This document shows, piece by piece, positions 1 through 64,000 of a DNA stretch of 64,000 bases. This DNA is from an uncultured bacterium. Its GTDB lineage: Bacteria > Patescibacteriota > Minisyncoccia > UBA6257 > 2-01-FULL-56-20. Both the position numbers and the translations under genes were made by a program. Where the stretch lies: NCBI GenBank assembly GCA_963807165.1, contig CAWDZM010000001.1, positions 119,963 to 183,962 of the forward strand, given 5' to 3'. Below the pieces are notes generated by a model. It saw only the letters and a list, made by a program, of their open reading frames with translations. It ran no database searches and was not told where the DNA came from. How positions within the stretch are numbered: the stretch's first letter is position 1; each line of letters starts with the position of its first letter.

Positions 1-431
1 CGGGCAACCTCGCCGCCTAAGCACGCCGAGAGCGCGATGAGCCCCTCGTGATGTTCGCGCAAGAGATCCTTATCCATGCGCGGCTTGTAATAAAATCCTT
101 CAAGGTGGGCTTTTGAGACGAGTGTGATGAGGTTTTTCCAGCCGGTCTGATTTTCAACGAGCAATATCAAATGGTAATACCGTTCGCCGTTTTCTTTAGA
201 GAACCGGTCGCGCGGCGCGATGTACGCCTCGACGCCGAGGATCGGCTTGATGCCGTGCTTCTTTGCGAGTTTATAAAATTCGACAGCGCCGTAGAGGACG
301 CCGTGATCGGTGAGCGCGATCGAGTCCATGCCCGTCTCCTTGGCGCGCGCCACCATCTGAGGAATCTTCGTCAGCCCGTCGAGCAGGGAATAATGAGAGT
401 GCGTATGTAAGTGGGTAAATTTTGGTTCCAT
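1..431 (-). CDS. dnaE: DNA polymerase III alpha subunit, N-terminal PHP domain (partial; 3' part of gene lies outside window)
   Basis: Reverse-strand translation from ATG at 429-431 reads MEPKFTHLHTHSHYSLLDGLTKIPQMVARAKETGMDSIALTDHGVLYGAVEFYKLAKKHGIKPILGVEAYIAPRDR..., the classic PHP-domain N-terminus of DnaE; the ORF track shows only the antisense ORF. Confidence 0.8.
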   Translation of the reverse strand, partial: MEPKFTHLHTHSHYSLLDGLTKIPQMVARAKETGMDSIALTDHGVLYGAVEFYKLAKKHGIKPILGVEAYIAPRDRFSKENGERYYHLILLVENQTGWKNLITLVSKAHLEGFYYKPRMDKDLLREHHEGLIALSACLGGEVA

Positions 432-555
432 TGTTCTTGGTGTTAGCCCCCGCAAGCGAGGATGCAGAACATTAAATCTGTATTAAAACTTCCCATCTAT
501 ATTACTACAAAAATCAAGGATGACAAAATCGAGCCATATTTAATCATTTTTTAAT

Positions 556-1191
556 GTGAGTGTGCTATCTATATTGGGTATGAATATTCTTAACGAGAAT
601 TTAATAGTAAGAATGTACGTGGAAGATAAACTTTCTGCTATGCAAATTAGCGAATTAACACACCTATCGATTTCAAAGATAGTGCGCATTTTAGAAATAC
701 ATCATATTCAAAAAAGAAGCATAAGCGAGGCCATCACGCAGCTTAATATAACAAAATTTCATAAGGCACCGTTTCAATTGAAGGCAAAACTTTCTTCGGT
801 TGAAAATGATTTGAAAATAACCGGGATAATGTTATATTGGGGCGAGGGAGCAAAGACAAGTGGTTCCGTAAAGCTTGCTAATAGCGATCCTGGAATGGTC
901 AAGGTTTTTCTTCTTTTCTTAAGAAATATTTGCGGAGCCGAAGAGAAAAGAATAAAAATGATCATCCATATGTACCCCGACCAAGATAGAATATTCCTGC
1001 AAAAATTTTGGTCATCGGTGACGGGTATCGGGCCGGAAAATTTTTATAAGCCGCAGATTCTCGCAGGCAAGAAGGGGACTTATAAAAAGAAATCTATTTA
1101 TGGCACCGCCACCATTTATTATGGCGATAAAAAATTACTGAAACAATTGCTAAAATGGATAGACGAATATAAAAATGGATTTTTAGCATAG
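556..1191 (+). CDS. hypothetical HTH-domain protein, member of a 2-copy tRNA-adjacent family (paralog of 57477..58190)
   Basis: 211-aa ORF; HTH-like segment LSAMQISELTHLSISKIV; shares motifs LYWGEGAK / NSDPGMVKVFLLFLR / IHMYPDQDR with the 57477..58190 protein; stop codon lies 2 nt before tRNA-Thr on the same strand. Confidence 0.5.
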   Translation: MSVLSILGMNILNENLIVRMYVEDKLSAMQISELTHLSISKIVRILEIHHIQKRSISEAITQLNITKFHKAPFQLKAKLSSVENDLKITGIMLYWGEGAKTSGSVKLANSDPGMVKVFLLFLRNICGAEEKRIKMIIHMYPDQDRIFLQKFWSSVTGIGPENFYKPQILAGKKGTYKKKSIYGTATIYYGDKKLLKQLLKWIDEYKNGFLA

Positions 1192-1192
1192 T

Positions 1193-1265
1193 GCCACCTT
1201 AGCTCAGCTGGCAGAGCGCTACTTTTGTAAAGTAGATGTCCCCGGTTCGATCCCGGGAGGTGGCT
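1193..1265 (+). tRNA. tRNA-Thr(TGT)
   Basis: Cloverleaf GCCACCT/AGGTGGC acceptor, D-arm AGCTCAGCTGGCAGAGC, anticodon loop TTTGTAA, T-arm CCCGGTTCGATCCCGGG. Confidence 0.85.
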
Positions 1266-1284
1266 CAACTGATATAATAAAACC

Positions 1285-1698
1285 ATGATTCTCCAAGTCG
1301 GCGTTAAAATTTTTCTCAAGGATCCCGAAGGTAAATATCTTTTAATACGCCGCTCGCCAATAAAATATCCAGGCGTAAAGGGCGAATGGGATATCCCCGG
1401 AGGACGAATTAACCCAGGTTCATTGTTAATTGAAAATCTAAAACGTGAAGTAAAAGAAGAAACCCAACTCGAAATAACTTCAGAGCCGAAATTTATTTAT
1501 GCGCAGGATATTATCCCCAATGAGGAAAAGCATGTTGTCCGACTTTCGTATATTGGAAAAACAGATGGTATGCCCATACTCGATACCTCTGAAAATACAG
1601 AATATAAATGGCTTCCTTTGGATGAGTTGAAAAAATACGAAAATGTGGATGTCTATGCGAAGAAAATTATCGATAGCGGATTGTTGGATCAGTTCTAG
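1285..1698 (+). CDS. NUDIX hydrolase
   Basis: Nudix box GGRINPGSLLIENLKREVKEETQLEI (GX5EX7REVXEEXG). Confidence 0.8.
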   Translation: MILQVGVKIFLKDPEGKYLLIRRSPIKYPGVKGEWDIPGGRINPGSLLIENLKREVKEETQLEITSEPKFIYAQDIIPNEEKHVVRLSYIGKTDGMPILDTSENTEYKWLPLDELKKYENVDVYAKKIIDSGLLDQF

Positions 1699-1737
1699 GT
1701 TGGACTTTTATCAAAAATCCAGTACTATAGTCTTGTT

Positions 1738-2019
1738 GCCGTTGTAGCTCAGCTGGTAGAGCAACTCCATGGTGGACTCACAGAGTCATGCCCACGGAAG
1801 GGGAAACCCTTCTGCGAACCCCGAATTACGGTCAAAGGCCAGGAATGGCAGAGACCGTGGCGAAGATGCGAATAGCGCGTGATTCGCCCGAACGACTGAC
1901 AAGGGACGCTGCGCCGTACAAGCGGTATGCGTAAGATACAGTCTAATCCTCATATAAGCATCGCGAAGGTGAGGTATCAATGAAGGAGTAGGTCGCCGGT
2001 TCAATTCCGGCCAACGGCT
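1738..2019 (+). tRNA. tRNA-Thr(GGT) interrupted by a group I intron (exons 1738..1773 and 1983..2019)
   Basis: Acceptor GCCGTTG/CAACGGC, D-arm GCTCAGCTGGTAGAGC, anticodon stem ACTCC/GGAGT, T-arm GCCGGTTCAATTCCGGC; the anticodon loop ATGGT|AA is split after anticodon position 36 by a 209-nt insert. Confidence 0.6.
1774..1982 (+). ncRNA. group I self-splicing intron (small, ORF-less) in tRNA-Thr(GGT)
   Basis: 5' exon ends in U and the intron ends in G; the intron GUCAUG can pair with exon CAUGGU (P1 with a U-G wobble at the splice site); a GAAA-tetraloop hairpin (P2), an ACGGUC/GACCGU stem (P4), a P7-like GACUG/CAGUC pairing and the core-like string AAGAUACAGUCUAAUCC are all present; 209 nt is the size class of the Azoarcus tRNA-Ile intron. 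Confidence 0.55.
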
Positions 2020-2023
2020 CACT

Positions 2024-2110
2024 CGCAGACAGCAAAAATCCCTATCGCTATTTCGCTCCGACGTAAGCACGTCCACTCGCTCAATAGCAATAGGGATTTT
2101 TGCTGTCTGC
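2024..2110 (+). repeat. long hairpin (28-bp stem) carrying the conserved core TCGCTCCGACGTAAGCACGTCCACTCGCTCAA in its loop; copy 1 of a 4-copy family; terminator-like
   Basis: Inverted repeat cagacagcaaaaatccctatcgctatt / aatagcaatagggatttttgctgtctg; the core is shared with 44722..44800, 51181..51247 and 58842..58897. Confidence 0.7.
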
Positions 2111-2401
2111 TTGTTCGTTGGTAATAAAGAAAGGATGATGCCCCCGCATCGTCAGTGGCGATGCGGGGATTGTGCTATTTATGCAGAAATGGCAAAATCG
2201 CGTTGATGACTGCTCCGAAGAGTGACAGCCAAAAAATAAGCATGCTCATTGATTGGTTTAGTAGTTCATTTTATATGATAAAATCACGACCTTTGATCTT
2301 TTGATTTGGGTGAAGTGTACCAAAACGCCGATTAAAACTATCTAAAAATGTGGCCAGGCCTGGATTTGCAATAATGGCGCGGATATAGTATCATCGTTCC
2401 C

Positions 2402-2581
2402 ATGGCCAAGTTAAAACACGCCGACCGGTTGATCACGATGCGTTGCACTGTCTGCAAGCGTCGTAATTATTACACCAATAAAAATAAGAAGTTGGTGGAG
2501 CGGAAGATCGAACTTCAGAAGTTTTGCGACTGGTGCCGCGTGAAAACGCTACACAAAGAGTCCAGGATCTCCGGAAAGTAA
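2402..2581 (+). CDS. rpmG: 50S ribosomal protein L33
   Basis: 59-aa ORF MAKLKHADRLITMRCTVCKRRNYYTNKNKKLVERKIELQKFCDWCRVKTLHKESRISGK with a C-x2-C...C-x2-C zinc ribbon and the L33 signature; too short for the ORF track. Confidence 0.8.
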   Translation: MAKLKHADRLITMRCTVCKRRNYYTNKNKKLVERKIELQKFCDWCRVKTLHKESRISGK

Positions 2582-2595
2582 CGATCGCTCCAGAA

Positions 2596-2640
2596 AAAAT
2601 GCGCGTGGTCTCTATAAAAGGGGAGCAGGCGCATTTTTTA
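2596..2640 (+). terminator. rho-independent terminator after rpmG
   Basis: AATGCGC...GCGCATT hairpin followed by TTTTTT; A-run on the 5' side, so possibly bidirectional. Confidence 0.5.
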
Positions 2641-2670
2641 AATCTGTATTAAAATAGAAGGGAAGAAATT

Positions 2671-2744
2671 GGGGGCTTAGTTAAACGGTATAATAAGCGT
2701 CTCCAAAACGCTTGTCGAAGGTCCGACTCCTTCAGCCCCCGCCA
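2671..2744 (+). tRNA. tRNA-Trp(CCA), CCA encoded, unusual T-loop TCCGACT
   Basis: Acceptor GGGGGCT/AGCCCCC, D-stem GTTA/TAAT, anticodon stem AGCGT/ACGCT with loop CTCCAAA, T-stem GAAGG/CCTTC, discriminator G then CCA. Confidence 0.55.
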
Positions 2745-2748
2745 AAAA

Positions 2749-3477
2749 TTACTGTGGAAAATTCACCCTTTCCCCAGATGATAATGTGACGCTGTTTAAA
2801 ATTCCGAGAATTTTCGATTGTAAGCTGGCCTGCTCCGCATCGGTAAACTGCTGAATCGTGCCGGACGGATAGTTGCCAAAATCGGATTGCCCGATGCGTG
2901 TTTCAAATTCATAGCACGCGCCGTTGTAGGCCAGCCGATAGAGCGTGCCTTTTGCAAAATGGCCGGCGCCAGCATTGCCGATCGGTGTGAACTCACTTAC
3001 TGAATAATCGCCGACGGTGGTGCTGGTGGGAGTGAAGTTTGAAAAACCGGTGGGCGGCGTGGTAAGACATGCGGCCTGCGTCATAAGGTCGGTTCGTTTT
3101 TCTACGCGAATGCCAGCGCTTTCAAAATTGGTGCCTTGATATGCGGTGCCGATGTAGTAAAGGCAATAATCAAGATCCGCATCGCATGGAGGGATGTACG
3201 GATGCACTGCGATGTTTTGAGAAGACGTCGCCAGCGCAAAGTCGGCGGTCGGGTAGATGAGCGCGATTGTTCCATCGGAGATGCTTTGATCTCCCGATGG
3301 CGCAGTGCCGGTCGGAGCGCCGAGTACGAGCGTCGGGGCCGTGCCCTGCGATGTACTCGTCGAACCGGCGGGGTTTATCGCCCCATTTTGATTATTGGCA
3401 TTGATAAACCACAAAAACCCCGCAGCGAGAAAGGCGACGATGACGACAAAGACGATAGCAATGCCAAATTTCCCCAT
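2749..3477 (-). CDS. hypothetical membrane-anchored protein (N-terminal TM helix, Thr/Ser/Gly-rich)
   Basis: 242-aa ORF with N-terminal MGKFGIAIVFVVIVAFLAAGFLWFI; no recognisable catalytic motifs. Confidence 0.55.
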   Translation of the reverse strand: MGKFGIAIVFVVIVAFLAAGFLWFINANNQNGAINPAGSTSTSQGTAPTLVLGAPTGTAPSGDQSISDGTIALIYPTADFALATSSQNIAVHPYIPPCDADLDYCLYYIGTAYQGTNFESAGIRVEKRTDLMTQAACLTTPPTGFSNFTPTSTTVGDYSVSEFTPIGNAGAGHFAKGTLYRLAYNGACYEFETRIGQSDFGNYPSGTIQQFTDAEQASLQSKILGILNSVTLSSGERVNFPQ

Positions 3478-3504
3478 ACCTCTTATTGTACCGCATTACG
3501 GGTT

Positions 3505-3533
3505 GACAAATTTCACTGGTCGGCTATACTTGA
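3505..3533 (+). promoter_or_regulatory. sigma70-like promoter TTGACA-N17-TATACT upstream of rplJ
   Basis: gggTTGACAaatttcactggtcggcTATACTtg. Confidence 0.4.
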
Positions 3534-3539
3534 ACCAAT

Positions 3540-3660
3540 TCCAAAGACCATAGGTTTGCCGCTAAAGGCATGTAATACCTATGAGAGGAGGTTTGGGCAA
3601 TAGCCCTCACATTCTTCGCGGCCTTGGAACGGCCGTTTTCTGTTTTTAAGGAATTATTAA
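3540..3660 (+). promoter_or_regulatory. candidate L10 (rplJ) leader / autoregulatory structure with a terminator-like hairpin
   Basis: ~130-nt 5' UTR before rplJ containing GCGGCCttggaacGGCCGtttt; L10 leaders are known autoregulatory elements. Confidence 0.3.
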
Positions 3661-3672
3661 TAAAAAATTATT

Positions 3673-4350
3673 ATGAAAACACGGGCACAAAAAGAAACAG
3701 AGTTGGCACACGCACGCACGCTTTTTGAAAAGAGCGAAGCGCTGATTTTTGCCGACTTCACTAAGATCACGGCAGAGAACCTTCGCAAACTTCGCACCGA
3801 GCTGAAAAAGTCCGGCGCAAACTTCCTCGTCATCAAGAAGCGCATCCTCGGCATCCTTTTGAAGGAAAAGGGAATCGACGTTGACCTTAAGCAGTTCAAG
3901 ACATCCGTTGGTACGATTTTCTCGGAAGTAGATAGCGAGCACATCGCCGGACCGGCGTTCAAGTTCTTCTCGGGCATGGAAGTTCCGGAAGGCCAGGCGA
4001 AAGACGTTTGGATCAAGAAGATTCTCGCTGGCTATAACATCGTCGCAAAAACACCGATGACTGCCGAAGAGATCGTCTACATCGGCAAGCTCCCGCCGCG
4101 CGAGGTCGTGCTGGCACAACTACTTGGCATGCTCGCCGCGCCGATCCGTTCGTTCCTCTATATCCTTGATGAGAAATCAAAGATGGGTGGTGGCAGCGCA
4201 GAGCCGGTTGCCCAGTCTCCCGAACCCGCGGCGCCGTCCGCGCCGGAAGCAGTTGCAGAACCTGCAGCCGTTGCAGAGCCTGCGGCAGAAACCCCTTCCA
4301 CTGATACCGACATCCCTGAACAAAAGGTCGAGCTAACGCAAGCACAATAA
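3673..4350 (+). CDS. rplJ: 50S ribosomal protein L10 with Ala/Pro/Glu-rich C-terminal extension
   Basis: Sequence similarity to L10 ([58 protein letters not shown]...); located upstream of rplL. Confidence 0.9.
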
Positions 4351-4354
4351 AACA

Positions 4355-4720
4355 ATGGCAAATCACGAAGATTTAATTTCGAAAATAGAGTCTCTCACGG
4401 TAGTTGAGCTCGCGGAGCTCGTGAAGAAGCTTGAAGAGAAGTTCGGCATCTCGGCTGCGGCCCCGGTGGCGGCAGGCGGCGGAGCCGGCGCAGCTGCGGC
4501 GGAAGAGAAGACGGCATTCAACGTTGTCCTCAAATCGGCCGGAGCAAGCAAGTTGAACGTCATCAAGGTTGTCCGCGAAGTGACGACCCTCGGCCTTAAG
4601 GAGGCAAAGGATCTCGTAGACGGCGCACCGAAGACGATCAAAGAGAACGTCAAGAAGGAAGAGGCCGAAGAGATCAAGAAGAAGATCACGGAGGCAGGTG
4701 GAGTTGCGGAGATCGCATAA
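4355..4720 (+). CDS. rplL: 50S ribosomal protein L7/L12
   Basis: [29 protein letters not shown]...[41 protein letters not shown]. Confidence 0.9.
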
Positions 4721-4723
4721 AAC

Positions 4724-4797
4724 AAAAAGCCCCTCTTATTTGACGAGAATGCCACGTAGGAACGTGACCGCCAAATAAGAGGGGCTTTTTGTTTTAT
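4724..4797 (+). terminator. rho-independent terminator after rplL
   Basis: aaaagcccctcttatttg ... caaataagaggggcttttt-gtttt. Confidence 0.7.
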
Positions 4798-4844
4798 TAA
4801 TAGTTGAAAAGAAGAGAGAAGTGAATTACTATAACTTGTGCAAA

Positions 4845-4916
4845 GGGCGTTTAGCTCAGTGGTAGAGCGTTCCGTTCACATCGGAGAGGTCGCAGGTCCG
4901 ATCCCTGCAACGCCCA
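4845..4916 (+). tRNA. tRNA-Val(CAC)
   Basis: Acceptor GGGCGTT/AACGCCC, D-arm GCTCAGTGGTAGAGC, anticodon stem TTCCG/CGGAG with loop TTCACAT, T-arm GCAGGTCCGATCCCTGC. Confidence 0.8.
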
Positions 4917-4920
4917 CAAA

Positions 4921-5036
4921 AAGAATTCCCCATACGTCCTTTCAGGGACGTGTCGCGGCCTACTGGCCGCGCACTCTATCTCGGCGCTCTTCGCGCCTCC
5001 GATGAGCCCCTCAAAGAGTATGGGAATTCTTTTTTA
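4921..5036. repeat. cloverleaf-like multi-hairpin element (17-bp outer stem enclosing three hairpins); probable bidirectional terminator between tRNA-Val and the convergent minus-strand gene
   Basis: Outer stem aaaagaattccccatac/gtatgggaattctttt; inner hairpins cgtcctttcagggacg, gtcgcggcctactggccgcgcac and tcggcgctcttcgcgcctccga. Confidence 0.5.
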
Positions 5037-5039
5037 GAT

Positions 5040-5732
5040 CTATTCAAGTAAAAAAGATCGGATTTTTAAGGCCATGGCAACATGGTCTTCTAGTCGGAGT
5101 GCGGCGATATCGTTTCCGCGCCTTTCGGAAGGAATATATTCTATAAGATCAAAAAATCTAAAATTTGGACGATTTATTTTTTCTACCGCATCTTTAATTC
5201 TCTTGGCCTCGTCGAATTCTATATAAGGATTCATTGTTTCATACACCCAATGATGATGCTTTGCAAAATTTTTTAAATAATCCTCCCCGATAGCCGATTG
5301 AATTAAATCTTCCAATTCGGTATTCCATTCCGGAGGCTGAAACTCCATTTTTTTGGTGTATCCAACAAACGCAGCGCGAATGTTAAGATTTTGATTTTGC
5401 AGTTCTAGATTCCTAACGCCTGTTGGTGGAATGGCAATGCCTTCGATAAGCGCATCTTTTCCTTTACGGCTTAGAAGTTTTATTAATCCGATCGTGCCAA
5501 TCCACGCAGGAGTGTCCTCGCCGGTTCTGAGTTCTGGTATTTCCGGCATCTTTGCCTCGTGGGGATCTCCCTTGGTAATAGACCGATAAAGTTCACTCGT
5601 GCTTGCGCGAATAAAATCCGTCGAATTTTGATACATAGGTTTCTGCGAACAAATGCATGGACCTATGATCGTCGATTTTCGCATTCCAGGCACTCCACCA
5701 ATGAGATAGATCATAAGAAGATTGTAACTCAA
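5040..5732 (-). CDS. hypothetical protein with degenerate P-loop-like motif
   Basis: 230-aa ORF; LIGGVPGMRKST resembles a Walker A variant; no further family assignment possible by eye. Confidence 0.45.
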   Translation of the reverse strand: MSYNLLMIYLIGGVPGMRKSTIIGPCICSQKPMYQNSTDFIRASTSELYRSITKGDPHEAKMPEIPELRTGEDTPAWIGTIGLIKLLSRKGKDALIEGIAIPPTGVRNLELQNQNLNIRAAFVGYTKKMEFQPPEWNTELEDLIQSAIGEDYLKNFAKHHHWVYETMNPYIEFDEAKRIKDAVEKINRPNFRFFDLIEYIPSERRGNDIAALRLEDHVAMALKIRSFLLE

Positions 5733-5879
5733 GTGGGGAATGGGGATTTCTTATAAATGATTTCGCCCTGTGTATATCTCTCATTTTTAGCACCCCCTAA
5801 TTTTTAAAAACCCCAGCAAAATCAATATATATTAGGACGATTGCCCCCGCGAAAGGGGATATTTTGACTATATATAGGA

Positions 5880-5925
5880 GTGGAGTATGATTGTATGTAA
5901 GTGGAGGGTTGTGGAGGAGATTGGG
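5880..5925 (+). promoter_or_regulatory. candidate MraZ operator: three GTGGAG repeats upstream of mraZ
   Basis: GTGGAG at 5880, 5901 and 5911 (10-nt phasing of the last two) plus TTGGGG; MraZ is known to bind direct TGGGN/GTGG-type repeats in its own promoter. Confidence 0.35.
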
Positions 5926-5980
5926 GATAACTGCCACTTTCTGTGCATAACTTGAAACCACACATACATCACATATTTTC

Positions 5981-6412
5981 ATGTTACTAGGCGAATTCAA
6001 ACACAATTTGGACCCCAAAGGCCGGATGGCGATCCCCGCAAAGTTCCGCGATAAATTAACGGCGGGCGCCATCATCACGCGCGGAATTGATAACTGTCTT
6101 TTTGTGTTCGCAAACACGGAGTGGGAAGCATTGGCAGCAAAGCTGATCGCGCTCCCGCTCGCGCAGGCGAACTCGCGGGCGTTCACGCGGCTGATGTTGG
6201 CCGGCGCGAGCGATGTGGAATTGGATGCGCAGGGAAGGATCTTGATCCCCGATTATTTACGAAAGTATGCGGGATTAAAAAAAGGAGTGGTGGTGGCGGG
6301 GTTATATAACCGCATTGAAATTTGGGATGAGGCAGTATGGGCAGCATACAAGACCAAGACGGAGAGTTCTTCTGAAGCGATCGCCGAGCAGTTAGGAGAG
6401 TTGGGAATCTAA
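5981..6412 (+). CDS. mraZ: transcriptional regulator MraZ
   Basis: MLLGEFKHNLDPKGRMAIPAKFRDKL...RILIPDYLRKYAGLKKGVVVAGLYNRIEIWDEAVW, a duplicated MraZ domain. Confidence 0.85.
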   Translation: MLLGEFKHNLDPKGRMAIPAKFRDKLTAGAIITRGIDNCLFVFANTEWEALAAKLIALPLAQANSRAFTRLMLAGASDVELDAQGRILIPDYLRKYAGLKKGVVVAGLYNRIEIWDEAVWAAYKTKTESSSEAIAEQLGELGI

Positions 6413-6413
6413 C

Positions 6414-7387
6414 ATGGCGGCGATTGAAGAGAAGAACGAAGCGCAACGCAGTTTGCATACACCAGTTCTTTTACACGAGGTAATAACGTTTTTAAATCCA
6501 CAGCCGGGAGATTTCATTATTGATGGCACGGTGGATGGCGGCGGACATGCCGCAGCGATCGCCACGATCATCGGATCGACGGGAACATTGCTCGGACTCG
6601 ATTGGGATGAAAAATTGCTCGAGCGATGCAAGGCGCGGTTCGCGAGCCAAAAAAATGTGAAGCTTGTCCACGGCAATTATGCCGAGCTGCCGGAAATCTT
6701 AGAAAAGATTTCTGCAACTGAAAATAATATTGCAGAAGCGCAAGCGGAACTGGATTGCTCATCGATCTTGGATTTTCTTCCGAACAGCTCGAAGCGTCGG
6801 GCAGGGGATTCAGCTTTGGTGAAGCGTATGCCGATGAGCCGTTGCTCATGACCTACGACGATTCGCGGACGCCGGTATGGCAAATCCTTCGTGAAGAGAG
6901 CGAAGAATCGCTCGCGAACATCATCTTTGAATTCGGCGGCGAGCGGGCATCACGGCGCATCGCGAAGGCAATCAAAGATCATGGGCGCAAGAAACCCATT
7001 ATGACCGCTGGCGAACTGGCGGATGTGGTTCGGGAAGCGCTGACGGGCGGCACCGATGCCAAGAGTCGCGGAAAGTACGAGCACGGCAGGATCGATCCCG
7101 CCACGCGCACATTCCAGGCATTCCGGATCTACGCGAACGGAGAACTCGAGAATCTTAAAACATTATTAAAAAACCTCAACGCGATCGTGAAGCCGGGCGG
7201 TCGGGTGGCGATCATCAGCTTCCATTCCACGGAAGACGGGATTGTGAAGAGAGCATTTCAATCATTGGCGAAAGAAGGGAGACTAACAATTATCACAAAG
7301 AAGCCGGTGGAAGCGACACGGGAAGAAATAAAAGAAAATCCGCGAAGCAGATCAGCAAAGATACGAGTAGCAGAAATAAAACAATGA
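6414..7387 (+). CDS. rsmH: 16S rRNA (cytosine1402-N4)-methyltransferase RsmH, interrupted by an apparent frameshift near 6728-6755 (two ORF fragments, 6414..6851 and 6755..7387)
   Basis: Fragment 1 has the N-terminal SAM-binding region (HTPVLLHEVITFL...IDGTVDGGGH...VHGNYAELPEILEKI); fragment 2, in the +1 frame relative to fragment 1, starts with the conserved LIDLGFSSEQLE...RGFSF and ends KIRVAEIKQ. Confidence 0.7.
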
Positions 7388-7698
7388 CATTCATACAACC
7401 ATCAAAACATCTCAATATGCTGAACGCGGTCATCGTGCTGTTGGTGGTTGCACTGCTCGGCGGGACATTTTGGCTGGTTATCGCTTATAATAAGACAGTA
7501 GACCTCAGTCAGGACATCGTTTCGCTTAAATCTCAACTGCAAACCATCGGCGCCCAAAATACTGCGTTGAATAATCAGGTACTCGCCACCTTGGGCGGCG
7601 CTAATTTTACCTCGCTCGCGAGCGCGGACGGGCTAGTGCAGGATAAAAATCCCCAATACTTTACCGTCGACCAACAATGGCCTATCGCTTCACAATAA
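7384..7698 (+). CDS. ftsL: cell division protein FtsL-like (small bitopic membrane protein)
   Basis: 104 aa with one TM helix and a coiled-coil-like region (SLKSQLQTIGAQNTALNNQ); lies between rsmH and ftsI. Confidence 0.5.
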   Translation: MTFIQPSKHLNMLNAVIVLLVVALLGGTFWLVIAYNKTVDLSQDIVSLKSQLQTIGAQNTALNNQVLATLGGANFTSLASADGLVQDKNPQYFTVDQQWPIASQ

Positions 7699-9338
7699 TT
7701 GTCGCATTCCTTCTTGCGGCTTTTACTTATGTAGGATTTCATCTTTATCAATTACAACTGGTGAAGGGAGGATATTATTACGCCCAGGCCGAATCCGAGC
7801 AATCGGCGTCCGCGAGTAATAACGCCGACCGTGGCGCTATTTATTTTACTGATAACAACGGCAACACCCTGCCGGCAGCGATCGATCAGCCATTCCCCAT
7901 CATCTACGCGGTGCCGACCGCGGTAAAAAATCCGGCAACGACGGCGGCGACGTTCGCTCCGATATTAAATATGCCGGTGGCAAAGCTGAAAGCGATTTTT
8001 TCCCGTCCCGGTGATCAATATGAACTTTTAGTAAACAAAGCCGATCCGGCGGTGGCGCAGAAAGTGACGTCGCTCAACATCCCTGGCGTGTATACCGAGC
8101 TTGAGCCGGAGCGATTCTATCCGCTCTCGACCGTTGCATCGCAGGTGCTCGGATATGTCGGGCCGAATGCGTCGAACACCGGCGAGAGCGGGCACTATGG
8201 CTTAGAAGGATATTACAATAGTTTACTCGAAGGAAATTCTTCGACCGGCGGTGCGGGCGGATCGGATCTGACCGTCACAATCGATCCAAATATTCAGATC
8301 GAGGCGGAGAAGATTTTGGATAATTTGGTTTCGACGACCGGCGCAACCGGCGGTGATGTGATGGTGATGGATCCGAAAACGGGGAAAATTTTGGCGATGG
8401 GAAGCACGCCGAGCTTTGATCCCAATAACTATAACGAATCGCCGATCTCTGATTTTTTGAATACTGACGTGCAGGGTGTGTACGAGCCGGGATCCATTAT
8501 GAAGGTTATCACGATGGCAGCGGGCATTGATTCGGGAAAAATCACGCCGGATACGACGTATGATGATAAAGGATATGTAAATATCAATCATGCACGGATC
8601 ACAAACTATAACCTGACGACGGAAGGCGCGTATGGCGCCGATACTACGATGACGGAGGTGATTGAACATTCGATCAACACCGGTGCCATCTGGGCGGAGA
8701 ACGCCACGGGCAATGATATCTATCTCAGCTATTTGAAGAAATTTGGGCTTGGCGAAAAGACGGGGATCGATCTTCCGGGCGAGGTTTCAGGAAACTTGAG
8801 CCAGCTCCAGCCCAACGCGCCGCAGATTGATTGGGACACGGCCGCGTACGGACAGGGCGTTGCGGTAACACCGGTGGAGCTCGTGAGCGCAATCAGTGCG
8901 ATCGCGAATGGGGGCGTGCTCATGCGGCCGTATCTGAATGCATCGTTGCAACCGCAGGAAATCCGGCGCGTGATCAGTTCCAGTACAGCCCAACAGGTGA
9001 CGCAGATGATGGTGGACGCGGTGGACCTCGCGCAGGTGGCGGAGATCAATGGCTACAGCATGGCGGGCAAGACGGGCAGTGCGTATATGCCGAATCCTGC
9101 AGGCGGCGGATATTTGAACGAGCTTACGGATTCATATATCGGTTTTGGGCCGACGTCGAATCCAAAGTTTGTGGCGTTCATTCGCCTGAATACTATTCCA
9201 GTGACTTCGCTCGCGGCAGAAACGGTGGTGCCGGCATGGAATCAGCTCGCGCAATGGATCGTCAATTATTACAACATTGCACCCGATCGGACGACCACAG
9301 ACGTCATTCCAAATTGTAAAAACCTGACATGCCCCTAA
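7677..9338 (+). CDS. ftsI: penicillin-binding protein 2/3 (transpeptidase FtsI)
   Basis: N-terminal TM helix; SIMK (SxxK), HSINTG (SxN) and AGKTGSA (KTG) motifs. Confidence 0.85.
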   Translation: MAYRFTIIVAFLLAAFTYVGFHLYQLQLVKGGYYYAQAESEQSASASNNADRGAIYFTDNNGNTLPAAIDQPFPIIYAVPTAVKNPATTAATFAPILNMPVAKLKAIFSRPGDQYELLVNKADPAVAQKVTSLNIPGVYTELEPERFYPLSTVASQVLGYVGPNASNTGESGHYGLEGYYNSLLEGNSSTGGAGGSDLTVTIDPNIQIEAEKILDNLVSTTGATGGDVMVMDPKTGKILAMGSTPSFDPNNYNESPISDFLNTDVQGVYEPGSIMKVITMAAGIDSGKITPDTTYDDKGYVNINHARITNYNLTTEGAYGADTTMTEVIEHSINTGAIWAENATGNDIYLSYLKKFGLGEKTGIDLPGEVSGNLSQLQPNAPQIDWDTAAYGQGVAVTPVELVSAISAIANGGVLMRPYLNASLQPQEIRRVISSSTAQQVTQMMVDAVDLAQVAEINGYSMAGKTGSAYMPNPAGGGYLNELTDSYIGFGPTSNPKFVAFIRLNTIPVTSLAAETVVPAWNQLAQWIVNYYNIAPDRTTTDVIPNCKNLTCP

Positions 9339-10624
9339 AAATTTTAAAGAAAACATTGCGGAAGCTCGCGCGGCTGACGATCTGGCGCTATCGCCCGGCA
9401 ATCATCGGCGTGACGGGCAGTGCGGGAAAGACCTCCGCAAAGCTTGCGATCAAAGCCGTGCTGGAGCGCGATCGGCGCATTCGCACCTCGTTCGGCAATT
9501 TGAACAGCGACCTCGGCGTGCCACTCACCATCCTTGGCGATTGGAGCGCGGACGATCTGGCGCTCGTCAGCCGCGCGACGCCGCGTGGGACAAAAAAATT
9601 TCAAAAAATAGGATTTTGGATAAAGGTCATCATATTATCGACATGGCGGATTATTTTTGCATCGCGCGGCAGCTATCCGGAATTATTGATCTTGGAATAC
9701 GGCGCGGATCGTCCGGGCGACATTAAATATTTATTAAGCATCGCACGGCCGAACATCAGTGTGATCACCGCCATCGGCGACATTCCGGTGCACGTGGAAT
9801 TCTATGGCGGCCCGGATGAGGTCGCGCGGGAAAAGGGGAGGCTCATCGAATATCTTCCCGCCGGCGGCTTTGCTATATTGAACGGCGATGATGATGTGGT
9901 GATGAATTTGCAATCGCGCACGCGCGCACGCGTGATGACGTTCGGGTTTGATAAGAGCTGTGAGGTGCGGATCTCGCGCTTTGAAAATAAATTGAAGGAC
10001 GGCCAGCCGTCAGGTATTTCCTTCAAGCTGGAGCACGGCAGTGCGATCGTGCCGGTGCGGATCGACAACGTCTTTGGTCGCGCACACGCGTACGCCGCAG
10101 GCGCGGCGGCGGCGATCGGCCTCGCGTTCGGCATGAACCTGGTGGCGATCTCGGAAGCGCTCGCACAATACGCGCCGCCGGAATCGCGCATGCAGCTTTT
10201 GCCCGGCATCAAATACACTTCCATCATTGACGACTCGTATAACGCGAGCGTGATCGCAATGCGCTCAGCGCTCGAAACCCTCGCAGCGCTTCCGGCAAAG
10301 CGAAAGATTGCGGTGTTGGGTGATATGCTAGAGATCGGCAAGTATACGGTGGAGGCACACGAGATGCTCGGTCGCATGGCGGCAAAGGATGCGGATGTGC
10401 TCTTTACCGTCGGTCCGCGCGCAAAGTTCATCGCCGAATCAGCGCGCGAAGCGGGCATGAAGCGCGCGGTGATATTCTCCTTCGACACCGCGAGCGAGGC
10501 GATAAAACCAGTGAAGGATTTTATAAAGAAAGGGGATTTAATATTGCTAAAGGGATCGCACTCAATGGAGCTGAATAAGATCGTGGAAGAGATTCGGGAT
10601 CAAACGCCGCGGGTTATGCAGTAG
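9329..10624 (+). CDS. murF: Mur ligase family protein, MurF-like (UDP-MurNAc-tripeptide--D-Ala-D-Ala ligase); N-terminal domain short
   Basis: P-loop IIGVTGSAGKTS near the N-terminus; Mur ligase central and C-terminal domains (ILNGDD, DDSYNAS, LGDMLELG); position after ftsI. Confidence 0.55.
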   Translation: MPLKILKKTLRKLARLTIWRYRPAIIGVTGSAGKTSAKLAIKAVLERDRRIRTSFGNLNSDLGVPLTILGDWSADDLALVSRATPRGTKKFQKIGFWIKVIILSTWRIIFASRGSYPELLILEYGADRPGDIKYLLSIARPNISVITAIGDIPVHVEFYGGPDEVAREKGRLIEYLPAGGFAILNGDDDVVMNLQSRTRARVMTFGFDKSCEVRISRFENKLKDGQPSGISFKLEHGSAIVPVRIDNVFGRAHAYAAGAAAAIGLAFGMNLVAISEALAQYAPPESRMQLLPGIKYTSIIDDSYNASVIAMRSALETLAALPAKRKIAVLGDMLEIGKYTVEAHEMLGRMAAKDADVLFTVGPRAKFIAESAREAGMKRAVIFSFDTASEAIKPVKDFIKKGDLILLKGSHSMELNKIVEEIRDQTPRVMQ

Positions 10625-10686
10625 CGGGAAACCAAAACCTTGCGGTGCAGCGCTTTTCTCTTTATAATCTCTTCGGTAAGCCATAT

Positions 10687-10761
10687 GCCATCATCGTCTA
10701 GCCTGGTCTAGGACATCGCCCTCTCACGGCGGGAACTCGGGTTCGAATCCCGATGGTGGTA
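10687..10761 (+). tRNA. tRNA-Glu(CTC)
   Basis: Acceptor GCCATCA/TGGTGGT (two G-U pairs), D-arm GTCTAGCCTGGTCTAGGAC, anticodon stem TCGCC/GGCGG with loop CTCTCAC, T-arm TCGGGTTCGAATCCCGA. Confidence 0.75.
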
Positions 10762-10914
10762 CACCGAATCGATGTAGCAAAACAAAGGCATAGAGAAGGG
10801 AATCATAAACGGATTTGAACTTTTACTATTCGTTCGAATTCAGTCCAACGCACTACGCTTTACAATCGTTATAATATTGTTTATGCTACGACCAGCATGA
10901 AGCCCTGAAGCAGG

Positions 10915-11358
10915 ATGCTTCGGATCTCAACCACAACCAACACCCACTTCACCAGGATGGTGAAAGGAGGATTTATGTCGCTAGTTCATAACATGAACGA
11001 TCGCGTCCCCGGTGCCATTCAGGCATTGGCCGAACTCCACAAGGCTGGATTCATTGAAGATGTGGCATACTATCGCTACGCCATATCCAGTCCGCTGAAA
11101 TACGGGGGCATATCCTATGAGAGCGTAATGCTCTCGCGCAGCAAAAAACTAAAACTTCCACGTGATTGCTACGCCGATCCATCAATGCTTTTCGACGAGA
11201 TCGAGATTATTGTATGGAAAGACCTACGCGGCATTGTGCCGGTAGCGCCTAGTGGACGGCGGCTTACGCTCATCTCGATAATGATTGCAACGATGATGCC
11301 CGAAAAGCCCTGTTTTTGTTTCATATTGTTATTATATCAGCTTATCGGCAAAACTTGA
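10915..11358 (+). CDS. hypothetical protein (start uncertain, possibly Met at 10975)
   Basis: ORF only; C-terminal hydrophobic segment. Confidence 0.3.
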   Translation: MLRISTTTNTHFTRMVKGGFMSLVHNMNDRVPGAIQALAELHKAGFIEDVAYYRYAISSPLKYGGISYESVMLSRSKKLKLPRDCYADPSMLFDEIEIIVWKDLRGIVPVAPSGRRLTLISIMIATMMPEKPCFCFILLLYQLIGKT

Positions 11359-11453
11359 CATTTTAATAGCTTTAATGTTATTATGCACCCATTATATAAG
11401 AGGGTCGAAAGGTTGGCTAGGCGCATATAAAAGCAAAAAATAAAAAAATAATT

Positions 11454-13214
11454 ATGAAAAAAATAATCGCAGCTGGTTCGATGTTGGTGTTCGCGTTGGG
11501 AGTTTTTGTTTCTGCGGTGCCGCAGGCATTAGCTGGGGAGTCGGGAACGCTTTCTTCTTTGACGGTATCGGCAGGAACTTTAACGCCAACGTTCGATCCG
11601 GCAATATTTTCATATACCGATGTTCTGCCGTATAACACCACCGTCGTTCCGACGGTATCGGCGTCTACCACTTCTGTTGATGCTACTGAGGTAATTACCC
11701 AAGCTACTAATACTACCGGATCGGCTACGGTTGTAGTGTCGGATACCAGTTCAACTCAAAACTCAACAACCTATACCGTCACTTTTTCACTCGCGCCGAT
11801 ACCGGCACCGGTGTGGAGTGCATCGGCTGATCTGGTGACTGGAGACGTAGTGAGTGGCGGGGGAACAACCCAGCTGACGTCGGCGTTCACGATGCCAGCA
11901 GGTGGTACATATGTGCAAATTCAGACTCCGTCGGCAAATCCTTTTTCCGTTCCGACGGCAAATGCGCTCGTTCCTTTCGTGTTGACCTCTACGGGCGGCG
12001 TTGACCTTGCTTCATACTATAAAGCTACCTATCCGGAAACGGATTGGACGACGGGTTGGGGTCAATACTTTATGAATACGCTTCCGACTGCCGGTGCAAG
12101 CCAGACCGCGATGTTCTACATCGTGAATGGCGGAACGCATTCGGTACAGAGCGGCCCACAGCGTTTTAAAGGAGTGACGGCTCCTCTGTTTCTCCCTGGC
12201 GATCTTCCTTCGGGAACTTATACCGTGGCCGGTGATGTGAATGGAACAACCCTCACGGTTACCTTCATTATTAACAATCCAAATGGATGGACTGCTCCGG
12301 TGAATCCGGTAACGCCAACCTCCACAGCGTCATCTACGCCTTCTTCTACTCCATCATCCACTATATATACATTGAATTATGGAACCGACGGTAATGGCAC
12401 GATCACGGGAAGTTCTACGCAAAACGTAGCTTCTGGCACTGACGGATCAGCAGTGACCGCCATGCCAAACGATGGCTTTCAGTTCGCAAGCTGGAGCGAT
12501 AGCTCGACCGCGAATCCTCGAACCGATACGGATGTAACGAGTAGTATCTCCGTCGTTGCGGATTTCTCTTCAATTCCGGTCACGCCGATCCCTAATATTG
12601 TGACAGGCGGTGGCGGAGGCGGCGGGGGAGGTGGTGGTAGTTTTAGTAGTTTTGGCGGCGGTGGTGCATATCCTTACACCATCCTAATTGATGGCGGTGC
12701 GACGACCACAACGTCATCCAACGTAACGCTCACGCTTGGTACTATCAGCACTGCGGCGGGAAATAATACGATGTGGATCTCGAACGATCCGAGCTTTGCC
12801 ACTTCGACCGGCACGGGATGGATTCCATTCCAAAAAAACTACCCGTGGATTTTAAACACGGTGCCAGCTGGCGTTCCTCGGACGGTCTATGTCCGGTTTG
12901 GCGTTACGAGTACTTCAACCCCAGTAGGATCCGCCCAGGCGAATATTTTCCTCGTAAACAATCAGGGTCAGGTCCTCGGTGCTTCGGCGTTTAACTTTAA
13001 CGTTAATCTTCACTTCGGCATATGTAGCAGCGACGTGATCCAGCTTCAAGATCGGCTTACGCAGGAAGGTTTGTATAGTGGTCCGATCACTGGTTGCTTT
13101 GGTCGGTTGACGCTTGCCGCGGTCAAGGCGTATCAGAAAAAATACGGAATTTCTGCCACGGGTTTTGTTGGTCCGTTGACCAGGGCGCAATTGAACAAAA
13201 TAAACGGCATATAG
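11454..13214 (+). CDS. secreted cell-surface protein: signal peptide, Thr/Ser-rich region, divergent InlB B-repeat-like segment, poly-Gly linker, C-terminal peptidoglycan-binding domain
   Basis: MKKIIAAGSMLVFALGVFVSAVPQALA signal; YTLNYGTDGNGTITG...FQFASWSDSSTANPRTDTDVTSSISVVADF repeat; GGGGGGGGGGGSFSSFGGGG; C-terminal LQDRLTQEGLYSGPITGCFGRLTLAAVKAYQKKYGISATGFVGPLT (PG_binding_1-like). Confidence 0.7.
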   Translation: MKKIIAAGSMLVFALGVFVSAVPQALAGESGTLSSLTVSAGTLTPTFDPAIFSYTDVLPYNTTVVPTVSASTTSVDATEVITQATNTTGSATVVVSDTSSTQNSTTYTVTFSLAPIPAPVWSASADLVTGDVVSGGGTTQLTSAFTMPAGGTYVQIQTPSANPFSVPTANALVPFVLTSTGGVDLASYYKATYPETDWTTGWGQYFMNTLPTAGASQTAMFYIVNGGTHSVQSGPQRFKGVTAPLFLPGDLPSGTYTVAGDVNGTTLTVTFIINNPNGWTAPVNPVTPTSTASSTPSSTPSSTIYTLNYGTDGNGTITGSSTQNVASGTDGSAVTAMPNDGFQFASWSDSSTANPRTDTDVTSSISVVADFSSIPVTPIPNIVTGGGGGGGGGGGSFSSFGGGGAYPYTILIDGGATTTTSSNVTLTLGTISTAAGNNTMWISNDPSFATSTGTGWIPFQKNYPWILNTVPAGVPRTVYVRFGVTSTSTPVGSAQANIFLVNNQGQVLGASAFNFNVNLHFGICSSDVIQLQDRLTQEGLYSGPITGCFGRLTLAAVKAYQKKYGISATGFVGPLTRAQLNKINGI

Positions 13215-13235
13215 GTTCTGTGGTAAAATTGCCCT

Positions 13236-14000
13236 ATGGGCAAGTTGATAGTGGCGAACTGGAAGGAGCATCCAAAGACGGCGGCGCACGCGCTTACGCT
13301 TTTTAAGGCTGTGGCAAAGACGCCACGCGCGAGTGGCGGCGAAGTGGTGGTCTGCCCACCGTTCATCTACTTAGAAGAAGTGGCACGCGAGTTCAAGCGT
13401 ATGCCGGTCGCCGCTCGCGCGCGCCTCGCGCTTGGCGCACAGGATGTGTTTTGGGAAGACGCGGGCGCGTATACCGGCGAAGTTGGTCCCGCGATGCTGC
13501 GCTCGCTCGGTGCAAAGTACGTGATCATTGGTCACTCGGAGCGCCGCCGGTTCGAAAAGGAAACGGATGCGATGATCAATAAAAAGATCGCGCTCGCCGC
13601 CCACGACGGCCTGAAAATAATTTTGTGCGTTGGCGAACCGCTTTCGGTGCGCGAGAAGGGAGCAGAGATCGCAAAGAAGTTCGTGGCACAACAGCTAGCG
13701 AAGGATTTAAATAATATTTCATTAAAAAAACCTGGGGATTTTTACGTTGCATACGAACCGATATGGGCGATCGGCACGGGGAAGAACGACACGCCGGAGG
13801 ATGCGCGCGAGATGGCGATGTTCATTAAATCTCTATTAAAGAAAACCAAGCGTATTTCGCCAAAATTTCTTTACGGCGGTTCGGTGAATGGCAGGAACGC
13901 GCGCGATTATGTACAATTGGATGTAATAGATGGGGCGCTCGTGGGAGGCGCGAGTCTCAAGGCCGATGAGTTCAAAAAAATAATTAATACTATCAAATAA
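13236..14000 (+). CDS. tpiA: triosephosphate isomerase
   Basis: LIVANWKEHPKT, IIGHSERRR (GHSERR signature), AYEPIWAIGTGK. Confidence 0.9.
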   Translation: MGKLIVANWKEHPKTAAHALTLFKAVAKTPRASGGEVVVCPPFIYLEEVAREFKRMPVAARARLALGAQDVFWEDAGAYTGEVGPAMLRSLGAKYVIIGHSERRRFEKETDAMINKKIALAAHDGLKIILCVGEPLSVREKGAEIAKKFVAQQLAKDLNNISLKKPGDFYVAYEPIWAIGTGKNDTPEDAREMAMFIKSLLKKTKRISPKFLYGGSVNGRNARDYVQLDVIDGALVGGASLKADEFKKIINTIK

Positions 14001-14005
14001 ATATT

Positions 14006-14770
14006 ATGAACGAATCAAAGTTTTGGTTTTGGGTGTTGTTGGATGCATTGTTGGCTTCAGTGATCATCGCACTTTTGGGAGTCGGCTTGCCGACGATGGT
14101 GCGATGGGCGGCATCGGTGCCTCCGGCGCGAACAATCATGGTGACGGCGCAGGGCAAGACGACGGCGACGCCTGATCTCGCAGAAATAACGTTCTCCGTG
14201 CTCTCGACGGGGCAAGATCCGCAGACGCTCGCGACGAACAATACCAGTAAGATGAATGCAGCGTTGCAGTTTTTGACGGCACAGAACATCGCGTCAAGCG
14301 ATATCACGACGACGGGCTATGACCTTGAGCCGACGTACAATTACAACAACACCATGCAGAGCAATACCATCACTGGCTATACGCTCACGCAGACGGTAAC
14401 GGTCAAGATTCACGATATTACGAATGTTGCGACGGTGCTCGGCGGCCTCGCCCCGCTTGGCGTGAATCAGATTGGTGGCGTCAACTTCACCTTCAATGAT
14501 CCAGATACCTTTCTGGCGGTCGCACGCATGGATGCGATGAACAAAGCGGAGGTAAAGGCGCAGCAGATGGCGTCCGAGGCGGGCGCATCGCTTGGCGAAG
14601 TGGTCAATGTTTCAGAGAACGGTGTGATTCCACAGCCGTATCCGATGGTCTACAATTCCCAGGCAAGCGGCGGTGTTGCTGCGCCCAGCATGGCCGTTTC
14701 CACTCCAAACATCCAGCCGGGCTCACAGGACGTGACGGATAACGTGACGATCACGTATGCGCTTCGCTAA
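14006..14770 (+). CDS. SIMPL-domain (DUF541) periplasmic protein
   Basis: N-terminal TM/signal; ITFSVLSTGQDPQTLATNNTSKMNAALQFL...GYTLTQTVTVKIHDI... resembles the SIMPL/26-kDa periplasmic immunogenic protein family. Confidence 0.6.
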   Translation: MNESKFWFWVLLDALLASVIIALLGVGLPTMVRWAASVPPARTIMVTAQGKTTATPDLAEITFSVLSTGQDPQTLATNNTSKMNAALQFLTAQNIASSDITTTGYDLEPTYNYNNTMQSNTITGYTLTQTVTVKIHDITNVATVLGGLAPLGVNQIGGVNFTFNDPDTFLAVARMDAMNKAEVKAQQMASEAGASLGEVVNVSENGVIPQPYPMVYNSQASGGVAAPSMAVSTPNIQPGSQDVTDNVTITYALR

Positions 14771-14788
14771 CATTTCATAACCACTCAT

Positions 14789-15394
14789 ATGACAAAAAAA
14801 GATCTTAGTGCGAGCCTTGTCATCGGCGCCGCGGTCGGTCTGCTCATTCAGCCGATCCTTGCGAACACGATCACGAGCATTCATCTGACGATCCTGACGC
14901 GCATCGGCATCTTCGTGTTCTTCTCTGTGTTCGCGCCGTTCGCGCTCTGGCTCTGTTCGCTGATCGCAAAGCTATGGAAGGCATTCTATCAGTTCGGCCA
15001 GTTCGCCGCGGTGGGAACGTTGAACAGTTTCATCGATATCGGCATCTTTAACCTGGAGACGTTCCTTTATGCCGCGCCGATCTCGACACCGATCTTCGCC
15101 GTGTTCAAAGCGATCTCGTTCCTGTGTGCTACCACAAACAGCTTTTTCTGGAACAAGAACTGGACCTTTGGTTCGACGGATAAAGTGAACGTGGGCGAGG
15201 TGACAGGATTCTACACGATTGCGCTCGTCGGATGGGGATTGAACGTCGCCATCGCGACGTTCGTAAAATCAGTCGGCCCAGAGACGAAGTTGTGGATAGA
15301 TATCGTCGCGCCGGTTTCCGGAATTCTCGTCACTTTCATCTGGAACTTCGTGGGATACAAGTACTTCGTGTTCAAGAAAAAAATAACGGTGTAA
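14789..15394 (+). CDS. GtrA-family membrane protein
   Basis: Multi-TM; FAAVGTLNSFIDIGIFN...NKNWTFG...NFVGYKYFVF, the GtrA signature. Confidence 0.65.
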   Translation: MTKKDLSASLVIGAAVGLLIQPILANTITSIHLTILTRIGIFVFFSVFAPFALWLCSLIAKLWKAFYQFGQFAAVGTLNSFIDIGIFNLETFLYAAPISTPIFAVFKAISFLCATTNSFFWNKNWTFGSTDKVNVGEVTGFYTIALVGWGLNVAIATFVKSVGPETKLWIDIVAPVSGILVTFIWNFVGYKYFVFKKKITV

Positions 15395-15398
15395 TTTT

Positions 15399-15480
15399 CC
15401 TGGAGGCACTACCACATCCTTTTCTGACCGTTGCGTCTGGGCACTAGATCAGAAAAGGATGTGGTAGTGCCTCCAGAGGA
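15399..15480. terminator. long perfect hairpin (28-bp stem) downstream of the gtrA-like gene
   Basis: ctggaggcactaccacatccttttctga / tcagaaaaggatgtggtagtgcctccag. Confidence 0.6.
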
Positions 15481-15519
15481 TACCCCTTGCTTTTTCTTAA
15501 ACAACTTGCTATAATACTC

Positions 15520-15617
15520 TCGAATGGGTGCGAGTATAGCTCAACGATGATATCGACTGAGCTATAACCCACACGATTCTGTTTGGCTAAGGCCGCCCGC
15601 AAGGGCGGTTTTAGTTT
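15520..15617 (+). ncRNA. candidate small RNA with its own -10 box and intrinsic terminator
   Basis: TATAAT at 15508-15513; internal inverted repeat gtatagctca/tgagctatac; ends with GCCGCCCgcaaGGGCGGTTTT; no ORF. Confidence 0.25.
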
Positions 15618-15619
15618 CG

Positions 15620-15718
15620 AAAACCTCTGATTTTTGGCTGCGCCTTCATTTTGCCTCGTCATCGTATGGAAATACGATTCCTCGGCAAAATTCGGCTCGC
15701 CTAAAAATCAGAGGTTTT
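15620..15718. repeat. 18-bp inverted repeat enclosing a structured ~63-nt loop
   Basis: aaacctctgatttttgg ... ccaaaaatcagaggttt arms. Confidence 0.4.
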
Positions 15719-15752
15719 ATATATTAGATAGATATATAACAATGCCTTTTGA

Positions 15753-15775
15753 TTTAATATATTTTTAATGTCGGT
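15753..15775 (+). promoter_or_regulatory. 23-nt motif TTTAATATATTTTTAATGTCGGT (identical copy at 23909..23931), 18 nt upstream of an ATG
   Basis: Exact 23/23 identity between the two sites; both are preceded by a long hairpin and followed at the same spacing by a start codon. Confidence 0.45.
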
Positions 15776-15792
15776 CTGCTATATTGCAGTGA

Positions 15793-15921
15793 TGGAATAT
15801 TATCCGATGCCAAGTTTATATAAAGAAGATACCCCGGAAGAAAGCTGGGAGGTAGTTATTGATGTTACCGAGATAGAAAAAGAAGGCATTACCATCACAG
15901 ATCTGCTCTCTCGTTTATAAT
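15793..15921 (+). CDS. hypothetical small protein (42 aa)
   Basis: MEYYPMPSLYKEDTPEESWEVVIDVTEIEKEGITITDLLSRL, located just downstream of the shared motif. Confidence 0.25.
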
Positions 15922-16102
15922 CGTTTTACCTTGCGATACCTATTTGCTATACTACTCATGGAGTGGCTGATTGAGCACTCGTTCAATACAAACAGAACCG
16001 GAGGTCACCACAGCCGCTCCGCCCAGCACTTTGAGCACGTTTGTTAGAGTCTTGGGCGGAGCGGTTTTTGTTTGCGAAAAATATCATCTAATCATTTTAT
16101 TA

Positions 16103-17074
16103 ATGCCACAATTTAAGGAGAACGTATCGTTGTCAAAGTTTAGTCATTACAAGATCGGCGGGCCAGCGCGGTTTTTTTTTGAGGCAAAGAGCGAAAAAGA
16201 TGTGGCATGGGCGGTGAAGGAGGCAAAGAAGCAGAAGCTCGCAGTGTTTGTTCTCGGCGGCGGAACAAATCTATTAATCAGCGATGCGGGCTTTGACGGA
16301 TTGGTTTTGCGTCCGGACATTCGCGACATCAAGATAAAAGGAACGTCAATTACCACTGGCGCTGGTGCGTCAATGGCAGATCTTTTAAGGGTTGCCGCGG
16401 CGCACTCGCTCGCTGGGCTTGAATGGGCAGGCGGCCTTCCCGGCACAGTTGGCGGTGCGGTGCGCGGCAATGCCGGATGTTTTGGGGGGGAGATAAAAGA
16501 TGGCATCATTTCGGTACGAAGCTTTGATACAAAGACGATGAAGTTCGTATTGCGCACTGTGCGTGCGTGTGCGTTTGGCTATCGCCACAGCATCTTCAAG
16601 AAAAAGAATGGCGCGGAGATCATCACGCAGGTAACGCTTTCGCTCGCAAAGGGAAATAAAAAAGAGATCGCGAAGGTAATAAAAGAAAGGATGCAATATC
16701 GCGCGGAGCATCATCCGATGGAACATCCGAATGTTGGGAGCATTTTTAAGAACGTTCCACTGCATGCGGTCCACGCGAAGGGGAGTGCAAAGTATGAAAA
16801 GGCATTGCGCGGTACGGCGCTCACGCTGCGCGGATCATCCTTCAGCGTCAAGACTGATCCATTCCCCGTTATCTCGAGCGCGAAGCTGATCTCCGAATCC
16901 GGTTTGCGCGGCGTGAGCGCCGGCGGCGCGATGATCTCGCCGAAGCATCCCAACTTCATCGTCAACGTGCTCGGTGCTCAGGCGTCGGACGTGCATTGTC
17001 TGATCACGCTCGCCAAGTCGTCGGTGTGGAAAAAGTTCGGCATCGCTTTAGAAGAAGAGATCCAACTGGTATAA
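16103..17074 (+). CDS. murB: UDP-N-acetylenolpyruvoylglucosamine reductase
   Basis: FAD-binding HYKIGGPARFFFEAKSEKDVAWAVKEAKKQKLAVFVLGGGTNLLISDAGFDGLVL...; start taken at MPQFKEN, since the longer ORF from 15971 adds a non-conserved N-terminus. Confidence 0.8.
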   Translation: MPQFKENVSLSKFSHYKIGGPARFFFEAKSEKDVAWAVKEAKKQKLAVFVLGGGTNLLISDAGFDGLVLRPDIRDIKIKGTSITTGAGASMADLLRVAAAHSLAGLEWAGGLPGTVGGAVRGNAGCFGGEIKDGIISVRSFDTKTMKFVLRTVRACAFGYRHSIFKKKNGAEIITQVTLSLAKGNKKEIAKVIKERMQYRAEHHPMEHPNVGSIFKNVPLHAVHAKGSAKYEKALRGTALTLRGSSFSVKTDPFPVISSAKLISESGLRGVSAGGAMISPKHPNFIVNVLGAQASDVHCLITLAKSSVWKKFGIALEEEIQLV

Positions 17075-17082
17075 TAAAAACA

Positions 17083-17418
17083 ATGAAAATAACCATAAAA
17101 GGAGGGCTGGATGTGACCCCGTCGCTTGAGACATATATAGAGGGAAAGCTGATGCCGCTTGCCAAATTAGTGAAGGTGTTCGACGCCGAAGGTGTGGTTG
17201 ATCTAACGCTGGAAGTATCTCGCACGTCGAATCATCACCGGAAAGGGGATGAGGTATTCAAGGCCGCCGCTGACCTCCGCTTGCCGGGAAAAATCTTACG
17301 CAGTGAATCATCCGCGTCGGATATCCGCAAAGCGATCGACGAAGTGCGTACTATGCTTCACATGGAAATAGAAAAATATAAATCAAAGCGTGCGGATTCC
17401 CCGCGTGGAAAAAAATAA
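17083..17418 (+). CDS. hpf: ribosome hibernation promoting factor / RaiA
   Basis: MKITIKGGLDVTPSLETYIEGKLMPLAKLVKVFDAEGVVDLTLEVSRTS... Confidence 0.8.
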   Translation: MKITIKGGLDVTPSLETYIEGKLMPLAKLVKVFDAEGVVDLTLEVSRTSNHHRKGDEVFKAAADLRLPGKILRSESSASDIRKAIDEVRTMLHMEIEKYKSKRADSPRGKK

Positions 17419-17419
17419 T

Positions 17420-17452
17420 CTTAAGCCGCACGACATCGTGCGGCTTTTAAAA
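17420..17452 (+). terminator. rho-independent terminator after hpf
   Basis: aagccgcacgacatcgtgcggctttt. Confidence 0.6.
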
Positions 17453-17559
17453 TAAAAAAGTTATCCACAGAAATTTCAAAAACCGAAAAAACGTTTTGTT
17501 ATACTAAAGTTATTAGATCGGAGTGGTCGCAACCCGATAAATTAATAAATAATTATTCC

Positions 17560-17631
17560 AATGCCAGCAAAGAAAAAGAAAGTTGTGAAGAAAGCAGCAA
17601 AGAAGACCGCGAAGAAGAAGAGCCGCGTATA
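17560..17631 (+). CDS. very small Lys-rich basic peptide (23 aa) with its own terminator
   Basis: MPAKKKKVVKKAAKKTAKKKSRV; upstream TATACT -10; downstream hairpin acacctcggcaatcgccggggtgt followed by a T-run (17640-17675). Confidence 0.3.
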
Positions 17632-17698
17632 GTCTTCCAAAAACACCTCGGCAATCGCCGGGGTGTTTTTTATTTCCGCAATCATTTATAATCGTGGA

Positions 17699-20398
17699 AT
17701 GCTTGAAGGAATCAAAAAAATATTCCAAAAGCGCTCGCTCGTGGCGCTGGAGGAAAAAGTTAAGGAAATCAATGCGTCGGAACCCGCGCTTGCGGCGCTC
17801 TCGAACGAGGAATTGACCGCAAAAAGCCTGGCATTACGGGAGCGGGCAAAGGCAAACGCGCAGGCGGGTGGTCAGGAAAGGGCACTCGATGAGGTTGCCG
17901 TAGAAGCGTTCGCGCTTGTGCGCGAAGCGGCGAAGCGCACGCTCGGCCAGCGCCCCTTCGATGTGCAGTTGCTTGGCGGACTCGTGCTCCATCGCGGCGC
18001 TGTTGCCGAGATGATGACCGGAGAAGGCAAGACGCTCGCCGGCGTCGCGCCGGCATACTTGAACGCACTCGCGGGCAAGGGCGTGCACGTCGTCACCGTC
18101 AACGAATATCTTTCCCGGCGCGACGCCGTGTGGATGGGAAAGATCTATCGCTTACTCGGACTCACCGTCGGATCGATCATCCCGGGTGCGGCGTTCGTCT
18201 ACGATCCGGAATGGGAGATCCCGAAGGCCGACGAGGCCGCAGAAGAAAAGAAAGTGGAGACCACCGGAAGTTTTTTGGTGCAACAGGAATTTTTGCGGCC
18301 GGTTTCGCGGCGCGATGCGTACAAGGCGGACATCACCTACGGCACCAACCACGAATTCGGTTTTGACTATCTGCGCGACAACTTGGTCTATCGCATTGAG
18401 GATCGCGTCCAGCGCGGCCACAACTTTGCCATTATCGACGAGGTGGACAGCATATTAATAGACGAGGCCCGGACACCGCTCATCATCGCCGCGCCGGACG
18501 CCCAGTCGAGCGACTTTTATAAGGCATTTGCCCGGATCGCGACCAATCTGGAAAAAGACGCGGATTACGAGGTTGATGAGAAGAAGAAATCCATCACGAT
18601 CACCGACGCAGGCGTGGAAAAGGTAGAGAAGCTGATTGGCGTGCAAAATATCTACGCGCCAGAGAATATTCGCCTCGTCCACTATATGGAAGAGAGCGTT
18701 AAGGCAAAGGCTCTTTTTACCCGCGATAAGGATTACGTGGTAAAGAATGGGGAGGTATATATAGTAGACGAGTTCACCGGGCGCTTGCTTGTCGGCCGGC
18801 GCTATCAGGCGGGATTACATCAAGCGATCGAAGCAAAGGAGGGCGTGAACGTCCAACAGGAGTCGCGCACCTATGCGAAGGTTTCCATCCAAAACTATTT
18901 CCGCATGTACGCGAAAATTTCCGGTATGACGGGAACAGCGCAGACGTCGGCTGAGGAATTTTTTAAAGTATATAAATTGGAAGTGGAAAGCATTCCGCCG
19001 AACCGCGGGTTGGCGCGCAAAGATTTGAACGATCTTATTTATAAAAACTTTGGTGCAAAGCTGAATGCGATCGCGGCGGATGTTAAGGAGCGGCAGAAAA
19101 AAGGCCAGCCGGTGCTGCTTGGCACAACTTCTATTGCTAAGAATGAACTGATCAGCGCGGCGCTCTCGCAGGCGGGGATTCAGCACGAGGTATTGAACGC
19201 AAAGAACAACGAGCGCGAAGGCGCGATCATCGCACAGGCGGGGCATTCCGGCGCGGTGACGGTGGCGACGAACGTCGCCGGGCGTGGAGTGGATATTCTG
19301 CTTGGCGGCAACCCGCCGGACGCGGCGGAGGCAGAGAAGGTGCGCGGACTCGGCGGCCTCCACGTGATCGGCACCGATCGCCACGAGGCGCGGCGCATCG
19401 ACAACCAGCTACGCGGCCGCGCCGGACGCCAAGGCGATCCTGGCTCATCGCAATTCTTCCTTTCGCTCGATGACGATTTACTCCGCATCTTTGGCGGCGA
19501 CCGCATCAAAGGCATGATGGAGCGTTTTGATCTTCCGGAAAACGAGCCTATCGAGTTTGGTATGGTCACAAAGGCCGTCGAACAGGCGCAGGAAAAAGTG
19601 GAGGGCGCAAACTTCGATATGCGCAAACATCTTCTTGAATACGACGATGTGCTGAATCGTCAGCGTAGTGCTGTCTATAAACGCCGCGCGGAGTTTTTGG
19701 AATTGGCAGATAAGGAGCTGATCGCTGGCGTCATTGCCGATGCGGCGATCGCGCACTTTACCGCGGCGATCGCGCCGGGCTTTGCGCAATTCGGCGCCGA
19801 GCGCGAAGCGGCAGTTGCGGAAGCGAGCAAGGCGTTTAAGGAAGCGGGGATTGCCATGGATGTTGAGGCACTTCATACCGAAGATGATTTCATCCAAGCT
19901 ATCCGCGAAAAGAGCGCCGTCGTTGCCGAACACGCGCTTATCAAAAATCAGATCATTGGAATCCTCGACATGCTGTGGATGACGAACCTGGAGGATCTTG
20001 AAGCGGTGCAGGAAGCCGTCGGCCTCCGCGCATATGCTCAGCATGATCCGCTCGTCGAATACCGACACGAGGCAAGCGTCCTGTTCAAAAATTTCTGGGG
20101 AAATTTCAACGCATGGATATTCAATAACATGTTCAAGCTGGCGGCGCAGGTGCCGCAGGGCGGGGGAGCGACAGGCGCGAGTGCGTCAGGCAATGCCGGT
20201 GGCGCTGCTACGTTCGGTTTGAATATCCCTACCGCCACGCCTGCGAGCGAGATGGGCTCTGGGCCGAAGATCGGGCGCAACGACCCGTGCCCGTGCGGCA
20301 GCAAGAAAAAATGGAAGCATTGCGGGCTTTTGAATACCGAAGAACATCAGATGAATATGGCGCAGGGCGGGGCAAAACACGAGGTTTCTGGGGGATAA
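17699..20398 (+). CDS. secA: preprotein translocase ATPase SecA
   Basis: MLEGIKKIFQKRSLVALEEKV..., Walker A MTGEGKTL, DEAD-like motifs, C-terminal zinc finger CPCGSKKKWKHCG. Confidence 0.9.
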   Translation: MLEGIKKIFQKRSLVALEEKVKEINASEPALAALSNEELTAKSLALRERAKANAQAGGQERALDEVAVEAFALVREAAKRTLGQRPFDVQLLGGLVLHRGAVAEMMTGEGKTLAGVAPAYLNALAGKGVHVVTVNEYLSRRDAVWMGKIYRLLGLTVGSIIPGAAFVYDPEWEIPKADEAAEEKKVETTGSFLVQQEFLRPVSRRDAYKADITYGTNHEFGFDYLRDNLVYRIEDRVQRGHNFAIIDEVDSILIDEARTPLIIAAPDAQSSDFYKAFARIATNLEKDADYEVDEKKKSITITDAGVEKVEKLIGVQNIYAPENIRLVHYMEESVKAKALFTRDKDYVVKNGEVYIVDEFTGRLLVGRRYQAGLHQAIEAKEGVNVQQESRTYAKVSIQNYFRMYAKISGMTGTAQTSAEEFFKVYKLEVESIPPNRGLARKDLNDLIYKNFGAKLNAIAADVKERQKKGQPVLLGTTSIAKNELISAALSQAGIQHEVLNAKNNEREGAIIAQAGHSGAVTVATNVAGRGVDILLGGNPPDAAEAEKVRGLGGLHVIGTDRHEARRIDNQLRGRAGRQGDPGSSQFFLSLDDDLLRIFGGDRIKGMMERFDLPENEPIEFGMVTKAVEQAQEKVEGANFDMRKHLLEYDDVLNRQRSAVYKRRAEFLELADKELIAGVIADAAIAHFTAAIAPGFAQFGAEREAAVAEASKAFKEAGIAMDVEALHTEDDFIQAIREKSAVVAEHALIKNQIIGILDMLWMTNLEDLEAVQEAVGLRAYAQHDPLVEYRHEASVLFKNFWGNFNAWIFNNMFKLAAQVPQGGGATGASASGNAGGAATFGLNIPTATPASEMGSGPKIGRNDPCPCGSKKKWKHCGLLNTEEHQMNMAQGGAKHEVSGG

Positions 20399-20427
20399 AG
20401 CCGGCAAAACGCCATCTCGGTTGAGTA

Positions 20428-21438
20428 TTGACAGTATCTAAAAAAGATGCTAGAATTCAGTCCATGGAGAACAATAGCAATAAAGCCAAGTGGAAAATTG
20501 CGACCCTCCCACGCGTTCAGGCAGATGCCTTGATCTCGTGTTTTTTACTTACTTATTTTGGAGAGGGACAGTATCCCGGGATTAAAGAAGCGGAGTATTG
20601 TTTTTGGGTGGACATTCCGGAAGGAAAAACTTCAGACGAACTTGAGAAGGAAGGATACATTCTTCTTGACATGGGAGGAGGAAAGTTCGACCATCACGTT
20701 GCCGAAGGAAATCATCGCGAAAAATGCATGTCGCAATTGGTGGCGGAACATCTTGGTATCCATAAACAGCAATCGGTCAGAAAACTTTTGGAGTATGCCC
20801 GTCGCGACGATCTTTTGGGAAAGGGGACCATCTCCAACGATCCTATCGATCGCGCATTTGGTCTTTCCGGCCTCATCAATAATTTGAATCGCACGATGCC
20901 CGATGATCAGTTGTCAGTATTGAAGACGATCATGCCGTTGTTCGTCGCGCATTATATAGAAGAGCGAAAACGCTCCGAAGATTTCCCTCGGGAATTTCAG
21001 GAGAAGATAAACAATGGGAAGATGCATATGATTGTCCTTGAGACGGCGCGTGGCGCAATAAAGATGGCGATCATCGAGACGGACGAGATCGGTATGGCGG
21101 GATATCTTCGCGCCCAGCAAGGCGTTGATCTTGTGGTGCAGAAAATGTCGTCCGGGCACGTGAATATCATTACTCAGCAGAAAAAAGAGCTCGAGCTCTC
21201 CCAGATCGCGAAGTTTCTGCGCATGGCGGAAGCGGAGGAGAAGGGGATCGCGGATACACTCCAGGAAGCTGATCTGATAAACCCCGGAAGGATTGCGGGA
21301 GTGGAGGAATGGTATTTCGACATCCGGGCACGAACGATCCAGAACGGCGGCATTCGTCCTCAGTGGACGATCCCGACAAAGCTTTCATTGGCAATGATCG
21401 GCGAGATTATAAGACAAGCAGCAGCTATCAAAATTTAA
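20428..21438 (+). CDS. MYG1/UPF0160-like protein (divergent; metal-ligand His partly replaced)
   Basis: VQADALISCFLL and ILLDMGGGKFDHHV resemble the MYG1 motifs FHCDEALACALL and VVDVGG...YDHHQ (from memory, not searched). Confidence 0.4.
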   Translation: MTVSKKDARIQSMENNSNKAKWKIATLPRVQADALISCFLLTYFGEGQYPGIKEAEYCFWVDIPEGKTSDELEKEGYILLDMGGGKFDHHVAEGNHREKCMSQLVAEHLGIHKQQSVRKLLEYARRDDLLGKGTISNDPIDRAFGLSGLINNLNRTMPDDQLSVLKTIMPLFVAHYIEERKRSEDFPREFQEKINNGKMHMIVLETARGAIKMAIIETDEIGMAGYLRAQQGVDLVVQKMSSGHVNIITQQKKELELSQIAKFLRMAEAEEKGIADTLQEADLINPGRIAGVEEWYFDIRARTIQNGGIRPQWTIPTKLSLAMIGEIIRQAAAIKI

Positions 21439-21614
21439 CAAGCGGTCACGCGATTGTCCGGAACGAATGTTCTTGCCAATCGCGTGACCGCTTACTGGGC
21501 ACGATCGGAGCCGCTGTGGCACTGATAGGGCGTTCTGCAGAATAATGCACCGCCAAGCAGTTCATTTACAACCGCACTTTCGCCTCAAGCGAAAGGATCT
21601 CACTAGGAGGGATC

Positions 21615-22688
21615 ATGCCAGTTTCCAAGCCCGTTAGAGTTATCGTGTTCCCCGCGAACCCCCCAATCGACAAGTATGTTGCCGCTCGCCGGGTTCTCAA
21701 TGACAACACGCAGTATCAGGTGGTCGTCGAGTTCTGCAATGTCAACCAGCCGACGTCCGAGCATCTGGCAAAGTGGAGCGCAAGGTGTTCACCCGGCGTT
21801 GAGCCGTATCTCGTTGATATCGGCGACAAGAAGTATCACGGGTTAGGGTCTTCTGCCGCAGAGGTGGAGCTCGCCGCATCAGAGACGCGGGAAAGCCGAA
21901 TACTCCGGCATCTCGTTGACCTCGTCAACGAAAACAACAGAACCGGCAACCTCAAGAACCGCCTGCATCCGATCGCCAAGATTATGCGGGACGCCTACCA
22001 TGTCATGAACGGCAACGACTCTTCTCAGACTGTGGTCTTTGACCACGGGATGGATGTGGTTAACGCATACTTCATGGATCATGGACGTCGCTCTTGGGAC
22101 ACGCTTTCCAACCCCGAGTATGCTGAACTCAAAACACTGTGGGATGGGTTCAACGTTTCGGAAAATGAAGTGCTTGATTTCACCCTTCCGCTTTACTTCA
22201 AGCAGCTCTTTACGAGCGGCCGAAGCGCGGAGGAGATCGTCGAAAAGATCTCCTGGTGGATCAAGAAAGCCAAGATGGCTGCCGATCGCCGTGCTGCGAT
22301 CAGGGGCACGAAGTATGAGATCCGCAAGTTCAAGATTCAAGGTTACGCTGCGGGGCTCGTTCACATCACGGATTACTTCGAGGCGGAGGAAGCTCCTTAC
22401 AAGCTGTTCGGCGACAAGACTCTCGAGCTTTCGCTGCTGATCATCCGGGACGCGCAGGGGCACGTGCACATCAAGAGCTCCTACCGTTATCCGGGGATCA
22501 ACCTGGATAAGCTGTTCGAGGTGTTGGACAAGCTGGAGCCGGGGCTTTGGTACTTCGAGAAGCGGTTCAAAGCGGGGCCGATGATCATGAACGGCTCTCG
22601 CCAGTTTACCGGAGTTGCCTCCACTGAATTGTCTGACGGAGACATCTGCCAGTTAGCGCACGAGTTTGTAACGTTTGATAAGAAGTAG
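21615..22688 (+). CDS. divergent paralog of the upstream MYG1/UPF0160-like protein; probably non-catalytic; atypical codon usage
   Basis: Collinear similarity to 20428..21438: YLVDIGDKKYHGL vs ILLDMGGGKFDHH, LELSLLIIRDAQGHVHIKSS vs GVDLVVQKMSSGHVNIITQ, and GLWYFEKRF...STELS vs EEWYFDIRA...PTKLS; the gene is richer in GC-ending codons than its neighbours. Confidence 0.4.
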   Translation: MPVSKPVRVIVFPANPPIDKYVAARRVLNDNTQYQVVVEFCNVNQPTSEHLAKWSARCSPGVEPYLVDIGDKKYHGLGSSAAEVELAASETRESRILRHLVDLVNENNRTGNLKNRLHPIAKIMRDAYHVMNGNDSSQTVVFDHGMDVVNAYFMDHGRRSWDTLSNPEYAELKTLWDGFNVSENEVLDFTLPLYFKQLFTSGRSAEEIVEKISWWIKKAKMAADRRAAIRGTKYEIRKFKIQGYAAGLVHITDYFEAEEAPYKLFGDKTLELSLLIIRDAQGHVHIKSSYRYPGINLDKLFEVLDKLEPGLWYFEKRFKAGPMIMNGSRQFTGVASTELSDGDICQLAHEFVTFDKK

Positions 22689-22791
22689 TTCTTTGATCGT
22701 CGAAAGACGATATTCGGCCCAGGCCAGCGATTATTCGCTGCGTTCTGGGCCTTTCTTCTATTCATTATGACTTTTTGTTATACTCATCCCG

Positions 22792-23115
22792 ATGACCATA
22801 GACGAGTTTCAAAAGTCCGACCTGCGGGTCGGAAAAATAGTTTCCGCGGAACGCGTGGAGGGTTCGGAGAAGCTCTTGAAGCTTCAGGTCGACATCGCCG
22901 AGCCGGAACCGCGCCAGATCCTTTCGGGCATCGCCAAGGCGTATGCGCCGGAGGATATTGTGGGCAAGAGCGTGGTGATCATCGCCAACCTCGAGCCGCG
23001 CATGATGATGGGCGAGGAGTCGAATGGGATGCTGCTCGCGGCGCATGGTGTGGACGGGTCGCCCGTGCTTTTCTTTCCGGCAAGCGATGTTCCTCCGGGC
23101 GCAAAAATCTCATAG
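22792..23115 (+). CDS. csaA: tRNA-binding domain protein (CsaA / MetG C-terminal-like)
   Basis: FQKSDLRVGKIVSAERVEGSEKLLKLQVDIAEPEPRQILSGIAKAYAPEDIVGKSVVIIANLEPRMMMGEESNGMLLA. Confidence 0.7.
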   Translation: MTIDEFQKSDLRVGKIVSAERVEGSEKLLKLQVDIAEPEPRQILSGIAKAYAPEDIVGKSVVIIANLEPRMMMGEESNGMLLAAHGVDGSPVLFFPASDVPPGAKIS

Positions 23116-23139
23116 CGTAAAAATTTCTGAAAAACCAGT

Positions 23140-23670
23140 ATGAAAAAAGGTATTTTACTCGCAGTATACGTAGTGGTCGCGGCGGCGATCATCGGGGTGG
23201 GGGCGTGGTATGCGAATACATTGACCCAACCATCCGAACAGCCTTCGGCACAGCCGCAAGTGGCTGCAACACAAACGACGCAGGCAGTAACATCAACACA
23301 GCAGACACAAAATAATACTCAAACAACTATGGATGGATTAGTAATAAAGGATGACGTGGTAGGAACGGGCGCGGTCGCGCAGATGGGCGACACGGTGACG
23401 GTCAATTACACGGGCAAGTTAGACAATGGCACGGTCTTCGACAGTTCGCTCAACCCGGGCCGGACACCGTTCAGCTTTACAATTGGCGGCAACGTCATTC
23501 AGGGATGGAATGAAGGCGTCCCGGGCATGAAGATTGGCGGCACGCGCGAGCTTACCATCCCGCCAGCGCTCGGCTACGGCGCGCAAGGCGCAGGTTCCGT
23601 GATCCCTCCGAACGCAACGTTGCACTTTACCGTCACGCTGCTCTCGGTATCCACGTCTTCCGGGCAGTAA
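23140..23670 (+). CDS. FKBP-type peptidyl-prolyl cis-trans isomerase, membrane-anchored
   Basis: VTVNYTGKLDNGTVFDSS...PFSFTIGGNVIQGWNEGVPGMKIGGTRELTIPPALGYGAQGAGSVIPPNATLHFTVTLL. Confidence 0.8.
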   Translation: MKKGILLAVYVVVAAAIIGVGAWYANTLTQPSEQPSAQPQVAATQTTQAVTSTQQTQNNTQTTMDGLVIKDDVVGTGAVAQMGDTVTVNYTGKLDNGTVFDSSLNPGRTPFSFTIGGNVIQGWNEGVPGMKIGGTRELTIPPALGYGAQGAGSVIPPNATLHFTVTLLSVSTSSGQ

Positions 23671-23761
23671 GTAAAATAGCGAAAAAATATAAAAAGACTC
23701 ATTTTTAAAATGGGTCTTTTTAATATCATTAGTTTTCAGAAAGAAAAGGTAAATAATTTTG

Positions 23762-23880
23762 CCACATACTAGGAGCATGCCCTTTGAGGGTATCGCGGAG
23801 CCGCGAAGGCGGCGAGCGTAAGGGACCGCGCAGCAGCGCGGAACCCGTCCCTCAAGGGGTATGCTCCTGGTATGTGGGTG
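23762..23880. repeat. long hairpin (29-bp stem, ~57-nt GC-rich loop) between the FKBP and response-regulator genes
   Basis: ccacatactaggagcatgccctttgaggg ... ccctcaaggggtatgctcctggtatgtgg. Confidence 0.55.
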
Positions 23881-23908
23881 GTTTTCTTTATCTTTTCTTG
23901 ATAATTTA

Positions 23909-23931
23909 TTTAATATATTTTTAATGTCGGT
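23909..23931 (+). promoter_or_regulatory. second copy of the 23-nt motif TTTAATATATTTTTAATGTCGGT, 17 nt upstream of the response-regulator ATG
   Basis: Exact repeat of 15753..15775. Confidence 0.45.
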
Positions 23932-23947
23932 AGTGTATGGTGGAGGT

Positions 23948-24622
23948 ATGAAAATCTTATTAATCGAGGACGAGCGGGAGATAGCGCATTTTATTATTAA
24001 TGGGCTCAAGGCGGAGCACTTCACGGTCGATTGGGCGGAGGGCGGTGCGAAAGGGCTTATGTGGGCAAAGGTCAATCCATATGATCTTGCGATTATCGAC
24101 ATCAATCTCGGCAACAACGAAAACGGTATCGATATTTGCGGAGAGATTCGCGCGAAGGGCAGAATGTTTCCGATCATTATGCTTTCGGTGGTGAATGACG
24201 CGCACACCAAGATCGAGGCGCTGAACATCGGCGCGGATGATTATCTTACTAAGCCATTTTTTGTGGCGGAGCTCCTTGCCCGCGTCCGCGCGCTTTTGCG
24301 CCGTGAGAAGAAGCTGATCGGGCCAAAGCTCATCATCGCTGACCTTGTGATGGACACGCTCGCGCACACCGTTAGGCGCGCGGGAGTGGAGATCAAGCTG
24401 AACCGCAAGGAGTTCACCTTGCTGGAATATTTTATGCGCAACGCCGGTACTACGCTTACGCGTGGCATGATCCTTGAACACGTGTGGGATATTAACGCCG
24501 ACCCGTTTACCAACACGGTGGACGTGCACGTGCGCTTCCTCCGCGCAAAGATAGACGAAGGGCACGAACAAAAACTTATCAAAACGGTGCATGGATATGG
24601 TTACAGAATCGAAGGTGTATAA
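23948..24622 (+). CDS. OmpR-family response regulator
   Basis: Receiver domain MKILLIEDEREIA...LAIIDINLG...; C-terminal winged helix ...TVHGYGYRIE. Confidence 0.85.
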   Translation: MKILLIEDEREIAHFIINGLKAEHFTVDWAEGGAKGLMWAKVNPYDLAIIDINLGNNENGIDICGEIRAKGRMFPIIMLSVVNDAHTKIEALNIGADDYLTKPFFVAELLARVRALLRREKKLIGPKLIIADLVMDTLAHTVRRAGVEIKLNRKEFTLLEYFMRNAGTTLTRGMILEHVWDINADPFTNTVDVHVRFLRAKIDEGHEQKLIKTVHGYGYRIEGV

Positions 24623-24632
24623 TAGAGAAACC

Positions 24633-27086
24633 ATGACTAACCAAAAATCATCTCTTCCAACCACATTTGTCGTGCTCGGCGTTACGGGCGATCTTATGAC
24701 CAAAAAGATCGCGCCTGCGCTTTTTAATCTGCACGAAAAAGGCCTGTTGCCGCCGCACTTTCGCCTGGTGGGCGTCTCGCGCCGCGACTGGACGGACGAT
24801 GACCTGAAGCGTCACATTCAGGCAATTTTGGAGGTGCGGGTAAAGAACGCCTCGCCAGCGTCCGTCGCATCGTTTTTGAAGACCGTTGTCTATCACAAGA
24901 TCACGTTCGATGCGTTTGCGGATTACGTGGCGCTCGGCGATGCGCTCAAGAAAATCGACGACGAACACGGCGCGTGCTCGAACAAGCTCTTCTATCTTTC
25001 TGTGCCGCCACAGTTCTACGACATGATCTTTACGAACATCCACAAGGCGCGGCTGACGGAGCTATGCGATGCATCGACGGGCGGTTGGACGCGCGTGGTG
25101 GTGGAGAAGCCATTTGGCAGTGATGAGAAGAGCGCGAAGGCGCTCGACGAACGCATTGCGCGGCTATTCAAAGAAGAGCAGGTGTATCGCATTGATCATT
25201 ATTTGGCGAAGGAGACGTTGCAGAATATTTTGACATTCCGGTTCCTTAACAATCTTTTTGAAGATAATTGGGGACGCGATCTGATCGAAAAGATTTATGT
25301 GCGCGAACTGGAGAACGTGGGCGCGGAGGATCGCGGGCCTTTTTATGAAAGCGTCGGCGCTCTGCGTGACGTCGGCCAGAATCATCTGCTCGAGATGATC
25401 GCGCTTATTGCGATGGATCAACCACACGACATGAGCGCCGACGCGATCCGTGCCGCGCGCGCGGCGGTGCTCGAAACGATCAAGCCGATTACGCCATCCG
25501 AAATGTCTAAAAAAACATTCCGCGCGCAGTACGATGGCTATCGCGCTATTAAAGGTGTGGATCCCAAGTCCGGCGTGGAAACGTATTTCAAGCTTGCACT
25601 CCAGCTGACACATCCGCGCTGGCAGGGCGTGCCAATATTTATAGAGGCAGGCAAGCGCATCATCGACCCCAAGCGCAACGAGGAGGTGACGGAGATCGAG
25701 GTGGTGTTCAAGCACGAGACTCCGTGTCTCTGTGCGCTCTACGGCGCCGGTGCGCCGGGCGCGAACGTGCCGATGCACTTCAAGAACTCCATCACATTCC
25801 GGCAGGATCCGCATGAGAGCATTACGATCCGCTTCTGGGCAAAGAAGCCGGGGATCGGCATGGAAATGGAAGAGCGCGTATTCAACGTGGATCTCCGCCA
25901 GGGTGAGCGCAAGTCGCAGTACACGGAAGAGTACGAAAAGCTCTTGCTCGATTGCATCAACGGCGACCAAACACTTTTCGTCTCGAGCCGCGAGGTCGCC
26001 GCAATGTGGCACTTCGTTGATCCCATTGTAAGGGGATGGGCGAAGGGTCTTGTGCCGCTCCGGCGCTACGCGCCGGATAGCGAAGCCGTTGTTGTTGAAG
26101 CGGCGACGTTGCTTGAGCCGCCGGAGAGCGCTACGGAAAAAGGCGCGGGCGCACGTGACAGAATCCGCAAAGAGATCGGTATCTTTGGTCTCGGCAAGAT
26201 GGGCGCAAACGTCGCACGGCAGTTGCACGAAAAGGGCTGGCGCGTCGTCGCATCCAACCGTTCGCCCGGGCCGGTGGAGATGATCCAAAAAGAGGGTATT
26301 CAGGGCGTGTTCACGCATTCGGAACTTGTGGCAGAGTTGAAATCGCCACGCATTATCTGGCTGATGATCACCGCCGGAAAGGGGAACGATGATCTGCTTT
26401 TTGGTAAAGATGGCATCGTGCAACATTTAAAGAAGGGCGATATCGTTATTGATGCCGCGAATGCATTTTACGAGGACTCCGTGCGCCGCGCAAAGCTGCT
26501 CAAAAAGCGCGGCATCCATTTTATGGACGTCGGATTTTCCGGTGGGCCGTCGGGCGCGCGCAACGGCGGATCACTCATGATCGGCGGCGAGCGCGAAATA
26601 TTCCAGCGCTTGGAGCCGCTCTTCCGCGACCTCTCCGTGCCGGGCGGCTATTCGTACTTCGGTTCCGCCGGCGCCGGCCACTTCGTAAAGATGGTGCACA
26701 ACGGCATCGAGTACGGCATGATGCAATCGCTCGCGGAAGGTTTTGCCATTATGAAAAAATCGCCGTTCAAGCTGGATCTCGAACAGGTGGCGAACGTTTA
26801 CAACCAAGGTAGCGTCATCGAGTCGCGCCTCGTGGGATGGTTGGAAGATGCGTATAAGCTCTACGGCCAGGATCTCAAGACCGTTTCCGGTTCCGTCGCG
26901 TACACCGGAGAAGGCGAGTGGACGGTCAAGACTGGCAAAAAATTAAAAGTGCCCGTGCCCGTTATTGAGGACTCGTTCAAGTTCCGCGTCCGCTCAAAGA
27001 AGTCGCCGAGCTATATCGGGAAGGTGTTGTCCGCGCTGCGAAATCGGTTTGGGGGGCATGCGATAGATCAGGGGAAGGGAAAATAG
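24633..27086 (+). CDS. zwf-gnd: fusion protein: glucose-6-phosphate 1-dehydrogenase (Zwf) N-terminal half plus short-form 6-phosphogluconate dehydrogenase (Gnd/YqeC-like) C-terminal half
   Basis: N-terminal VLGVTGDLMTKKIAPALFNL...RIDHYLAKE (G6PD motifs); C-terminal IGIFGLGKMGANVARQL...GSAGAGHFVKMVHNGIEYGMMQ (6PGDH NAD-binding and signature); one continuous 831-aa ORF; alternative start at 24591. Confidence 0.75.
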   Translation: MTNQKSSLPTTFVVLGVTGDLMTKKIAPALFNLHEKGLLPPHFRLVGVSRRDWTDDDLKRHIQAILEVRVKNASPASVASFLKTVVYHKITFDAFADYVALGDALKKIDDEHGACSNKLFYLSVPPQFYDMIFTNIHKARLTELCDASTGGWTRVVVEKPFGSDEKSAKALDERIARLFKEEQVYRIDHYLAKETLQNILTFRFLNNLFEDNWGRDLIEKIYVRELENVGAEDRGPFYESVGALRDVGQNHLLEMIALIAMDQPHDMSADAIRAARAAVLETIKPITPSEMSKKTFRAQYDGYRAIKGVDPKSGVETYFKLALQLTHPRWQGVPIFIEAGKRIIDPKRNEEVTEIEVVFKHETPCLCALYGAGAPGANVPMHFKNSITFRQDPHESITIRFWAKKPGIGMEMEERVFNVDLRQGERKSQYTEEYEKLLLDCINGDQTLFVSSREVAAMWHFVDPIVRGWAKGLVPLRRYAPDSEAVVVEAATLLEPPESATEKGAGARDRIRKEIGIFGLGKMGANVARQLHEKGWRVVASNRSPGPVEMIQKEGIQGVFTHSELVAELKSPRIIWLMITAGKGNDDLLFGKDGIVQHLKKGDIVIDAANAFYEDSVRRAKLLKKRGIHFMDVGFSGGPSGARNGGSLMIGGEREIFQRLEPLFRDLSVPGGYSYFGSAGAGHFVKMVHNGIEYGMMQSLAEGFAIMKKSPFKLDLEQVANVYNQGSVIESRLVGWLEDAYKLYGQDLKTVSGSVAYTGEGEWTVKTGKKLKVPVPVIEDSFKFRVRSKKSPSYIGKVLSALRNRFGGHAIDQGKGK

Positions 27087-27190
27087 AAGAAAGAAAAGAA
27101 ATCACAGATGGTGGAGGCTGAATATGATAGAGATACTGTTCCCATGGATAACCCTGAAACTTTATGTTATAGTAATACGTATAAAGAGAC

Positions 27191-27397
27191 ATGAAAAAAC
27201 TCCTGAAATTTATGGGGATCAATAGACATCCAGAAGGTGTGGCGCTGGATAGAGCAGAGAAAAAAGAGCTTTTTGCCCTCTCTTCGAAGCGTTTTACCGA
27301 TTTGGATCACGAAGGAAGGCGAAGGCTTTTAGAGATTAGTGCTAAAGATTTTTCCAGAAAATTTTCTGGAGTGATTAAAGATCTTTCTCGTGAGTAA
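27191..27397 (+). CDS. hypothetical small protein in an AT-rich islet
   Basis: ORF only. Confidence 0.2.
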   Translation: MKKLLKFMGINRHPEGVALDRAEKKELFALSSKRFTDLDHEGRRRLLEISAKDFSRKFSGVIKDLSRE

Positions 27398-27608
27398 GTG
27401 GATCTATCCAGATAGAGAAACATTAAAATGGTGGGGAGAATATCTTGAAGACCCCACTATTCTTTGCATGAATTGCCGCTTACGCCAGGAATGGGTCAAC
27501 ACGGTATCTAACACCTTATTGTTATTAAATTCGATCATTATAACGATGAAATTTATCATAATGGAGCTCATGTCCTATATAAAGTTTGCAAAAATCATCA
27601 TTTTATAA
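27390..27608 (+). CDS. hypothetical small protein in an AT-rich islet
   Basis: ORF only, overlaps the previous one by 8 nt. Confidence 0.2.
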   Translation: MSKWIYPDRETLKWWGEYLEDPTILCMNCRLRQEWVNTVSNTLLLLNSIIITMKFIIMELMSYIKFAKIIIL

Positions 27609-27880
27609 ACGGAAATAAGAGAGCTCCCTTATTGTTTTATGTCTTTTTTGCATCATTAATGGATATATGACACGTGATATACGGAAGAAATAAATAATCT
27701 TGCCAAACAAACTGCTGATATCAATGGAAGTCAAAATTATGAAGAGACATTAGGAATATCCAAAAAATATTAAAAGGGGTAATCGTCCCGATTTCAAAGG
27801 GTTAGGATGTTTAAATATTAAATCCCCCATTTTGACCAGTTTATGACCATGGACACCCAAAATCTCTGAAATAGCGTATA

Positions 27881-28870
27881 ATGGAGGGTATGATCCCGGA
27901 CGACATAAAAGCCTACGGTAAACAGTTCGATTTTGAGCCAAATATCGAAAACGCCGCCAAACTCAAGAAGTTTGGCAAATTTGTGGTTGTGGGCATGGGC
28001 GGATCTCATTTGGCGGCCGATATCATCAAGGCGTGGCATCCGGAGATCGACATTGTGGTGTGGTCCAATTACGGACTGCCGCCGCTTGCCGAGAAAGACC
28101 TCAAAGAGCGCCTCATCATCTTGAGCTCATATTCGGGAAGCACTGAAGAGGTGCTCGATGCGTTCGCCGTGGCGAAGACAAAGAAACTTTCGATGGTGGC
28201 GCTCGCGACGCACGGAAAATTGATCTCGCTTGCCGATAAGGCAAAGATTCCGTATGTGCGCATTCCGGACACGCACATCCAGCCGCGCATGGCGACGGGT
28301 TTGATGCTCAAAGCGTTGCTTGCGCTGATGGGCGAGAAGAACCTGCTCGCGGAAGCGAAGGCGCTTTCCACTCAGATACATCCGTCGCGGGAAGAGTTGC
28401 GTGGCAAAGATCTCGCGCGGCGCATTCACGGTGTGGTGCCGATTATCTATGCGTCCACGCGCAATCAGGCGCTGGCTTATAACTGGAAGATCAAGTTCAA
28501 CGAGACGAGCAAGATCCCGGCGTTCTATAATATCGTCCCCGAGCTGAACCATAACGAGATGACGAGCTTCGACGTGAAGACGAAAACCATGCCGCTTTCG
28601 CGCAATTTTCATTTTATATTTTTGAAGGATGCGGGCGACGATCGCCGCCTCATTAAGCGCATGAATGTGCTCGAAAAACTGTATCGTGATCGTGGATTCA
28701 AGACAGAGATCATTTTGCTCCAGGGAAAAACGGAACTAAATAAGATTTTTAACGCGCTCAACCTTGCGGATTGGACGGCGTACTATAGCGCAAAGATGTA
28801 TGGCGTGGAAGCGGAGCAGGTGCCGATGGTGGAAGAGTTTAAAAAGCTGATCGCGCGGAACACTCAATAG
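27881..28870 (+). CDS. pgi: bifunctional phosphoglucose/phosphomannose isomerase (SIS domain, archaeal-type PGI/PMI)
   Basis: FVVVGMGGSHLAADIIKAW...SYSGSTEEVLDAF (SIS motif), ~330 aa; TATAAT immediately upstream. Confidence 0.7.
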   Translation: MEGMIPDDIKAYGKQFDFEPNIENAAKLKKFGKFVVVGMGGSHLAADIIKAWHPEIDIVVWSNYGLPPLAEKDLKERLIILSSYSGSTEEVLDAFAVAKTKKLSMVALATHGKLISLADKAKIPYVRIPDTHIQPRMATGLMLKALLALMGEKNLLAEAKALSTQIHPSREELRGKDLARRIHGVVPIIYASTRNQALAYNWKIKFNETSKIPAFYNIVPELNHNEMTSFDVKTKTMPLSRNFHFIFLKDAGDDRRLIKRMNVLEKLYRDRGFKTEIILLQGKTELNKIFNALNLADWTAYYSAKMYGVEAEQVPMVEEFKKLIARNTQ

Positions 28871-28945
28871 AGAGTGGAGGGTGCGCACCAAATAGTGTAA
28901 GATAATCGTATAGCGAGGTGTAGTAAGCAGCAGTACCTTGTTGTA

Positions 28946-29257
28946 TTGAGAATTCATTTTCATCCCCAGGAGGAAGAAAATTTGAAAAAGAAAAAAGGAA
29001 AGATTTCCGAATTGTTTTCTCCGCTGTTGTTCGCGATGTTTTACCTTGTGGTGTTCTTCTTTTTGAAGTCGCGCTTTCATTTGATGGCAAATTCGATCGG
29101 ACTGGAGCGATTCATCGGACACCAAAACGCGAGCTATGCGCCATCATTTCTGTCAGGGATCGTTACGCTTTTCCTCTTGTACATCGGGTGGCTCTATATA
29201 TCCACGAGGAATAAAGCGAAGTCCTCTTTGCCGGAAAAATACTCCACGCGTCCCTAG
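28946..29257 (+). CDS. hypothetical small membrane protein
   Basis: ORF with two hydrophobic segments; start uncertain. Confidence 0.3.
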   Translation: MRIHFHPQEEENLKKKKGKISELFSPLLFAMFYLVVFFFLKSRFHLMANSIGLERFIGHQNASYAPSFLSGIVTLFLLYIGWLYISTRNKAKSSLPEKYSTRP

Positions 29258-29351
29258 CGTGAAACATTACACCATGCCGTCTATCGTTGCCGGGCGCCTC
29301 ATCGGCACCTGGCAATTTTTTTAGAAACTTTTAACAGCGGCACGGGGTATA

Positions 29352-29732
29352 ATGGAGGAGATGGCATTTCTTAAGAAGCCGATCCAATTGCAGTGGACAC
29401 TCCATGCGCGGGCAAAGATGAACCATTATCGGTTGAGCCCTGCGCGGGTGCGGCACGTGCTCCATTCACCAAAGCGGGTGGAAGAAGGCGTTGCGCCGAA
29501 GACGGTGGCGATGATGCAGCCGGTTTCGATAAAAACCGCCGGTGGCCGGCCGGGCGCTCATCTTGCTCATGCTGGTGCAAAGCCGGAGTCGTGGACGCAG
29601 GAGATCTGGGTGATGGTGCAGGACGTGGCTGGCGCGCGGAAAGTGATCAGCGCGTGGCGCTATCCGGGCGTCACAAAACCCCGGGCACTGGCATTCCTTA
29701 AAAAAGAATATGGCGAATTTATAAATTCATGA
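29352..29732 (+). CDS. hypothetical protein, DUF4258-like
   Basis: WTLHARAKMNHYRLSPARVRHVL resembles the HAxxRMxxRxI...VxxVL motif of DUF4258. Confidence 0.35.
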   Translation: MEEMAFLKKPIQLQWTLHARAKMNHYRLSPARVRHVLHSPKRVEEGVAPKTVAMMQPVSIKTAGGRPGAHLAHAGAKPESWTQEIWVMVQDVAGARKVISAWRYPGVTKPRALAFLKKEYGEFINS

Positions 29733-30172
29733 TCATCACCAGCCCTTCATTTGACGACGGGGGCACGATCCCGAAAAAATTTACGTGCGATGGCGGGGAT
29801 ATGAACCCCGAGCTTTTAATACAAAATGTGCCGATGGAGGCACAAAGCCTCGCGTTGATCCTCCATGATCCAGATGCGCCAATGCCCGGAGGTTTTACGC
29901 ACTGGGTGGTTTGGAATATCGATCCGCGCACGACGATCATCAAAGATGAGAGTATCCCGCCGGGGAGCGTGGAAGGGGAGAATGACGCGCGCCACACCGG
30001 ATATTTTGCCCCTTGCCCGCCGCCCGGAGCGCCGCATCATTATCATTTCCAACTCTATGCGCTCGACGCGGTCCTCGATCTGTCCGAAGGCACGCCCGCA
30101 GCGGCGCTTCGGGCAGAGATCGAAAAACACCTCATCGCGGGCGCAGAGCTCGTTGGAACTTACGGACGATGA
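29729..30172 (+). CDS. YbhB/YbcL-family PEBP (Raf kinase inhibitor-like) protein
   Basis: LILHDPDAPMPGGFTHWVVWNI...HHYHFQLYALD. Confidence 0.8.
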   Translation: MIITSPSFDDGGTIPKKFTCDGGDMNPELLIQNVPMEAQSLALILHDPDAPMPGGFTHWVVWNIDPRTTIIKDESIPPGSVEGENDARHTGYFAPCPPPGAPHHYHFQLYALDAVLDLSEGTPAAALRAEIEKHLIAGAELVGTYGR

Positions 30173-30789
30173 AAAAAATAAAACAGAGCCTCGCCGAAGT
30201 GCGTGTGGCGCATGCGGCGGACGATGATGCACAACTGATCGCGGCGTTTATGAAGGGTGATGGCGATTCGTTCGCGGCGCTCGTAGACCGGTACATGCCG
30301 ATGGTCTATAAGTTTATCTATCGCTATGCGGGCAACGCCGACGCCGCGAACGATATCGTGCAGGACGTGTTTATTAAAGTATGGAAGAACATTAAAAAAT
30401 TCGATCAGAAAAAGAATTTTAAGACGTGGCTGCTTACTATTGCCAAAAATACCGCACTTGATGCCATCAAAAAGAAAAAAGGAATTTTATTCTCAAGGAT
30501 AGAAGACGGCGAAACCGACCTTGATGCGTTCCTTGCGCCGTACATCGAGAGCCCGGATTTGCCGGACGAATTACTCCAAAAAAAGCAGACGAAGGCGGAG
30601 CTTGCCCGGGTGCTCCAGGAGTTAAATCCTTCCTATCGGAGCGTTCTTTTGTTGCGTTATGCCGAGCATCTGAAGTTCCGGGAAATAGCAGCCACACTCC
30701 AGGAACCCGTCGATACCATCAAAAGCAAACATCGCCGGGCTCTTATCCAATTAAGGGCAATGCTCTCCGGCACCCAAATAGAAGAATAG
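30169..30789 (+). CDS. ECF-subfamily RNA polymerase sigma factor
   Basis: Sigma-70 region 2 (VQDVFIKVWKNIKKFD...FKTWLLTIAKN) and region 4 (SVLLLRYAEHLKFREIAATLQEPVDTIKSKHRRALIQLR); ATGA overlap with the upstream gene. Confidence 0.8.
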   Translation: MKKIKQSLAEVRVAHAADDDAQLIAAFMKGDGDSFAALVDRYMPMVYKFIYRYAGNADAANDIVQDVFIKVWKNIKKFDQKKNFKTWLLTIAKNTALDAIKKKKGILFSRIEDGETDLDAFLAPYIESPDLPDELLQKKQTKAELARVLQELNPSYRSVLLLRYAEHLKFREIAATLQEPVDTIKSKHRRALIQLRAMLSGTQIEE

Positions 30790-30800
30790 TTCGTATAATA

Positions 30801-31247
30801 ATGAAAGGTAATCAGACCTCCCTTATGGATATGGATCATCAATTCGAAAAACTTCTCTCCACCTTCCAGGCTCCTGAGCCGCCAGCCGGTTTGACGGAGA
30901 GGATACTGTTGCGGATCGAACGGCACGAACGGCGGGTGCTTGGGTTTAAGATCGCCGCTTCGGCGTGCGCGTTTGGCGTATCGGTAGGCGTTGCAGTAGC
31001 GGGATATATCAATCTGGTCGCGAGCCTTTCGCAGTCGGGATTCTTCCAGATATTCTCGCTTATGTTTTCTGACTTCTCATCGATGGCCGCGAACTTTCCA
31101 GACTTTGCAATATCCCTTACCGAATCATTCCCGATCTTTACGACTGCGTTGCTTTTGGCCGGGGTGATGTTTGCCATCTGGTCCATGGCGGCGCTTATCG
31201 ACGAAGCATCCGTGATGCGTACGGGCAGATTTTTTGCGGCACAATAA
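30801..31247 (+). CDS. putative anti-sigma factor (membrane protein downstream of ECF sigma)
   Basis: Gene order; TM helices; no conserved motif. Confidence 0.45.
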   Translation: MKGNQTSLMDMDHQFEKLLSTFQAPEPPAGLTERILLRIERHERRVLGFKIAASACAFGVSVGVAVAGYINLVASLSQSGFFQIFSLMFSDFSSMAANFPDFAISLTESFPIFTTALLLAGVMFAIWSMAALIDEASVMRTGRFFAAQ

Positions 31248-31259
31248 TATAAAAATGTA

Positions 31260-31721
31260 ATGAGCAATCTTTTGGAATCAAGAAAGGTGCGGGCGGTGCT
31301 GTATATATTAGGAGGACTGATCGTCCTCTTTGTGGTGTTTGGATTGGGTATCGCCGTCGGATATGACCGCGCGGGGTTCGCCGCAGGCTTCGACCAGAAT
31401 TATTATCGAAATTTTTATGGAGGAGTCCCGCGTGGAGCGGTGGGGATTATGGCACCGCCGATGCCGGTAGCTATCCATGGCGTGGTGGGAATGGTCATTG
31501 ATGTCGGTACGTCTACTATCTCGGTAAAGGATAGCCAAAATAATGAACAGTCGATAGCGGTGTCCTCGGGAACCGCTATCCGGAGCGGCGGAGCCGACAT
31601 TGCGATCGGGGATGTGGCGCCGGGCGATCAAATCGCGGTGATCGGAGAGCCCAATGCCGAAGGCCAGATAGATGCCCGCTTTATTCGCGTGCTTATAACA
31701 TCATCGTCGACCACAAATTAA
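31260..31721 (+). CDS. hypothetical membrane-anchored protein (DUF5666-like C-terminus)
   Basis: N-terminal TM; C-terminal GDQIAVIGEPNAEGQIDARFIRVL. Confidence 0.45.
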   Translation: MSNLLESRKVRAVLYILGGLIVLFVVFGLGIAVGYDRAGFAAGFDQNYYRNFYGGVPRGAVGIMAPPMPVAIHGVVGMVIDVGTSTISVKDSQNNEQSIAVSSGTAIRSGGADIAIGDVAPGDQIAVIGEPNAEGQIDARFIRVLITSSSTTN

Positions 31722-31738
31722 TTTAATTTTATTTTCAT

Positions 31739-33616
31739 ATGTTCAGCAGTATAAAAAACAAACTGGGCGGCGTAGTGCGATATGCACGGGTGCATAAGAG
31801 TATCTCGGTGATTGTTATCGTTGTGGTCGTCGGTGGCGGATATTATTGGTATAGCGCCGCAAGCGTTGCGCCGACCGTCACAAAGTATGTCGTAGAAAAT
31901 GCGACTGATGGAACGATCGTCTCGTCGGTCTCCGGCACTGGCCAGGTACAGGCGGGCACGACGATCAATGTGGCTGCAAAAGTTTCTGAGACGGTGACTT
32001 CTATACCGGTGACGGTCGGAGAGCATGTTGCCGCGGGGCAAACATTGGTACGTCTTGATCCCACGAACGAGCAACGCGCACTCGCGCAGGCCCAGCTTGC
32101 GCTGGAACAGGCGCAGTTGACCGCGCAGGAAACCGATCAAGTGGCGACGACGACGCTCTTGCAACAGCAGGATGCTGTGACGACGGGTGAACAGGCGGTG
32201 GTGAATGCTTCGACAACGCTTGCCCAGGATTACATCACCGGATTCAATAATCTTGGCGGGACTTTTGTTAATTTACAGACGGTGATCACGGGATTGCAGA
32301 ATTTCATGAAAGGACGGGATGTGAGCGCGAACCAGGATGACCCCGATGCATTCCTCAACTTGATGCCAGTCTATCTTCAGCCAGGACTCACTCCTTATGA
32401 AACCGCTTTGACCGCGCAATATGCGACCGCGCTTGCTGCGTATCAGCAAAACATCACAGATTATCACGCAGTAAGCGCGAGCTCCAGTCCGGCGACACTC
32501 GATGCGCTTTTTGCGGAAACGAATAATACTGCCGAAGCGATCAGTGCGACCGTCAAAGATGGAAAGGATTTCTTTAATTATATATTTAACAACTATCCGG
32601 TCAGCGCGAACGGGAGTCAGGCGTTGCCGGCGGTCACCAACACGTTCCAAACGGATTTCTCCACCTACACAACAACGATGGATAGCGTGGTCTCTGGTTT
32701 ACAGGGCACAATAAGTGGCATCGCCGCAGATCAAAACAGTATCATTAATACGAATAATTCTCTGACGCAGGCGAGCGAGACGCTTGCAGAAACGCTCGCC
32801 GGACCCACACCGACAACGCTTCTTGGTCAGCAGATCAGCCTGCAGACTGCGCAGAACAATCTTACGACCGCGCAGGAAAATCTTGCGTACACATCGGTGA
32901 CTGCCCCGATCTCGGGAATCGTCTCTGCGATTACCGCCACCATCGGTGCTACGCCCGGTTCTAACGCAGTGACGATCGTGGGGGACGGCGAAGTTGCCCA
33001 GGTGACGTTGAACGAGATTGATGCAGCGAAGGTTTCGTTGGGCGACAAAGCAACATTGAACTTCGACGCGATCAGCGGGCTTTCCCTCGCAGGAACGGTC
33101 GTGGAGATCGATCCGGTGGGAACGGTGAGTCAGGGGGTAGTAAGTTACAACGTACAGATCGGTTTTTCTCAGCCGACAGACACCTCGAGTACCGATCAGG
33201 TCAAGCCGGGCATGAGTGTGACGGCAAATATCGTGACGCAAGTGGATCAGAATGTGATCGCCGTGCCGAACGCAGCGATTGTGACGTCAGGCGGTTCATC
33301 ATATATTCTTGAGCCTGCCACTCCACTTTCCGCTACGGATCTTGCATCAAGCGCAAATGGCGGCATCGTGATCGCGGCAACAAAGCAGGTGCCGGTGAGG
33401 CTCGGATTGACGAATGACACGATGTCCGAGGTTTCTTCGGGAGTGAACATTGGCGACCAAATTATCGTGCAAACTATTAAATCTACGACTGCCGCAAAAA
33501 CGACGGCATCGGCAGGCGGCACGAGCGCACTCCAGTTGCTCGGCGGCGCTGGCGGTGGCACTCGGGTAGGCGGCGCTGGCGGCGGTGGATTTACCCGTGG
33601 CGCGGCAATACCATAA
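31739..33616 (+). CDS. HlyD/MacA-family periplasmic adaptor (membrane fusion protein) with long coiled coil
   Basis: N-terminal TM, biotin-lipoyl-like VQAGTTINVAAKVSETVTSIPVTVGEHVAAGQTLVRLD, long Gln/Ala coiled coil, beta-barrel and C-terminal Gly-rich tail. Confidence 0.7.
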   Translation: MFSSIKNKLGGVVRYARVHKSISVIVIVVVVGGGYYWYSAASVAPTVTKYVVENATDGTIVSSVSGTGQVQAGTTINVAAKVSETVTSIPVTVGEHVAAGQTLVRLDPTNEQRALAQAQLALEQAQLTAQETDQVATTTLLQQQDAVTTGEQAVVNASTTLAQDYITGFNNLGGTFVNLQTVITGLQNFMKGRDVSANQDDPDAFLNLMPVYLQPGLTPYETALTAQYATALAAYQQNITDYHAVSASSSPATLDALFAETNNTAEAISATVKDGKDFFNYIFNNYPVSANGSQALPAVTNTFQTDFSTYTTTMDSVVSGLQGTISGIAADQNSIINTNNSLTQASETLAETLAGPTPTTLLGQQISLQTAQNNLTTAQENLAYTSVTAPISGIVSAITATIGATPGSNAVTIVGDGEVAQVTLNEIDAAKVSLGDKATLNFDAISGLSLAGTVVEIDPVGTVSQGVVSYNVQIGFSQPTDTSSTDQVKPGMSVTANIVTQVDQNVIAVPNAAIVTSGGSSYILEPATPLSATDLASSANGGIVIAATKQVPVRLGLTNDTMSEVSSGVNIGDQIIVQTIKSTTAAKTTASAGGTSALQLLGGAGGGTRVGGAGGGGFTRGAAIP

Positions 33617-33629
33617 CAACAGCCAACGA

Positions 33630-34379
33630 ATGGAAAAAGAAAAGGATATTATTGTCTGCAGGGACATTAAAAAAGCATACGGCATGGGCGAGACGGAAGT
33701 GACGGTCTTAAAGGGGATCACGTTCTCCATAAAAGAAGGGGAGTTCGTGGCGATTATGGGACCATCGGGCTCTGGCAAATCCACATTGATGCATATTCTT
33801 GGAGCACTCGACACGCCGACCAGTGGAGAATATTTTTTGGATGGCAAGGATGTTTCCAAACTTTCGGATGAGGAGCTGGCGGATATCCGGCGCGAAAAAA
33901 TTGGGTTTGTCTTCCAAGCCTTCAACCTACTTCCGCGCACAAGCGTTTTGCGTAACGTTTCTTTGCCGCTTATTTATGCCAATATGCCAAAATTTGAACG
34001 AGAAGAGATTGCAAAGAAGGCGCTTACCGATGCAGCGTTCCCGGAAGCATTCTGGGGTTATCATTCCAACCAAATTTCAGGCGGTATGATGCAACGCGTC
34101 GCGATTGCTCGATCGCTTGTGAATAATCCGGCGCTCATCCTTGCCGATGAGCCGACGGGAAATCTTGATTCCAAGACTGGCGAGATCGTGTTGCATACGT
34201 TTCAGAATCTCAACATGACACAGGGGAAGACGGTGGTGCTCATCACTCACGAGCCATATGTGGCGGAGCATGCCGACCGCATCATCCACATTCTTGACGG
34301 CAATATCGTGACCGACGAAAAAAACCATAAAAAGCGCATTGCGCGCAACGAAAAAGATATTCCCCATGACAACACGTGA
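33630..34379 (+). CDS. ABC transporter ATP-binding protein (MacB/LolD-type)
   Basis: Walker [10 protein letters not shown], signature [15 protein letters not shown], Walker [12 protein letters not shown]. Confidence 0.9.
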
Positions 34380-35610
34380 TCTTTTAGAGGAAACATGGAG
34401 CGCAGTGACCGTCAACAAAGTACGGTCCGGTTTGACGATGCTTGGCATCGTGATCGGCATCGCATCCGTGATCGCGCTCGTCGCGGTCGGACAGGGCTCG
34501 CAGGCGTCCATCCAGGCAAGCGTTGATTCCCTCGGCGCCAATTTGGTCATGATCACGCCGGGCGCAACGGCATCGTTCGGCTCCGGCGTTCGCGCCGCCG
34601 CGGGCAGTGCGCAGACGCTCACGCCCGACGATGCGACCGCGATCGCTTCCGTCAATAACGTTGCGGCCGTCGCGCCGGAGGTGAGCGGTCGCTATCAAGT
34701 CATCTATAAAGGAGAAAACACCAACACAAGTGTGATGGGGACGACCCCGGCATACGAGCAGGTGCGTGATATTTCGATCGACACAGGAAATTTCTTTAGC
34801 GATACCGATGTGACTGATTCAAATCGCGTGGCGGTGATCGGTCCCACGGTATTGCAAACGCTTTTCGCGCCGAGCGCCGATGCGAGCGCGACGCCCGATA
34901 TGGCGATCGGGGCTACCATCCAGATAAAAGGAAATGAGTTTACGGTAATCGGGGTGACGGTTGCGAAGGGTGGAAGTGGATTCAGCAATCAGGATGACAT
35001 GATTTATGTTCCGCTGAATACCGCCCAGCACTATCTTTTGGGAAGCAGTGCATATGTGACAGAAGTTGATGTGGAGGCGTCGACCCAGAGCGCGATGACG
35101 CAGGTGCAGAACGATATCACGACGCTTCTGCTCCAGCGCCATAACATCGCCCTTCCGACGCAGGCCGACTTTACCGTACTAAACCAGGCAAGTATTGTTT
35201 CCACAGCATCGAGCGTCACCGGCACATTTACGACGCTTCTTGCCGCCATCGCGGCAATCTCGCTTGTGGTTGGTGGTATCGGCATCATGAATATGATGCT
35301 TACGACCGTGACCGAGCGCACGCGCGAGATCGGTTTGCGCAAAGCGATCGGCGCAAAAAAGCAGGACATCACGCTCCAGTTCCTCGCCGAGTCGGTGATG
35401 CTTACCTTTGGCGGCGGATTGATCGGGATTATTTTGGGCTGGGCAGCGGCAACGGCCATATCCCTCGTCACCGGTGTCGCCACGAGTGTATCCATTCCTT
35501 ATATCTTGCTCGCATTCTTCGTCTCGGCCGCGATCGGCATCATCTTTGGATATTATCCTGCGCGGCGTGCAGCCGGTTTAAATCCGATCGAGGCTCTTCG
35601 CTATGAATAA
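34366..35610 (+). CDS. ABC transporter permease (MacB-type, FtsX domain)
   Basis: N-terminal TM, large periplasmic domain, C-terminal four TM with GIMNMMLTTVTERTREIGLRKAIGA. Confidence 0.85.
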   Translation: MTTRDLLEETWSAVTVNKVRSGLTMLGIVIGIASVIALVAVGQGSQASIQASVDSLGANLVMITPGATASFGSGVRAAAGSAQTLTPDDATAIASVNNVAAVAPEVSGRYQVIYKGENTNTSVMGTTPAYEQVRDISIDTGNFFSDTDVTDSNRVAVIGPTVLQTLFAPSADASATPDMAIGATIQIKGNEFTVIGVTVAKGGSGFSNQDDMIYVPLNTAQHYLLGSSAYVTEVDVEASTQSAMTQVQNDITTLLLQRHNIALPTQADFTVLNQASIVSTASSVTGTFTTLLAAIAAISLVVGGIGIMNMMLTTVTERTREIGLRKAIGAKKQDITLQFLAESVMLTFGGGLIGIILGWAAATAISLVTGVATSVSIPYILLAFFVSAAIGIIFGYYPARRAAGLNPIEALRYE

Positions 35611-35657
35611 AAAGTCGAAAAAATAAAAAGATTAAAAAATTATTAAATAAAAAAAAT

Positions 35658-36086
35658 ATGAAAAAATATACCGTTCACATTGTTTGGTTAGTGATCGCAC
35701 TGGTAGCATTAGGCGGGGGATACTTCTGGGGAAAGGCAAGCGCCGTACCAACGCGCACGGGATTTGCCGGTGCAGGGACATTTGGTTCTTCTACGCGCAG
35801 GCTGGCAGGCGGTGCGGCAGGGGGAGGATTTACTACGGGGCAGATCCTGACGATGGATAGCTCGAGTATCACACTTCAACTCCCGAACGGAAATTCGCAG
35901 GTGGTATTTTATTCCAGTTCAACGATGGTATCCGAGCCGACGATGGTATCGCCGAGCGCGCTCAAGACGGGAACCATGGTGATGGTGGGAGGAACATCAA
36001 ATTCCGACGGCAGTTTGACCGCAACAACGATTCAGGTGCGCACGAGCGGTACTGCCGGGGGCGCTCCTACGGGAGCCGGACAATAG
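35658..36086 (+). CDS. hypothetical secreted/membrane-anchored protein (DUF5666-like)
   Basis: TM/signal sequence, Gly/Thr-rich, ITLQLPNGNSQVV...TATTIQVR. Confidence 0.45.
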   Translation: MKKYTVHIVWLVIALVALGGGYFWGKASAVPTRTGFAGAGTFGSSTRRLAGGAAGGGFTTGQILTMDSSSITLQLPNGNSQVVFYSSSTMVSEPTMVSPSALKTGTMVMVGGTSNSDGSLTATTIQVRTSGTAGGAPTGAGQ

Positions 36087-36092
36087 ACAGTC

Positions 36093-36127
36093 GATAGCAT
36101 AAAAAACCTCCGTGCGCACGGAGGTTT
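36093..36127 (+). terminator. rho-independent terminator
   Basis: aaaaaacctccgtgcgcacggaggtttttt. Confidence 0.8.
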
Positions 36128-36224
36128 TTTAGTTATGCACAACGCAGGATTTGTCCATAAGAAAAGAGTTATATAATACGCGTATGGTCTGCCGCGGATC
36201 ACTGGTCGGCGGTTTCAGCGTTCC

Positions 36225-37448
36225 TTGCCAAATACTTTTACGATGCCGATAAAAAAAGCCAGCACAAAAAAGCCAGGACTTCAAAAGGAAAAAACGATGC
36301 GCAAAAAAGTTGCGCCGGTATCTCGCGCGCAACGGCAGAAAAAATTGCTTCGTATCGTTCAGCGCGCAAAGCCGATCGTGATACAAAAACGGGTGCATCA
36401 ACTTGAACGGCATGAGAGCAATCCGATCATCGAACCGCGCCCGGCGAATTATTGGGAGATGAAGGCGACATTCAACCCCGGTGCGATCTATGCCGACCAC
36501 CGTGTCCACTTGCTCTATCGCGCGATCGGCGGCGATGATGTTTCGGTGTTGGGGTACGCCGCGAGTGATGACGGCGTTTCATTTGCCGAACGGCCGAATG
36601 AACCGGCGTATCGTCCATTCACTATAAAGAGTACGACGCCAAAGAAACAACAAAAAATGCTCAGCCCCGCATATTTTTCCGGCGGGGGATGGAACGGCGG
36701 ATGCGAAGACCCGCGCCTCACACTCATTGATGACACGGTCTACCTTACCTATACCGCGTTCGATGGCTGGGGTTCGATCCGCATCGCGCTTTCCTCGATC
36801 GGACTCGAAGATTTTTTGAATAAACAGTGGAAGTGGAAGAAGCCGGCGATGATATCGCCGCCCGGACAGATCCATAAAAACTGGGTGATCTTTCCGGAGA
36901 AGATCCATGGAAAGTTTGCGATCCTGCACGGGATTACGCCGGAGGTGCTCGTTGAGTATGTTGACTCGTTGGATTTTGATGACTCTGCTTTTATTAAAAG
37001 CTCACGGCCTTCCAATGATAGAGTGGAGCTTCGGAAGGGAGTGTGGGATAGTCGCGTGAGGGGAGTGGGCCCGTCGCCGATGAAGACCAGTGAAGGATGG
37101 CTGGTGCTCTATCACGCGATTGATGAGGAGCACGATCCGGGTCGCTATAAACTTGGCGCGATGATCCTTGCCCTCGATGATCCGACAAAAGTGCTCTATC
37201 GTTCGCGCATGCCGATCCTTGAACCGGATTTTGATTATGAGAACAGCGGGTTCAAGGCGGGCGTGGTCTATTCCTGTGGCGCGGTCATAAAAGACGGCGA
37301 GCTCTATGTCTATTACGGCGGTGCCGACTCGGTGACGTGCGTCGCGATGGCGAACCTGAAAAAATTTTTACATGAGCTCAAAATACACGGCGCGCCAAAG
37401 TTACAGCAAGAAAAAACAACGGCACCAAAGACCAATGGCTGGCGCTAA
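36225..37448 (+). CDS. glycoside hydrolase family 130 (DUF377; beta-mannoside phosphorylase/glycosidase-like) with Lys-rich N-terminus
   Basis: NPIIEPRP..WEMKATFNPGAIY...GGCEDPRLTLIDDTVYLTYTAFDG...LYHAID...YYGGAD; start could be 36297. Confidence 0.7.
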   Translation: MPNTFTMPIKKASTKKPGLQKEKTMRKKVAPVSRAQRQKKLLRIVQRAKPIVIQKRVHQLERHESNPIIEPRPANYWEMKATFNPGAIYADHRVHLLYRAIGGDDVSVLGYAASDDGVSFAERPNEPAYRPFTIKSTTPKKQQKMLSPAYFSGGGWNGGCEDPRLTLIDDTVYLTYTAFDGWGSIRIALSSIGLEDFLNKQWKWKKPAMISPPGQIHKNWVIFPEKIHGKFAILHGITPEVLVEYVDSLDFDDSAFIKSSRPSNDRVELRKGVWDSRVRGVGPSPMKTSEGWLVLYHAIDEEHDPGRYKLGAMILALDDPTKVLYRSRMPILEPDFDYENSGFKAGVVYSCGAVIKDGELYVYYGGADSVTCVAMANLKKFLHELKIHGAPKLQQEKTTAPKTNGWR

Positions 37449-39363
37449 ACGATCATCTGAAAATCCGATACTCATTCCGGATGCGTCTTTGGCGTGGGAA
37501 GCAGAAGCGGCGTTCAACCCGTCGGTAGTGGGCGGTCGCGACGGCAAAGTGCATATGCTTTTTCGCGCCGCCGGTATAAAACAAAATATTGCCGGCGCCG
37601 AAGTGGAAGTTTCAACCATCGGCCATGCGATAGGTAAAAACGCGATAGATTTTGGTAGTGAGCGGGAGCAGCTTGTTGTACCAGTCGAATCATGGGAACG
37701 GTACGGATGTGAGGATCCGCGGGTGACAGAGTTCGAGGGAAGGTATTATATTTTTTATACCGCGGTTTCAGATTTCTCTGCGGACGGCATCAAGGTGGCG
37801 GTTGCCATCACAAAAGATCTTAAAACGATAGACGAGCGGCATCTCGTGACACCGTTCAACGCAAAAGCTATGGCGCTTTTCCCTGAGCGCATCGGTGGCA
37901 AGATCGCCGCGCTCGTCACGGTAAACACCGACCGGCCGCCGGCAAAGATCGCTGTGGCATTTTTTGATCGCGTGGAAGATATATGGTCCAAGGAATATTG
38001 GGATGTGTGGTACAAAGATTTTGAGCACCATGTGATCGATATTGAGCAGAATGAGAAAGATCAGATCGAGGTAGGATCCGCGCCGCTCAAGACCAAGGAT
38101 GGTTGGCTCATCTTCTATTCCTATATCTATAACTATTTTGCTCCGCCGCCGATATTCGGCATCCAGGCGGCGCTGCTTGATTTGAATGATCCACAGAAGA
38201 TCGTTGGTGAAGTAAAGCGACCGTTTATTGTGCCGCAAGAGGAGTACGAATTCTATGGTCGCGTACCGCACGTTGTTTTCCCGTCAGGCGCGCTCATCCG
38301 CGCCGCGGATGTGTATCTCTATTATGGCGCGACGGATACGACCTCGTGCGTGGCGACGTTCAAAAAAAAGGAACTTCTGGAACAATTGGTGTTCACGGCA
38401 AAGCGGCAGCTACGTCGTTTTGAAAAAAATCCCATCATTACGCCGATGCCGGAACATGCGTGGGAGTCAAAGGCGACGTTCAACCCTGCCGCGATCTATG
38501 AAGGCGGTATTGTTCATATTCTGTATCGCGCAATGTCGGAGGATAATACGTCGGTGATCGGCTATGCATCGTCGCCGGACGGTGTGGACATCACTGAACG
38601 ATTGCCCGACCCTATCTACACGCCGCGCGCAGACTTTGAGCAGAAGAAAAATCCTGGCGGCAACTCTGGTTGTGAAGATCCGCGCATCACGAAGATCGGC
38701 GAGCGCATCTATATGTGCTATACCGCGTACGACGGCGTTGACGCGCCCCGCGTCGCATTCACTTCTATTGACGCAAATGATTTTGTGGCGCATCAATGGA
38801 AGTGGACACCGCCGCTATTGATCTCGCCGCCCGGCATGGATGACAAGGATGCTGCAGTGTTTCCAAAGAAGATCGGCGGGAAATATATCTTCCTCCATCG
38901 GCTCGGTTCGGAGATCTGGATCGATCGCGTGGATGACCTCGAATTTAACAATGGAAAATTTTTGGGTGGTGAAGTGTTGATGCATCCGCGCGATACCGCA
39001 TGGGATTCCAAACGCATCGGCATCTCCGCACCGCCGATCGAAACAAAGTACGGATGGCTCCTTTTATATCATGGCATCTCCAAGCGCAGCGGGTATTATA
39101 CTGTTCGCGCCGCGTTGCTCGATCTTAAAGACCCCTCAAAGATCTTATATCGCACGCACGATCCACTACTCGAACCCACGCTCACATATGAACGCCAGGG
39201 GATTGTTTCGAACGTTGTATTCCCGTGCGGTGCCGTCGTTCTGCGGCATCAGCTATATATCTATTATGGTGGCGCGGATAAAGTGGTGGGCGTGGCATCC
39301 ATCGATATCGATTTTCTTATCGAGGGACTCGTGAAGGAAGCAAAGATGGGAGGGAGTGGATAA
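37435..39363 (+). CDS. tandem double GH130-domain protein
   Basis: Two collinear GH130 modules: NPILIPDASLAWEAEAAFNP...GCEDPRVTEF...YYGATD and NPIITPMPEHAWESKATFNP...GCEDPRITKIG...YYGGAD; 14-nt overlap with the upstream GH130 gene. Confidence 0.7.
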   Translation: MAGAKRSSENPILIPDASLAWEAEAAFNPSVVGGRDGKVHMLFRAAGIKQNIAGAEVEVSTIGHAIGKNAIDFGSEREQLVVPVESWERYGCEDPRVTEFEGRYYIFYTAVSDFSADGIKVAVAITKDLKTIDERHLVTPFNAKAMALFPERIGGKIAALVTVNTDRPPAKIAVAFFDRVEDIWSKEYWDVWYKDFEHHVIDIEQNEKDQIEVGSAPLKTKDGWLIFYSYIYNYFAPPPIFGIQAALLDLNDPQKIVGEVKRPFIVPQEEYEFYGRVPHVVFPSGALIRAADVYLYYGATDTTSCVATFKKKELLEQLVFTAKRQLRRFEKNPIITPMPEHAWESKATFNPAAIYEGGIVHILYRAMSEDNTSVIGYASSPDGVDITERLPDPIYTPRADFEQKKNPGGNSGCEDPRITKIGERIYMCYTAYDGVDAPRVAFTSIDANDFVAHQWKWTPPLLISPPGMDDKDAAVFPKKIGGKYIFLHRLGSEIWIDRVDDLEFNNGKFLGGEVLMHPRDTAWDSKRIGISAPPIETKYGWLLLYHGISKRSGYYTVRAALLDLKDPSKILYRTHDPLLEPTLTYERQGIVSNVVFPCGAVVLRHQLYIYYGGADKVVGVASIDIDFLIEGLVKEAKMGGSG

Positions 39364-39458
39364 ATGGTTATCCACCATTGACGCTTCACGCCCCTCCGCG
39401 CTAAAATAGTTAAGTAACCTAATAGTTATATTTTCTAATATCGCTTGATAGTATTGAT

Positions 39459-39890
39459 ATGGCACAAAAACCCGCAACAATGGAAGAGCTCGTATCGCAC
39501 ATGTTCATCATGGGGCGGCTGATGCGCGATAAGATGCATAAGAATATCAGCACGGGACAGTGCTCGCTGTTGGAATTTGAGACGCTTAAATATGTAAAGG
39601 ACGTGGGCCGGCCGCATATGAGGGATGTGGCAAAGAATTTTCATGTAACACCGCCTGCGGCAACGCTCCTCATAGACTCACTCGTAAAGGCAAGATTACT
39701 CGCGCGGGTGCTGGATCCAAAGGATCGTCGTTCGGTGCGGGTAAGCGTCACGCTAAAGGGAAGGCAACTACTCGAGCGGGGGATGGCAAAGAAAGTAAAC
39801 GAGATAAAGAAAGTTTTCGGTTCGCTCACTCCTGCCGAGCGCACACATTTCGTCGTAGTACTTAAAAAAATAATTAAAAATAATCTATAA
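39459..39890 (+). CDS. MarR-family transcriptional regulator
   Basis: Winged HTH: CSLLEFETLKYVKDVGRPHMRDVAKNFHVTPPAATLLIDSLVKARLLARVLDPKDRRSVRVSVTLKG. Confidence 0.8.
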   Translation: MAQKPATMEELVSHMFIMGRLMRDKMHKNISTGQCSLLEFETLKYVKDVGRPHMRDVAKNFHVTPPAATLLIDSLVKARLLARVLDPKDRRSVRVSVTLKGRQLLERGMAKKVNEIKKVFGSLTPAERTHFVVVLKKIIKNNL

Positions 39891-39898
39891 CGCCCCCC

Positions 39899-41413
39899 AT
39901 GAAAACATTCTTTTCAACATATTATAAATGGATAGCGGTCGTGGCGTTGGTGCTCGTCGCGGCTGGTGTATGGTGGTACGTCGGCTCCGCAACGCCGCCG
40001 ACATTCGGCCAGGTTACCGTGGCTAGAGGAAATGTTGTTCAATCGGTGGATGAGGCCGGAACGGTGCTCGCCGAAAATAGCGCGGCAGTTTCATTCCAGG
40101 AACCAGGGCAGATCGCGCATGTCTATGTAAGCGAAGGCAGTCAGGTGCAGGCTGGAGCAGTACTCGCGGATCTTGATTCGGCACAGCTTAATGCGGCGGT
40201 GGAACAGGCGAATGCCGGCCTCGCGGCCGCGCAGGCACAGCTTGGCCAGCTCGCAAGCGGTACCCGCCCGGAGCAATTGACTATTGATGAGAGCGCGGTC
40301 GCGAGTGCGGATCAATCGCTCGGCATCGCGGTCGGGAACGCATACAGTGCATCGGATGATGCGGTGCGTAACCAGCTCGACAATATGTTTACAAACCCGA
40401 ATTCCGAAAGTCCGGTGTTTGTGGTGCAGGGTGGGAACGGCCAATCCAATAATCCAGGAACGATAAATAATATCCAGAATAATCGCGTGCAGATCGGGGT
40501 CGCGCTTGGAGAGTGGTATACGGCATTGAATGCATCCAGCTCCAACGTGGACTCTACAACGTTTTCGGCAACTGCCACCACCGACCTTGAACAGATTGAA
40601 TCGTACATCAATCAAATCGCCCTCGTAGTGAACGGTGCGACAAGCGGCTCGACGCTTTCTCCTGCGGCCATCGCGCAGTACAAGGCAAATATTGCAACCG
40701 CTCGCGCGGAGATAGAGGCATCCATCAGTGCTGTTTCCGGGGATCAATCGGCATTAACCGCGGCGGAGAACGTGCTTACGCTTGCGCAAGCGGGAGCGAC
40801 GCCCCAGCAGATCGCAACGCAGCAGGCAGTCGTCGCACAAGCGCAGGCGGCCGCGGCGAGCGCACAGGTGGCGCTCAATAACGCATCGCTCGTCGCACCA
40901 TTCTCTGGAACAGTACAGAATCTGACCGCGCAGGTAGGCCAGGTGGTATCGCCCGGCGTGCCGATGATGTCGCTCATCAACAATAGCGGATTAAAGATCC
41001 AAACGTACGTTTCTGAGAAAGATGTGGCAAATATAAAAACGGGTGAGGTGGCAGACGTGACCCTCGATGCTTTTGGCACTGGCACGATATTTCCCGCGAC
41101 GGTGACCACGGTGGACGCGGCACAGACGCAGGTGAATGGTTCGGCGGCATATCTGGTAACACTGCATTTCACCAATCCGAACGGCCAGATAAAAGATGGC
41201 ATGACAGGAAATGTTCATATCGTCGAAGCGGAGCACGATAACGTGGTTGAGGTGCCAAGCAATGTGGTGGTCAATGACGGCAATAATTATTTTGTGCTGA
41301 TGCAAAAAGGAGGGAGTGCCATACAAGAACCGGTGACGATAGGACTCGTAGGGAGCAGTACGACAGAGATCACTTCGGGGTTGAATCCTGGCGATGTAAT
41401 AAATAATTTTTAA
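39899..41413 (+). CDS. HlyD/EmrA-family membrane fusion protein
   Basis: N-terminal TM, biotin-lipoyl-like VSEGSQVQAGAVLADLD, coiled coil, beta-barrel. Confidence 0.65.
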   Translation: MKTFFSTYYKWIAVVALVLVAAGVWWYVGSATPPTFGQVTVARGNVVQSVDEAGTVLAENSAAVSFQEPGQIAHVYVSEGSQVQAGAVLADLDSAQLNAAVEQANAGLAAAQAQLGQLASGTRPEQLTIDESAVASADQSLGIAVGNAYSASDDAVRNQLDNMFTNPNSESPVFVVQGGNGQSNNPGTINNIQNNRVQIGVALGEWYTALNASSSNVDSTTFSATATTDLEQIESYINQIALVVNGATSGSTLSPAAIAQYKANIATARAEIEASISAVSGDQSALTAAENVLTLAQAGATPQQIATQQAVVAQAQAAAASAQVALNNASLVAPFSGTVQNLTAQVGQVVSPGVPMMSLINNSGLKIQTYVSEKDVANIKTGEVADVTLDAFGTGTIFPATVTTVDAAQTQVNGSAAYLVTLHFTNPNGQIKDGMTGNVHIVEAEHDNVVEVPSNVVVNDGNNYFVLMQKGGSAIQEPVTIGLVGSSTTEITSGLNPGDVINNF

Positions 41414-41418
41414 CGATC

Positions 41419-42069
41419 ATGTCCGAGAACGAACAAAAAAAATCAGGGGGTAGCCGTGCAAAACTCATCACGTGGATCATAGCGATTCTTGTCATCGTCG
41501 GTGGTGCAGGCGCCGGACTCTATTATTATGTGTCCTCAAAAACGGTCTACATCGATCTCTCGCAGATCCAGGCACCACTCATCAACCTTTCGCCGACGAA
41601 TTCCGGTGTGTTGCAGGCGCTCTATGTGAATCCCGGCGATACGGTGACAGCGAATGAGCCGGTGGCATTGGTGGGTAATGAGGTGGTGGAAGCGCAGACA
41701 GCAGGTGAGATCGTTACGACCAACAATAATATCGGGCAATTTATGAACACGCTGACCGGACAGGGGACAGTGGCGACGATGATCGATCCAACCCAGCTCC
41801 GCGTGGTCGGCAACCTCGATGAGAATAAGGGATTGAGTAATATAAAGATCGGTGATTCGGCGACGTTTACCGTGGATGCGTTCGGTGGCCAGGTGTTCAA
41901 GGGTGTCGTGGATGAAGTGGCGCCAACATCCGAACAGAGCGATGTGGTATTCAATATCTCCGATGCTCGCCCCACGAATCAATTCGCCGTGTATGTACGC
42001 TTTGATCCGACCCAATATCCTCAACTGAAGAACGGCATGTCGGCCAGAATTTGGGTGTACACGCAGTAG
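41419..42069 (+). CDS. second, short HlyD-like adaptor protein
   Basis: N-terminal TM; LYVNPGDTVTANEPVALV (lipoyl-like); GDSATFTVDAFGGQVFKGVV (beta-barrel). Confidence 0.55.
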   Translation: MSENEQKKSGGSRAKLITWIIAILVIVGGAGAGLYYYVSSKTVYIDLSQIQAPLINLSPTNSGVLQALYVNPGDTVTANEPVALVGNEVVEAQTAGEIVTTNNNIGQFMNTLTGQGTVATMIDPTQLRVVGNLDENKGLSNIKIGDSATFTVDAFGGQVFKGVVDEVAPTSEQSDVVFNISDARPTNQFAVYVRFDPTQYPQLKNGMSARIWVYTQ

Positions 42070-42072
42070 CCA

Positions 42073-43581
42073 GTGGCAGAAGTAATAGGAGAAGTAAAAA
42101 AAGACAGAAGCAACCTGCGTTGGTGGGTGCTCGGTACTGTCATCTTCGGAACATTTTTGGGCCGTCTCGATCAGACGGTGGTCAACCTTGCACTCCCAAA
42201 GATCATTGGCGATTTTAGTATCAGCGTCTCGGATGCGGCGTGGATCTCCACGGCGTATATTTTGGCGAACGCGGTGTTCGTCCCCGTATGGGGGAAATTG
42301 GGAGATACCGCTGGGCGAAAAAAAATCTACCTGATCGGTTTCATCGGCTTTATTGTCGCATCGGCATTGTGTGCCATCGCATGGAATCTACCCTCGATGA
42401 TCATCTTCCGCGTCGTTCAAGGATTTGCCGTATCGGCAGACTATCCAACTGCCATGGCGATCATCGCAATCACTTTTACCGATATGAAGGAGCGCGCACA
42501 GGCGCTCGGTATTTGGTCCGCGGGATTCGCGGTGGCATCGGTATTTGGTCCGCTTATCGGCGGTCCGCTTATCGACAATTTTAATTGGCGTTCGGTCTTC
42601 TTCATCAATATTCCGCTCGGCATCATCGGGTTATTCTTGGCGCTCACATTTATCGATGAATCCGTGGGAGTTAAACGCAGCGCAAAATTCGACTGGTGGG
42701 GTGCAAGTACGCTTGGCGCCGCGCTCTTTACACTCACCCTTGTGCTCGATCAAGGGCAGACATGGGGATGGTTATCGCTTGCCAGTGTCGCATGTTATAT
42801 AGGCACGATCGCGTTCAGCTTTTTGTTCTATGAGATCGAGACGCGACAAGATGAGCCTATCGTGGACTTCAAATTCTTCAAGATACCGGCGTTTGTCTAT
42901 ACGTTGCTCAATAACTTTATCGTCTTTATGGCGCTCATCGGAGCCATCTTCCTCATTCCAATCTTTGCGGAAACCTTTTTAGGATATGACGCCACGCAGA
43001 CCGGCTATCTTTTTTTACCCCTCGCCATATCCCTCATGATCGCCGCACCACTCGGTGGCCGTTTGATCGGCAAGGTAAAGCCAAGCTATGTTATTTTCCT
43101 CAGTACTTTCTTCTGTGGCTTTGGTATTCTGCTGCTTTCACTCATCGATCCGCGCTCGACGGCAATCGATATTATGATCCCGATGAGTATCATGGCCTTT
43201 TCCCTCGGTTTCGGTATGGCGCAACGTACCAACCTGGTTGCCGTCGTCGTGCCACAAAATGAGATCGGCGAAGCGTCCGCGATCCTCGCCCTCGTGCGCA
43301 ACATCTCCGGCGCATTCGGCGTGGCGATCTTCAGCACGATCCTTGATAATTCTATCAATGGAAATGTTTTCAAGATTGCCCAACAGAGCATTTTGAATGG
43401 ATCCGGGAGGCAGTTGATGGAAGAGTTCACCAGTCTTATTATTCTCAAAGCACAGGTGGCGGGGTATGCCACCGTATTCGAAGTGGCAGCAATCATTGTG
43501 ATACTCGGATCATTCACTGCATTACTCATCAATGTTCCTAAAGAAGCGATCAATGCCGCGCACCACGTCGTGGCGGAATAA
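42073..43581 (+). CDS. MFS drug-efflux transporter (DHA2/EmrB-like, 14 TM)
   Basis: GRLDQTVVNLALPKI, VWGKLGDTAGRKK, 14 predicted TM. Confidence 0.85.
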   Translation: MAEVIGEVKKDRSNLRWWVLGTVIFGTFLGRLDQTVVNLALPKIIGDFSISVSDAAWISTAYILANAVFVPVWGKLGDTAGRKKIYLIGFIGFIVASALCAIAWNLPSMIIFRVVQGFAVSADYPTAMAIIAITFTDMKERAQALGIWSAGFAVASVFGPLIGGPLIDNFNWRSVFFINIPLGIIGLFLALTFIDESVGVKRSAKFDWWGASTLGAALFTLTLVLDQGQTWGWLSLASVACYIGTIAFSFLFYEIETRQDEPIVDFKFFKIPAFVYTLLNNFIVFMALIGAIFLIPIFAETFLGYDATQTGYLFLPLAISLMIAAPLGGRLIGKVKPSYVIFLSTFFCGFGILLLSLIDPRSTAIDIMIPMSIMAFSLGFGMAQRTNLVAVVVPQNEIGEASAILALVRNISGAFGVAIFSTILDNSINGNVFKIAQQSILNGSGRQLMEEFTSLIILKAQVAGYATVFEVAAIIVILGSFTALLINVPKEAINAAHHVVAE

Positions 43582-43606
43582 CATATTTTTTTATAGAATC
43601 ATTTTC

Positions 43607-44719
43607 ATGCCTATCATTCTTATCCTGACACTGATCGTTTTTGAGGTTCTCCTTATTATCGTCCACCTGGCCGTATACGCTACGCTCGTTGCGGCTTTTG
43701 GTATTGGTGGCATGTGGCTCAAAGTTCTGTTCGTCGCATTGGCACTCACGTTTGTTTCGGCGTCAGCGCTTTCGCATTTTTATAAAAGCGAAATTTTGGA
43801 TCGCTATTATCAGTTTTCCGCATATTGGTTTGGGCTGGTGCATTTTCTCTTCGGCGCGGCAGTGATATTTTATTTCACATTGAATATTTTTTATGCACAT
43901 GGCGTGTATATTTCTCCGGCGCTCGTCGGCGGGATCTGTTTTGGCGCCGCATTCCTTTTACATCTCTATGGCACTGTGCACAGCCAGTGTCCGAAGGTTG
44001 TCCGGGTAAAGATTCCATTCTCATCATTGCCTGGATTCCGCGCCGATTTTTGGAAAGATAAAAAAATTGTGTTTGTGAGCGATTTCCAGCTGGGAAATAT
44101 TTATAGACAGAATTTCACCGCGCGGGTGGCACAAAAGATCGCCGTGCTCGATCCGTATGCCGTGCTGATCGGCGGTGATCTGTACGATGGCGTTGTTTGC
44201 AATGAAGCAAAGTTGATCGAGCCGTTGCGCTCTCTGCATCCCACGGGCGGTGTCTATATGATCACCGGCAATCACGAATATTATTTGCCCGACGTCCCGC
44301 GCGCACTTGATGCGATTCGCGCGGCGGGGATTACTGTGTTGGATGATAAGAAAATAGATATCGGTGGCATCGACCTCATCGGCGTCGATTATCGATCGTC
44401 ACATAAGCGCGATGATTTTAAAAATACCCTCGCACGGATTGGTGTTGATCGCACGCGGCCGAGCATTCTTCTTAAGCACGAGCCGATCGATCTCGACGTC
44501 GCTGCCGACGCCGGTGTATCGCTCGACCTCTCGGGCCACACGCACCACGGGCAAATATTCCCGCTTATGTTCTTTACCTGGCAGATCTATAAAGGATTCG
44601 ACTATGGATTAAAACATCACGGCGTGATGCAGGTTTTTACCTCCAGCGGCGCAGGCACGTGGGGTCCACCCCTCCGGCTTGGCACAAAATCGGAGATTGT
44701 CCTTATTGAATTTGTATAA
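43607..44719 (+). CDS. calcineurin-like metallophosphoesterase with N-terminal membrane domain
   Basis: VFVSDFQLG, GGDLYDG, ITGNHEYY, LKHEP, GHTHHGQ. Confidence 0.75.
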   Translation: MPIILILTLIVFEVLLIIVHLAVYATLVAAFGIGGMWLKVLFVALALTFVSASALSHFYKSEILDRYYQFSAYWFGLVHFLFGAAVIFYFTLNIFYAHGVYISPALVGGICFGAAFLLHLYGTVHSQCPKVVRVKIPFSSLPGFRADFWKDKKIVFVSDFQLGNIYRQNFTARVAQKIAVLDPYAVLIGGDLYDGVVCNEAKLIEPLRSLHPTGGVYMITGNHEYYLPDVPRALDAIRAAGITVLDDKKIDIGGIDLIGVDYRSSHKRDDFKNTLARIGVDRTRPSILLKHEPIDLDVAADAGVSLDLSGHTHHGQIFPLMFFTWQIYKGFDYGLKHHGVMQVFTSSGAGTWGPPLRLGTKSEIVLIEFV

Positions 44720-44721
44720 AC

Positions 44722-44800
44722 TAAATAAAATAGGGATAGGTGTTGAGCGAGTGGACGTTCTTACGTCGGAGTGAAATATCTATCCCTATTTTATTTTTGG
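44722..44800. repeat. hairpin carrying the conserved core (copy 3, reverse orientation); bidirectional terminator between convergent genes
   Basis: aaaatagggatag...GAGCGAGTGGACGTTCTTACGTCGGAG...ctatccctatttt; overlaps the stop of the minus-strand dsbB-like gene. Confidence 0.7.
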
Positions 44801-45352
44801 CCGATGCAATAACATAAAGCACAATATGAGTGCGAATGCGGTCAGCGACATCGTCGGGATGGTGATGTAGCCGTACATAAGGAAATAGACATAAGAGCAC
44901 GTGGGACCGATTGCCGAGCAGGGGACGATCGCACCGCCGCCGAACTGAAGATACATATGATAGGCGGCGATGGGGAATCCGATCGCAGAAAGAATAAGGC
45001 ACGCTTTTTGGGTAAAGTTTTGGAATTTGCGCACGTGTTCTTCTTTACGCGCAAAGAGCGCGAGGAAGAGGATCACTGACTGCGTGTAGAGAAGTCCGCG
45101 CTGGATCCAGCAGAGCTCACACGGCGCAAAGTGCGCGAACTCGGAATAGAAGAGGCTTCCCGCCACACCGCCGGCGGCGACAAGGAGCGAAAGAAGTATG
45201 GCGCGATCTCCAGTCAACGATGCTATTTTTTTACCCCAGCGCGTTTCGCTCAGCGGCGTGAGGATGATCGCAAAAAGAAATACGATCGCGACATCAGCCG
45301 CGATGGTGCCAAGGGAAAGAACATTGGTAACAGCTTGGACGAAAGGGGTCAT
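44786..45352 (-). CDS. dsbB: disulfide bond formation protein B (DsbB/BdbC-like)
   Basis: 4-5 TM; CELCWIQR (CxxC) and a second Cys pair CSAIGPTC. Confidence 0.65.
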   Translation of the reverse strand: MTPFVQAVTNVLSLGTIAADVAIVFLFAIILTPLSETRWGKKIASLTGDRAILLSLLVAAGGVAGSLFYSEFAHFAPCELCWIQRGLLYTQSVILFLALFARKEEHVRKFQNFTQKACLILSAIGFPIAAYHMYLQFGGGAIVPCSAIGPTCSYVYFLMYGYITIPTMSLTAFALILCFMLLHRPKIK

Positions 45353-45394
45353 AAAAAGATATTAAAAGTAGATTAATTATATCACAGCGCGCCG

Positions 45395-45805
45395 TTACAG
45401 CGTGCAGCCGGTTTTTGCCGCGAGCGTCGCAGGGGTTTGCACGCCGACAAGGCGCGAGCCATCGGCAAAAACCCACGTCGGATATTGCACGATATCGTGA
45501 TCGATACACACCTGCGTTTGCCCAGAGCCGCTGGGAAGTGAGCACTCAACATACGGGAGATATTGTGCTCCGGTGCCGAACTTTGTCTTCTGTGCCTCGC
45601 AATGCGGGCACCAGAACGCACCATAGAACGTGGTGCTGCTTTGTGCGATGCATTTTGCGAGCGAATCATATTCATGGGCTGGCGGCGGCAGTCCCTGCCA
45701 ATATACAAACGCGCCGAGCGCGACACAAATAGCGAGCATCACCCAGATGGAAATCCGAATCCGCCGCAGGCTGCGTTTTTGTTCTTCGGTAGCACCCTTC
45801 ACCAT
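45395..45805 (-). CDS. membrane-anchored thioredoxin-like thiol-disulfide oxidoreductase
   Basis: N-terminal TM; active site WCPHC; adjacent to the dsbB-like gene. Confidence 0.65.
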   Translation of the reverse strand: MVKGATEEQKRSLRRIRISIWVMLAICVALGAFVYWQGLPPPAHEYDSLAKCIAQSSTTFYGAFWCPHCEAQKTKFGTGAQYLPYVECSLPSGSGQTQVCIDHDIVQYPTWVFADGSRLVGVQTPATLAAKTGCTL

Positions 45806-45887
45806 TGGTTAATCGTACTACTTTTTATAACGTGGTGGAAATGGGATAATGAAATAAATCAATTTTCATGCTGTATTAGATTTACAG

Positions 45888-46472
45888 GTGCCTACCAATC
45901 ATATGCCGGAACTATCAGCAGACATAGAAAAGAATGACGAAGAGATAGCGATGCTGGTGCAAAAGGGAAATGTAGAGTCGTTCCGCGTTTTAGTGGAGCG
46001 GTATGAACCGAAGATGACGCGGTATGCCAAGCGGTTCTTTTTTGATGGTGACGATGGCAAAGACCTCGTGCAAGAGGTCTTTATAAAGGCGTATGTGAAC
46101 ATCAAAAGTTTTGACGTCTCCCGGCGCTTCTCGCCATGGATCTACCGCATTGCACATAACGAGTTTGTTAATAATATCAAACGGCGGCAAAGGGATCGGG
46201 ATACCACCTCGGTCTTTGATTTCGACGTGTTATTTCCTCATTTAACGGCAAAGGAGACCGCGGATGATGGATCCAATAAAGCAGAACTGAAGCAGATGCT
46301 CGAGAAGTCTCTTGATATGCTAAACGAAAAATATAAAGAACCCCTCGTGTTGTATTATTTTGAAGATATGGATTATAAAGAGATCGCAGATATTCTGCAT
46401 ATTCCGATATCAACGGTCGGCGTGCGTTTACAGCGGGGGAGGGCAATGTTAAAAAAAATCGTCAAGGAATAA
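45888..46472 (+). CDS. ECF-subfamily RNA polymerase sigma factor
   Basis: Region 2 (DLVQEVFIKAYVNIKSFD...FSPWIYRIAHNEF) and region 4 (LVLYYFEDMDYKEIADILHIPISTVGVRLQRGRAMLKK). Confidence 0.8.
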   Translation: MPTNHMPELSADIEKNDEEIAMLVQKGNVESFRVLVERYEPKMTRYAKRFFFDGDDGKDLVQEVFIKAYVNIKSFDVSRRFSPWIYRIAHNEFVNNIKRRQRDRDTTSVFDFDVLFPHLTAKETADDGSNKAELKQMLEKSLDMLNEKYKEPLVLYYFEDMDYKEIADILHIPISTVGVRLQRGRAMLKKIVKE

Positions 46473-46487
46473 TACTATAGTAAAAAA

Positions 46488-47177
46488 ATGGAAAACAGTG
46501 AGGAGATCATCAATACCATACAGAGCGGCGAGGCAAAGATGCATTCGCAGGCTTACTTTGTCGTGCAAGCGGTGCTTGCGATCATCGCCGCGCTCGTACT
46601 CTTCTTCCTTATCGTTTTCATCGCCACGTTCATCATCTTTGCCCTTCAGCAAAATGGCGGATTCTTTGCGACGAACTTCGGGTTGGGCGGTTGGGCAATA
46701 TTCTTGGAATCATTGCCGTGGGTAATTTTTCTTCTCTCCATCGCGCTCTTACTCATTCTGTGGCTGCTCCTGCGGCGCTACTCAGTTGTTTATCATCAGC
46801 CGGTGCTCTACACATTGCTTATCCTTATTGTTGCTATAGGGCTCATCGCAGTTTTCCTATTCCCGGATTCTATCCACGGCGGCATTCTCCGTTACGCATC
46901 AAGGAATCAAATGCCGATCGTGGCGGGAGTGTATGAATTTGAAACCGCCCCAATGAGCGGAATCTATCGCGGCCAGGTGGTTGTGCTTGCGACGAGCAGC
47001 TTTATCCTTGGAAATTCGCTTGGACAGACTTCAACCGTGCTCATTGTGCCGCCCTCTAGCGCATCATCGGAGCTCGGTGATATCGAGCCGGGGAATTACG
47101 TCATTATTTTTGGCCACGGTGTTGCAACCGCCACCATTGAGGCCTCGGGCGTAGAGAAAATCGTAGATTACGAGTAA
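46488..47177 (+). CDS. hypothetical membrane protein, possible anti-sigma factor
   Basis: Gene order; four TM helices; no motif. Confidence 0.4.
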   Translation: MENSEEIINTIQSGEAKMHSQAYFVVQAVLAIIAALVLFFLIVFIATFIIFALQQNGGFFATNFGLGGWAIFLESLPWVIFLLSIALLLILWLLLRRYSVVYHQPVLYTLLILIVAIGLIAVFLFPDSIHGGILRYASRNQMPIVAGVYEFETAPMSGIYRGQVVVLATSSFILGNSLGQTSTVLIVPPSSASSELGDIEPGNYVIIFGHGVATATIEASGVEKIVDYE

Positions 47178-47304
47178 GTGAAAGAAAGGAATTGAGGAGG
47201 TGTATTAAGTGATGAGCAGCAAAGGTCACAAATCAATAAAAAAATATGCCTATGGTCCGCTTTGGGCGGAGTGAATAAAACCAATAAAAAAATATCATGC
47301 ATAA

Positions 47305-47465
47305 ATAGAGCAAACCCTCCCTCGCTTTCGACCCGAGTGGAGGGTTGCTGTTTATCCTGGCTCTTGAAAGGACGGCGTTCCGGCCTGCTGACCGGCCGCC
47401 TTGGCTCTCAGCGCCTTCGCGCTTCCGAGACACCTTTCAAAAGCCAGGATAAGCAGCAACCCATC
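47305..47465. ncRNA. candidate structured ncRNA (long irregular hairpin, ~25-bp closing helix); strand undetermined; SRP-RNA-like or 6S-like
   Basis: Closing helix GCTGTTTATCCTGGCTCTTGAAAGG / CCTTTCAAAAGCCAGGATAAGCAGC; inner hairpins; overlapping spurious ORFs on both strands; 5' string GUUGCUGUUUAUCCUGG resembles the bacterial SRP RNA 5' consensus. Confidence 0.3.
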
Positions 47466-47489
47466 CCACGCTAGTGTTATAATTAAAAG

Positions 47490-47882
47490 ATGCTTGGAAG
47501 AGATTATATCGCACCCTATTGCGCAATTCTTTTTGTATTTGCGGTTGCAAGCATTTGGTTTGGCCGGGTTGGACATTTTTTCTACGCTTCTTTAGCGGGT
47601 TGTATCATCTATTCTTCCTTATTAATATGGTTTCTACTTCCTTTTATAAAACAAAAATTGCCAATTATTATAGGTAGGTCTCTTTTTCGTATTGCGAAAG
47701 TCGTAGAAGGTTGGGATGCTATTTTCCTTTCTCTGATATTTTTAGTTCCCCTAATAGCAGCCGGGGTGGTAATCGAGATTCTTTTTCCGATTAACATCTA
47801 TAGCTTTCTTATCTCCCTTCCCATCGGAGGAGGCGTGAGCTATTGGTTTTTTTCTAAAACAACGGCCGTAAAGCCTTTTTAA
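47490..47882 (+). CDS. hypothetical membrane protein (4 TM)
   Basis: ORF plus hydrophobicity pattern. Confidence 0.4.
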   Translation: MLGRDYIAPYCAILFVFAVASIWFGRVGHFFYASLAGCIIYSSLLIWFLLPFIKQKLPIIIGRSLFRIAKVVEGWDAIFLSLIFLVPLIAAGVVIEILFPINIYSFLISLPIGGGVSYWFFSKTTAVKPF

Positions 47883-47921
47883 GATAGCTATTATCGGCTA
47901 TCTGTGTTACGGTTAGCCCAT

Positions 47922-49430
47922 ATGGAAACAAGTTCAAGTTCAGGTCAAGGGTTTTATGGATTGGGCATCGCGCCCAATATTTTAACTATCCTTGATAAAT
48001 TGGGATTTAAGACGCCTACGCCGATTCAGGAGAAATCGATTCCGGGGGGTATTGAAGGAAAAGACGTGATGGGGCTTGCGCAGACGGGCACCGGCAAGAC
48101 GCTGGCCTTTGGCATTCCTTTGATACAGGCGGCTTTGAACGGCAAACATGGCCTGGTGATCCTTCCGACGCGGGAATTGGCCCTGCAGGTGCAGGAGACG
48201 ATCAATAAAGTGGGCGGGCCGCTTGGCATCCGCACGGCGCTTTTGGTGGGCGGAGAGTCCAATTATCGCCAAGTGCAGGCCATTCACCGCCTGCCACAGA
48301 TCATCATCGGCACGCCAGGCCGTATTATGGATCATATGCAGCAGAAGACATTAAATTTAACTAAAACCAGTTTGTTGGTGTTGGACGAGGCGGATCGGAT
48401 GCTCGACATGGGTTTTGCGCCGCAACTCAAGCGGATTATGACGGGCGTCCCGCGCGAGCGGCAGACGATGCTTTTTTCCGCAACGATGCCGCAGAGTATT
48501 CTTGCGCTGGCGCAATCGTATATGAAGCTGCCGTTGCGGATTGAAATCGCGCCGCCGGGTACGACGATCGACAAGATCACGCAGGAATTATATTTTATTT
48601 CAAAGCCGGACAAGTCGCGCTTGCTTGAAAAATTATTGTACGAATATCGTGGATCGGTGTTGGTCTTCTCGCGCACTAAGCATGGTGCAAAAAAGATCGC
48701 CGCGTCGGTGCGCGCGCTCGGCCACACCGCAGCCGAGCTCCACGCCAATCGCTCGCTCGGCCAGCGCCGTGAAGCGCTCGATGGATTCCGTAACGGCAAG
48801 TATCGCGTGCTGATCGCCACGGACATCGCCGCGCGTGGCATTGATGTAAAAGGGATCGAGCTTGTGATCAACTATGATCTTCCGGACAACGCCGAGGATT
48901 ATGTGCATCGCATCGGCCGCACCGGGCGCGCCGGCGCCGCGGGCCACGCCATTTCCTTTGCCACGCCGGATCAGCGCGGCGATGTGTATGGCATCGAACG
49001 CCTCACGCGCACAAAGTTGCCGCTTTCCAAGACTCCAGAGTTGCCGCCGGCGCGCGCCGAGCAATATATTCCGCGGGAACCGTTCACGCCATATCGCGGG
49101 AAAACAGGAGTAGGCGCATCGCACGGATCTTCATCTCATGGCGCACGGCCTTCGTATAGCGGCGGTGCTTCATCTGCCCGTCGCCCGGCATTCAATCGGC
49201 CTGCATATGGCAGTGCCAAGCCAGCATATGGAGCCGCAAATAGCGCGCGACCTGCGTTTGGTTCACGGCCATCGTATGGTAGCTCAAAACCCTCATATGG
49301 CGGTGCTTCACGCCCCGCGTCATCCGGCTCCGCTTCCGCCCGCCGCCCCTTCCACAAACCAGGCGGCTTTGGTGGTCCGCGCAAGCCAGGTTCTAGCCAT
49401 TCCAGCTCCGGCCGTTATCCGCGGAGATAA
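47922..49430 (+). CDS. DEAD-box ATP-dependent RNA helicase with Ser/Gly/Arg-rich C-terminal tail
   Basis: Q-motif, AQTGTGKT, PTRELA, DEAD, SAT and HRIGRTGRAG motifs; low-complexity C-terminus. Confidence 0.85.
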   Translation: METSSSSGQGFYGLGIAPNILTILDKLGFKTPTPIQEKSIPGGIEGKDVMGLAQTGTGKTLAFGIPLIQAALNGKHGLVILPTRELALQVQETINKVGGPLGIRTALLVGGESNYRQVQAIHRLPQIIIGTPGRIMDHMQQKTLNLTKTSLLVLDEADRMLDMGFAPQLKRIMTGVPRERQTMLFSATMPQSILALAQSYMKLPLRIEIAPPGTTIDKITQELYFISKPDKSRLLEKLLYEYRGSVLVFSRTKHGAKKIAASVRALGHTAAELHANRSLGQRREALDGFRNGKYRVLIATDIAARGIDVKGIELVINYDLPDNAEDYVHRIGRTGRAGAAGHAISFATPDQRGDVYGIERLTRTKLPLSKTPELPPARAEQYIPREPFTPYRGKTGVGASHGSSSHGARPSYSGGASSARRPAFNRPAYGSAKPAYGAANSARPAFGSRPSYGSSKPSYGGASRPASSGSASARRPFHKPGGFGGPRKPGSSHSSSGRYPRR

Positions 49431-49486
49431 AAAAATTGTAATTGTAGGTTTGCCTTTGCTGTAGTAAGAGGGGAAGTGAACATTTC

Positions 49487-49750
49487 ATGAACTCGCACAA
49501 TAAAAAAATAATACTCGCAGGAGTCGGGCTTGTCGTTGTGGTCTTTGCCGCATTCGCGATCGATCAATTTTTGGTTTTGCAAAAAGCGCATAGCACCTTC
49601 GATAATTATTACGCTTTCCGTGGTTGTACACAGCTCATTTCCCAAACCGCAACCTCCGGTGTTTGTAAAACTACTTCGGGCGATACGATCACGATTGTAC
49701 AGATAAATAACCAGTGGTATCTCCAGGGCGATGGCCCGGGCGTTTGGTAG
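49487..49750 (+). CDS. hypothetical small membrane-anchored protein
   Basis: ORF with N-terminal TM. Confidence 0.3.
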   Translation: MNSHNKKIILAGVGLVVVVFAAFAIDQFLVLQKAHSTFDNYYAFRGCTQLISQTATSGVCKTTSGDTITIVQINNQWYLQGDGPGVW

Positions 49751-49768
49751 GGAATACGATTGCGGTCG

Positions 49769-50410
49769 CTACCCGGCCCTCTCTATCATTTTATAATCCT
49801 CCGCAAAGAAATATTGCGACATCTTAAAGATGCCGTAGGTCATGTATGGCGCGGCGAGTACGTCCATCGTGTAATGAATGTGGGCAAAGAGTACCGCGAT
49901 GCCGAACACAATGGATAAGATAATGTATGCATAGCGCCAAAACTTTTTATTCCAAAGAATGAGCGCCATAAGGAGGGGGAGTCCGGTGTGCCCGGAAAAA
50001 AAGAATCCTGCTTCCAATCCAAAGCCGGTATAAATGCGATCAAAGAACCCGGTGTCGGGATTAATCTGACCCGGATAGATGCCGATGTGCGTCACCGCGA
50101 TGAACATCGCGCGCGTGGCGATGAAGATCGCTGCGGCTTTTAATGTAAATAATAAATATTGTGGCTTCGCAAGAATGAGGATGATGCTAAAGGCGATGGC
50201 GAAGAGCGCACCCTCCACAATAAGCAGATTAAGGTTAACGACCGGGAGAATGCTAAGGAAAAGATCAAATGCCGGATTGCCGGGCGTGCGTTCGATGTAC
50301 GCCGAGGCATAGAACTGGAAGATAACGGCAAGTGCAAGGAGGATGAGGGCGTTAATAAGCGACCGGACGTGTTCCCGAGTGAAGAATCCTTTATAGTTGA
50401 AGTACTTCAT
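49769..50410 (-). CDS. PAP2-superfamily-like integral membrane protein
   Basis: Six TM; FSGHTG and HIHYTMDV resemble PAP2 motifs 2 and 3. Confidence 0.45.
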   Translation of the reverse strand: MKYFNYKGFFTREHVRSLINALILLALAVIFQFYASAYIERTPGNPAFDLFLSILPVVNLNLLIVEGALFAIAFSIILILAKPQYLLFTLKAAAIFIATRAMFIAVTHIGIYPGQINPDTGFFDRIYTGFGLEAGFFFSGHTGLPLLMALILWNKKFWRYAYIILSIVFGIAVLFAHIHYTMDVLAAPYMTYGIFKMSQYFFAEDYKMIERAG

Positions 50411-50464
50411 TTCCTCTTATTCTAGCATTTTTATGGGTATTTACAGCGCTCCAAGTGCTTGTCA

Positions 50465-50503
50465 AGGTTGTCCACAGTTACGCTTGACAATAATAGTTAA
50501 AGG
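50465..50503. promoter_or_regulatory. palindrome TTGTCAAG-N16-CTTGACAA in the lexA / divergent-gene promoter region (candidate LexA operator)
   Basis: cTTGTCAAGgttgtccacagttacgCTTGACAAtaat immediately upstream of lexA. Confidence 0.35.
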
Positions 50504-50517
50504 ATTAAACTGTAGTT

Positions 50518-51180
50518 ATGCACACCATACAACAAAAACTGTTAGCGCTGGCGGAAAAGAAAAACTTGGGTAACTTCACCCTGCGGGAGATTGGTGGGTT
50601 CGTGGGCGAGACGTCGCCACAGAAGATAAAACATCACCTTCAACAGCTTGAGAAGCGGGGATTCATTCATATCAATAAAATGGAACACACAATAAAAACC
50701 ACAAAACAGCAGGGCCCGACGGTAAAAGGGATACTAGGAAATGCCAAACTGCTTTCCATCCCGATTCTTGGATCAGCCAACGCCGGCCCGGCAATGGTCT
50801 TCGCCGCCTCAAATATCGAGGGCTATCTCCGCGTTTCGAGCTCTCTCGTCGCACGACCTCGATTGTCGCACCGGCTGTTTGCCCTTAAGGTGGATGGCCC
50901 GTCCATGAATATGGCGTACGTTGGTGGGAAGAAGATCGATAATGGGGATTATGTGATCATCGACAGCGAAGACCGGGAAGCGATGAATGATGATATTGTG
51001 CTTTCCGTTATTGATGGAATGGCAAACATCAAAAAATATTATGTTGATAAGGAAAATAACCAGATCCTTCTCATGTCCGAATCCACGCACGATTTCCCGG
51101 CGATCCACATCCATGAGAATGATGATTTTTCAATCAACGGCAAAGTGGTGGGCGTGATCAAGACACCGAAGAAGAAATAA
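50518..51180 (+). CDS. lexA: LexA-family repressor (wHTH plus S24 peptidase)
   Basis: N-terminal wHTH; cleavage-site-like ANAG; VDGPSMNMAY (Ser nucleophile) and ...MANIKKYY (Lys). Confidence 0.7.
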   Translation: MHTIQQKLLALAEKKNLGNFTLREIGGFVGETSPQKIKHHLQQLEKRGFIHINKMEHTIKTTKQQGPTVKGILGNAKLLSIPILGSANAGPAMVFAASNIEGYLRVSSSLVARPRLSHRLFALKVDGPSMNMAYVGGKKIDNGDYVIIDSEDREAMNDDIVLSVIDGMANIKKYYVDKENNQILLMSESTHDFPAIHIHENDDFSINGKVVGVIKTPKKK

Positions 51181-51247
51181 AAACACCCCTAGCTATTTCG
51201 CTCCAGCGTAGGAACGCCCACTCGCTCAATAGCTAGGGGTGTTTTTA
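51181..51247 (+). repeat. hairpin carrying the conserved core (copy 2) with T-run; terminator after lexA
   Basis: aaaacacccctagctattTCGCTCCAGCGTAGGAACGCCCACTCGCTCAATAGCtaggggtgttttt. Confidence 0.7.
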
Positions 51248-51317
51248 TTTCTTGTGACAACAATTTGACGATATGGCTATAGAAATGCTATGATATTTCG
51301 GCACGGAGGAAATCAAA

Positions 51318-51491
51318 ATGAATCAAGTGCATCAGAACATTGTCATAATTCTTATTGCCGCGTTGGTGTTTGTCGGATTGGTAATCTTTATCCGTCGAGA
51401 CCGACAGCGTGTGCAATATCGTTTGAGTGAGAGCGATCAACTCAAAGCCAGCGCTAATCGCGCACTCAAAGAACAACAACTGGGAGGTTGA
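51318..51491 (+). CDS. small membrane protein (57 aa) with strong RBS
   Basis: GGAGG-N7-ATG; MNQVHQNIVIILIAALVFVGLVIFIRRDRQRVQY...; followed by a terminator. Confidence 0.4.
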   Translation: MNQVHQNIVIILIAALVFVGLVIFIRRDRQRVQYRLSESDQLKASANRALKEQQLGG

Positions 51492-51498
51492 GTAGCAA

Positions 51499-51540
51499 GG
51501 CCGTGCAGGGAGATTTTTTCTCTGCACGGCCTTTTTTCTA
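51499..51540 (+). terminator. rho-independent terminator
   Basis: GGCCGTGCAGGGAGAttttttCTCTGCACGGCCTTTTTT. Confidence 0.7.
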
Positions 51541-51568
51541 TCGTAAAAGCATCGTATACTGGATAGTA

Positions 51569-52483
51569 ATGAAGAAAAGAGTATGGATTATTGTCGGAGT
51601 TGTCGTCGTGCTCATCTTGGGCGCGTATCTTTTTATCACATTTGGCCACGCGGACGAGCCCGCGAATACCGCTGGTGGTGCAATAAAGATCGTCGCCGCG
51701 GAGGATTTTTATGGCAACATTGCCCAGCAATTGGGTGGCGATAAGGTCTCGGTGACGAGCATTCTTTCGGATCCGAACGTGGATCCGCACGAATATGAAT
51801 CCGATGTGCAGGATGGCATTGCGATCACGAATGCGAACATCGTCATCGAAAACGGCCTGCAGTACGACACGTGGATGGATAAGCTTATCGCCGCAGCGCC
51901 AAATCCGAATCGCATGGTGATCATCGCCGGTGCCATCGCGCCGGATCCGCTCCAAGAGAATCCGCATGTGTGGTATGGCATTGATAATATTTCGGCTATC
52001 GCGGGCGCCATCACGACCGCGCTCATAAAGACCGATCCCGCGGACGTAGCGCTGTTTCAAAATAACCTTGCGGCTTTCAATGTATCGCTTGCGCCGATCA
52101 CGGCAAAGATGGCAGAGATCAGAACAAATTATGCAGGCACGGCAGTCGGCCTGACAGAGACGATCTATCTTTATCAAACCGAGCCGATGGGGCTGGGCGT
52201 GCTGACGCCATTCAGTTTTGAGAAGGCGATTGCGGAAGGAAACGATCCGTCGGCGCAGGATGTGAATACTGCCAACCAGCAGATCGCTCAGAAAAAGATA
52301 AGCGTGTTGATCTATAACAGCCAGACGGTGACGCCGATCACGACCAACCTGGAAAACGCCGCGCTCGCGAACGGGATTCCGGTGGTGCCAGTGACGGAAA
52401 CGATGCCGCCGAACAATACCTATCAGTCGTGGATGATGGATGAACTAAACGCGCTCGAAGCGGCGCTCGCAAAAAACCAATGA
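51569..52483 (+). CDS. znuA: metal (Zn/Mn) ABC transporter substrate-binding protein, ZnuA/TroA-like
   Basis: Signal/TM then IKIVAAEDFYGNIAQQLGGDKVSVTSIL..DPHEYE (the metal-binding His pattern of cluster A-I SBPs). Confidence 0.75.
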   Translation: MKKRVWIIVGVVVVLILGAYLFITFGHADEPANTAGGAIKIVAAEDFYGNIAQQLGGDKVSVTSILSDPNVDPHEYESDVQDGIAITNANIVIENGLQYDTWMDKLIAAAPNPNRMVIIAGAIAPDPLQENPHVWYGIDNISAIAGAITTALIKTDPADVALFQNNLAAFNVSLAPITAKMAEIRTNYAGTAVGLTETIYLYQTEPMGLGVLTPFSFEKAIAEGNDPSAQDVNTANQQIAQKKISVLIYNSQTVTPITTNLENAALANGIPVVPVTETMPPNNTYQSWMMDELNALEAALAKNQ

Positions 52484-53250
52484 ACGCTGATACAATCATT
52501 TCTCTTGATGGGGTTACGGTCGAGCTTGGCGGTCGTGCCATATTTGATGCGGTACGTTTTGAAGTAAAAAAGGGTGAATTTGTTGCGATTCTTGGGCCAA
52601 ACGGCGCGGGGAAGACGACGCTCTTTAAGTTATTGCTCGGATTATTAAAGCCGAGCAAGGGCGAAGTGCGCGTGCTTGGCGCGATTCCACGCCGCGGTGA
52701 TGGCAACATCGGCTATGCACCGCAACATCGGGTGCTCGAAACCGATCTGGCATTGCGTGCGCGTGATGTCGTCGGATTTGGATTGGATGGAAATAAATGG
52801 GGGATCGGCTTTGGCAGTCGCGCGCGTGACACGATGATCGACGCGGTGCTCAAAGAAGTCGATGCATATCAGTTTGCCGACGCGGCGGTGGGATATCTTT
52901 CCGGCGGCGAGCAACAGCGATTGCTCATTGCGCAGGCGCTTATCACCGACCCAAAAATATTATTGCTCGACGAGCCGCTTTCTAATTTGGATATCAGTCA
53001 CGCGCAGGAGATCATCGCATTACTTACGGAGATCTCAAAACATCGCGGCGTGACGATCATGCTCGTGTCGCATGATATCAATCCGCTTTTGCCGGCGGCG
53101 AACCGCGTTTTGTATATGGCGCACGGACATAGTGCGATGGGAACGCCGGACGAGATCGTGACGAGCGTGACGCTTTCCAAATTGTACGATACCAATGTGG
53201 AAGTGATACGGAGCGGCGACCATGTCTTTGTGGTTGGCGCAGAAATATAA
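52480..53250 (+). CDS. znuC: metal ABC transporter ATP-binding protein
   Basis: GPNGAGKTT, LSGGEQQRLLIAQAL, LLLDEP. Confidence 0.85.
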   Translation: MNADTIISLDGVTVELGGRAIFDAVRFEVKKGEFVAILGPNGAGKTTLFKLLLGLLKPSKGEVRVLGAIPRRGDGNIGYAPQHRVLETDLALRARDVVGFGLDGNKWGIGFGSRARDTMIDAVLKEVDAYQFADAAVGYLSGGEQQRLLIAQALITDPKILLLDEPLSNLDISHAQEIIALLTEISKHRGVTIMLVSHDINPLLPAANRVLYMAHGHSAMGTPDEIVTSVTLSKLYDTNVEVIRSGDHVFVVGAEI

Positions 53251-53266
53251 CGACACCGTTTTTTTT

Positions 53267-54064
53267 ATGTTTTCCATTTTTCAATATTCATTTATCCAAA
53301 ATGCATTCCTCGCCGGATCGGTCGTGGCGATCGTCGCCGGCTTTGTGGGATATTTTTTGGTGACGCGTGGGCTCACGTTTGCTGGTCATGCGCTTTCGCA
53401 CATCGGCTTCGCCGGCGCGGCGGCGGCATTGTTGGTCGGCGTTGATCCGATGTACGGACTTTTGCTTTTTACGATCGTTTCGGGAGTCGGTATCGGAGTT
53501 TTTGGAAAAGATTTGAGAGAAGAGGATGTGAACATCGGCATCATTATGACGCTCATGCTGGGGCTTGGCGCTCTGTTTATTGCTCTTTATAACGGCTATG
53601 CGGAACAGGCATACAGTATTTTATTCGGAACAATTTTGGGGATCAGTCACGTGAATGTTTTGATCACGCTGATATTCGGTATTGTGGCGATTGCGGTGCT
53701 TGCCGCCATCTTCCGCCCACTGCTCTTTAGCTCCATTGATCCGGAAGTTGCGGAAGCCCGCGGCGTGCCCGTGCGCGCGCTCGGCATCATTTTTTTAGTG
53801 CTCGTTGCGATTGCCGTATCGATGTCGGTGCAGGTCGTCGGTGTGTTGCTTATTTTTACACTTCTCGTCGGTCCTGCAGCCACCGCTATTCGCATCGTTC
53901 ATAATCCGCTTGGAGCGGTGACGGTTTCTATCGTACTCGCACTCGCATACACATGGCTTGGAATATTTTTGGCGGCGACAGGGAGTTGGCCAGTAACGTT
54001 CTACATCGCAACGATATCATTTGCGGTTTATCTTCCGGTACGATTACTCACTATACGCTCATGA
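53267..54064 (+). CDS. znuB: metal ABC transporter permease (ZnuB-like)
   Basis: ABC-3 family permease pattern: FIQNAFLAGSVVAIVAGFVGYFLVTRG, 8 TM. Confidence 0.8.
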   Translation: MFSIFQYSFIQNAFLAGSVVAIVAGFVGYFLVTRGLTFAGHALSHIGFAGAAAALLVGVDPMYGLLLFTIVSGVGIGVFGKDLREEDVNIGIIMTLMLGLGALFIALYNGYAEQAYSILFGTILGISHVNVLITLIFGIVAIAVLAAIFRPLLFSSIDPEVAEARGVPVRALGIIFLVLVAIAVSMSVQVVGVLLIFTLLVGPAATAIRIVHNPLGAVTVSIVLALAYTWLGIFLAATGSWPVTFYIATISFAVYLPVRLLTIRS

Positions 54065-54921
54065 ATACTTTTATCGAGCTGCTACAACAACCATTTATCG
54101 AGAACGCATTTATGGCGGGAACGTTGATTGCGATCATATCGGCGATCGTGGGCTATTTTGTGGTGTTGCGTGCGCAGGCATTCGCCGCGCATGCGCTCTC
54201 GCACGTCGGCTTTGCCGGCGCGACACTTGCAGCAGTACTTGGCATAAGCGGCTTGCTTGGTATGTCGGGATTCACCGTCGCGGCCGCACTCGGCATGGGA
54301 GCGCTGGGCAAGCGCATCCGCGGCCGCGACGTGGAGATCGGCATGATACTTTCATTTGCACTCGGACTCGGCGTGTTATTCCTGCGGCTCTATAGCAATT
54401 CGGCGAGCGAAACGGTCAGCGTGCTCTTTGGTTCAATTTTGAGCGTCACGCATGCGGACATTATTCTTACGCTCGTGTTCGGGTTCGGCACGCTCGCGAT
54501 TCTTGCCGCTATCTTCCGCCCGCTCCTTTTTAGCTCGATCGATCCGGAGGTTGCGGAGGCGCGCGGCGTGCCGATCAAAATGTTATCCATACTATTTATG
54601 TTTCTGCTCGCGATCACCGTTGCGGAGGCGATCCAGGTGGTGGGAGTGCTGCTTGTGTTTGCGCTCATCGTCGCGCCCGCTGCTGCGGCGCAGCACCTGA
54701 CGCGTAAGCCGTTTTCGGCCATCGCCATTTCTGTCGCGCTCGGCATCGCGTTCACGTGGGGCGGTCTGCTCCTTGCCGTGCTTACCAGCTGGCCGGTGAG
54801 TTTCTACATCGCGGCGCTGGCGGCGCTTACGTATTTTGCGGCGATCAGGATCGGTCATTGCGTATGGCCGCACGCGCGCATTGCGCACGAGCATCCCGGA
54901 AGGGAAGTGGGTATTATATAA
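54061..54921 (+). CDS. second metal ABC transporter permease (paralog of the upstream one)
   Basis: Collinear similarity to 53267..54064 (FIENAFMAGTLIAIISAIVGYFVVLRA...); ATGA overlap. Confidence 0.8.
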   Translation: MNTFIELLQQPFIENAFMAGTLIAIISAIVGYFVVLRAQAFAAHALSHVGFAGATLAAVLGISGLLGMSGFTVAAALGMGALGKRIRGRDVEIGMILSFALGLGVLFLRLYSNSASETVSVLFGSILSVTHADIILTLVFGFGTLAILAAIFRPLLFSSIDPEVAEARGVPIKMLSILFMFLLAITVAEAIQVVGVLLVFALIVAPAAAAQHLTRKPFSAIAISVALGIAFTWGGLLLAVLTSWPVSFYIAALAALTYFAAIRIGHCVWPHARIAHEHPGREVGII

Positions 54922-54925
54922 AAAA

Positions 54926-54958
54926 TGCCGTAGAGGGATGTTCTCCTCTACGGCATCA
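54926..54958. terminator. bidirectional terminator hairpin between convergent genes
   Basis: atgccgtagagggatgttctcctctacggcat. Confidence 0.6.
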
Positions 54959-54971
54959 TTGCCGAACCCGC

Positions 54972-55391
54972 TCATTTGATGATTTCGACACCATCTAGGC
55001 ATTGTTTATTGGTATTGTAGACCTCCTGGGACATCATCAAGTGCCACTTGGACCGCCTACTATCGTCCATTCCGATGATGACCGCTGTCGGAACGACCTT
55101 CATTGGGTCGATGATGATTTTGACGTTATCAACGGGGGGAACGTCGTTGCCTATTTTCCCCGTTGAGTCCATCGCATAGTTGAAGCTTATACGTTGGAGG
55201 CTCGTGCCGAGTGTCGTCCAGAAGAAATATAGACACCCGCGTTCGTTCTTCTCCAATCGGGGAAGGGTAAGTTTGGCCAGTGTGAATTCCGGGCCTACTA
55301 CCGTGACCGTCTGGGCCGCTGCAGGTACCGACATGACGCCGCTGCCAACAAGCAGCGCCGTTGCTAACAAAACGATGAAATGGGACTTCAT
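54972..55391 (-). CDS. hypothetical secreted protein
   Basis: Signal peptide MKSHFIVLLATALLVGSGVMSVPAAA. Confidence 0.5.
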   Translation of the reverse strand: MKSHFIVLLATALLVGSGVMSVPAAAQTVTVVGPEFTLAKLTLPRLEKNERGCLYFFWTTLGTSLQRISFNYAMDSTGKIGNDVPPVDNVKIIIDPMKVVPTAVIIGMDDSRRSKWHLMMSQEVYNTNKQCLDGVEIIK

Positions 55392-55430
55392 GAGTCCACC
55401 TCCTTCTACCGTTCTCCTTATACAATAATA

Positions 55431-55706
55431 CTAAAGCTTTGTCCAGCCTTTTCTGCGATTGCTCGGCGTGGCGGCAAGCGCTATTTTTTTCTTTCGGGAA
55501 AATCGTTTTACCTCCGCTTCGCGCCGCAACGCTTCACTGCGCGTTTTATATTTCTCTGTATGGAGAATTTTTTTCGCACCATGCGTACGGGTATATCGTG
55601 CGCCGATCTTTTTCTTGTGTTCGTCGAATCGCCGCGCGACATCGGTGGTGATCCCGGTATAGATACTTTTGTCGGAACACTCAAGAAGATAGACAAAGTA
55701 GGACAT
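55431..55706 (-). CDS. GIY-YIG nuclease-domain protein (small, YhbQ-like)
   Basis: MSYFVYLLECSDKSIYTGITTDVARRFDEHKKK...YTRTHGAKKILHTEKY...EALRREAEVKRFSRKKK; the 305-aa track ORF is an antisense extension over the neighbouring gene. Confidence 0.65.
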   Translation of the reverse strand: MSYFVYLLECSDKSIYTGITTDVARRFDEHKKKIGARYTRTHGAKKILHTEKYKTRSEALRREAEVKRFSRKKKIALAATPSNRRKGWTKL

Positions 55707-55745
55707 AAAATAACGGTAGCATTTTTCTGATATAATAAGTACATT

Positions 55746-56843
55746 ATGAAGCCGCGGCCGATTGTTTTTCCAAAAGATACTCAGCCACACGATACCATCA
55801 TTGAATGGTGGTACTTTAACGGCTACCTCACCGGCGAGCGCGGTAAGAAATATGCCTTTATGGATTGTCTTTTTCGGGCGAACGTGGATAAGGTCAAGAT
55901 CCCTTATTTCAAAAATATTTTTGCGCGGACAAAATCCGGACGGTTCGCGCTTTTCGCGCATTCCATGCTGGCGGATCTTGGTGTAAAGAAGAGCGTGAAG
56001 GATGTTCAAAACATCTCGCTCGCGTCGCGCGACAGCTTTCGGCGGCCGCAGTTCTATGCGAGCTATATTGATCCGGTTTCCGTCGCCGGCGGCTTTGTGG
56101 CGCACGAGATGATGGAGATCGCGCCGGGGAAGTTTCACATCAAGACGGAGACACTCGATCTTATAATGGAATCGCGTCGCGCGCCAATGCTCGAAGGCGG
56201 CAATGGCTTCATCACCGTACGCTCGCGCGAAAGCTTTTACTATTCGCTGACCGACCTCAAGACAACCGGCATGGTTCGTGTTGGCGTATCCGGCGGCGAG
56301 GCGGAAGGCGAGTGGGTGCCTGTGAAGGGCCGGTCGTGGATGGATCACCAGTGGGCCGACGCGGCGTATGCGAAGGATAAGTGGACATGGTTCTCTATTC
56401 AGCTGGATGACGGCACGGATATTATGTGCGTGGAGTACGACGACGGAAAAGGAAAAGATTATGTTATTGATATTTTAGATGCGCGCGGCCGTGCGGCGCA
56501 TGCTGATCAGGCAACGTTTGTCCCAGGCCCGACGATATGGAAGAGTAAGGCGACGAAGGCAGAATATCCGCTCTCTTGGACAGTTACCATCCCCGAAAAA
56601 AATATCGTTCTTACCACGTCGGCGTTGCTTGCCGATCAGGAAATGATCTTCGGCGCGATCAGTTATTGGGAAGGCCCGGTGGCGGTGTCCGCCATCGTTA
56701 ATGGCAAAAAAGTAAAAGGCGTCGGGTTTATGGAACTCGCCGGATATCCTTCGGATTATAATTTCCTCCTCCTCGCCGGCAAAAAAGTGAACGCGCGAGT
56801 GCAGAAGGAGATCGGGGAGAGGATTAAAAATTTCTGGGGATAA
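55746..56843 (+). CDS. CrtC/AttH-like (hydroxyneurosporene synthase / lipocalin-like) family protein
   Basis: HDTIIEWWYFNGYLTGERGKKYAFMDCLF...WMDHQW...FSIQLDDGTDIM resembles the CrtC N- and C-terminal domains. Confidence 0.55.
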   Translation: MKPRPIVFPKDTQPHDTIIEWWYFNGYLTGERGKKYAFMDCLFRANVDKVKIPYFKNIFARTKSGRFALFAHSMLADLGVKKSVKDVQNISLASRDSFRRPQFYASYIDPVSVAGGFVAHEMMEIAPGKFHIKTETLDLIMESRRAPMLEGGNGFITVRSRESFYYSLTDLKTTGMVRVGVSGGEAEGEWVPVKGRSWMDHQWADAAYAKDKWTWFSIQLDDGTDIMCVEYDDGKGKDYVIDILDARGRAAHADQATFVPGPTIWKSKATKAEYPLSWTVTIPEKNIVLTTSALLADQEMIFGAISYWEGPVAVSAIVNGKKVKGVGFMELAGYPSDYNFLLLAGKKVNARVQKEIGERIKNFWG

Positions 56844-57135
56844 AATAGCTGACGAAGAGCTCCAAGATCGAGCGAATGTGTGAGTTCTATCGGGGGATGA
56901 CTCAAGAGCTTGCACTGGATCAGTTAGACGACATTTTTTCCGGAAAGGAGGTGATATCTAGTGAAGGAAATTTCGGAAACGGAAAAGAAAGTATTGCCGA
57001 AAATGCATGTTGAACCGCGCCCCATGGTGCCAATCAACAACACATGCCGGCAACCAAGCAACTGCCATTAGAAACTAATGGCACTCAACCGGGCCCGAGG
57101 ACAGTGGTATACTGTTCTTGGGCCCTTTTATTCAT

Positions 57136-57420
57136 ATGACAAGCCAGAAAAAGTCTACAATTTTGCAAAATATCGCTGACAAGTATAAACGACAATCGGA
57201 TGTTTTGGGCGTCCTTGTTTTTGGATCGTTCGTGAGGGGAAATTTCGACAAATACTCTGATATTGATGTTTACATACTCCAAAATAAAAAACCTACTTAC
57301 TCCCGCGAAAGCTATATGCTTAATGCCATTCGGGTGGATGTCACGATTGATGGAAAAATATTTGCCGAACAATCTTTAAAAGCCGAAAATCATTCGGTGG
57401 GGGCCAGGGCTCGAACCTGA
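57136..57420 (+). CDS. nucleotidyltransferase-domain (MNT-like) protein; 3' end overlaps tRNA-Gln
   Basis: GVLVFGSFVRGNFDKYSDIDVYIL (the GS-X9-DxD minimal NTase motif); stop codon lies inside the antisense tRNA. Confidence 0.5.
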   Translation: MTSQKKSTILQNIADKYKRQSDVLGVLVFGSFVRGNFDKYSDIDVYILQNKKPTYSRESYMLNAIRVDVTIDGKIFAEQSLKAENHSVGARART

Positions 57421-57468
57421 ACTCTTCTGCTTCAAAGGCAGACGTGTTACCGATTACACCACCCCCCA
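57396..57468 (-). tRNA. tRNA-Gln(TTG)
   Basis: Reverse complement TGGGGGGTGGTGTAATCGGTAACACGTCTGCCTTTGAAGCAGAAGAGTTCAGGTTCGAGCCCTGGCCCCCACC: D-arm GTGT/ACAC, anticodon stem TCTGC/GCAGA with loop CTTTGAA, T-arm TCAGGTTCGAGCCCTGG; the acceptor stem has 1-2 mismatches. Confidence 0.65.
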
Positions 57469-57476
57469 ATAAATGA

Positions 57477-58190
57477 TTAACGAAAAAATTCTACCACGCC
57501 TTGGGTCCATCCGGCAATGCGGCGGTTCAGCGAGATGCTTGATCGCACCCTGATTCGTATGACACCGAAATAAGTATCATCGATATTTTTTCGATTAGTT
57601 TTTATATTAGCTTTTTTGAAATAGATACGAGAAAAATAATCCGGGGCAATTCCAATTTTCTCTGACCAAAAATCGATTATTTGTTTTACGCGATGCCGGT
57701 GGGTATCGTGAATATAGATTTCAAAAATGAGCTCAGTGTTATCGATATAGCAAACATCTTTAAGCCAGCGGAGAAATAAGCAAATCATGGTCGGATCCAT
57801 ATTGGTAAATTGGACTCCCGAGCCCGGGCGATACTCTTTTTCTTTTGATCCTTCTGCCCAATAGAGCATAGTTCCCATAAGCCATAATTCTCGATTGCTT
57901 ATTGGACCGATCTCAGATTTCGCAATATCCATAATTGCTTTTGTTCTATCGAGGCGTTGCTGGTGTTTTGCAGCACCACCACGCTTTGCTGATGCCAGCT
58001 TCTTTTCAGTCAATCGCTGTTTTTGATGTTTTGACAATCCAACGCTATGAAGCCAATCCGATAGTGTTGATTTGGCAATAGGTACCTTTTTTAATATTTC
58101 CGTATATGAGAGCCCATTTTTGCGCAATATAATAGCCTTTTCTTTTATAAGATATGTTTCATATTTAGCGTTGTAGTAGTAAGTATGCAC
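57477..58190 (-). CDS. hypothetical HTH-domain protein, paralog of 556..1191; stop lies 9 nt before the 5' end of tRNA-Gln on the same strand
   Basis: LSYTEILKKVPIAKSTLSDWL (HTH); LYWAEGSK, NMDPTMICLFLRWLK and IYIHDTHRHR are collinear with the other copy. Confidence 0.5.
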   Translation of the reverse strand: MHTYYYNAKYETYLIKEKAIILRKNGLSYTEILKKVPIAKSTLSDWLHSVGLSKHQKQRLTEKKLASAKRGGAAKHQQRLDRTKAIMDIAKSEIGPISNRELWLMGTMLYWAEGSKEKEYRPGSGVQFTNMDPTMICLFLRWLKDVCYIDNTELIFEIYIHDTHRHRVKQIIDFWSEKIGIAPDYFSRIYFKKANIKTNRKNIDDTYFGVIRIRVRSSISLNRRIAGWTQGVVEFFR

Positions 58191-58225
58191 ATCTCACATT
58201 AAAAATATGTTAAAATAATCTTGAC

Positions 58226-58837
58226 ATGAAATACGAACTACCAAAACTTCCTTATGCGTACGATGCGCTCGAACCGTACATTGATGCACGCACGATGGAA
58301 ATCCATTACACCAAGCATCACCAGACGTATGTGAACAAGCTGAACGAGGCGCTTGATAAGCATCCGGAGATCGCGGATAAACCGCTCGAAGAATTACTCG
58401 CCAACCTGGATGCGGTGCCGGAAGATATTCGCGGCGCGGTGCGCAATCACGGCGGCGGTCATTTAAATCATTCATTCTTTTGGACGATCATGGGACCACG
58501 CGCGTCTGGTAGCGATAACGCGCCGATCGGCGCGATGGCGGATGGTATCGCGAGCGCGTTCGGCAACTTCGCCACATTCAAAGAGGAATTTACCAAAGCC
58601 GCCGCCGGTGTGTTTGGCTCGGGCTGGGCATGGCTTGTGGTGGATGCCGATGGCAAGCTTGCGGTAACCTCAACGCCAAACCAGGACAGTCCGCTTTCAA
58701 AGCATCAAAAGCCATTGCTTGGGCTCGATGTATGGGAGCATGCCTATTATCTCAAGTACCAAAATATGCGCCCCGATTATATCAACGCGTGGTGGAGTGT
58801 GGTAAATTGGAAATCAGTAAACGAAAAATATAGCTAA
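58226..58837 (+). CDS. sodA: Fe/Mn superoxide dismutase
   Basis: [38 protein letters not shown]...GSGWAWL...DVWEHAYYL. Confidence 0.9.
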
Positions 58838-58841
58838 CACC

Positions 58842-58897
58842 CTTGAGCGAGTGGACGTTCTTACGTTGGAGCGAGGGGGTCTTAGCTATATTTTTTT
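58842..58897. repeat. hairpin carrying the conserved core (copy 4, reverse orientation); bidirectional terminator between sodA and fmt
   Basis: tagctaacaccctTGAGCGAGTGGACGTTCTTACGTTGGAGCGAgggggtcttagcta. Confidence 0.65.
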
Positions 58898-59754
58898 GCT
58901 TTCTGGCCTTCTTCTTGGATCGTAATCAATTTCAGTGCGCCGCTATCCATCCGTGCTTCGAGTAGTTTTATTCGCTTGCCGTTTTGCAGTGTCCAACAGC
59001 CCGGTTCGGGATTCAATGCATGAATAGTGCGCACGATCAATTCCGCTTTGTCGCTATTGCCAGCGATCGCGGCGTCGAGCTCTGAATATTCAATAAATCC
59101 ATTATCAGTGGTGAATTTTTTTGTGAAGGTTGCGCTGGATTCATCCTGCGTCTGCGGTGAAACAGTTCCATCTAAAAGTGCTGGAATGACCTGTATTAAA
59201 AGCTTTGCTGATAATGTGGCCAGTTGCTCCTCGAGCGCCGGATAGCCAGTAATGAGCGCATCCAGCGCCAGCTCCTCTTGGGCAAAAATCGCGCCATGGT
59301 CCATCTTTTCGTCCATTTGATAGATAGTGGAGCCGGTCATGGTTTCGCCTGCCAAGATAACGGATTGAATAGGCGATGCGCCGCGGTACGCGGGCAGAAG
59401 CGATGGGTGGGTGCCGAGCGTGCCACGGCGCGGGATGCCAAGCACCGCATTCGGAATAATTTTTGCGTATGCAGCAACGACAAAGAAATCTGGCTTACGT
59501 GCCTGGAGTTGTGCAATAAAATTATCATCTAATTTTTCCGGCTGAAGAATGGCAATCTCCGCTCCATGCGCGGCATTATATTTTTCTATCAGCTGTTTTG
59601 TTAGCGGGGGAGTGATGACTTTTTTCCGGCCGAGCGGTCGGTCGGGATTACAGATAAGCGCGGCTGGAACAAACCCGCCCGCAATCAAACCGTTTAAAAC
59701 GACCTCCGCAAAGCGCGGCGTGCCGAAGAAGACATAGTTAGAATGAGGATTCAT
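58882..59754 (-). CDS. fmt: methionyl-tRNA formyltransferase
   Basis: VFFGTPRFAEVVLNGL...GTLGTHPSLLPAYRGASPIQ (formyltransferase motif), C-terminal domain. Confidence 0.85.
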   Translation of the reverse strand: MNPHSNYVFFGTPRFAEVVLNGLIAGGFVPAALICNPDRPLGRKKVITPPLTKQLIEKYNAAHGAEIAILQPEKLDDNFIAQLQARKPDFFVVAAYAKIIPNAVLGIPRRGTLGTHPSLLPAYRGASPIQSVILAGETMTGSTIYQMDEKMDHGAIFAQEELALDALITGYPALEEQLATLSAKLLIQVIPALLDGTVSPQTQDESSATFTKKFTTDNGFIEYSELDAAIAGNSDKAELIVRTIHALNPEPGCWTLQNGKRIKLLEARMDSGALKLITIQEEGQKAKKYS

Positions 59755-60257
59755 TATTCAGAAGTTTGTTCGGATGTATAGACTTTCTTTGCACGATCAA
59801 TGAAGAGCTTTCCGTTCAAGTGGTCAATTTCGTGCTGGAATATCCGTGCGAGCAACCCCCACGCCTTTACTTTGACTGGCTTCCCCATTTTGTTGTAGCC
59901 GCTGACGACGATTTGCTCCGCGCGCGTTACTTCGCCCCATTTTCCCGGGATACTGAGGCATCCTTCCTCGAAAGAGATCGTCGTTTTCTCCACCTTTTCT
60001 ATTTTTGGATTGAACACCGCATAAAATTTTGTGCCGCCATCTGGGTCGGGTATCTCCGCGACGAAGACAGAAAAGCTGAGTCCGATCTGATTCGCTGAAA
60101 GCCCGATACCGTTCGCCGCGTGCATGAGGCGCCGCATGCGTACGACGAGATCGTTTATCTCTTTACGCGTGAATTTTTTAAACTCGAACGGAACAGTTTT
60201 TTTTCGCAAAAACTTTTCATCTTTTTTGGTGGCGACAGTAACGATTTCGGGGACCAT
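59754..60257 (-). CDS. def: peptide deformylase
   Basis: GIGLSANQIG, EGCLSIPG, QHEIDHLNG. Confidence 0.85.
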   Translation of the reverse strand: MVPEIVTVATKKDEKFLRKKTVPFEFKKFTRKEINDLVVRMRRLMHAANGIGLSANQIGLSFSVFVAEIPDPDGGTKFYAVFNPKIEKVEKTTISFEEGCLSIPGKWGEVTRAEQIVVSGYNKMGKPVKVKAWGLLARIFQHEIDHLNGKLFIDRAKKVYTSEQTSE

Positions 60258-60258
60258 A

Positions 60259-60525
60259 TTATTTCTTTTTTGCGGTGCCTTTTACGAGGCTCATAAAATA
60301 TGCACCGCGGTTCTTTATGTTTGCGCGCTGAGCCACGTCCTTTGCAAGACGCATAAGGCCATCAGCATCGTTTTCTTTGGCGAGTTTAATATAGAGCGCT
60401 TTATGCTTTTCGTCTGCCAATATTTGGGAGATCTCAAGGCCGATAAGCTGGTACTTTTTATAAACATGCGATTCCTTGCCACGACGCTTGAGCTCTGCCA
60501 CGTATTTCTCCCGCATGCGTGCCAT
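60259..60525 (-). CDS. hypothetical small protein, basic C-terminus
   Basis: 88-aa ORF immediately upstream of def on the same strand. Confidence 0.4.
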   Translation of the reverse strand: MARMREKYVAELKRRGKESHVYKKYQLIGLEISQILADEKHKALYIKLAKENDADGLMRLAKDVAQRANIKNRGAYFMSLVKGTAKKK

Positions 60526-60728
60526 AGGTCTATTTTAGCGCATTTGATGATTATTGGCGACTTTTATTTAAGATAGTTTTAATGGTGAAATTGTTATGGT
60601 GGTGTGAAAATGATGGATTTTATCAACTCAAAAAAGGAGCACATATTTTTAGACCAGAGAAGGGGTGATCCTCCCATCGAGCACCGCTCTTTTAGCTTTT
60701 AATGATTTTTTAATAAGTTAATGTTAAA

Positions 60729-62057
60729 ATGAATTCCATGACAAAAGAGCTCAAAAAGAAGATCTTAGGGATCATTGCGATCGTATTGCTCGGATGCGTA
60801 ATCTTGGGAAGCGGTGCATGGATTGGATGGACGGCGGGAAGGAGATATCCGGAAAATATCGTGGTAAGCGATGCAACGAACATCACCCCCGATGCCTCCA
60901 CGACGACAGCCGACTTCAGCACATTTTGGGCGGCATGGCAGGATATTAATAACGATTCACTCTGGACGCCGAGCACGACGCCAACGGAACGGATGTATGG
61001 CGCGATCAGCGGTATGGTGGGATCGCTCGGTGATCCATACACGGAATTTTTCTCGCCTGCGGATAGTAGCCAGTTCACGCAGGACATTACCGGCAATTTC
61101 GGCGGCATCGGCGCGGAGCTTGGCGAGAATAGCAGCACAGAGATCGTCGTCATTTCGGCGATCAGCAGTACGCCCGCGTTTGCGGCGGGATTAAAGCCGG
61201 AGGATGTCATCACTTCTATCAATGGAAGTTCTACTGCGAATATGAATATCGATAATGCAGTGAACTTGATCCGTGGAACGGTGGGCACAAATGTGACGCT
61301 TGGCATCTTGCGCAACGGCTGGAGTGCGCCAAAAAACTTTACGATTACCCGCGCAGATATTCAGGTGCCAACGGTGGAATTTTCTATGAAGGGCGATATC
61401 GCAGACATCCAGCTGAATGAATTCACGCAGGATGCGGACGATCTTTTCTATAAAGCGCTTCAAAATGCAGTGAATGCCAATGCAAAAGGGATCGTGCTGG
61501 ATCTTCGTGGCGATCCGGGAGGATATTTGCAGGTTGCCGTGGATATCTCCGGATATTTCCTTAAGCCAGGTTCTCCGGTGGTAAAAGAAGTAGGACGCAC
61601 GGTGCCGGAGCAGGATTATACGGCGAGCGGTAGTGGCGCGTTGGGTACTATGCCGATGGCGATTTTGATCGATGGCGGTTCTGCGTCCGCGGCGGAGATC
61701 CTTTCGGGAGCGTTGAATGATGATCGTAATGTTCCGTTGGTCGGTGCAAAGAGTTTTGGAAAGGGGACGGTTCAACAGCTCGAGGATCTTCCGGACGGTT
61801 CATCGCTTAAGATAACCGTGGCGCATTGGGTGTTGCCATCGGGACGCATTTTGGATCACGACGGTCTGTTGCCGAACTATCCGGTGGCTATCACCGATGC
61901 ACAGATCGCGGCCGGGCAGGATCCTCAGCTCACGAAGGCATTACAGATTGTGACGGATGAGATCAACGGCACGCCGTTGCCTCCATCGGCAGATACGAGT
62001 GCCGCAGCGGCAGCGGCTGCCACGGCGGCGGCAAACGCAAGCAGTAGCGCACAATGA
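60729..62057 (+). CDS. ctpA: C-terminal processing peptidase (S41 family) with PDZ domain
   Basis: N-terminal TM; PDZ (GGIGAELG...[29 protein letters not shown]); S41 motifs LDLRGDPGG and FGKGTVQ. Confidence 0.8.
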
Positions 62058-62503
62058 AAGTAATATTTTTAAGTGACGTACGCAACGTCGCCAAGAAATA
62101 CGATATCAAAGAGGTGAGCGATGGCTATGCCCGAAATTTTCTTTTCCCGGCAAAACTCGCCGAGACCGCCACGCCGGAGGCGATGAAGAAGCTCGAGTCC
62201 ATGAAGGCCACGCACGATAAGGAGGATAGGGAAGTGCTTGCACAGCTTCAATCACTCGCAAAGAAGATCAACGAAACAAAGATTCGTTTTGAGCTGAAGG
62301 CCGACAAATCCGGCGCGGTATTCGGTTCGGTCAATAAGGAGACTATTTTAAAAGCGATGCGTGAGCATAAGCTGATCGGCGCGGAGCGGATCGATATTGA
62401 TCTAAAATATCCAATTAAAGAACTCGGCGAATTTTCTGTGATGATCGATCTAAAGAAAGGAGTGACCGCGAAGCTTGGGTTGATAGTTGACAAAATGCAA
62501 TAA
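62054..62503 (+). CDS. rplI: 50S ribosomal protein L9
   Basis: [48 protein letters not shown]... Confidence 0.85.
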
Positions 62504-62534
62504 TAGATTTATTATTTAGACAGAGGTAATTGCG

Positions 62535-62666
62535 ATGAAGTATACCTTTCTTCAGGTGGCTACGTCGGTTGCCGTGGTGGCACTATGCGCCGCAGCATAT
62601 TTCGGCGGCCCAACGCATTTCGGTCACGGACTGCAGTTGAGCCATGTATTATATCTTGGCCATTAA
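62535..62666 (+). CDS. hypothetical small hydrophobic peptide (43 aa)
   Basis: GAGG RBS; MKYTFLQVATSVAVVALCAAAYFGGPTHFGHGLQLSHVLYLGH; followed by a terminator. Confidence 0.25.
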   Translation: MKYTFLQVATSVAVVALCAAAYFGGPTHFGHGLQLSHVLYLGH

Positions 62667-62671
62667 GGCCT

Positions 62672-62722
62672 CGCACAAAGGGGAGGGTTGGCGCACAAAT
62701 GTGCGGCAACCCTCCCCTTTTT
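62672..62722. terminator. bidirectional rho-independent terminator (small ORF / rpmA)
   Basis: aaggggagggttggcgcacaaatgtgcggcaaccctcccctttttacttt. Confidence 0.7.
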
Positions 62723-62772
62723 ACTTTTAATATTATCCAACATAAAAAATCCCCTTAAGGGGATTTTTATTA

Positions 62773-63051
62773 CTACGCCGCTACGATCTGTACGATTGTT
62801 GCTTTGCGCCGTGAGCCATCAAAGTGCCCCTTCATTTTTGTGGTGAACTTGACTGTGCCGTTTTTGCCGGCAAAGAGGGTGTCATCATCAGCGCGGAGGA
62901 CGTTTGCGCCCGGGGTGTACTTGGTGCCGCGCTGGCGGACGATGATCTGGCCGACCATGACCTTCTGGCCGTCCTGAAGCTTGACGCCGAGCCGTTTGGC
63001 AACGGAATCGCGTCCTAATTTGGTAGAGCCGATGGCTTTGGTATGTGCCAT
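62773..63051 (-). CDS. rpmA: 50S ribosomal protein L27
   Basis: [51 protein letters not shown]... Confidence 0.85.
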
Positions 63052-63108
63052 AAGATAATTAAATAGTGATTAAATGTTATTTCAAACGTCATTCCATTTT
63101 ATGGTAGA

Positions 63109-63837
63109 ATGCAGGTAATGTCAACCACTAGCAAGCTCGTAATCGATATAGAGACCATTGGCGAGGACTTTGAGTCGCTCGACGATGCCACGCAGGAAAA
63201 TATTACCCGCTGGATCAAGCGCGAGTCCGGTAGCGAGGAGGAATACAAGATCGCGCTCGAAGACCTTAAGAACGGCCTTGGGTTTTCGCCGCTGACCGGC
63301 GAAATCGTCGCGATTGGACTGCTCGACTATCACAAGAACGAGGGCGCGGTGTATTACCAGGCGCCCGGGCAAAGGAACGCGGAGGTAAAAGAGGATGGCG
63401 TCAGCTTTAAACAGATGACGGAAAAAGATATGCTCGCAAAGTTTTGGGAGCTCGCCGAGCGTTATCAAGTGTTTATTACGTTCAACGGTCGCGCGTTCGA
63501 CATGCCGTTTATCATGATCCGTTCCGCGATCCACGGCATTCGGCCGACGAAGGATCTGATGCGGGGGCGATATCTCTACCAAAATAATCCGGAAGCGCTA
63601 CATATCGATCTCGCGGAGCAACTTTCGTTTTATGGCGCAACGCGACGGAAGGGGAGTTTGCATCTATGGTCTCGCGCCTTCGGCATCCCGAGCCCAAAAG
63701 CCGGCGGAGTGACCGGCGACGATGTGGGTCCGCTCTTCAAAAAGAAAAAGTTTTTGGATATCGCAAAGTATAATGTGCGCGACATCCGCGCCACACGGGA
63801 TCTGTATACCAAGTGGGAGAGCTATCTGCAGTTTTAA
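63109..63837 (+). CDS. RNase H-like 3'-5' exonuclease (PolB-exonuclease-like / YprB-type)
   Basis: LVIDIETIG (Exo I DxE), ITFNGRAFDMPF (Exo II), YNVRDIRATRDLY (Exo III YxxxD). Confidence 0.65.
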   Translation: MQVMSTTSKLVIDIETIGEDFESLDDATQENITRWIKRESGSEEEYKIALEDLKNGLGFSPLTGEIVAIGLLDYHKNEGAVYYQAPGQRNAEVKEDGVSFKQMTEKDMLAKFWELAERYQVFITFNGRAFDMPFIMIRSAIHGIRPTKDLMRGRYLYQNNPEALHIDLAEQLSFYGATRRKGSLHLWSRAFGIPSPKAGGVTGDDVGPLFKKKKFLDIAKYNVRDIRATRDLYTKWESYLQF

Positions 63838-63886
63838 CGCCGGCGATTTTAGATAATTTTAATGCGCTGCGTGGTAGTATTTTGGG

Positions 63887-64000
63887 GTGAATAAAATAAA
63901 AATATATATTGCGGAATATAAGCGCGAGGTCGCGTTTGGCGTAATCATATTCTTCGTTGCATCACTTGGTTTTGCTCTGGGATATTCTGCCAACCGGCAA
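63887..64000 (+). CDS. hypothetical membrane protein, 5' fragment running off the window (GTG start)
   Basis: VNKIKIYIAEYKREVAFGVIIFFVASLGFALGYSANRQ...; open to the window end. Confidence 0.25.
   Translation, partial: MNKIKIYIAEYKREVAFGVIIFFVASLGFALGYSANRQ

What the first reader, a model, noticed from the sequence alone, without database searches (positions are those of the whole stretch)
556..1191. Paralogous HTH proteins encoded immediately 5' of tRNA genes on the same strand (two loci)
The 211-aa protein at 556..1191 ends 2 nt before tRNA-Thr(UGU). Its 237-aa paralog at 57477..58190(-) ends 9 nt before tRNA-Gln(UUG). Both share an N-terminal HTH and collinear motifs (ML-YWxEGxK ... N-DP-M ... 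FL-WL ... I-I-H). The motif around L-YW-EG-K vaguely recalls a degenerate LAGLIDADG. The NTase gene on the other side of tRNA-Gln reads through the tRNA 3' end, as happens at tRNA-targeted integration sites. This could be a tRNA-linked mobile or homing module, or a dedicated tRNA-operon regulator; I cannot place the family.
Basis: partly seen in the sequence, partly recalled or inferred. Interest (0 to 1): 0.6.

Follow-up and report, generated by a model that had tools for sequence, protein, structure and literature searches.

The report
tRNA-linked LAGLIDADG-like homing endonuclease genes
Two paralogous genes in this candidate-phyla-radiation (CPR) bacterium belong to a very large, unannotated protein family (a DNA-binding helix-turn-helix domain joined to a homing-endonuclease-like fold) that sits directly against specific tRNA genes in CPR bacteria and inside tRNA clusters of large phages, and that behaves like a selfish gene specialised on tRNA genes.

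Summary
ORF A (556..1191, +) stops 1 nt before tRNA-Thr(UGU). ORF B (57477..58190, -) stops 7 nt before tRNA-Gln(UUG). The two are paralogs (BLASTP E = 1e-13).

The tRNA linkage is systematic. 82 of 83 B-type loci have tRNA-Gln(UUG) directly 3' of the gene, and in about half the ORF runs 15-16 nt into the tRNA. Six of 7 A-type loci precede tRNA-Thr(UGU). Further subfamilies precede tRNA-Gly(GCC) and tRNA-Ile(UAU). Among distant phage relatives, 34 of 35 loci contain tRNA genes.

B is dispensable and patchily distributed. B-less dnaX-tRNA-Gln loci nest inside B-bearing clades and carry no remnant. Three copies have premature stop codons.

Best reading (about 0.55): a new family of free-standing homing-endonuclease-type genes lodged next to their cognate tRNA gene. 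Nuclease activity and the target site are untested. The main rival is a domesticated, WhiA-like regulator.

The parts
556..1191 (+). ORF A: Thr-type family member (N-terminal HTH, helical linker, LAGLIDADG-like C-terminal domain). The likely true start is ATG 580 (203 aa).
   Evidence: 166 homologs, about 203 aa; homologs abut tRNA-Thr(UGU)
823..855 (+). Codons for G-I-M-L-Y-W-G-E-G-A-K, the LAGLIDADG-like motif of A, with the family-invariant Glu and Lys
   Evidence: sequence; invariant columns
1193..1266 (+). tRNA-Thr(UGU), 1 nt after the stop codon of ORF A
548..560 (+). 13-mer TTTTTAATGTGAG at the start of ORF A, shared exactly with ORF B. Candidate shared promoter or operator element.
   Evidence: only two copies in 64 kb, one at each paralog
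57477..58190 (-). ORF B: Gln-type family member (HTH at residues 8-47, long helix 54-94, LAGLIDADG-like domain 99-236)
57843..57875 (-). Codons for G-T-M-L-Y-W-A-E-G-S-K, the LAGLIDADG-like motif of B (Glu113 and Lys116 invariant)
   Evidence: sequence
58050..58169 (-). Codons for the N-terminal helix-turn-helix of B (residues 8-47)
   Evidence: HTH_23 above the Pfam cut-off in relatives
57396..57469 (-). tRNA-Gln(UUG), 7 nt after the stop codon of ORF B
   Evidence: conserved partner in 82 of 83 homologous loci
58193..58205 (-). Second copy of the 13-mer TTTTTAATGTGAG, 3 nt upstream of the GTG start of ORF B
57488..57517 (-). Promoter-like site TTGCCG-N18-(TG)TAGAAT inside the last codons of ORF B, 18 nt upstream of tRNA-Gln. 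Candidate separate tRNA promoter; this is a consensus match only.
   Evidence: found by a looser TTGNNN-N16-18-TANNNT scan in the nearest relatives (L001, L002, L004, L010, L011, L019 and others) but not in most other loci

Best explanation

The protein has a resolvase/transposase-like helix-turn-helix, a roughly 40-residue helix, and a single LAGLIDADG-like domain. By analogy with single-motif LAGLIDADG enzymes it would act as a homodimer.

Each subfamily is tied to one tRNA gene: B to tRNA-Gln(UUG), A to tRNA-Thr(UGU), others to Gly(GCC) and Ile(UAU), and many different tRNAs in phages. In bacteria the gene lies in the space just 5' of the mature tRNA and often runs into it.

Inferred mechanism:
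1. The protein recognises the conserved tRNA gene in a copy that lacks the insert and cuts it.
2. Repair from an occupied copy carries the gene in.
3. Sitting in the tRNA 5' leader costs the host little, because RNase P trims any leader.

Shown here: the fold-level similarity, the invariant acidic residue, the tRNA linkage, empty and occupied versions of the same site, decayed copies, and phage relatives.

Inferred only: nuclease activity, the target site, homing, co-transcription with the tRNA, and RNase P release.
For: Fold and conserved residues:
- The full model has pLDDT 88.5 and the domain model pLDDT 85.8 with pTM 0.82.
- Glu113-Gly114 at the C-terminal end of the first helix of the domain, and Lys116, are invariant across the Gln, Thr and Gly subfamilies and phage members.
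- Two-module tandem fusions exist, as in monomeric LAGLIDADG enzymes.

tRNA linkage:
- 82 of 83 B loci carry tRNA-Gln(UUG). In 34 of 73 measured loci the ORF overlaps the tRNA by 15-16 nt; the rest have mostly 0-25 nt gaps.
- A type: 6 of 7 loci precede tRNA-Thr(UGU), and the seventh lies 65 nt 3' of it.
- Gly(GCC) and Ile(UAU) subfamilies show the same arrangement.

Phage relatives (22-56% identity over the best matching segment):
- 34 of 35 loci contain tRNA genes and 26 contain three or more.
- Some ORFs are antisense to the tRNAs, so the association is with the DNA.

Dispensable and patchy:
- Of tRNA-Gln loci found through the tRNA alone, 4 carry B and 56 do not.
- Five B-less loci have dnaX ending 12-308 nt before tRNA-Gln. 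Each nests in a different B-bearing clade of a DnaX tree, with up to 77% DnaX identity to a B-bearing locus.
- None of these holds a B remnant.
- Three of 83 copies carry premature TAA or TAG codons.
- B identity tracks DnaX identity less well (rho 0.43) than host genes track each other (rho 0.61-0.69).

Precedent: T4 SegB, a homing endonuclease gene inside a tRNA gene cluster (PMC2330249).
Against: - No sequence profile of any LAGLIDADG family matches, and hhalign against I-CreI is not significant (E = 0.83).
- The predicted strand order has an extra helix relative to the canonical alpha-beta-beta-alpha-beta-beta-alpha core.
- B is unusually well conserved for a selfish gene: mean 49% identity, comparable with DnaX. 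80 of 83 copies are intact, and dnaX-B-tRNA-Gln synteny holds in 42 loci.
- The best structural match, WhiA, is a non-catalytic transcription factor.
- No cleavage site was identified, and nothing explains how the resident tRNA gene would escape cutting.
Confidence: 0.55

Rival explanations
1. Domesticated LAGLIDADG-derived DNA-binding protein, working like WhiA. It no longer cuts DNA. It binds a palindromic operator on its own promoter and so regulates itself and the co-transcribed tRNA gene. This is partly compatible with the main reading, because a homing endonuclease can also repress its own promoter, as I recall for I-TevI (from my own knowledge; no paper was read for this).
For: - An inverted repeat of 9 bp or more ends at the start codon in 32 of 76 B loci, against 2.9% of shuffles. 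A -10-like box lies in its loop in 27 of those 32.
- Read by eye from the sequences, loci such as L030 and L051 have hexamers TTGATT-N18-TATAAT and TTGTAT-N17-TATAAT, which would put one repeat arm in the promoter spacer and the other after +1.
- B is as conserved as DnaX and mostly intact. Its identity correlates with DnaX identity (rho 0.43, p = 2e-23).
- The two window paralogs share an exact 13-mer at their starts.
Against: - The acidic residue that WhiA has lost (per my recollection of WhiA, not checked here) is invariant in this family.
- The gene is absent from close relatives with the same synteny, and those loci hold no remnant.
- Copies with nonsense mutations exist.
- Phage relatives sit among many different tRNAs, some antisense. 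A dedicated regulator for each tRNA is hard to motivate in minimal genomes.
- The inner bases of the repeat arms vary between loci while staying complementary, whereas the HTH recognition helix is nearly invariant. That does not fit simple sequence readout.
Confidence: 0.25
2. RNA-level helper. The protein binds the tRNA precursor it is transcribed with, in the way LAGLIDADG maturases bind introns, and aids its folding, processing or modification.
For: - In bacteria the ORF is almost always on the same strand and abuts or overlaps the tRNA 5' end, so the mRNA and the tRNA precursor would be one molecule.
- Each subfamily goes with one tRNA identity.
Against: - Several phage members are antisense, divergent or convergent to the neighbouring tRNAs.
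- In one A-type locus the tRNA lies upstream of the ORF.
- Lineages without B have ordinary tRNA-Gln genes.
- The N-terminal domain is a DNA-type HTH_23/HTH_7.
Confidence: 0.08
3. Remnant of a tRNA-targeted integrative island, or an ordinary transcription factor that lies next to tRNA genes by chance.
For: - The NTase ORF overlaps the tRNA-Gln 3' end by 25 nt.
- HTH-only matches in Pfam, NCBIfam and PHROGs.
Against: - The tRNA 3' ends are not repeated in the window, and no integrase is nearby.
- The genes downstream of the tRNA differ between homologous loci.
- The linkage holds in about 100 independent loci, which excludes chance.
Confidence: 0.02

Closest known systems
Single-motif, homodimeric LAGLIDADG homing endonucleases (I-CreI, I-CeuI, I-MsoI type)
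   Same: - One alpha/beta domain whose first helix ends in an acidic residue followed by Gly.
- Two-module fusions exist alongside single-module forms.
- Patchy presence and absence at one genomic site.
   Different: - No sequence-profile match.
- An added N-terminal HTH and a roughly 40-residue helix.
- An extra helix between the third and fourth strands in the model.
- Free-standing next to tRNA genes rather than inside a group I intron or intein.
- Activity untested.
WhiA (DUF199), a LAGLIDADG-derived transcription factor
   Same: - Combines a LAGLIDADG-type fold with an HTH.
   Different: From my own knowledge, not checked here: WhiA has two degenerate LAGLIDADG domains followed by a C-terminal HTH and lacks the catalytic acidic residues. 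This family has one domain, an N-terminal HTH and an invariant Glu. No Pfam WhiA model matches. WhiA is not known to be tRNA-linked.
Phage T4 SegB, a free-standing homing endonuclease encoded in a phage tRNA gene region
   Same: A free-standing endonuclease gene inside a tRNA gene cluster that promotes inheritance of that region (PMC2330249). The phage relatives of this family occupy the same kind of place.
   Different: SegB is homologous to GIY-YIG homing endonucleases (PMC2330249), which is not the LAGLIDADG-like fold seen here. The present family is also chromosomal in bacteria, with one subfamily per tRNA and the ORF fused to the tRNA 5' end.
Endonuclease genes inside group I introns of tRNA genes (reported for Patescibacteria tRNA-Asn and cyanobacterial tRNA-Arg and tRNA-fMet)
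   Same: A selfish endonuclease gene that uses a tRNA gene as its home, where RNA processing keeps the tRNA functional (PMC13011429).
   Different: There is no intron here. The tRNAs next to A and B are uninterrupted. The ORF is in the 5' flank, so RNase P rather than self-splicing would have to remove it (inference). That paper reports HNH-type genes in Patescibacteria tRNA introns, not this family.
I-TevI acting as repressor of its own promoter
   Same: A possible parallel for the inverted repeat around the -10-like box of B-type genes: an endonuclease that also binds an operator on its own promoter (from my own knowledge; no paper was read for this).
   Different: GIY-YIG enzyme, intron-encoded. 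Operator binding has not been tested for this family.

Membership tests
LAGLIDADG homing endonucleases | Alpha/beta core with an N-terminal interface helix packed on an antiparallel sheet | tested here: met
   [not shown]
LAGLIDADG homing endonucleases | Motif helix ending in a conserved acidic residue followed by Gly (the metal-binding residue) | tested here: met
   L-Y-W-(A/G)-E-G-x-K lies at the C-terminal end of helix 99-117. Glu and Gly are invariant in 33 B/A sequences and across the Gly-type and phage members.
LAGLIDADG homing endonucleases | Match to the family's sequence profiles (Pfam LAGLIDADG_1, _2, _3) | tested here: not met
   No such hit even at E up to 10. A profile search of PDB sequences found nothing. 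hhalign against I-CreI gave E = 0.83, although Glu113 pairs with Asp20 in that alignment.
LAGLIDADG homing endonucleases | Site-specific double-strand cleavage of a long target | not testable with these tools
   Needs purified protein and empty-site DNA.
LAGLIDADG homing endonucleases | Mobile-element behaviour: occupied and empty alleles of the same site, plus decay | tested here: met
   dnaX-B-tRNA-Gln in 42 loci against dnaX-tRNA-Gln in 5 loci that nest among them and hold no remnant. Three copies have nonsense mutations. This evidence is indirect; gain was not told apart from loss.
WhiA family | Two degenerate LAGLIDADG domains plus a C-terminal HTH, with catalytic residues lost (definition from my own knowledge, not checked here) | tested here: not met
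   One domain, an N-terminal HTH and an invariant Glu. No Pfam WhiA hit.
Free-standing phage homing endonucleases of tRNA gene regions (SegB type) | Gene located within a tRNA gene cluster | tested here: met
   34 of 35 phage loci contain tRNA genes and 26 contain three or more.
Free-standing phage homing endonucleases of tRNA gene regions (SegB type) | GIY-YIG catalytic domain | tested here: not met
   No GIY-YIG family among the Pfam hits; the few weak PHROG matches (two annotated 'HNH endonuclease') cover only the N-terminal HTH region. The fold is LAGLIDADG-like.
tRNA-targeted integrative elements | Integrase gene and a direct repeat of the tRNA 3' end at the far boundary | tested here: not met
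   No repeat of either tRNA 3' end in 64 kb. The ORFs lie 5' of the tRNA. Downstream genes are not conserved.

The most novel reading that the evidence does not exclude
A previously unrecognised superfamily, at least 5,800 clusters at 50% identity, of active tRNA-gene-specific LAGLIDADG-type homing endonucleases. It uses the 5' leader of a tRNA precursor as a safe harbour, with RNase P doing for it what self-splicing does for intron-borne endonuclease genes. It has radiated into subfamilies that each recognise a different tRNA gene, in CPR bacteria, other bacteria and jumbo phages. If so, it is a natural library of long-site nucleases aimed at the most conserved genes there are.
Probability: 0.4. 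Interest if true: 0.75.

Novelty: new variant of a known kind. Interest (0 to 1): 0.66.

Why it matters
If the proteins are active nucleases, this adds a large, unannotated branch to the LAGLIDADG world. It has a new architecture (HTH plus a single core domain) and a new lifestyle: free-standing, fused to the 5' edge of a specific tRNA gene, in bacterial chromosomes as well as phage tRNA arrays.

It would explain a recurrent 'hypothetical protein' in CPR genomes and many unexplained ORFs in phage tRNA clusters. It suggests a route for horizontal exchange and co-conversion of tRNA genes among CPR bacteria. It would also offer a set of natural long-site nucleases with predictable targets.

If the proteins turn out to be domesticated regulators, they would be a second, independent WhiA-like case of endonuclease domestication. 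Either outcome can be tested directly with one protein and two DNA fragments.

Tried and rejected
- Sequence-family searches found only weak HTH or chance matches for the window proteins: Pfam, NCBIfam, PHROGs and PADLOC, and PDB sequences by phmmer and by profile.
- hhalign of the C-terminal-domain profile against I-CreI was not significant.
- Foldseek against afdb50 was not available.
It was rerun without them.
- Direct repeats of the tRNA 3' ends, as island boundaries: none found.
- B remnants in B-less loci by tblastn at E up to 1: none found.
- A generic inverted-repeat score on upstream regions did not separate real from shuffled AT-rich sequence. A version anchored on the start codon did.
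- I considered that B might be a core housekeeping gene, because it is as conserved as DnaX and syntenic with it. The empty sites and nonsense alleles made me downgrade this.
- I considered that in phages the ORF always lies on the 5' side of a tRNA. The counts did not bear this out: 19 loci flank a 5' side, 11 contact only a 3' side, and 5 have no tRNA within 150 nt.
- The literature searches found no description of this family.

Full report
**Observation**

The window holds ORF A at 556..1191 (+) and ORF B at 57477..58190 (-). ARAGORN and Rfam place tRNA-Thr(UGU) at 1193..1266 (+) and tRNA-Gln(UUG) at 57396..57469 (-).

The two proteins are paralogs: BLASTP E = 1e-13, 28% identity over 145 residues. 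The database gene model for A starts at ATG 580 and gives 203 aa (P0121). B has no in-frame ATG near its start, so the GTG at 58190 stands.

**What the protein is**

No Pfam, NCBIfam, PHROG or PADLOC model reaches significance on either window protein. Only weak N-terminal HTH matches appear. Sequence searches of the PDB, including one with a 33-sequence profile, find nothing.

An AlphaFold2 model of B built on 33 sequences is confident, with pLDDT 88.5. It shows:
- a three-helix HTH at residues 8-47;
- one long helix at residues 54-94;
- an alpha/beta domain at residues 99-236, whose first helix ends in L-Y-W-A-E-G-S-K.

A model of the C-terminal domain alone (pLDDT 85.8, pTM 0.82) gives the same list: WhiA 6.6 and 6.2, I-CeuI 6.2, intein endonuclease 6.1, E-DreI and I-DmoI 5.7, I-Tsp061I 5.6, I-CreI 4.3.

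The motif supports the assignment. Gly106, Tyr110, Trp111, Glu113, Gly114 and Lys116 are invariant in the B/A alignment. They stay invariant when the Gly-type and seven phage members are added. hhalign against I-CreI is not significant (E = 0.83), although it pairs Glu113 with the catalytic Asp20.

In relatives the HTH passes Pfam's own cut-off for HTH_23, and in two of them also HTH_7.

**Size of the family**

- B retrieves 936 clusters at 90% identity. All are unnamed or 'hypothetical', and they come from many CPR lineages.
- A retrieves 166 clusters.
- A Gly-type paralog retrieves 54.
- A profile search of 1.84 billion cluster representatives finds 5,805 clusters at 50% identity with E <= 1e-3, and 3,611 with E <= 1e-10.
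- Some members from GC-rich organisms are tandem fusions of two complete modules (P0249, P0265, P0270, P0280). This matches the known split of LAGLIDADG enzymes into homodimers and two-domain monomers.

**tRNA linkage**

I fetched 80 B-type loci from species-representative genomes and 3 more by exact look-up.

- 82 of the 83 loci have tRNA-Gln(UUG) immediately downstream on the same strand. The exception (L069) is a contig that ends inside the gene.
- In 34 of 73 measurable loci the ORF overlaps the tRNA by 15-16 nt and stops at the TAA of the D-loop.
- In the other measurable loci the gap is 0-25 nt, with one gap of 76 nt. Five further loci read deeper into the tRNA.

For the A type:
- The window and five other loci have tRNA-Thr(UGU) directly 3'. 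Overlap is 10 nt in four of them and the gap is zero in one.
- In one locus (L219) the tRNA lies 65 nt upstream of the ORF instead.

Other subfamilies:
- A third subfamily precedes and overlaps tRNA-Gly(GCC) (L056, L215, L216).
- A more distant member overlaps tRNA-Ile(UAU) by 15 nt (L217).

Two scans of IMG/VR found 35 distinct loci, mostly on contigs of 70-530 kb.
- These relatives are full-length, with 22-56% identity over the best matching segment.
- 34 of the 35 loci contain tRNA genes, and 26 contain three or more.
- 30 have a tRNA within 150 nt of the ORF.
- 13 show the bacterial arrangement, with the ORF 3' end facing a tRNA 5' end on the same strand. These involve Val, Leu, Cys, His, Lys, Ala and Gly tRNAs.
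- Others are divergent or convergent to the tRNAs.

The association is therefore with tRNA genes as DNA. It is not only a matter of co-transcription.

**Essential host gene or dispensable element?**

At first B looked like a host gene.
- In 42 loci dnaX lies just upstream.
- B identity correlates with DnaX identity (rho 0.43, p = 2e-23).
- B is as conserved as DnaX: mean 48.9% against 45.1%.

I then scanned metagenome contigs with a tRNA-Gln(UUG) pattern that does not depend on B.
- Of the loci with at least 700 nt upstream, 56 lack B. Only four of the 80 listed loci carry it, one of them cut by the contig end.
- Many of the B-less loci are not CPR, but five have dnaX ending 12, 14, 44, 80 or 308 nt before tRNA-Gln (L099, L098, L165, L148, L120).
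- In a DnaX neighbour-joining tree each of these five nests in a different B-bearing clade. L148 is 77% identical to the DnaX of L030, and L098 is 72% identical to that of L035.
- tblastn finds no B remnant in any of them.

Two further points weaken the host-gene reading.
- Three of the 83 B-bearing loci have premature TAA or TAG codons in otherwise well-conserved genes (L037, L041, L075).
- As a control, host genes at the same loci track each other better (rho 0.61-0.69) than B tracks them (rho 0.43, 0.48 and 0.11).

So B is dispensable. It occurs as occupied, empty and decayed versions of one site, and it is only loosely tied to host phylogeny. That is the pattern expected of a homing endonuclease gene. 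The high conservation is still not fully explained.

**Junction anatomy**

In the pair L148 (empty) and L030 (occupied), both have promoter-like hexamers just after dnaX. I read these by eye from the sequences.
- In L148 (TTGATT ... TATATT) they are followed within about 22 nt by the tRNA.
- In L030 (TTGATT-N18-TATAAT) they are followed 15 nt later by the ATG of B, with the tRNA at the far end of B.

In L098 and L099 the dnaX stop codon is only about 12-14 nt from the tRNA. B thus occupies what would otherwise be the tRNA 5' leader or spacer. I infer, without a test, that RNase P makes this position nearly neutral.

In the window's own clade a promoter-like TTGCNG-N18-TAGAAT lies in the last codons of B. 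For the window it is at 57488..57517, 18 nt before the tRNA. This could drive the tRNA separately. It is a consensus match only.

**Extra cis features**

- In 32 of 76 B loci an inverted repeat of 9 bp or more ends at the start codon, against 2.9% of shuffles. A TAnnnT box lies in the loop in 27 of those 32.
- The arms come in two sequence classes, and their inner bases covary between loci.
- The repeat may be an operator for self-repression or a hairpin in read-through RNA. I could not decide between these.
- The window lineage lacks this repeat. Instead A and B share an exact 13-mer, TTTTTAATGTGAG, at their starts. These are the only two copies in 64 kb.

The NTase ORF (Pfam Polbeta/NTP_transf_2) does overlap the tRNA-Gln 3' end by 25 nt. 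Against an integration site:
- neither tRNA 3' end is repeated in the window;
- there is no integrase nearby;
- the genes downstream of the tRNA differ between homologous loci.

**Comparison with what is known**

Free-standing homing endonuclease genes in phage tRNA clusters are established; T4 SegB is the example (PMC2330249). Endonuclease genes inside group I introns of tRNA genes have been surveyed in Patescibacteria, but that work does not mention this family (PMC13011429). Five text searches found no description of it.

I therefore rate it a new variant of a known kind. It shows known selfish-gene logic and a known fold. It differs in four ways:
- the domain architecture is new;
- it is chromosomal in bacteria;
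- it is fused to the 5' edge of a tRNA gene, with one subfamily per tRNA.

**Verdict**

- Best explanation: homing-endonuclease-type gene specialised on tRNA genes (0.55).
- Main rival: domesticated WhiA-like regulator (0.25). The two are not mutually exclusive.
- RNA-level helper: 0.08.
- Island remnant or chance: 0.02.

Nuclease activity, the target site, and how the resident tRNA gene would be protected from cutting are all untested.

Noticed in passing
window 1738..2020 (+): An intron-containing tRNA-Thr(GGU), missed by default ARAGORN and by Rfam. With ARAGORN's intron option on, it is called as tRNA-Thr(ggt) with a 209-nt intron at position 36/37 (sequence). It matches the 'divergent group I intron' class reported for Patescibacteria tRNA-Thr(GGU) in PMC13011429.
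   Followed up: partly
window 2024..2115 (+): A long, near-perfect hairpin just after the intron-containing tRNA-Thr. Only a sub-threshold Rfam match (Plastid-psbA-2, 28.6 bits against a cut-off of 55.8). Possibly a terminator.
   Followed up: no
L005-L083, the 70 nt upstream of B-type start codons (for example L042, L051, L022, L030): An inverted repeat that ends at the start codon and brackets a TATAAT-like box. It reaches 9 bp or more in 32 of 76 loci against 2.9% of shuffles. There are two sequence classes, and the inner bases of the arms covary between loci. Whether it is an operator or an RNA hairpin is undecided.
   Followed up: partly
L020, L024, L030, L031, L034, L047, L052, L054, L077 (upstream of the B start codon): In one clade the 3' arm of that repeat reads (G)TCCTACC(T)ATG. 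This is the complement of the D-arm segment GGTAGGAC of the tRNA-Gln about 700 nt downstream in the same presumed transcript. It could be long-range pairing or chance.
   Followed up: no
window 548..560 (+) and 58193..58205 (-): The exact 13-mer TTTTTAATGTGAG sits at the start of both paralogs and nowhere else in 64 kb. This suggests a shared promoter or operator in this genome.
   Followed up: partly
window 57118..57420 (+): A short nucleotidyltransferase ORF (Pfam Polbeta/NTP_transf_2), convergent with tRNA-Gln and overlapping its 3' end by 25 nt. No partner gene or island boundary was found.
   Followed up: partly
P0249, P0265, P0270, P0280 (no genomic context available): Proteins of 424-576 aa from GC-rich organisms that hold two full HTH plus LAGLIDADG-like modules in tandem. 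P0265 ends in ...GAGIV, like the peptide that arises when an ORF reads into a tRNA-Gly gene (compare L056).
   Followed up: partly
L219 1861..2612: The one A-type locus where tRNA-Thr(UGU) lies 65 nt upstream of the ORF rather than downstream.
   Followed up: no
L098, L099 (metagenome loci): In B-less CPR loci the dnaX stop codon lies only about 12-14 nt before the mature 5' end of tRNA-Gln. The tRNA must then be transcribed with dnaX or from a promoter inside it.
   Followed up: no
L216 3298..4833 (-): A large serine recombinase gene lies immediately downstream of the Gly-type ORF, tRNA-Gly and tRNA-Leu cluster in a Moranbacteria contig. Possibly a separate mobile element at the tRNA 3' side.
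   Followed up: no

Follow-up and report, generated by a model that had tools for sequence, protein, structure and literature searches.

A Patescibacteria tRNA-Thr(GGU) gene split after the anticodon by a divergent group I intron of a published class, and the LAGLIDADG-fold genes that adjoin its relatives

Anticodon-loop introns of bacteria and the published tRNA-Thr(GGU) class

In the Azoarcus tRNA-Ile intron, the anticodon triplet itself provides the exon strand of P1, following the same logic as the tRNA-Thr intron described here, and in both the Azoarcus and the Agrobacterium introns the GAAA loop of L2 docks with an 11-nt receptor that lies in P8. These IC3 introns, hosted by tRNA-Ile(CAU) and tRNA-Arg(CCU), respectively, are inserted at the 36/37 site (types Ile2.5Ug and Arg.5Ug; Williams, 2020), as is the intron found in the window (the whole stretch of DNA analyzed here, 64,000 nucleotides in length), and like it they are small and have no endonuclease gene. 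By the published classification, they would differ from it in core sequence and subgroup.

Other anticodon-loop introns have been described in Patescibacteria, the phylum of the window, in which no tRNA intron was assigned to IC (PMC13011429). Those of tRNA-Asn, tRNA-Asp and tRNA-Tyr (IA type) share with the window intron their location, a similar size and homologous core strings (GAUAACGGU / ACCGUGG, GACU and AAGAUA-AGUC), but they are inserted one position earlier, at 35/36, and P3 amounts to about 6-8 bp in the Tyr and Asp introns, as read from the sequence, versus 3 bp in the Thr class. The Asn, Asp and Tyr introns of Nakagawa et al. were found by the Rfam group I model RF00028, whereas the Tyr and Asp copies present in the loci studied here fall below its gathering score. 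Self-splicing in vitro was reported for tRNA-Asn and tRNA-Asp 35/36 introns (PMC13011429); these were the only assays found in the literature searched, and none concerned the Thr class.

As for tRNA-Thr, a set of 15 introns termed "divergent group I" and confined to tRNA-Thr(GGT) goes back to Castelle et al. (2018, Nat Rev Microbiol), according to the summary given in the preprint of Nakagawa et al. (bioRxiv 10.1101/2025.07.03.662931). The class of Castelle et al. (2018) and Nakagawa et al. (2026) is characterized by splicing right after the anticodon, a terminal G, a size and structure like those of group I introns and the lack of an Rfam match. Nakagawa et al. (2026, mSystems) reported tRNA-Thr(GGU) introns at 36/37 in three complete Patescibacteria genomes (PMC13011429, Table 1), which corresponds to a frequency of about 3/95 among the complete genomes of this phylum. 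All three were missed by RF00028 and found by the tFind gpI_bact_tRNA model (Williams, 2020), two of the three host genes were called Arg(GCG) by ARAGORN, and in the published tree the Thr introns lie on long branches by or within the IA-type Patescibacteria tRNA introns (PMC13011429).

The window intron has in common with this class the host tRNA, the anticodon, the 36/37 site, the terminal G and the phylum. Its family moreover shares with the published introns a length of about 180-230 nt, the lack of an RF00028 match and a tendency of ARAGORN to call many members Arg(GCG) or His(GUG), and no difference in kind is apparent. The initial annotation of the locus had proposed tRNA-Thr(GGU) as a new host. 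This novelty has to be given up, because the element fits the description of Castelle et al. (2018), as summarized in the preprint, in every point; the genomes of PMC13011429 and the more than 200 further copies reported below also stand against it. The window intron is a further copy of a class published since 2018, real but not new. As far as the literature searched is concerned, the covariation-based structure, the covariation between L2 and P8, the strict confinement to one site and the family size of more than 200 copies are first described here.

The split gene and the fold of its intron

Two tRNA halves separated by 209 nt can be read in the sequence at 1738-2019, on the plus strand. 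Run in intron mode, ARAGORN recognized in them a tRNA-Thr(ggt) interrupted at 36/37 by a 209-nt intron, and deleting 1774-1982 in silico left a perfect 74-nt cloverleaf. The 3' exon supplies A37 and A38, the 3' strand of the anticodon stem, the variable loop, the T arm, the 3' strand of the acceptor stem and a discriminator U; CCA is not encoded. Neither default ARAGORN nor the Rfam tRNA model called a gene at 1738-2019. A genome with such an intron would thus seem devoid of tRNA-Thr(GGU) in standard annotation, since these two tools and RF00028 all miss the gene. No second tRNA-Thr(GGU) lies elsewhere in the 64-kb window, and a scan for sigma-70 promoters and terminators around 1738-2019 gave nothing beyond shuffle expectation.

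A natural empty site was provided by a metagenomic relative (L004), which was reached via the neighboring NUDIX gene, the products of the two NUDIX genes being 77% identical in amino-acid sequence. Gene order in L004 is the same as in the window, i.e., an HTH-LAGLIDADG gene, tRNA-Thr(UGU), NUDIX and, further on, tRNA-Trp. Its uninterrupted tRNA-Thr(GGU) (3584-3657) matches, at 73/73 positions, the exons of the window once 1773 and 1983 are joined, so that the intron boundaries 1773|1774 and 1982|1983 are set independently. The initial annotation of a tRNA-Thr(GGU) split by a 209-nt intron after position 36 was thus borne out by ARAGORN in intron mode, by the cloverleaf and by this empty site, and the second, uninterrupted tRNA-Thr(UGU) that it placed upstream was also recovered (Table 1).

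Table 1. Coordinates of the split tRNA-Thr(GGU) gene, of the structural elements of its intron and of the upstream features in the window.
Feature	Position	Strand	Evidence or remark
HTH and single LAGLIDADG-fold protein gene, "W-type", not part of the intron	556..1191	+	Database protein starts at Met 580
Uninterrupted tRNA-Thr(UGU), context	1193-1266	+	ARAGORN, Rfam; 472 nt upstream of the split gene
5' exon of tRNA-Thr(GGU), positions 1-36	1738..1773	+	ARAGORN intron mode; equals L004:3584-3657
Anticodon G34 G35 U36, end of 5' exon	1771-1773	+	
Group I intron, 209 nt	1774..1982	+	ARAGORN, covariation, RNAalifold, R1
P1 stem-loop	1771..1792	+	Covariation, RNAalifold; register in the window read from the sequence
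P2 hairpin, 10 bp, one A.C mismatch, L2 GAAA tetraloop 1803-1806	1793..1816	+	10/10 pairs compensatory
P3 5' strand CCC, partner 1903-1905	1820..1822	+	99.3% paired; double changes at 3/3 pairs
P4 ACGGUC/GACCGU (1828-1833/1853-1858), encloses P5	1828..1858	+	P4 invariant save a U.G/C-G switch
P5 (1838-1841/1846-1849), GGAA loop; J4/5 and J5/4 A-rich	within 1828..1858	+	4/4 pairs compensatory
P6/P6a hairpin	1859..1888	+	5/6 pairs compensatory; RNAalifold agrees
P7 5' strand: A1892, bulged C1893, GACUG 1894-1898	1892..1898	+	Invariant in 99 sequences apart from A1892-U1944
P3 3' strand GGG, makes the P3/P7 pseudoknot	1903..1905	+	Covariation
P8 hairpin, asymmetric internal loop C-UGC-G / U-AU-G	1906..1932	+	4/4 outer pairs covary
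J8/7 AAGAUA	1933..1938	+	Nearly invariant in the family; aligns to RF00028 AAGAUA in L071
P7 3' strand CAGUC 1939-1943 and U1944	1939..1944	+	Alignment
P9 hairpin CCUCA/UGAGG (1948-1952/1970-1974); conserved UAUA and GAA internal-loop residues	1948..1974	+	5/5 pairs compensatory
Terminal guanosine (omega G), 3' splice site	1982	+	All parsed 176-266 nt inserts end in G
3' exon, tRNA positions 37-73	1983..2019	+	ARAGORN; empty-site identity

Both the intron and the whole precursor are more stable than their dinucleotide shuffles (minimum free energy z = -4.1 for the intron and z = -5.05 for the precursor), and the minimum-energy fold of the intron already contains the hairpins listed in the initial annotation. 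The order of helices P1-P9, the P3/P7 pseudoknot, the U.G pair at the 5' splice site, the terminal G and AAGAUA-CAGUC make up the anatomy by which group I introns are defined. The group I type put forward initially, with U.G at the splice site, the terminal G1982 and helices P2-P9, was indeed upheld, and the motifs on which it relied (the GAAA-capped P2, P4, P7 as GACUG/CAGUC, AAGAUA-CAGUCUAAUCC starting at 1933, and P9) were all found in place.

This covariation was evaluated by projecting the window helices on a MAFFT alignment of the 99 homologues, in which 53 pairs, i.e., 5167 cells, were counted. Standard pairs occupied 91.6% of these cells, versus 30-46% when the partners were slid by 1-3 columns. 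Changes on both sides were observed at 37 of the 53 pairs (930 cells), and none of 500 shuffles reached the observed values. Run with no structure supplied, RNAalifold returned the same P1, P2 and P4-P9. The alignment consists of invariant blocks (UGCCCA, AAUCCCGAAUAACGGUU, GACCGU, CGAACGACUGACAAGGG, AAGAUACAGUCUA and GAGGUGUAAGCG) with variable segments between them, and these segments form a hairpin in essentially every member, though their sequences almost all differ. Compensatory changes are abundant in P2, P5, P6, P8 and P9; because they are invariant, P4, P7 and, within P1, the GGU/GCC pairing contribute no evidence from covariation.

P1 comprises the pairs G1771-C1792 and G1772-C1791, the splice-site wobble U1773.G1790, G1774.U1789, a bulged A1788 and the helix 1775-1779/1783-1787, the internal guide sequence being GCC (1790-1792). 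All 99 homologues have the GGU/GCC pairing, including the U36.G wobble, and the intron-side extension of P1 covaries. An intron-side register forming a hairpin with a bulged U was also considered and was dropped, RNAalifold favoring a continuous helix; in the window, both registers converge on one helix with the bulged A1788. The P1 initially proposed, in which GUCAUG (1785-1790) of the intron faces CAUGGU of the exon, can be formed in the window but is not that of the family, where it is 61.7% paired and presents the splice-site U.G in 26/99 sequences. P3 is only 3 bp long and occurs in the variants CUC/GAG, CCU/AGG and UCC/GGA. The closing pair of P7, A1892-U1944, is replaced by G-C in one homologue (L035), and this swap supports a P7 with a bulged nucleotide beside a G-C pair, comparable to the P7 of Tetrahymena. 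In this helix, G1894-C1943 is the predicted guanosine-binding pair. No convincing pairing was found for P10.

From a tertiary point of view, L2 and P8 vary together. Of the 88 parsed sequences, 82 have either GAAA (37) or GYRA (45) as L2. A P8 internal loop resembling the 11-nt receptor of the GAAA tetraloop (GCUAA...UAUGC) accompanies GAAA in 30/37 cases, and all 45 sequences with GYRA have a plain helix in P8. The window and its closest relatives combine a GAAA L2 with C-UGC-G / U-AU-G, a variant of the receptor of the other members. Such concerted variation across aligned homologues is evidence for one tertiary contact between L2 and P8.

With respect to coding capacity, the plus strand of the 209-nt intron contains no ORF of at least 60 aa and the intron no endonuclease ORF of its own. 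The sole ORF listed over it is a mechanical one on the minus strand (1786-2076), which has no Pfam match.

Extent of the family and kinship with other introns

Synteny via the adjacent NUDIX gene yielded three loci (L002, L003 and L004), and since the neighborhood of this gene is poorly conserved, the family was searched for by means of pattern scans instead. A scan based on the exons and run on a single genome per species looked for a tRNA D-arm, then U-GGU at the right distance and then a non-A base; it gave at least 120 matches, in which inserts were parsed by complementarity of the acceptor, anticodon stem and T stem. Among the matches listed, 99 distinct inserts of 176-266 nt were obtained, all of them located at 36/37 and all ending in G. 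The hosts amount to at least about 100 species-level genomes and are mostly labeled as Patescibacteria MAGs (Paceibacteria, Saccharibacteria, Kaiser-, Wolfe-, Moran-, Peregrini-, Uhr-, Doudna- and Jacksonbacteria, and others), while a few members bear other labels, including the isolate genome of Niastella populi (L051; strain CCTCC AB 208238). ARAGORN in intron mode often mislabels the members as tRNA-Arg(gcg) or tRNA-His(gtg), with an intron at 34/35.

Metagenome contigs were scanned with the invariant intron core alone (GAACGACUGACAAGGG ... AAGAUACAGUCUA), which gave at least 120 contigs. Among the matches listed, the intron directly follows U33-G34-G35-U36 of the tRNA in 113/113 assessable loci; 111 of these read UGGU, and the other two correspond to an ARAGORN position offset by two bases. 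Because a scan relying on the core only found every assessable locus after these four nucleotides, the ribozyme family appears, in these sequences, to be confined to the 36/37 site of tRNA-Thr(GGU). Taken together, the two scans found more than 200 further copies. In terms of RNA biology, a very small group I core, whose P3 and exon guide pairing are 3 bp each, is thereby available in more than 200 natural versions, and the family offers a clean switch between two tetraloop/receptor solutions.

A covariance model (R1) was built from the family, the window sequence being part of the training alignment. The window intron, as a member of this training set, scored 176.7 bits and is the single copy in the 64-kb window. 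A score of 172.9 bits was obtained for a Wolfebacteria genome (L048, CP011209.1), which is probably one of the three tabulated in PMC13011429.

Detection by Rfam was a different matter. A scan of the whole window at gathering thresholds gave no group I match, and neither RF00028 nor the other Rfam group I families matched at E <= 10 in a 501-nt search (1650-2150), the window intron thereby missing the RF00028 gathering threshold of 50 bits. The initial annotation had named the lack of an RF00028 match as one half of what would speak against it. This outcome, which is expected for the class, reflects a limit of the model and is no refutation, because the tRNA-Thr(GGU) class is known to escape RF00028. 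Among 13 homologous loci, only L071 matched it, over the full model, with 16.6 bits and E = 0.047 in a 301-nt search; P3 was aligned on CCC/GGG, P8 on P8 and AAGAUAUAGUCU on AAGAUACAGUCU (J8/7-P7).

In the fetched loci, R1 also cross-matched 35/36 introns of tRNA-Tyr(GUA) and tRNA-Asp(GUC), with 15-28 bits and E values of about 1e-7 to 1e-2. The regions aligned were P2, J3/4-P4, P7 and J8/7, and the host tRNAs were placed by ARAGORN. These weak matches were considered as RF00028-positive introns and rejected as such; they lie below the gathering score and are the tRNA-Tyr and tRNA-Asp 35/36 introns themselves. Since R1 cross-matches only IA-type Tyr and Asp introns and the Thr introns fall with the IA type in the published tree, kinship of the Thr intron with the Azoarcus and Agrobacterium IC3 introns appears limited to the shared 36/37 site and the general design. 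The comparison with Azoarcus and alpha-proteobacterial tRNA-Arg introns made in the initial annotation was thus right as to the insertion site (Williams, 2020), while the IC3 kinship that it implied found no support.

LAGLIDADG-fold genes, proposed splicing and possible mobility

The window also contains, upstream, a gene (556-1191) that ends 2 nt before tRNA-Thr(UGU). Its product displays the alpha-beta-beta-alpha-beta-beta-alpha fold of LAGLIDADG proteins and a dimerization helix with an acidic end (G-D/E-G), and it is 32% identical (E = 3e-24) to the product of an ORF of L002 (3610-4200) that runs up to the tRNA-Thr(GGU) gene split by the intron. W-type genes such as the one at 556-1191 lie against an uninterrupted tRNA-Thr(UGU) not only in the window but also in L004, in L050 and in three further loci, the latter three found by protein homology alone and set in different gene neighborhoods. 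In 64 of 180 loci, the intron-bearing tRNA-Thr(GGU) is preceded by one of their "L-type" paralogues, whose end lies anywhere from about 50 nt ahead of the 5' end of the tRNA to 19 nt past it; these 180 are the family loci with enough upstream sequence among the matches listed. The L002 product and P0353 are proteins of the L-type. When three W-type genes are included, a LAGLIDADG-fold gene is adjacent in 67/180 loci. That a free-standing LAGLIDADG-fold gene immediately precedes the tRNA with the intron in about 37% of the members is one new result of this work. It should be noted that L255 and L256, two L-type loci chosen by protein homology alone, each lie directly 5' of an intron-bearing tRNA-Thr(GGU). 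Together with L002, reached via NUDIX, the L-type genes found independently of the intron thus adjoin it in 3/3 cases, a very small sample.

From a mechanistic point of view, the region 1738-2019 is very probably a Patescibacteria (Paceibacteria-like) tRNA-Thr(GGU) gene split between U36 and A37 by a 209-nt divergent group I intron that would follow the standard splicing pathway. The boundaries, the membership in a site-specific family, the conserved secondary structure and one tertiary contact are observed features; catalysis, and the need or not for a protein helper, we infer. In the proposed pathway, the anticodon G34-G35-U36 would pair with intron G1790-C1791-C1792, the U1773.G1790 wobble marking the 5' splice site. 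P3 (1820-1822/1903-1905) and P7 (1892-1898/1939-1944) would form the core pseudoknot around P4-P6 and P8, with the GAAA of L2 docking on the receptor-like internal loop of P8. A free guanosine held at the P7 pair G1894-C1943 would attack after U1773. G1982 would then take over the guanosine site, and the freed 3' OH of U36 would attack after G1982. Ligation of the exons would give the mature tRNA, with the anticodon loop A-U-G-G-U-A-A.

This pathway has to be weighed against an intron which, while derived from group I, would be unable to splice alone and would need a protein partner; one candidate would be a maturase of the LAGLIDADG type, like the neighboring HTH-LAGLIDADG proteins. LAGLIDADG proteins can serve as group I maturases, and a reduced core, with its 3-bp P3 and its scores below Rfam detection, would be compatible with such a need, as would the LAGLIDADG-fold gene that ends a few tens of nt from the tRNA start in about 37% of the intron-bearing genes. 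However, 102/180 intron loci have no LAGLIDADG-fold gene within 1.6 kb upstream, the window itself has only a paralogue abutting the intron-less tRNA-Thr(UGU), and the conserved tetraloop-receptor contact speaks for a self-folding RNA, so that protein dependence seems unlikely to us.

A dead intron remnant, which would make 1738-2019 a tRNA pseudogene, would be in line with the lack of an RF00028 match. This is very improbable, considering that the exons are intact and identical to the functional-looking uninterrupted allele of L004, that the core is invariant and compensatory changes preserve its helices in several Patescibacteria classes, and that the window offers no other tRNA-Thr(GGU) in its 64 kb. 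An element of another kind (group II intron, archaeal bulge-helix-bulge intron, transposon or MITE, or trans-joined split tRNA) would account for the interruption of the gene and for nothing beyond it. The P1-P9 order, the P3/P7 pseudoknot, the U.G pair and the terminal G specifically mark a group I intron, while group II and other Rfam matches and plus-strand ORFs of at least 60 aa are absent from the 209-nt insert and both tRNA halves are contiguous on one strand; such an element is hardly credible here. A divergent group I intron using the standard pathway is accordingly the reading that we retain.

What deserves to be pursued is the LAGLIDADG-fold gene family linked to the intron, which is itself of modest interest. 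Collaborative homing, for which the examples so far are a few from phages, involves a free-standing endonuclease gene beside an ORF-less intron (PMC3984707), and, as a hypothesis only, the association of an L-type or W-type gene with an ORF-less intron resembles this arrangement. No description of collaborative homing for tRNA-Thr(GGU) introns was found in the literature searched. Compared with F-CphI-type systems, the putative endonuclease is here of the HTH-LAGLIDADG type, and the window intron, in contrast to the homing arrangement, has no adjacent L-type gene. We tentatively suggest, as a possibility that we hold to be rather doubtful, that the intron and the free-standing HTH-LAGLIDADG gene may constitute a two-part mobile unit. 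The L-type protein would cut the uninterrupted tRNA-Thr(GGU) at or near 36/37, the intron would shield its carrier from cleavage, and both would be copied together into empty alleles, the two parts being separated only by the 36-nt 5' exon. If so, the window intron would have lost its partner, and the paralogue 556-1191 would have settled beside tRNA-Thr(UGU). Close relatives already display three of the states of such a unit: a W-type gene and the intron in the window, an L-type gene and the intron in L002, and a W-type gene with no intron in L004.

Intron presence and the adjoining L-type gene

The presence of the tRNA-Thr(GGU) intron varies between near relatives, since the syntenic tRNA-Thr(GGU) of a close relative (locus L004) is uninterrupted and identical to the joined exons of the window gene. 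An L-type HTH-LAGLIDADG gene, a paralogue of the window ORF 556-1191, adjoins the intron-bearing tRNA-Thr(GGU) in 64 of the 180 family loci, its 3' end lying about 50 nt or less from the 5' end of the tRNA, or up to 19 nt inside it. Both L-type genes that were chosen solely by protein homology (L255 and L256) stand beside such a tRNA, and at least 714 L-type proteins are found in the database. This pairing of gene and intron may reflect collaborative homing or a maturase function.

Coordinates of the features described, by locus (L) or window
Feature	Location	Strand	Remarks
L-type gene	L002:3610-4203
L-type gene	L255:2501-3106
L-type gene	L256:2501-3034
Uninterrupted tRNA-Thr(GGU)	L004:3584-3657		Syntenic position
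Intron family member	L051, NZ_LWBP01000002.1, about 5197-5450	-	184.5 bits, Thr-family model
Inverted repeat	Window 2025-2110	+	28 nt, 96% complementary, spacer 30 nt
Mechanical ORF	Window 1786-2076	-	96 aa, antisense to intron and 3' exon
Further group I intron	L023:7668-7865	-
Further group I intron	L068:7202-7406	-
Further group I intron	L104:7037-7261	-
Further group I intron	L099:6414-6648	+
Further group I intron	L119:5591-5768	+
Further group I intron	L117:1738-1996	+
Further group I intron	L119:1937-2207	-

Family diversity and neighbouring introns

One family member (L051) lies on a 300-kb contig of Niastella populi CCTCC AB 208238, a cultured Bacteroidota isolate, which offers a culturable system for assaying intron splicing. 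A tyrosine-recombinase gene begins just past the 3' end of this tRNA, with a conjugative coupling protein-like gene and a resolvase-like gene nearby, and an integrative element may use this tRNA as its attachment site.

In the P8 internal loop, the window (1906-1932), L002, L003, L036 and L050 carry UGC where the 11-nt-type receptor has UAA, giving C-UGC-G / U-AU-G, while the P2 loop of this sub-clade stays GAAA; the UGC-bearing loop is a natural variant of this receptor.

Further group I introns occur near family loci, among them introns splitting tRNA-Tyr(GUA) and tRNA-Asp(GUC) at 35/36, which match the Thr-family covariance model weakly and score below the gathering score of RF00028, the Rfam group I model. 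Two others are RF00028-positive (50 and 57 bits).

Annotation of the locus and its flanks

In intron mode, ARAGORN labels many of the genes in family loci L010-L129 as tRNA-Arg(gcg), tRNA-His(gtg), tRNA-Pro(ggg) or tRNA-Leu(gag). The intron-terminal bases (..GCG, ..GUG) cause these errors by allowing the boundary to slide by 1-2 bases. The window intron ends in ..AUG, and its host gene is labelled correctly. Automatic annotation could also report, instead of the window tRNA, the antisense ORF, which is without a Pfam match and very unlikely to be a gene.

The inverted repeat, whose first base lies 6 nt past the tRNA 3' end, is the sole copy within the 64-kb window and may serve as a terminator or as a hairpin for processing; its Rfam matches were weak and judged spurious.

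Follow-up and report, generated by a model that had tools for sequence, protein, structure and literature searches.

The four hairpins found in the 64-kb stretch of DNA analysed here (the window; Table 1) belonged to a family in which the stems covaried while a 34-nt apex (core A) stayed nearly constant. The copies stood at the 3' ends of genes, mostly in the sense orientation, and orthologous terminators carried exchanged apices. We read the four hairpins as lineage-specific, exchangeable bidirectional intrinsic-terminator cassettes of the Paceibacterota/Minisyncoccia (CPR), whose apex would be a docking site for a trans-acting factor. It is the reading we prefer, and we hold it with somewhat less than even confidence. 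Under it, the apex would most likely act as a recognition platform on the 3' hairpin of the transcript.

The four hairpins and their family

The window comes from the chromosome of a Candidatus Paceibacterota (CPR) bacterium. The sequence-only reading had reported four copies in it, and all four were found in place. A search with a 23-nt core pattern and up to three mismatches returned exactly four sites, against 0.00 expected from 100 dinucleotide shuffles. The mini-palindrome GACGT-N4-ACGTC and the TCGCTC direct repeat described earlier were both present in the core, and ACGT-N4-ACGT was confined to these hairpins in the window (four matches, 0.66 expected). Compared with shuffles, the fold of copies 1-3 gave z = −5.8 to −11.2, and that of copy 4 was weaker (z = −2.8), the folded stretch having truncated its 3' arm.

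The location at gene 3' ends, with two copies between convergent genes, was confirmed, and the neighbouring genes were identified. Copy 1 lay directly 3' of an intron-containing tRNA-Thr(GGU) gene. Copy 2 followed lexA and overlapped its stop codon (51178-51180). Copies 3 and 4 each lay between two convergent genes. Those flanking copy 3 were a metallophosphoesterase gene (+, ends 44719) and dsbB (−, ends 44786); those flanking copy 4 were sodA (+, ends 58837) and fmt (−, ends 58882), whose two stop codons fell inside the arms. Copies at the lexA 3' end were also seen in loci L016, L037, L026, L051, and L022 (blastn supported synteny of this context for L016 only), and their arms had diverged from those of copy 2. 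The lexA terminators of L071-L074 carried no element, so individual copies are dispensable. In the L018 orthologue of copy 4 the outer arm was the same and the inner arm had diverged.

Table 1. Hairpins, cores, and associated features of the window (positions within the 64-kb stretch).
Feature	Position	Strand	Details
tRNA-Thr(GGU), upstream of copy 1	1738..2020	+	209-nt intron at 1774-1982
Copy 1 hairpin	2025..2110	+	arms 2025-2052 / 2083-2110, 28 nt, 96% complementary
Copy 1 core	2051-2084	+	apex GACGT-AAGC-ACGTC; T-rich tail after the hairpin
rplL terminator, core B	4717..4797	+	arms and apex TTGACGAGAATGC-CACGT-AGGA-ACGTG-ACCGCCAA; weak covariance-model match, 26 bits
tRNA-Val terminator hairpin	4918..5035	+	arms 4918-4935 / 5018-5035; unrelated 82-nt 'family 2' apex
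Copy 3 hairpin	44723..44796	−	arms 44723-44744 / 44775-44796, 22 nt, 91% complementary
Copy 3 core	44743-44776	−	sense to dsbB
Copy 2 hairpin	51172..51253	+	arms 51172-51197 / 51228-51253, 26 nt, 100% complementary
Copy 2 core	51196-51229	+	apex AGCGT-AGGA-ACGCC; A-tract and T-tract on both sides
Copy 4 hairpin	58824..58895	−	arms 58824-58842 / 58877-58895, 19 nt, 95% complementary
Copy 4 core	58843-58876	−	sense to fmt

Scans of public genomes and metagenomes yielded 46 distinct copies. Their sources were without exception related Paceibacterota/Minisyncoccia sequences from peat or soil, and the architecture was the same throughout. An exact-pattern scan found 19 loci in seven Paceibacterota/Minisyncoccia MAGs and the metagenome exact-pattern scan about 36 copies; both needed an exact half-core, and divergent copies beyond the sequences examined here would escape them. 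Representative genomes (~0.85 Mb) contained two to six exact-core copies each. Every true copy formed a hairpin apex, and none lay in coding regions or without inverted repeats, so that the pattern named beforehand in the sequence-only reading as refuting it was not seen. Two Halomonas and five metagenome matches had no hairpin and were discarded as chance or coding matches.

Ten independently fetched loci (L064-L074, some of them near-duplicates; ~195 kb) showed no core A copy. A covariance-model scan returned no intermediate-scoring decayed copies, and its weak matches were core B only; it covered ~400 kb, made up of the window, the loci from the genome scan, and L064-L074, but not the metagenome loci L022-L063. 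A separate motif search of the window and L001-L067 (~525 kb) found one degenerate copy, in L061, with a 5-nt deletion, and neither split or half cores nor a longer parent element.

All copies were intergenic or overlapped last codons only, and stop codon overlap was frequent. A co-directional gene, tRNA, or tmRNA ended no more than 35 nt upstream in 36 of 49 contexts; ten of the 49 followed a tRNA or tmRNA, and all ten were in the sense orientation. Antisense-only transcription was seen for about five to seven copies (L001, L004, L005, L008, L020, L036, L048). The family is therefore found at the 3' ends of transcription units, as intrinsic terminators are, and its sense bias is a hint of RNA-level action.

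Covarying stems and a near-invariant apex

The stems of the 46 copies were nearly perfect and had a median span of 22 bp, reaching about 30. A run of at least four A upstream together with at least four T downstream was observed in 40 of them. A stable hairpin, a U-tract and, for bidirectional use, an A-tract were all present, which is the anatomy of an intrinsic terminator. Paired cells amounted to 94.4% in the 46 copies, against 69.1% in shuffles and 33–45% in slid controls; double-change cells numbered 247 against 61 in shuffles, and the covariation score was 0.649 against 0.149. These pairing and double-change counts support the proposal that the hairpins are a genuine family of the terminator type, covarying in the stems and conserved at the apex. 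Outer-stem mismatches were symmetric between the strands (13 G.U, 16 A.C), as expected of a DNA palindrome or of two-strand use.

The stems had also been called unrelated, and the family the opposite of a MITE. Neither description was supported, as the arms share a family consensus. The 14 nt adjoining the core gave a weak consensus, AAAACCCATCGCTG, across the 46 copies, and at least 6 of the 10 innermost arm positions were matched in 22 of 46 copies, against about 4% of shuffled arms.

In its A-tract, GC-containing hairpin, and T-tract, readable on two strands, and in its place at gene 3' ends, convergent ones included, the family resembles bidirectional intrinsic (Rho-independent) terminators. 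Compared with the usual members of that class, its stems are unusually long. Usual intrinsic terminator loops are 3-8 arbitrary bases, whereas the loop here is a 34-nt module conserved across genomes.

In the core, 29 of the 34 positions were constrained (all-pairs identity 0.97). The five free positions (0.60) toggled near saturation, one pair of them by compensatory change. All-pairs identity was 0.91 for the whole core and 0.44 for the arms, and copies sharing gene context reached 0.93 and 0.66, respectively; their cores were intact and their arms went down to 50-80% identity. Flanking coding DNA was 71-89% identical, with most blocks at 75-80%. About 20 unpaired core positions were at least 90-100% invariant. 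Because the stems drift freely while the 34-base tip barely changes, the core apex probably does a sequence-specific job at the hairpin tip. This selection signature fits the earlier suggestion of a conserved binding module, but no partner of the core was found.

The predicted sense RNA contained a 9 × 11-nt internal loop. The apical pair 25-36 was A-U in 34 copies, G-C in 11, and broken in one. Pair 24-37 was G-C in 29 copies, A.C in 15, and A-U in two (double changes), and was never G.U. Where pairs within the core were non-Watson-Crick, the sense strand mostly had A.C, corresponding to G.U on the other strand. Much of this apparent bias arises from search patterns that fixed one core half, and pair 24-37 alone is unaffected by them. 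The opposite strand also folded better than the sense strand.

In our preferred reading, the cassette would run from an A-tract through a stem of ~22 bp, the 34-nt apex, and the complementary stem to a T-tract, with TTTCGCTCC-rrCGT-ArGm-ACGyC-CACTCGCTCAA topping the stem. Canonical anatomy and position suggest that RNA polymerase coming from either side would be halted by the stem and U-tract. The stem sequence drifts through compensated change, and the apex is a separate exchangeable module, kept near-invariant by selection amid changing surroundings. In sense RNA the apex may form a 4-5-bp helix with an A-R-G-M tetraloop cap, above a large internal loop whose two conserved strands are pyrimidine-rich and each contain CGCUC. 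Placed on the 3'-terminal hairpin of tRNA/tmRNA trailers and mRNAs, it would most likely be a sequence-specific docking site for a trans-acting factor of the clade, for example an RNA-binding protein or ribonuclease setting 3'-end stability or processing. Of this reading, the data show the family itself, its covariation, selection signature, position, and orientation bias, and the exchange of modules; termination, action on RNA, and a partner are inferred.

Base pairing with other RNAs offers a related comparison. The tRNA 3'ETS sponges are small RNAs from a 3'-UTR or 3' trailer that keep the terminator hairpin. The family resembles them and other 3'-derived sRNAs in carrying a conserved single-stranded C/U-rich sequence on a terminator hairpin, which would be set free where tRNA and mRNA transcripts end. 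It differs in that targets complementary to the two loop strands, sought in the window, occurred at chance level, and in that the same module stands behind many unrelated genes instead of one locus per sRNA.

Exchange of apices at orthologous terminators

In sister genomes, orthologous terminators were topped by core A, by an apex of one of at least three further conserved families, or by a plain loop, or had none of these. At the rplL terminator the window carried core B, which had only the ACGT-AGGA-ACGT mini-hairpin in common with core A and was also present in L064 and L070 (twice). The orthologues in L003, L019, L065, L066, and L068 had plain loops; L066 and L064 had related stems, which ended in a plain TGCT loop in the former and bore core B in the latter. 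At the tRNA-Val terminator, core A was seen in L003, L006, and L019 and family 2 in L065 as in the window; L064, L066, L068, and L070 had nothing there. At the tRNA-Thr terminator, the window, L064, and L066 had the outer stem GCAGAyrGCAAAA in common but not the apex: the window bore core A, the two loci family 3. Sister families each kept distinct conserved loop sequences.

In the one case of apex exchange, at the tRNA-Thr terminator, a consensus-like arm, TCCCTATCGCTA, arrived with the core. Since this arm lies within the swapped piece, the exchangeable unit is arm-core-arm (~60 nt) and not the bare core. The proposed homing into hairpin loops was partly supported, in that orthologous stems bear different apices or plain loops. 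An apparent empty site at the L006 tRNA-Thr terminator was considered as evidence of insertion with inverted flank duplication and rejected, since the outer stem, as L064 and L066 show, is ancestral and the site a deletion remnant.

The same observations could come from a selfish non-autonomous palindromic element (MITE/REPIN-like), an arm-core-arm unit of ~60 nt whose core would be recognised by a mobilising enzyme with its gene elsewhere. Termination would then be a by-product, and terminator apices and A/T-tract junctions places where landing is tolerated. We keep this as a live rival but consider it rather unlikely. The arm consensus fits such an element, as do the near-identical inner arms CCCATCGCTG, CCCACCGCTG, and CCCATCCCTG at separate places in OY970358 (L006, L007, L008), but no transposase, HUH, RAYT, or IS gene adjoined the four copies or was found among the 29 of 76 window ORFs scanned. 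Presence/absence and apex replacement at orthologous terminators, with at least four apex families behaving alike, also agree with mobility; the comparison of filled and plain rplL sites gave no target-site duplication, and both the rplL and the tRNA-Val comparisons of filled with plain or empty sites displayed inverted symmetry only, with no direct repeat. The very uneven density (four copies in the 64-kb window, none in the ~195 kb of ten related loci) would suit an element that spreads, whereas the low exact-core number per genome would not, and the ~525 kb searched held neither split or half cores nor a longer parent element that could be a related autonomous IS. A static neutral insertion should have decayed, yet same-context cores remained intact next to arms at 50-80% identity.

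REP/REPIN sequences have a conserved hairpin with 5' GTAG, hundreds of copies, and a genomic RAYT gene, and bacterial MITEs such as the Neisseria Correia elements are a second comparison system. The reference for REPINs and their RAYT transposases is PMC3116915. The present family is similar to REPINs and MITEs in being a short palindromic repeated extragenic unit that would form an RNA hairpin and may act as a terminator or processing site, in its presence/absence between related genomes, and, less clearly, in its weak terminal inverted-repeat consensus (22 of 46 copies, with an all-pairs arm identity of 0.44). It differs in the lack of a transposase gene nearby and of a target-site duplication, in having tens of copies at most, and in its inverted conservation gradient, with the centre far above the ends and same-context cores intact. 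The consensus has no GTAG-type signature and representative genomes have two to six exact copies, which speaks against REP/REPIN membership.

It is also possible, though we think it unlikely, that these Paceibacterota have a set of no fewer than four exchangeable apex modules that move between or swap among terminator tips: core A, core B, a three-way-junction module of 75 nt, and a loop of 18 nt. Either the modules would be a new loop-resident mobile class, copying into the centres of palindromes, or they would make up a '3'-end tagging code' that directs transcripts to different factors according to the apex they carry.

DNA-level sites, folding caps, and known families

The core could instead be read at the DNA level, by a clade-specific protein on duplex or cruciform DNA (a polar transcription roadblock, a BIME-1/RIP-like nucleoid site, or an uptake signal) or as single-stranded DNA opposite the usual mRNA strand. 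We likewise keep this as a live rival, though it appears improbable to us. GACGT-N4-ACGTC, a 14-bp palindrome, is built like a dimer site, and the restriction of ACGT-N4-ACGT to the hairpins of the window points the same way, but the compensatory half-site change (A-T to G-C, 11 copies) fits a nucleic-acid helix and not identical protein half-sites. Strand symmetry of the outer-stem mismatches, a core wobble pattern favouring the antisense strand, and the presence of both orientations are in line with DNA, whereas the bias towards transcribed sense is not. There was no link to the replication strand, and no such motif upstream of lexA. The LexA (SOS) box is a palindromic motif in promoters of lexA and SOS genes, and it was rejected as an identity for the core because ACGT-N4-ACGT occurred in hairpin apices only.

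In E. coli, BIME-1/RIP elements consist of two inverted REPs around a conserved IHF-binding centre. The likeness lies in the conserved centre between inverted repeats, thought to be a protein site in BIME-1/RIP, and in the extragenic position at transcription-unit 3' ends. In BIMEs it is the REP arms that are conserved, whereas the present family has an invariant centre between drifting arms; the GTAG/REP signature is also missing, the copy number is much lower, and the centre has a covarying helix.

CPR bacteria are thought to depend on DNA uptake, and the Neisseria DUS and Haemophilus USS occur about once per kb, also in genes, act as duplex DNA, and form stems as inverted pairs. The family is like them a clade-specific conserved motif in terminator hairpins. 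Unlike them, it is a single oriented 34-nt motif in the loop. Its density is far too low for an uptake signal: four copies in 64 kb, none in ~195 kb, two to six exact ones in each representative genome, and not one inside a coding region. DUS/USS membership was rejected on these counts.

Less probable again is an apex without a partner, a compact fast-folding cap nucleating an unusually long stem co-transcriptionally and conserved since few sequences fold as well. The mini-helix does covary, but the ~20 nearly invariant unpaired positions would be needless for a folding cap, and the predicted 9 × 11-nt internal loop would be less stable than a tetraloop. At the same terminators the core was replaced by other apices or by short plain loops (TTGAAAT, TGCT), which indicates that the existence of a terminator requires no particular apex; the families nevertheless retain their own distinct conserved loop sequences.

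Chance or artefact (0 copies expected, 46 independent copies from many assemblies), a phage origin (no core copy in the viral contigs searched), and a replication-oriented signal (GC skew positive throughout the window, two copies on each strand) were rejected.

Known RNA and recombination motifs gave no better match. K-turns, hammerhead and other small ribozymes, group II domain 5, and tRNA-like minihelices were rejected because junction and bulge lengths did not fit (compared by eye with consensus features) and the Rfam models did not match. At the Rfam gathering score only tRNAs passed; at E up to 5-10 there were only generic long-hairpin matches (plastid psbA 3'UTR, miRNA precursors), far below threshold. 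Integron attC sites have conserved R''/R' sites (RYYYAAC ... GTTRRRY) at their ends and a variable centre. Here the conservation pattern is reversed and the ends are A/T tracts without GTTRRRY, and attC was rejected. Full-text literature searches did not turn up any account of such elements in Patescibacteria.

Very little is known of RNA biology in the CPR bacteria, which are uncultivated and carry minimal genomes. If the family were only a selfish palindromic repeat, it would add modestly to the known REP- and MITE-like sequences. A near-invariant 34-nt motif at transcript 3' ends, in surroundings where flanking coding DNA is ~75-80% identical, points to an unrecognised trans-acting factor or mechanism of the clade, which could have its role in termination, in the processing or stability of 3' ends, or in the mobility of palindrome centres. 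That several conserved apices replace one another on the same stems is an unusual mode of terminator evolution, and it supplies concrete sequences that can be tested.

Anatomy and conservation of the core A hairpins

All four hairpins reported by the sequence-only reading were present in the window. Searched with the 23-nt 3′ portion of the conserved 34-nt apex (core A) at up to 3 mismatches, the window returned exactly these four sites, against 0.00 expected from 100 dinucleotide shuffles. Their cores were flanked by inverted repeats (arms) of 19–28 nt, 91–100% complementary. Three hairpins were far more stable than their shuffles (fold z = −5.8 to −11.2), and copy 4, folded without part of its 3′ arm, gave z = −2.8. 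The window itself is ordinary chromosomal DNA with housekeeping genes (rpmG, rplJ/rplL, secA, murB, zwf-gnd, pgi, lexA, znuABC, sodA, fmt).

Coordinates of the hairpins and neighbouring features (L-numbers, loci fetched from public genomes and metagenomes)
Feature	Locus	Coordinates	Strand	Context
Core A, copy 1	window	2025-2110	+	directly 3′ of intron-split tRNA-Thr(GGU)
Core A, copy 2	window	51172-51253	+	overlaps lexA stop codon
Core A, copy 3	window	44723-44796	-	between convergent metallophosphoesterase gene and dsbB
Core A, copy 4	window	58824-58895	-	between convergent sodA and fmt
tRNA-Thr(GGU)	window	1738-2020	+	
Intron, 209 nt	window	1774-1982	+	between tRNA nucleotides 36 and 37
Core B	window	4717-4797	+	rplL terminator
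Core B	L064	10374-10436		
Core B	L070	9778-9842; 2-66		
Family 2	window	4918-5035; 47342-47462	+	
Family 2	window	23762-23877	-	
Family 2	L004, L011, L016, L034, L035, L036, L039, L044, L062 (two copies), L065			
Family 3	L064	2259-2336; 8391-8424; 11854-11889		
Family 3	L066	about 7010-7090		
Family 3	L001; L047			
Other long near-perfect palindromes	window	15400-15476; 15620-15718; 21440-21493; 62677-62720		intergenic
ORF of 92-96 aa	L003	about 600-1080	reverse	between rplL and tRNA-Val
ORF of 92-96 aa	L065	10423-10713	reverse	between rplL and tRNA-Val
ORF of 92-96 aa	L066	10597-10875	reverse	between rplL and tRNA-Val

The genome-collection scan gave 19 true core loci, all in Candidatus Paceibacterota/Minisyncoccia MAGs (candidate phyla radiation), and scanning metagenomes with the other core half added ~36 true copies, each public scan demanding one exact half of the core; the search free of this bias covered the window and the fetched loci. 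Judged by contig names, the metagenome copies were largely of peat and bog origin. Two Halomonas matches in coding DNA and 5 further metagenome matches were rejected as chance, and core A was not found in viral contigs. With duplicates removed, 46 distinct copies remained, a family low in copy number and narrow in taxonomic range.

All 46 copies shared one layout of A-rich tract, stem, core, complementary stem, and T-rich tract, with a median stem span of 22 bp; 40 carried runs of A and of T, both at least 4 bases long. At the sequence level the hairpins carry the features of intrinsic terminators, and their design is, by this anatomy, that of a bidirectional one. On a 62-column alignment 94.4% of cells were paired (69.1% in shuffles, 33–45% in slid controls), and 247 cells showed double changes compared with 61 in shuffles. 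In the core, 17 columns were invariant and another 10 conserved at ≥90%; variation was concentrated at R24, at R25 with its partner Y36, and at loop positions 30 and 32. The apical pair 25-36 was compensatory (A-U in 34 copies, G-C in 11, broken in 1), and pair 24-37 was G-C in 29, A.C in 15, and A-U in 2. In the sense-strand consensus fold predicted by RNAalifold, the outer stem leads to a 9 × 11-nt internal loop, whose two sides are the conserved strands UUUCGCUCC and CACUCGCUCAA, and then to a 4-bp apical helix capped by an A-R-G-M tetraloop. No Rfam family matched the element.

The sequence-only reading had described the stems as unrelated, which was not borne out. The 14 nt adjoining the core had the consensus AAAACCCATCGCTG, and 22 of 46 copies agreed with it at 6 or more of the 10 innermost positions (~4% of shuffled arms). 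L006, L007, and L008, separate loci of genome OY970358, had almost identical inner arms. The family therefore behaves like an arm-core-arm palindromic unit in which the centre drifts more slowly than the ends, not like a bare core placed between unrelated sequences.

Over all pairs of copies, identity was 0.91 in the core and 0.44 in the arms. The 29 constrained core positions reached 0.97 and the five free positions 0.60, which is near saturation for two-state sites. Copies in the same gene context (lexA with 6 sequences, tRNA-Val, tmRNA, tRNA-Pro, fmt/sodA, and others) gave 0.93 for the core and 0.66 for the arms; in these sets L003, L006, L016, L018, and L019 were syntenic with the window by blastn, and the remaining members were grouped by common upstream sequence. 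Coding DNA around the copies was 71–89% identical, most blocks 75–80%. A covariance model built on the first 24 copies scored known copies at 54–86 bits. Run over ~400 kb (window, genome-scan loci, and the ten independent loci L064–L074, but not metagenome loci L022–L063), it gave no match of intermediate score; the sole weak matches (26–27 bits) came from another apex family. One degenerate core, with a 5-nt deletion, turned up in L061 when the window and L001–L067 (~525 kb) were searched separately by motif. Saturated free sites beside invariant neighbours, together with the absence of decayed copies, indicate that the core sequence itself is under purifying selection, subject to the exact-half requirement of both public scans.

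Exchange of apices at orthologous terminators

Syntenic loci came from the core scans or were reached by way of L7/L12 and LexA homologues. Their terminators carried core A, one of three other conserved apices (core B, family 2, family 3; each a repeated family with variable stems), a plain loop, or no hairpin.

Apices at orthologous terminators
Terminator	Core A	Other apex or loop	Remnant or absent
tRNA-Thr(GGU)	window	family 3 loop TCGTGATAAGAATAATT: L064, L066	remnant of right arm only: L006
tRNA-Val	L003, L006, L019	82-nt family 2 apex: window, L065	no hairpin: L064, L066, L068, L070
rplL		core B: window, L064, L070; plain TTGAAAT loop: L003, L019, L065, L068; plain TGCT loop: L066	
lexA	window, L016, L037, L026, L051, L022		absent: L071-L074

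At tRNA-Thr, the outer stem GCAGAyrGCAAAA was common to the window, L064, and L066, and the window's inner arm was the family-typical TCCCTATCGCTA. The clearest case of a loop module present or absent on an otherwise related stem is rplL, where the plain stem of L066 (GGCCCTC/AGAGGGCC) resembles that of L064 (GGCCCCTTC/GAAGGGGCC). Boundaries between conserved and replaced parts lay at A/T tracts.

Such units might be selfish palindromic elements with the core as recognition site of their mobilising enzyme. We consider this unlikely, since cores stay intact in same-context copies, target-site duplications are absent from the compared rplL and tRNA-Val terminators, and no transposase was seen among the 29 of 76 window ORFs scanned.

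Other hairpin families and neighbouring features

The core B apex has the ACGT-AGGA-ACGT mini-hairpin of core A with different flanking loop strands, and its closing pairs covary (TTGACG/CGTCAA, TTACGG/CCGTAA); in five other genomes the rplL terminator, where core B sits in the window, has a short plain loop. The family 2 module is ~75 nt of conserved sequence with two internal hairpins (GGACGG-hairpin-CCTTGGCTCTC-AGCGC-CTTC-GCGCT-TCCGAGACACC), and the stems that enclose it are long, variable, and complementary. Three copies stand in sense orientation after tRNAs, and Rfam gave no match. In family 3, long terminator hairpins bordered by A/T tracts have differing stems of 20–30 bp and a conserved 18-nt loop, TCGTGATAAGAATAATTC, which has the word TAAGAA in common with the core A apex (GTAAGAAC) and resembles core B (GTAGGAAC). 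One further window palindrome has 28-nt arms, 100% complementary, around a 21-nt spacer, and long hairpins with loops of middle size seem unusually frequent in this genome.

The intron of tRNA-Thr was absent from the orthologues of L006, L064, L066, and L070. U is the last nucleotide of the 5′ exon and G that of the intron, which contains AAGATACAGTC, a sequence resembling a conserved core element of group I introns. ARAGORN did not detect the split gene, and no Rfam model matched it, the group I intron model included. The precursor had a fold z of −4.6, with cloverleaf arms predicted to form around the intron.

A small ORF has been inserted between rplL and tRNA-Val in several sister genomes and nothing stands at this site in the window, which marks the intergenic region as a rearrangement hotspot. 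The metagenome contigs of L064–L067 and L070 stop a few kb downstream of rplL and tRNA-Val (~2.5 kb past rplL), perhaps because assembly broke where sequence close to the hairpins is repeated or variable.

Orientation, rival readings, and significance

Taking as sense the core orientation of the sequence-only reading relative to upstream transcription, a co-directional gene ended at most 35 nt upstream of the sense core in 36 of 49 non-redundant contexts, which include all 10 copies after a tRNA or tmRNA. In about 16 of these 36 the core faced a convergent gene as well, and ~5–7 copies were transcribed in the opposite sense only. Tandem-gene contexts were sense or antisense at roughly 18 to 5 (~12–13 to 5 with orthologues collapsed). 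The orientation towards the transcribed sense is thus a bias, not a rule.

Two results count against a simple sense-RNA model. The opposite strand folds better than the sense strand, and most non-canonical core combinations are A.C, that is G.U on the other strand, much of this asymmetry being due to the search patterns. Pair 24-37, the only one free of that bias, gave 15 A.C and 0 G.U; outer-stem mismatches were strand-symmetric (13 G.U, 16 A.C). A DNA-level site or an antisense-strand function is improbable in our judgement, given the compensatory change in the apical helix, the orientation bias, and the low density. Least probable is a folding cap without a partner, against which stand ~20 invariant unpaired positions.

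The reading we tentatively prefer is that of bidirectional terminator hairpins with an RNA-level docking site. From their canonical anatomy and position, the hairpins would stop transcription both ways, and the apex may act on the RNA 3′ hairpin by docking a putative clade-specific factor. The earlier observation was confirmed, and its interpretation, a binding module embedded in terminators or a small element homing into hairpin loops, was partly supported: the terminator-type hairpins with covarying stems and conserved apex stood, and the unrelatedness of the stems fell.

The hairpins compare most closely with bidirectional intrinsic terminators, with REPINs and Correia-type MITEs, with uptake sequences located in terminators, with 3′-trailer-derived sRNAs, and with BIME-1/RIP elements, in which a conserved IHF-binding centre lies between inverted REPs. 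The core A element differs from MITEs in lacking target-site duplication and, in the ~525 kb searched, a parent IS, from REP/REPIN in lacking GTAG and in copy number, from DUS in its low density and absence from genes, and from attC sites in lacking conserved ends; an SOS box was rejected on its defining features. We class it as an extragenic palindromic repeat doubling as a terminator. A full-text literature search gave no description of such elements in Patescibacteria. Two properties are unusual: the inverted conservation gradient, in which the arms are much less conserved than the centre, and the several interchangeable apex families on the same terminator stems.

The analysis has shown a clade-specific family of terminator-type hairpins with a covarying stem and a strongly sequence-constrained apex, forming a modular, exchangeable unit. 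Core A is a solid candidate motif, previously undescribed; its selection signal is clear, its evolutionary dynamics are odd, and the phylum that carries it is poorly known.
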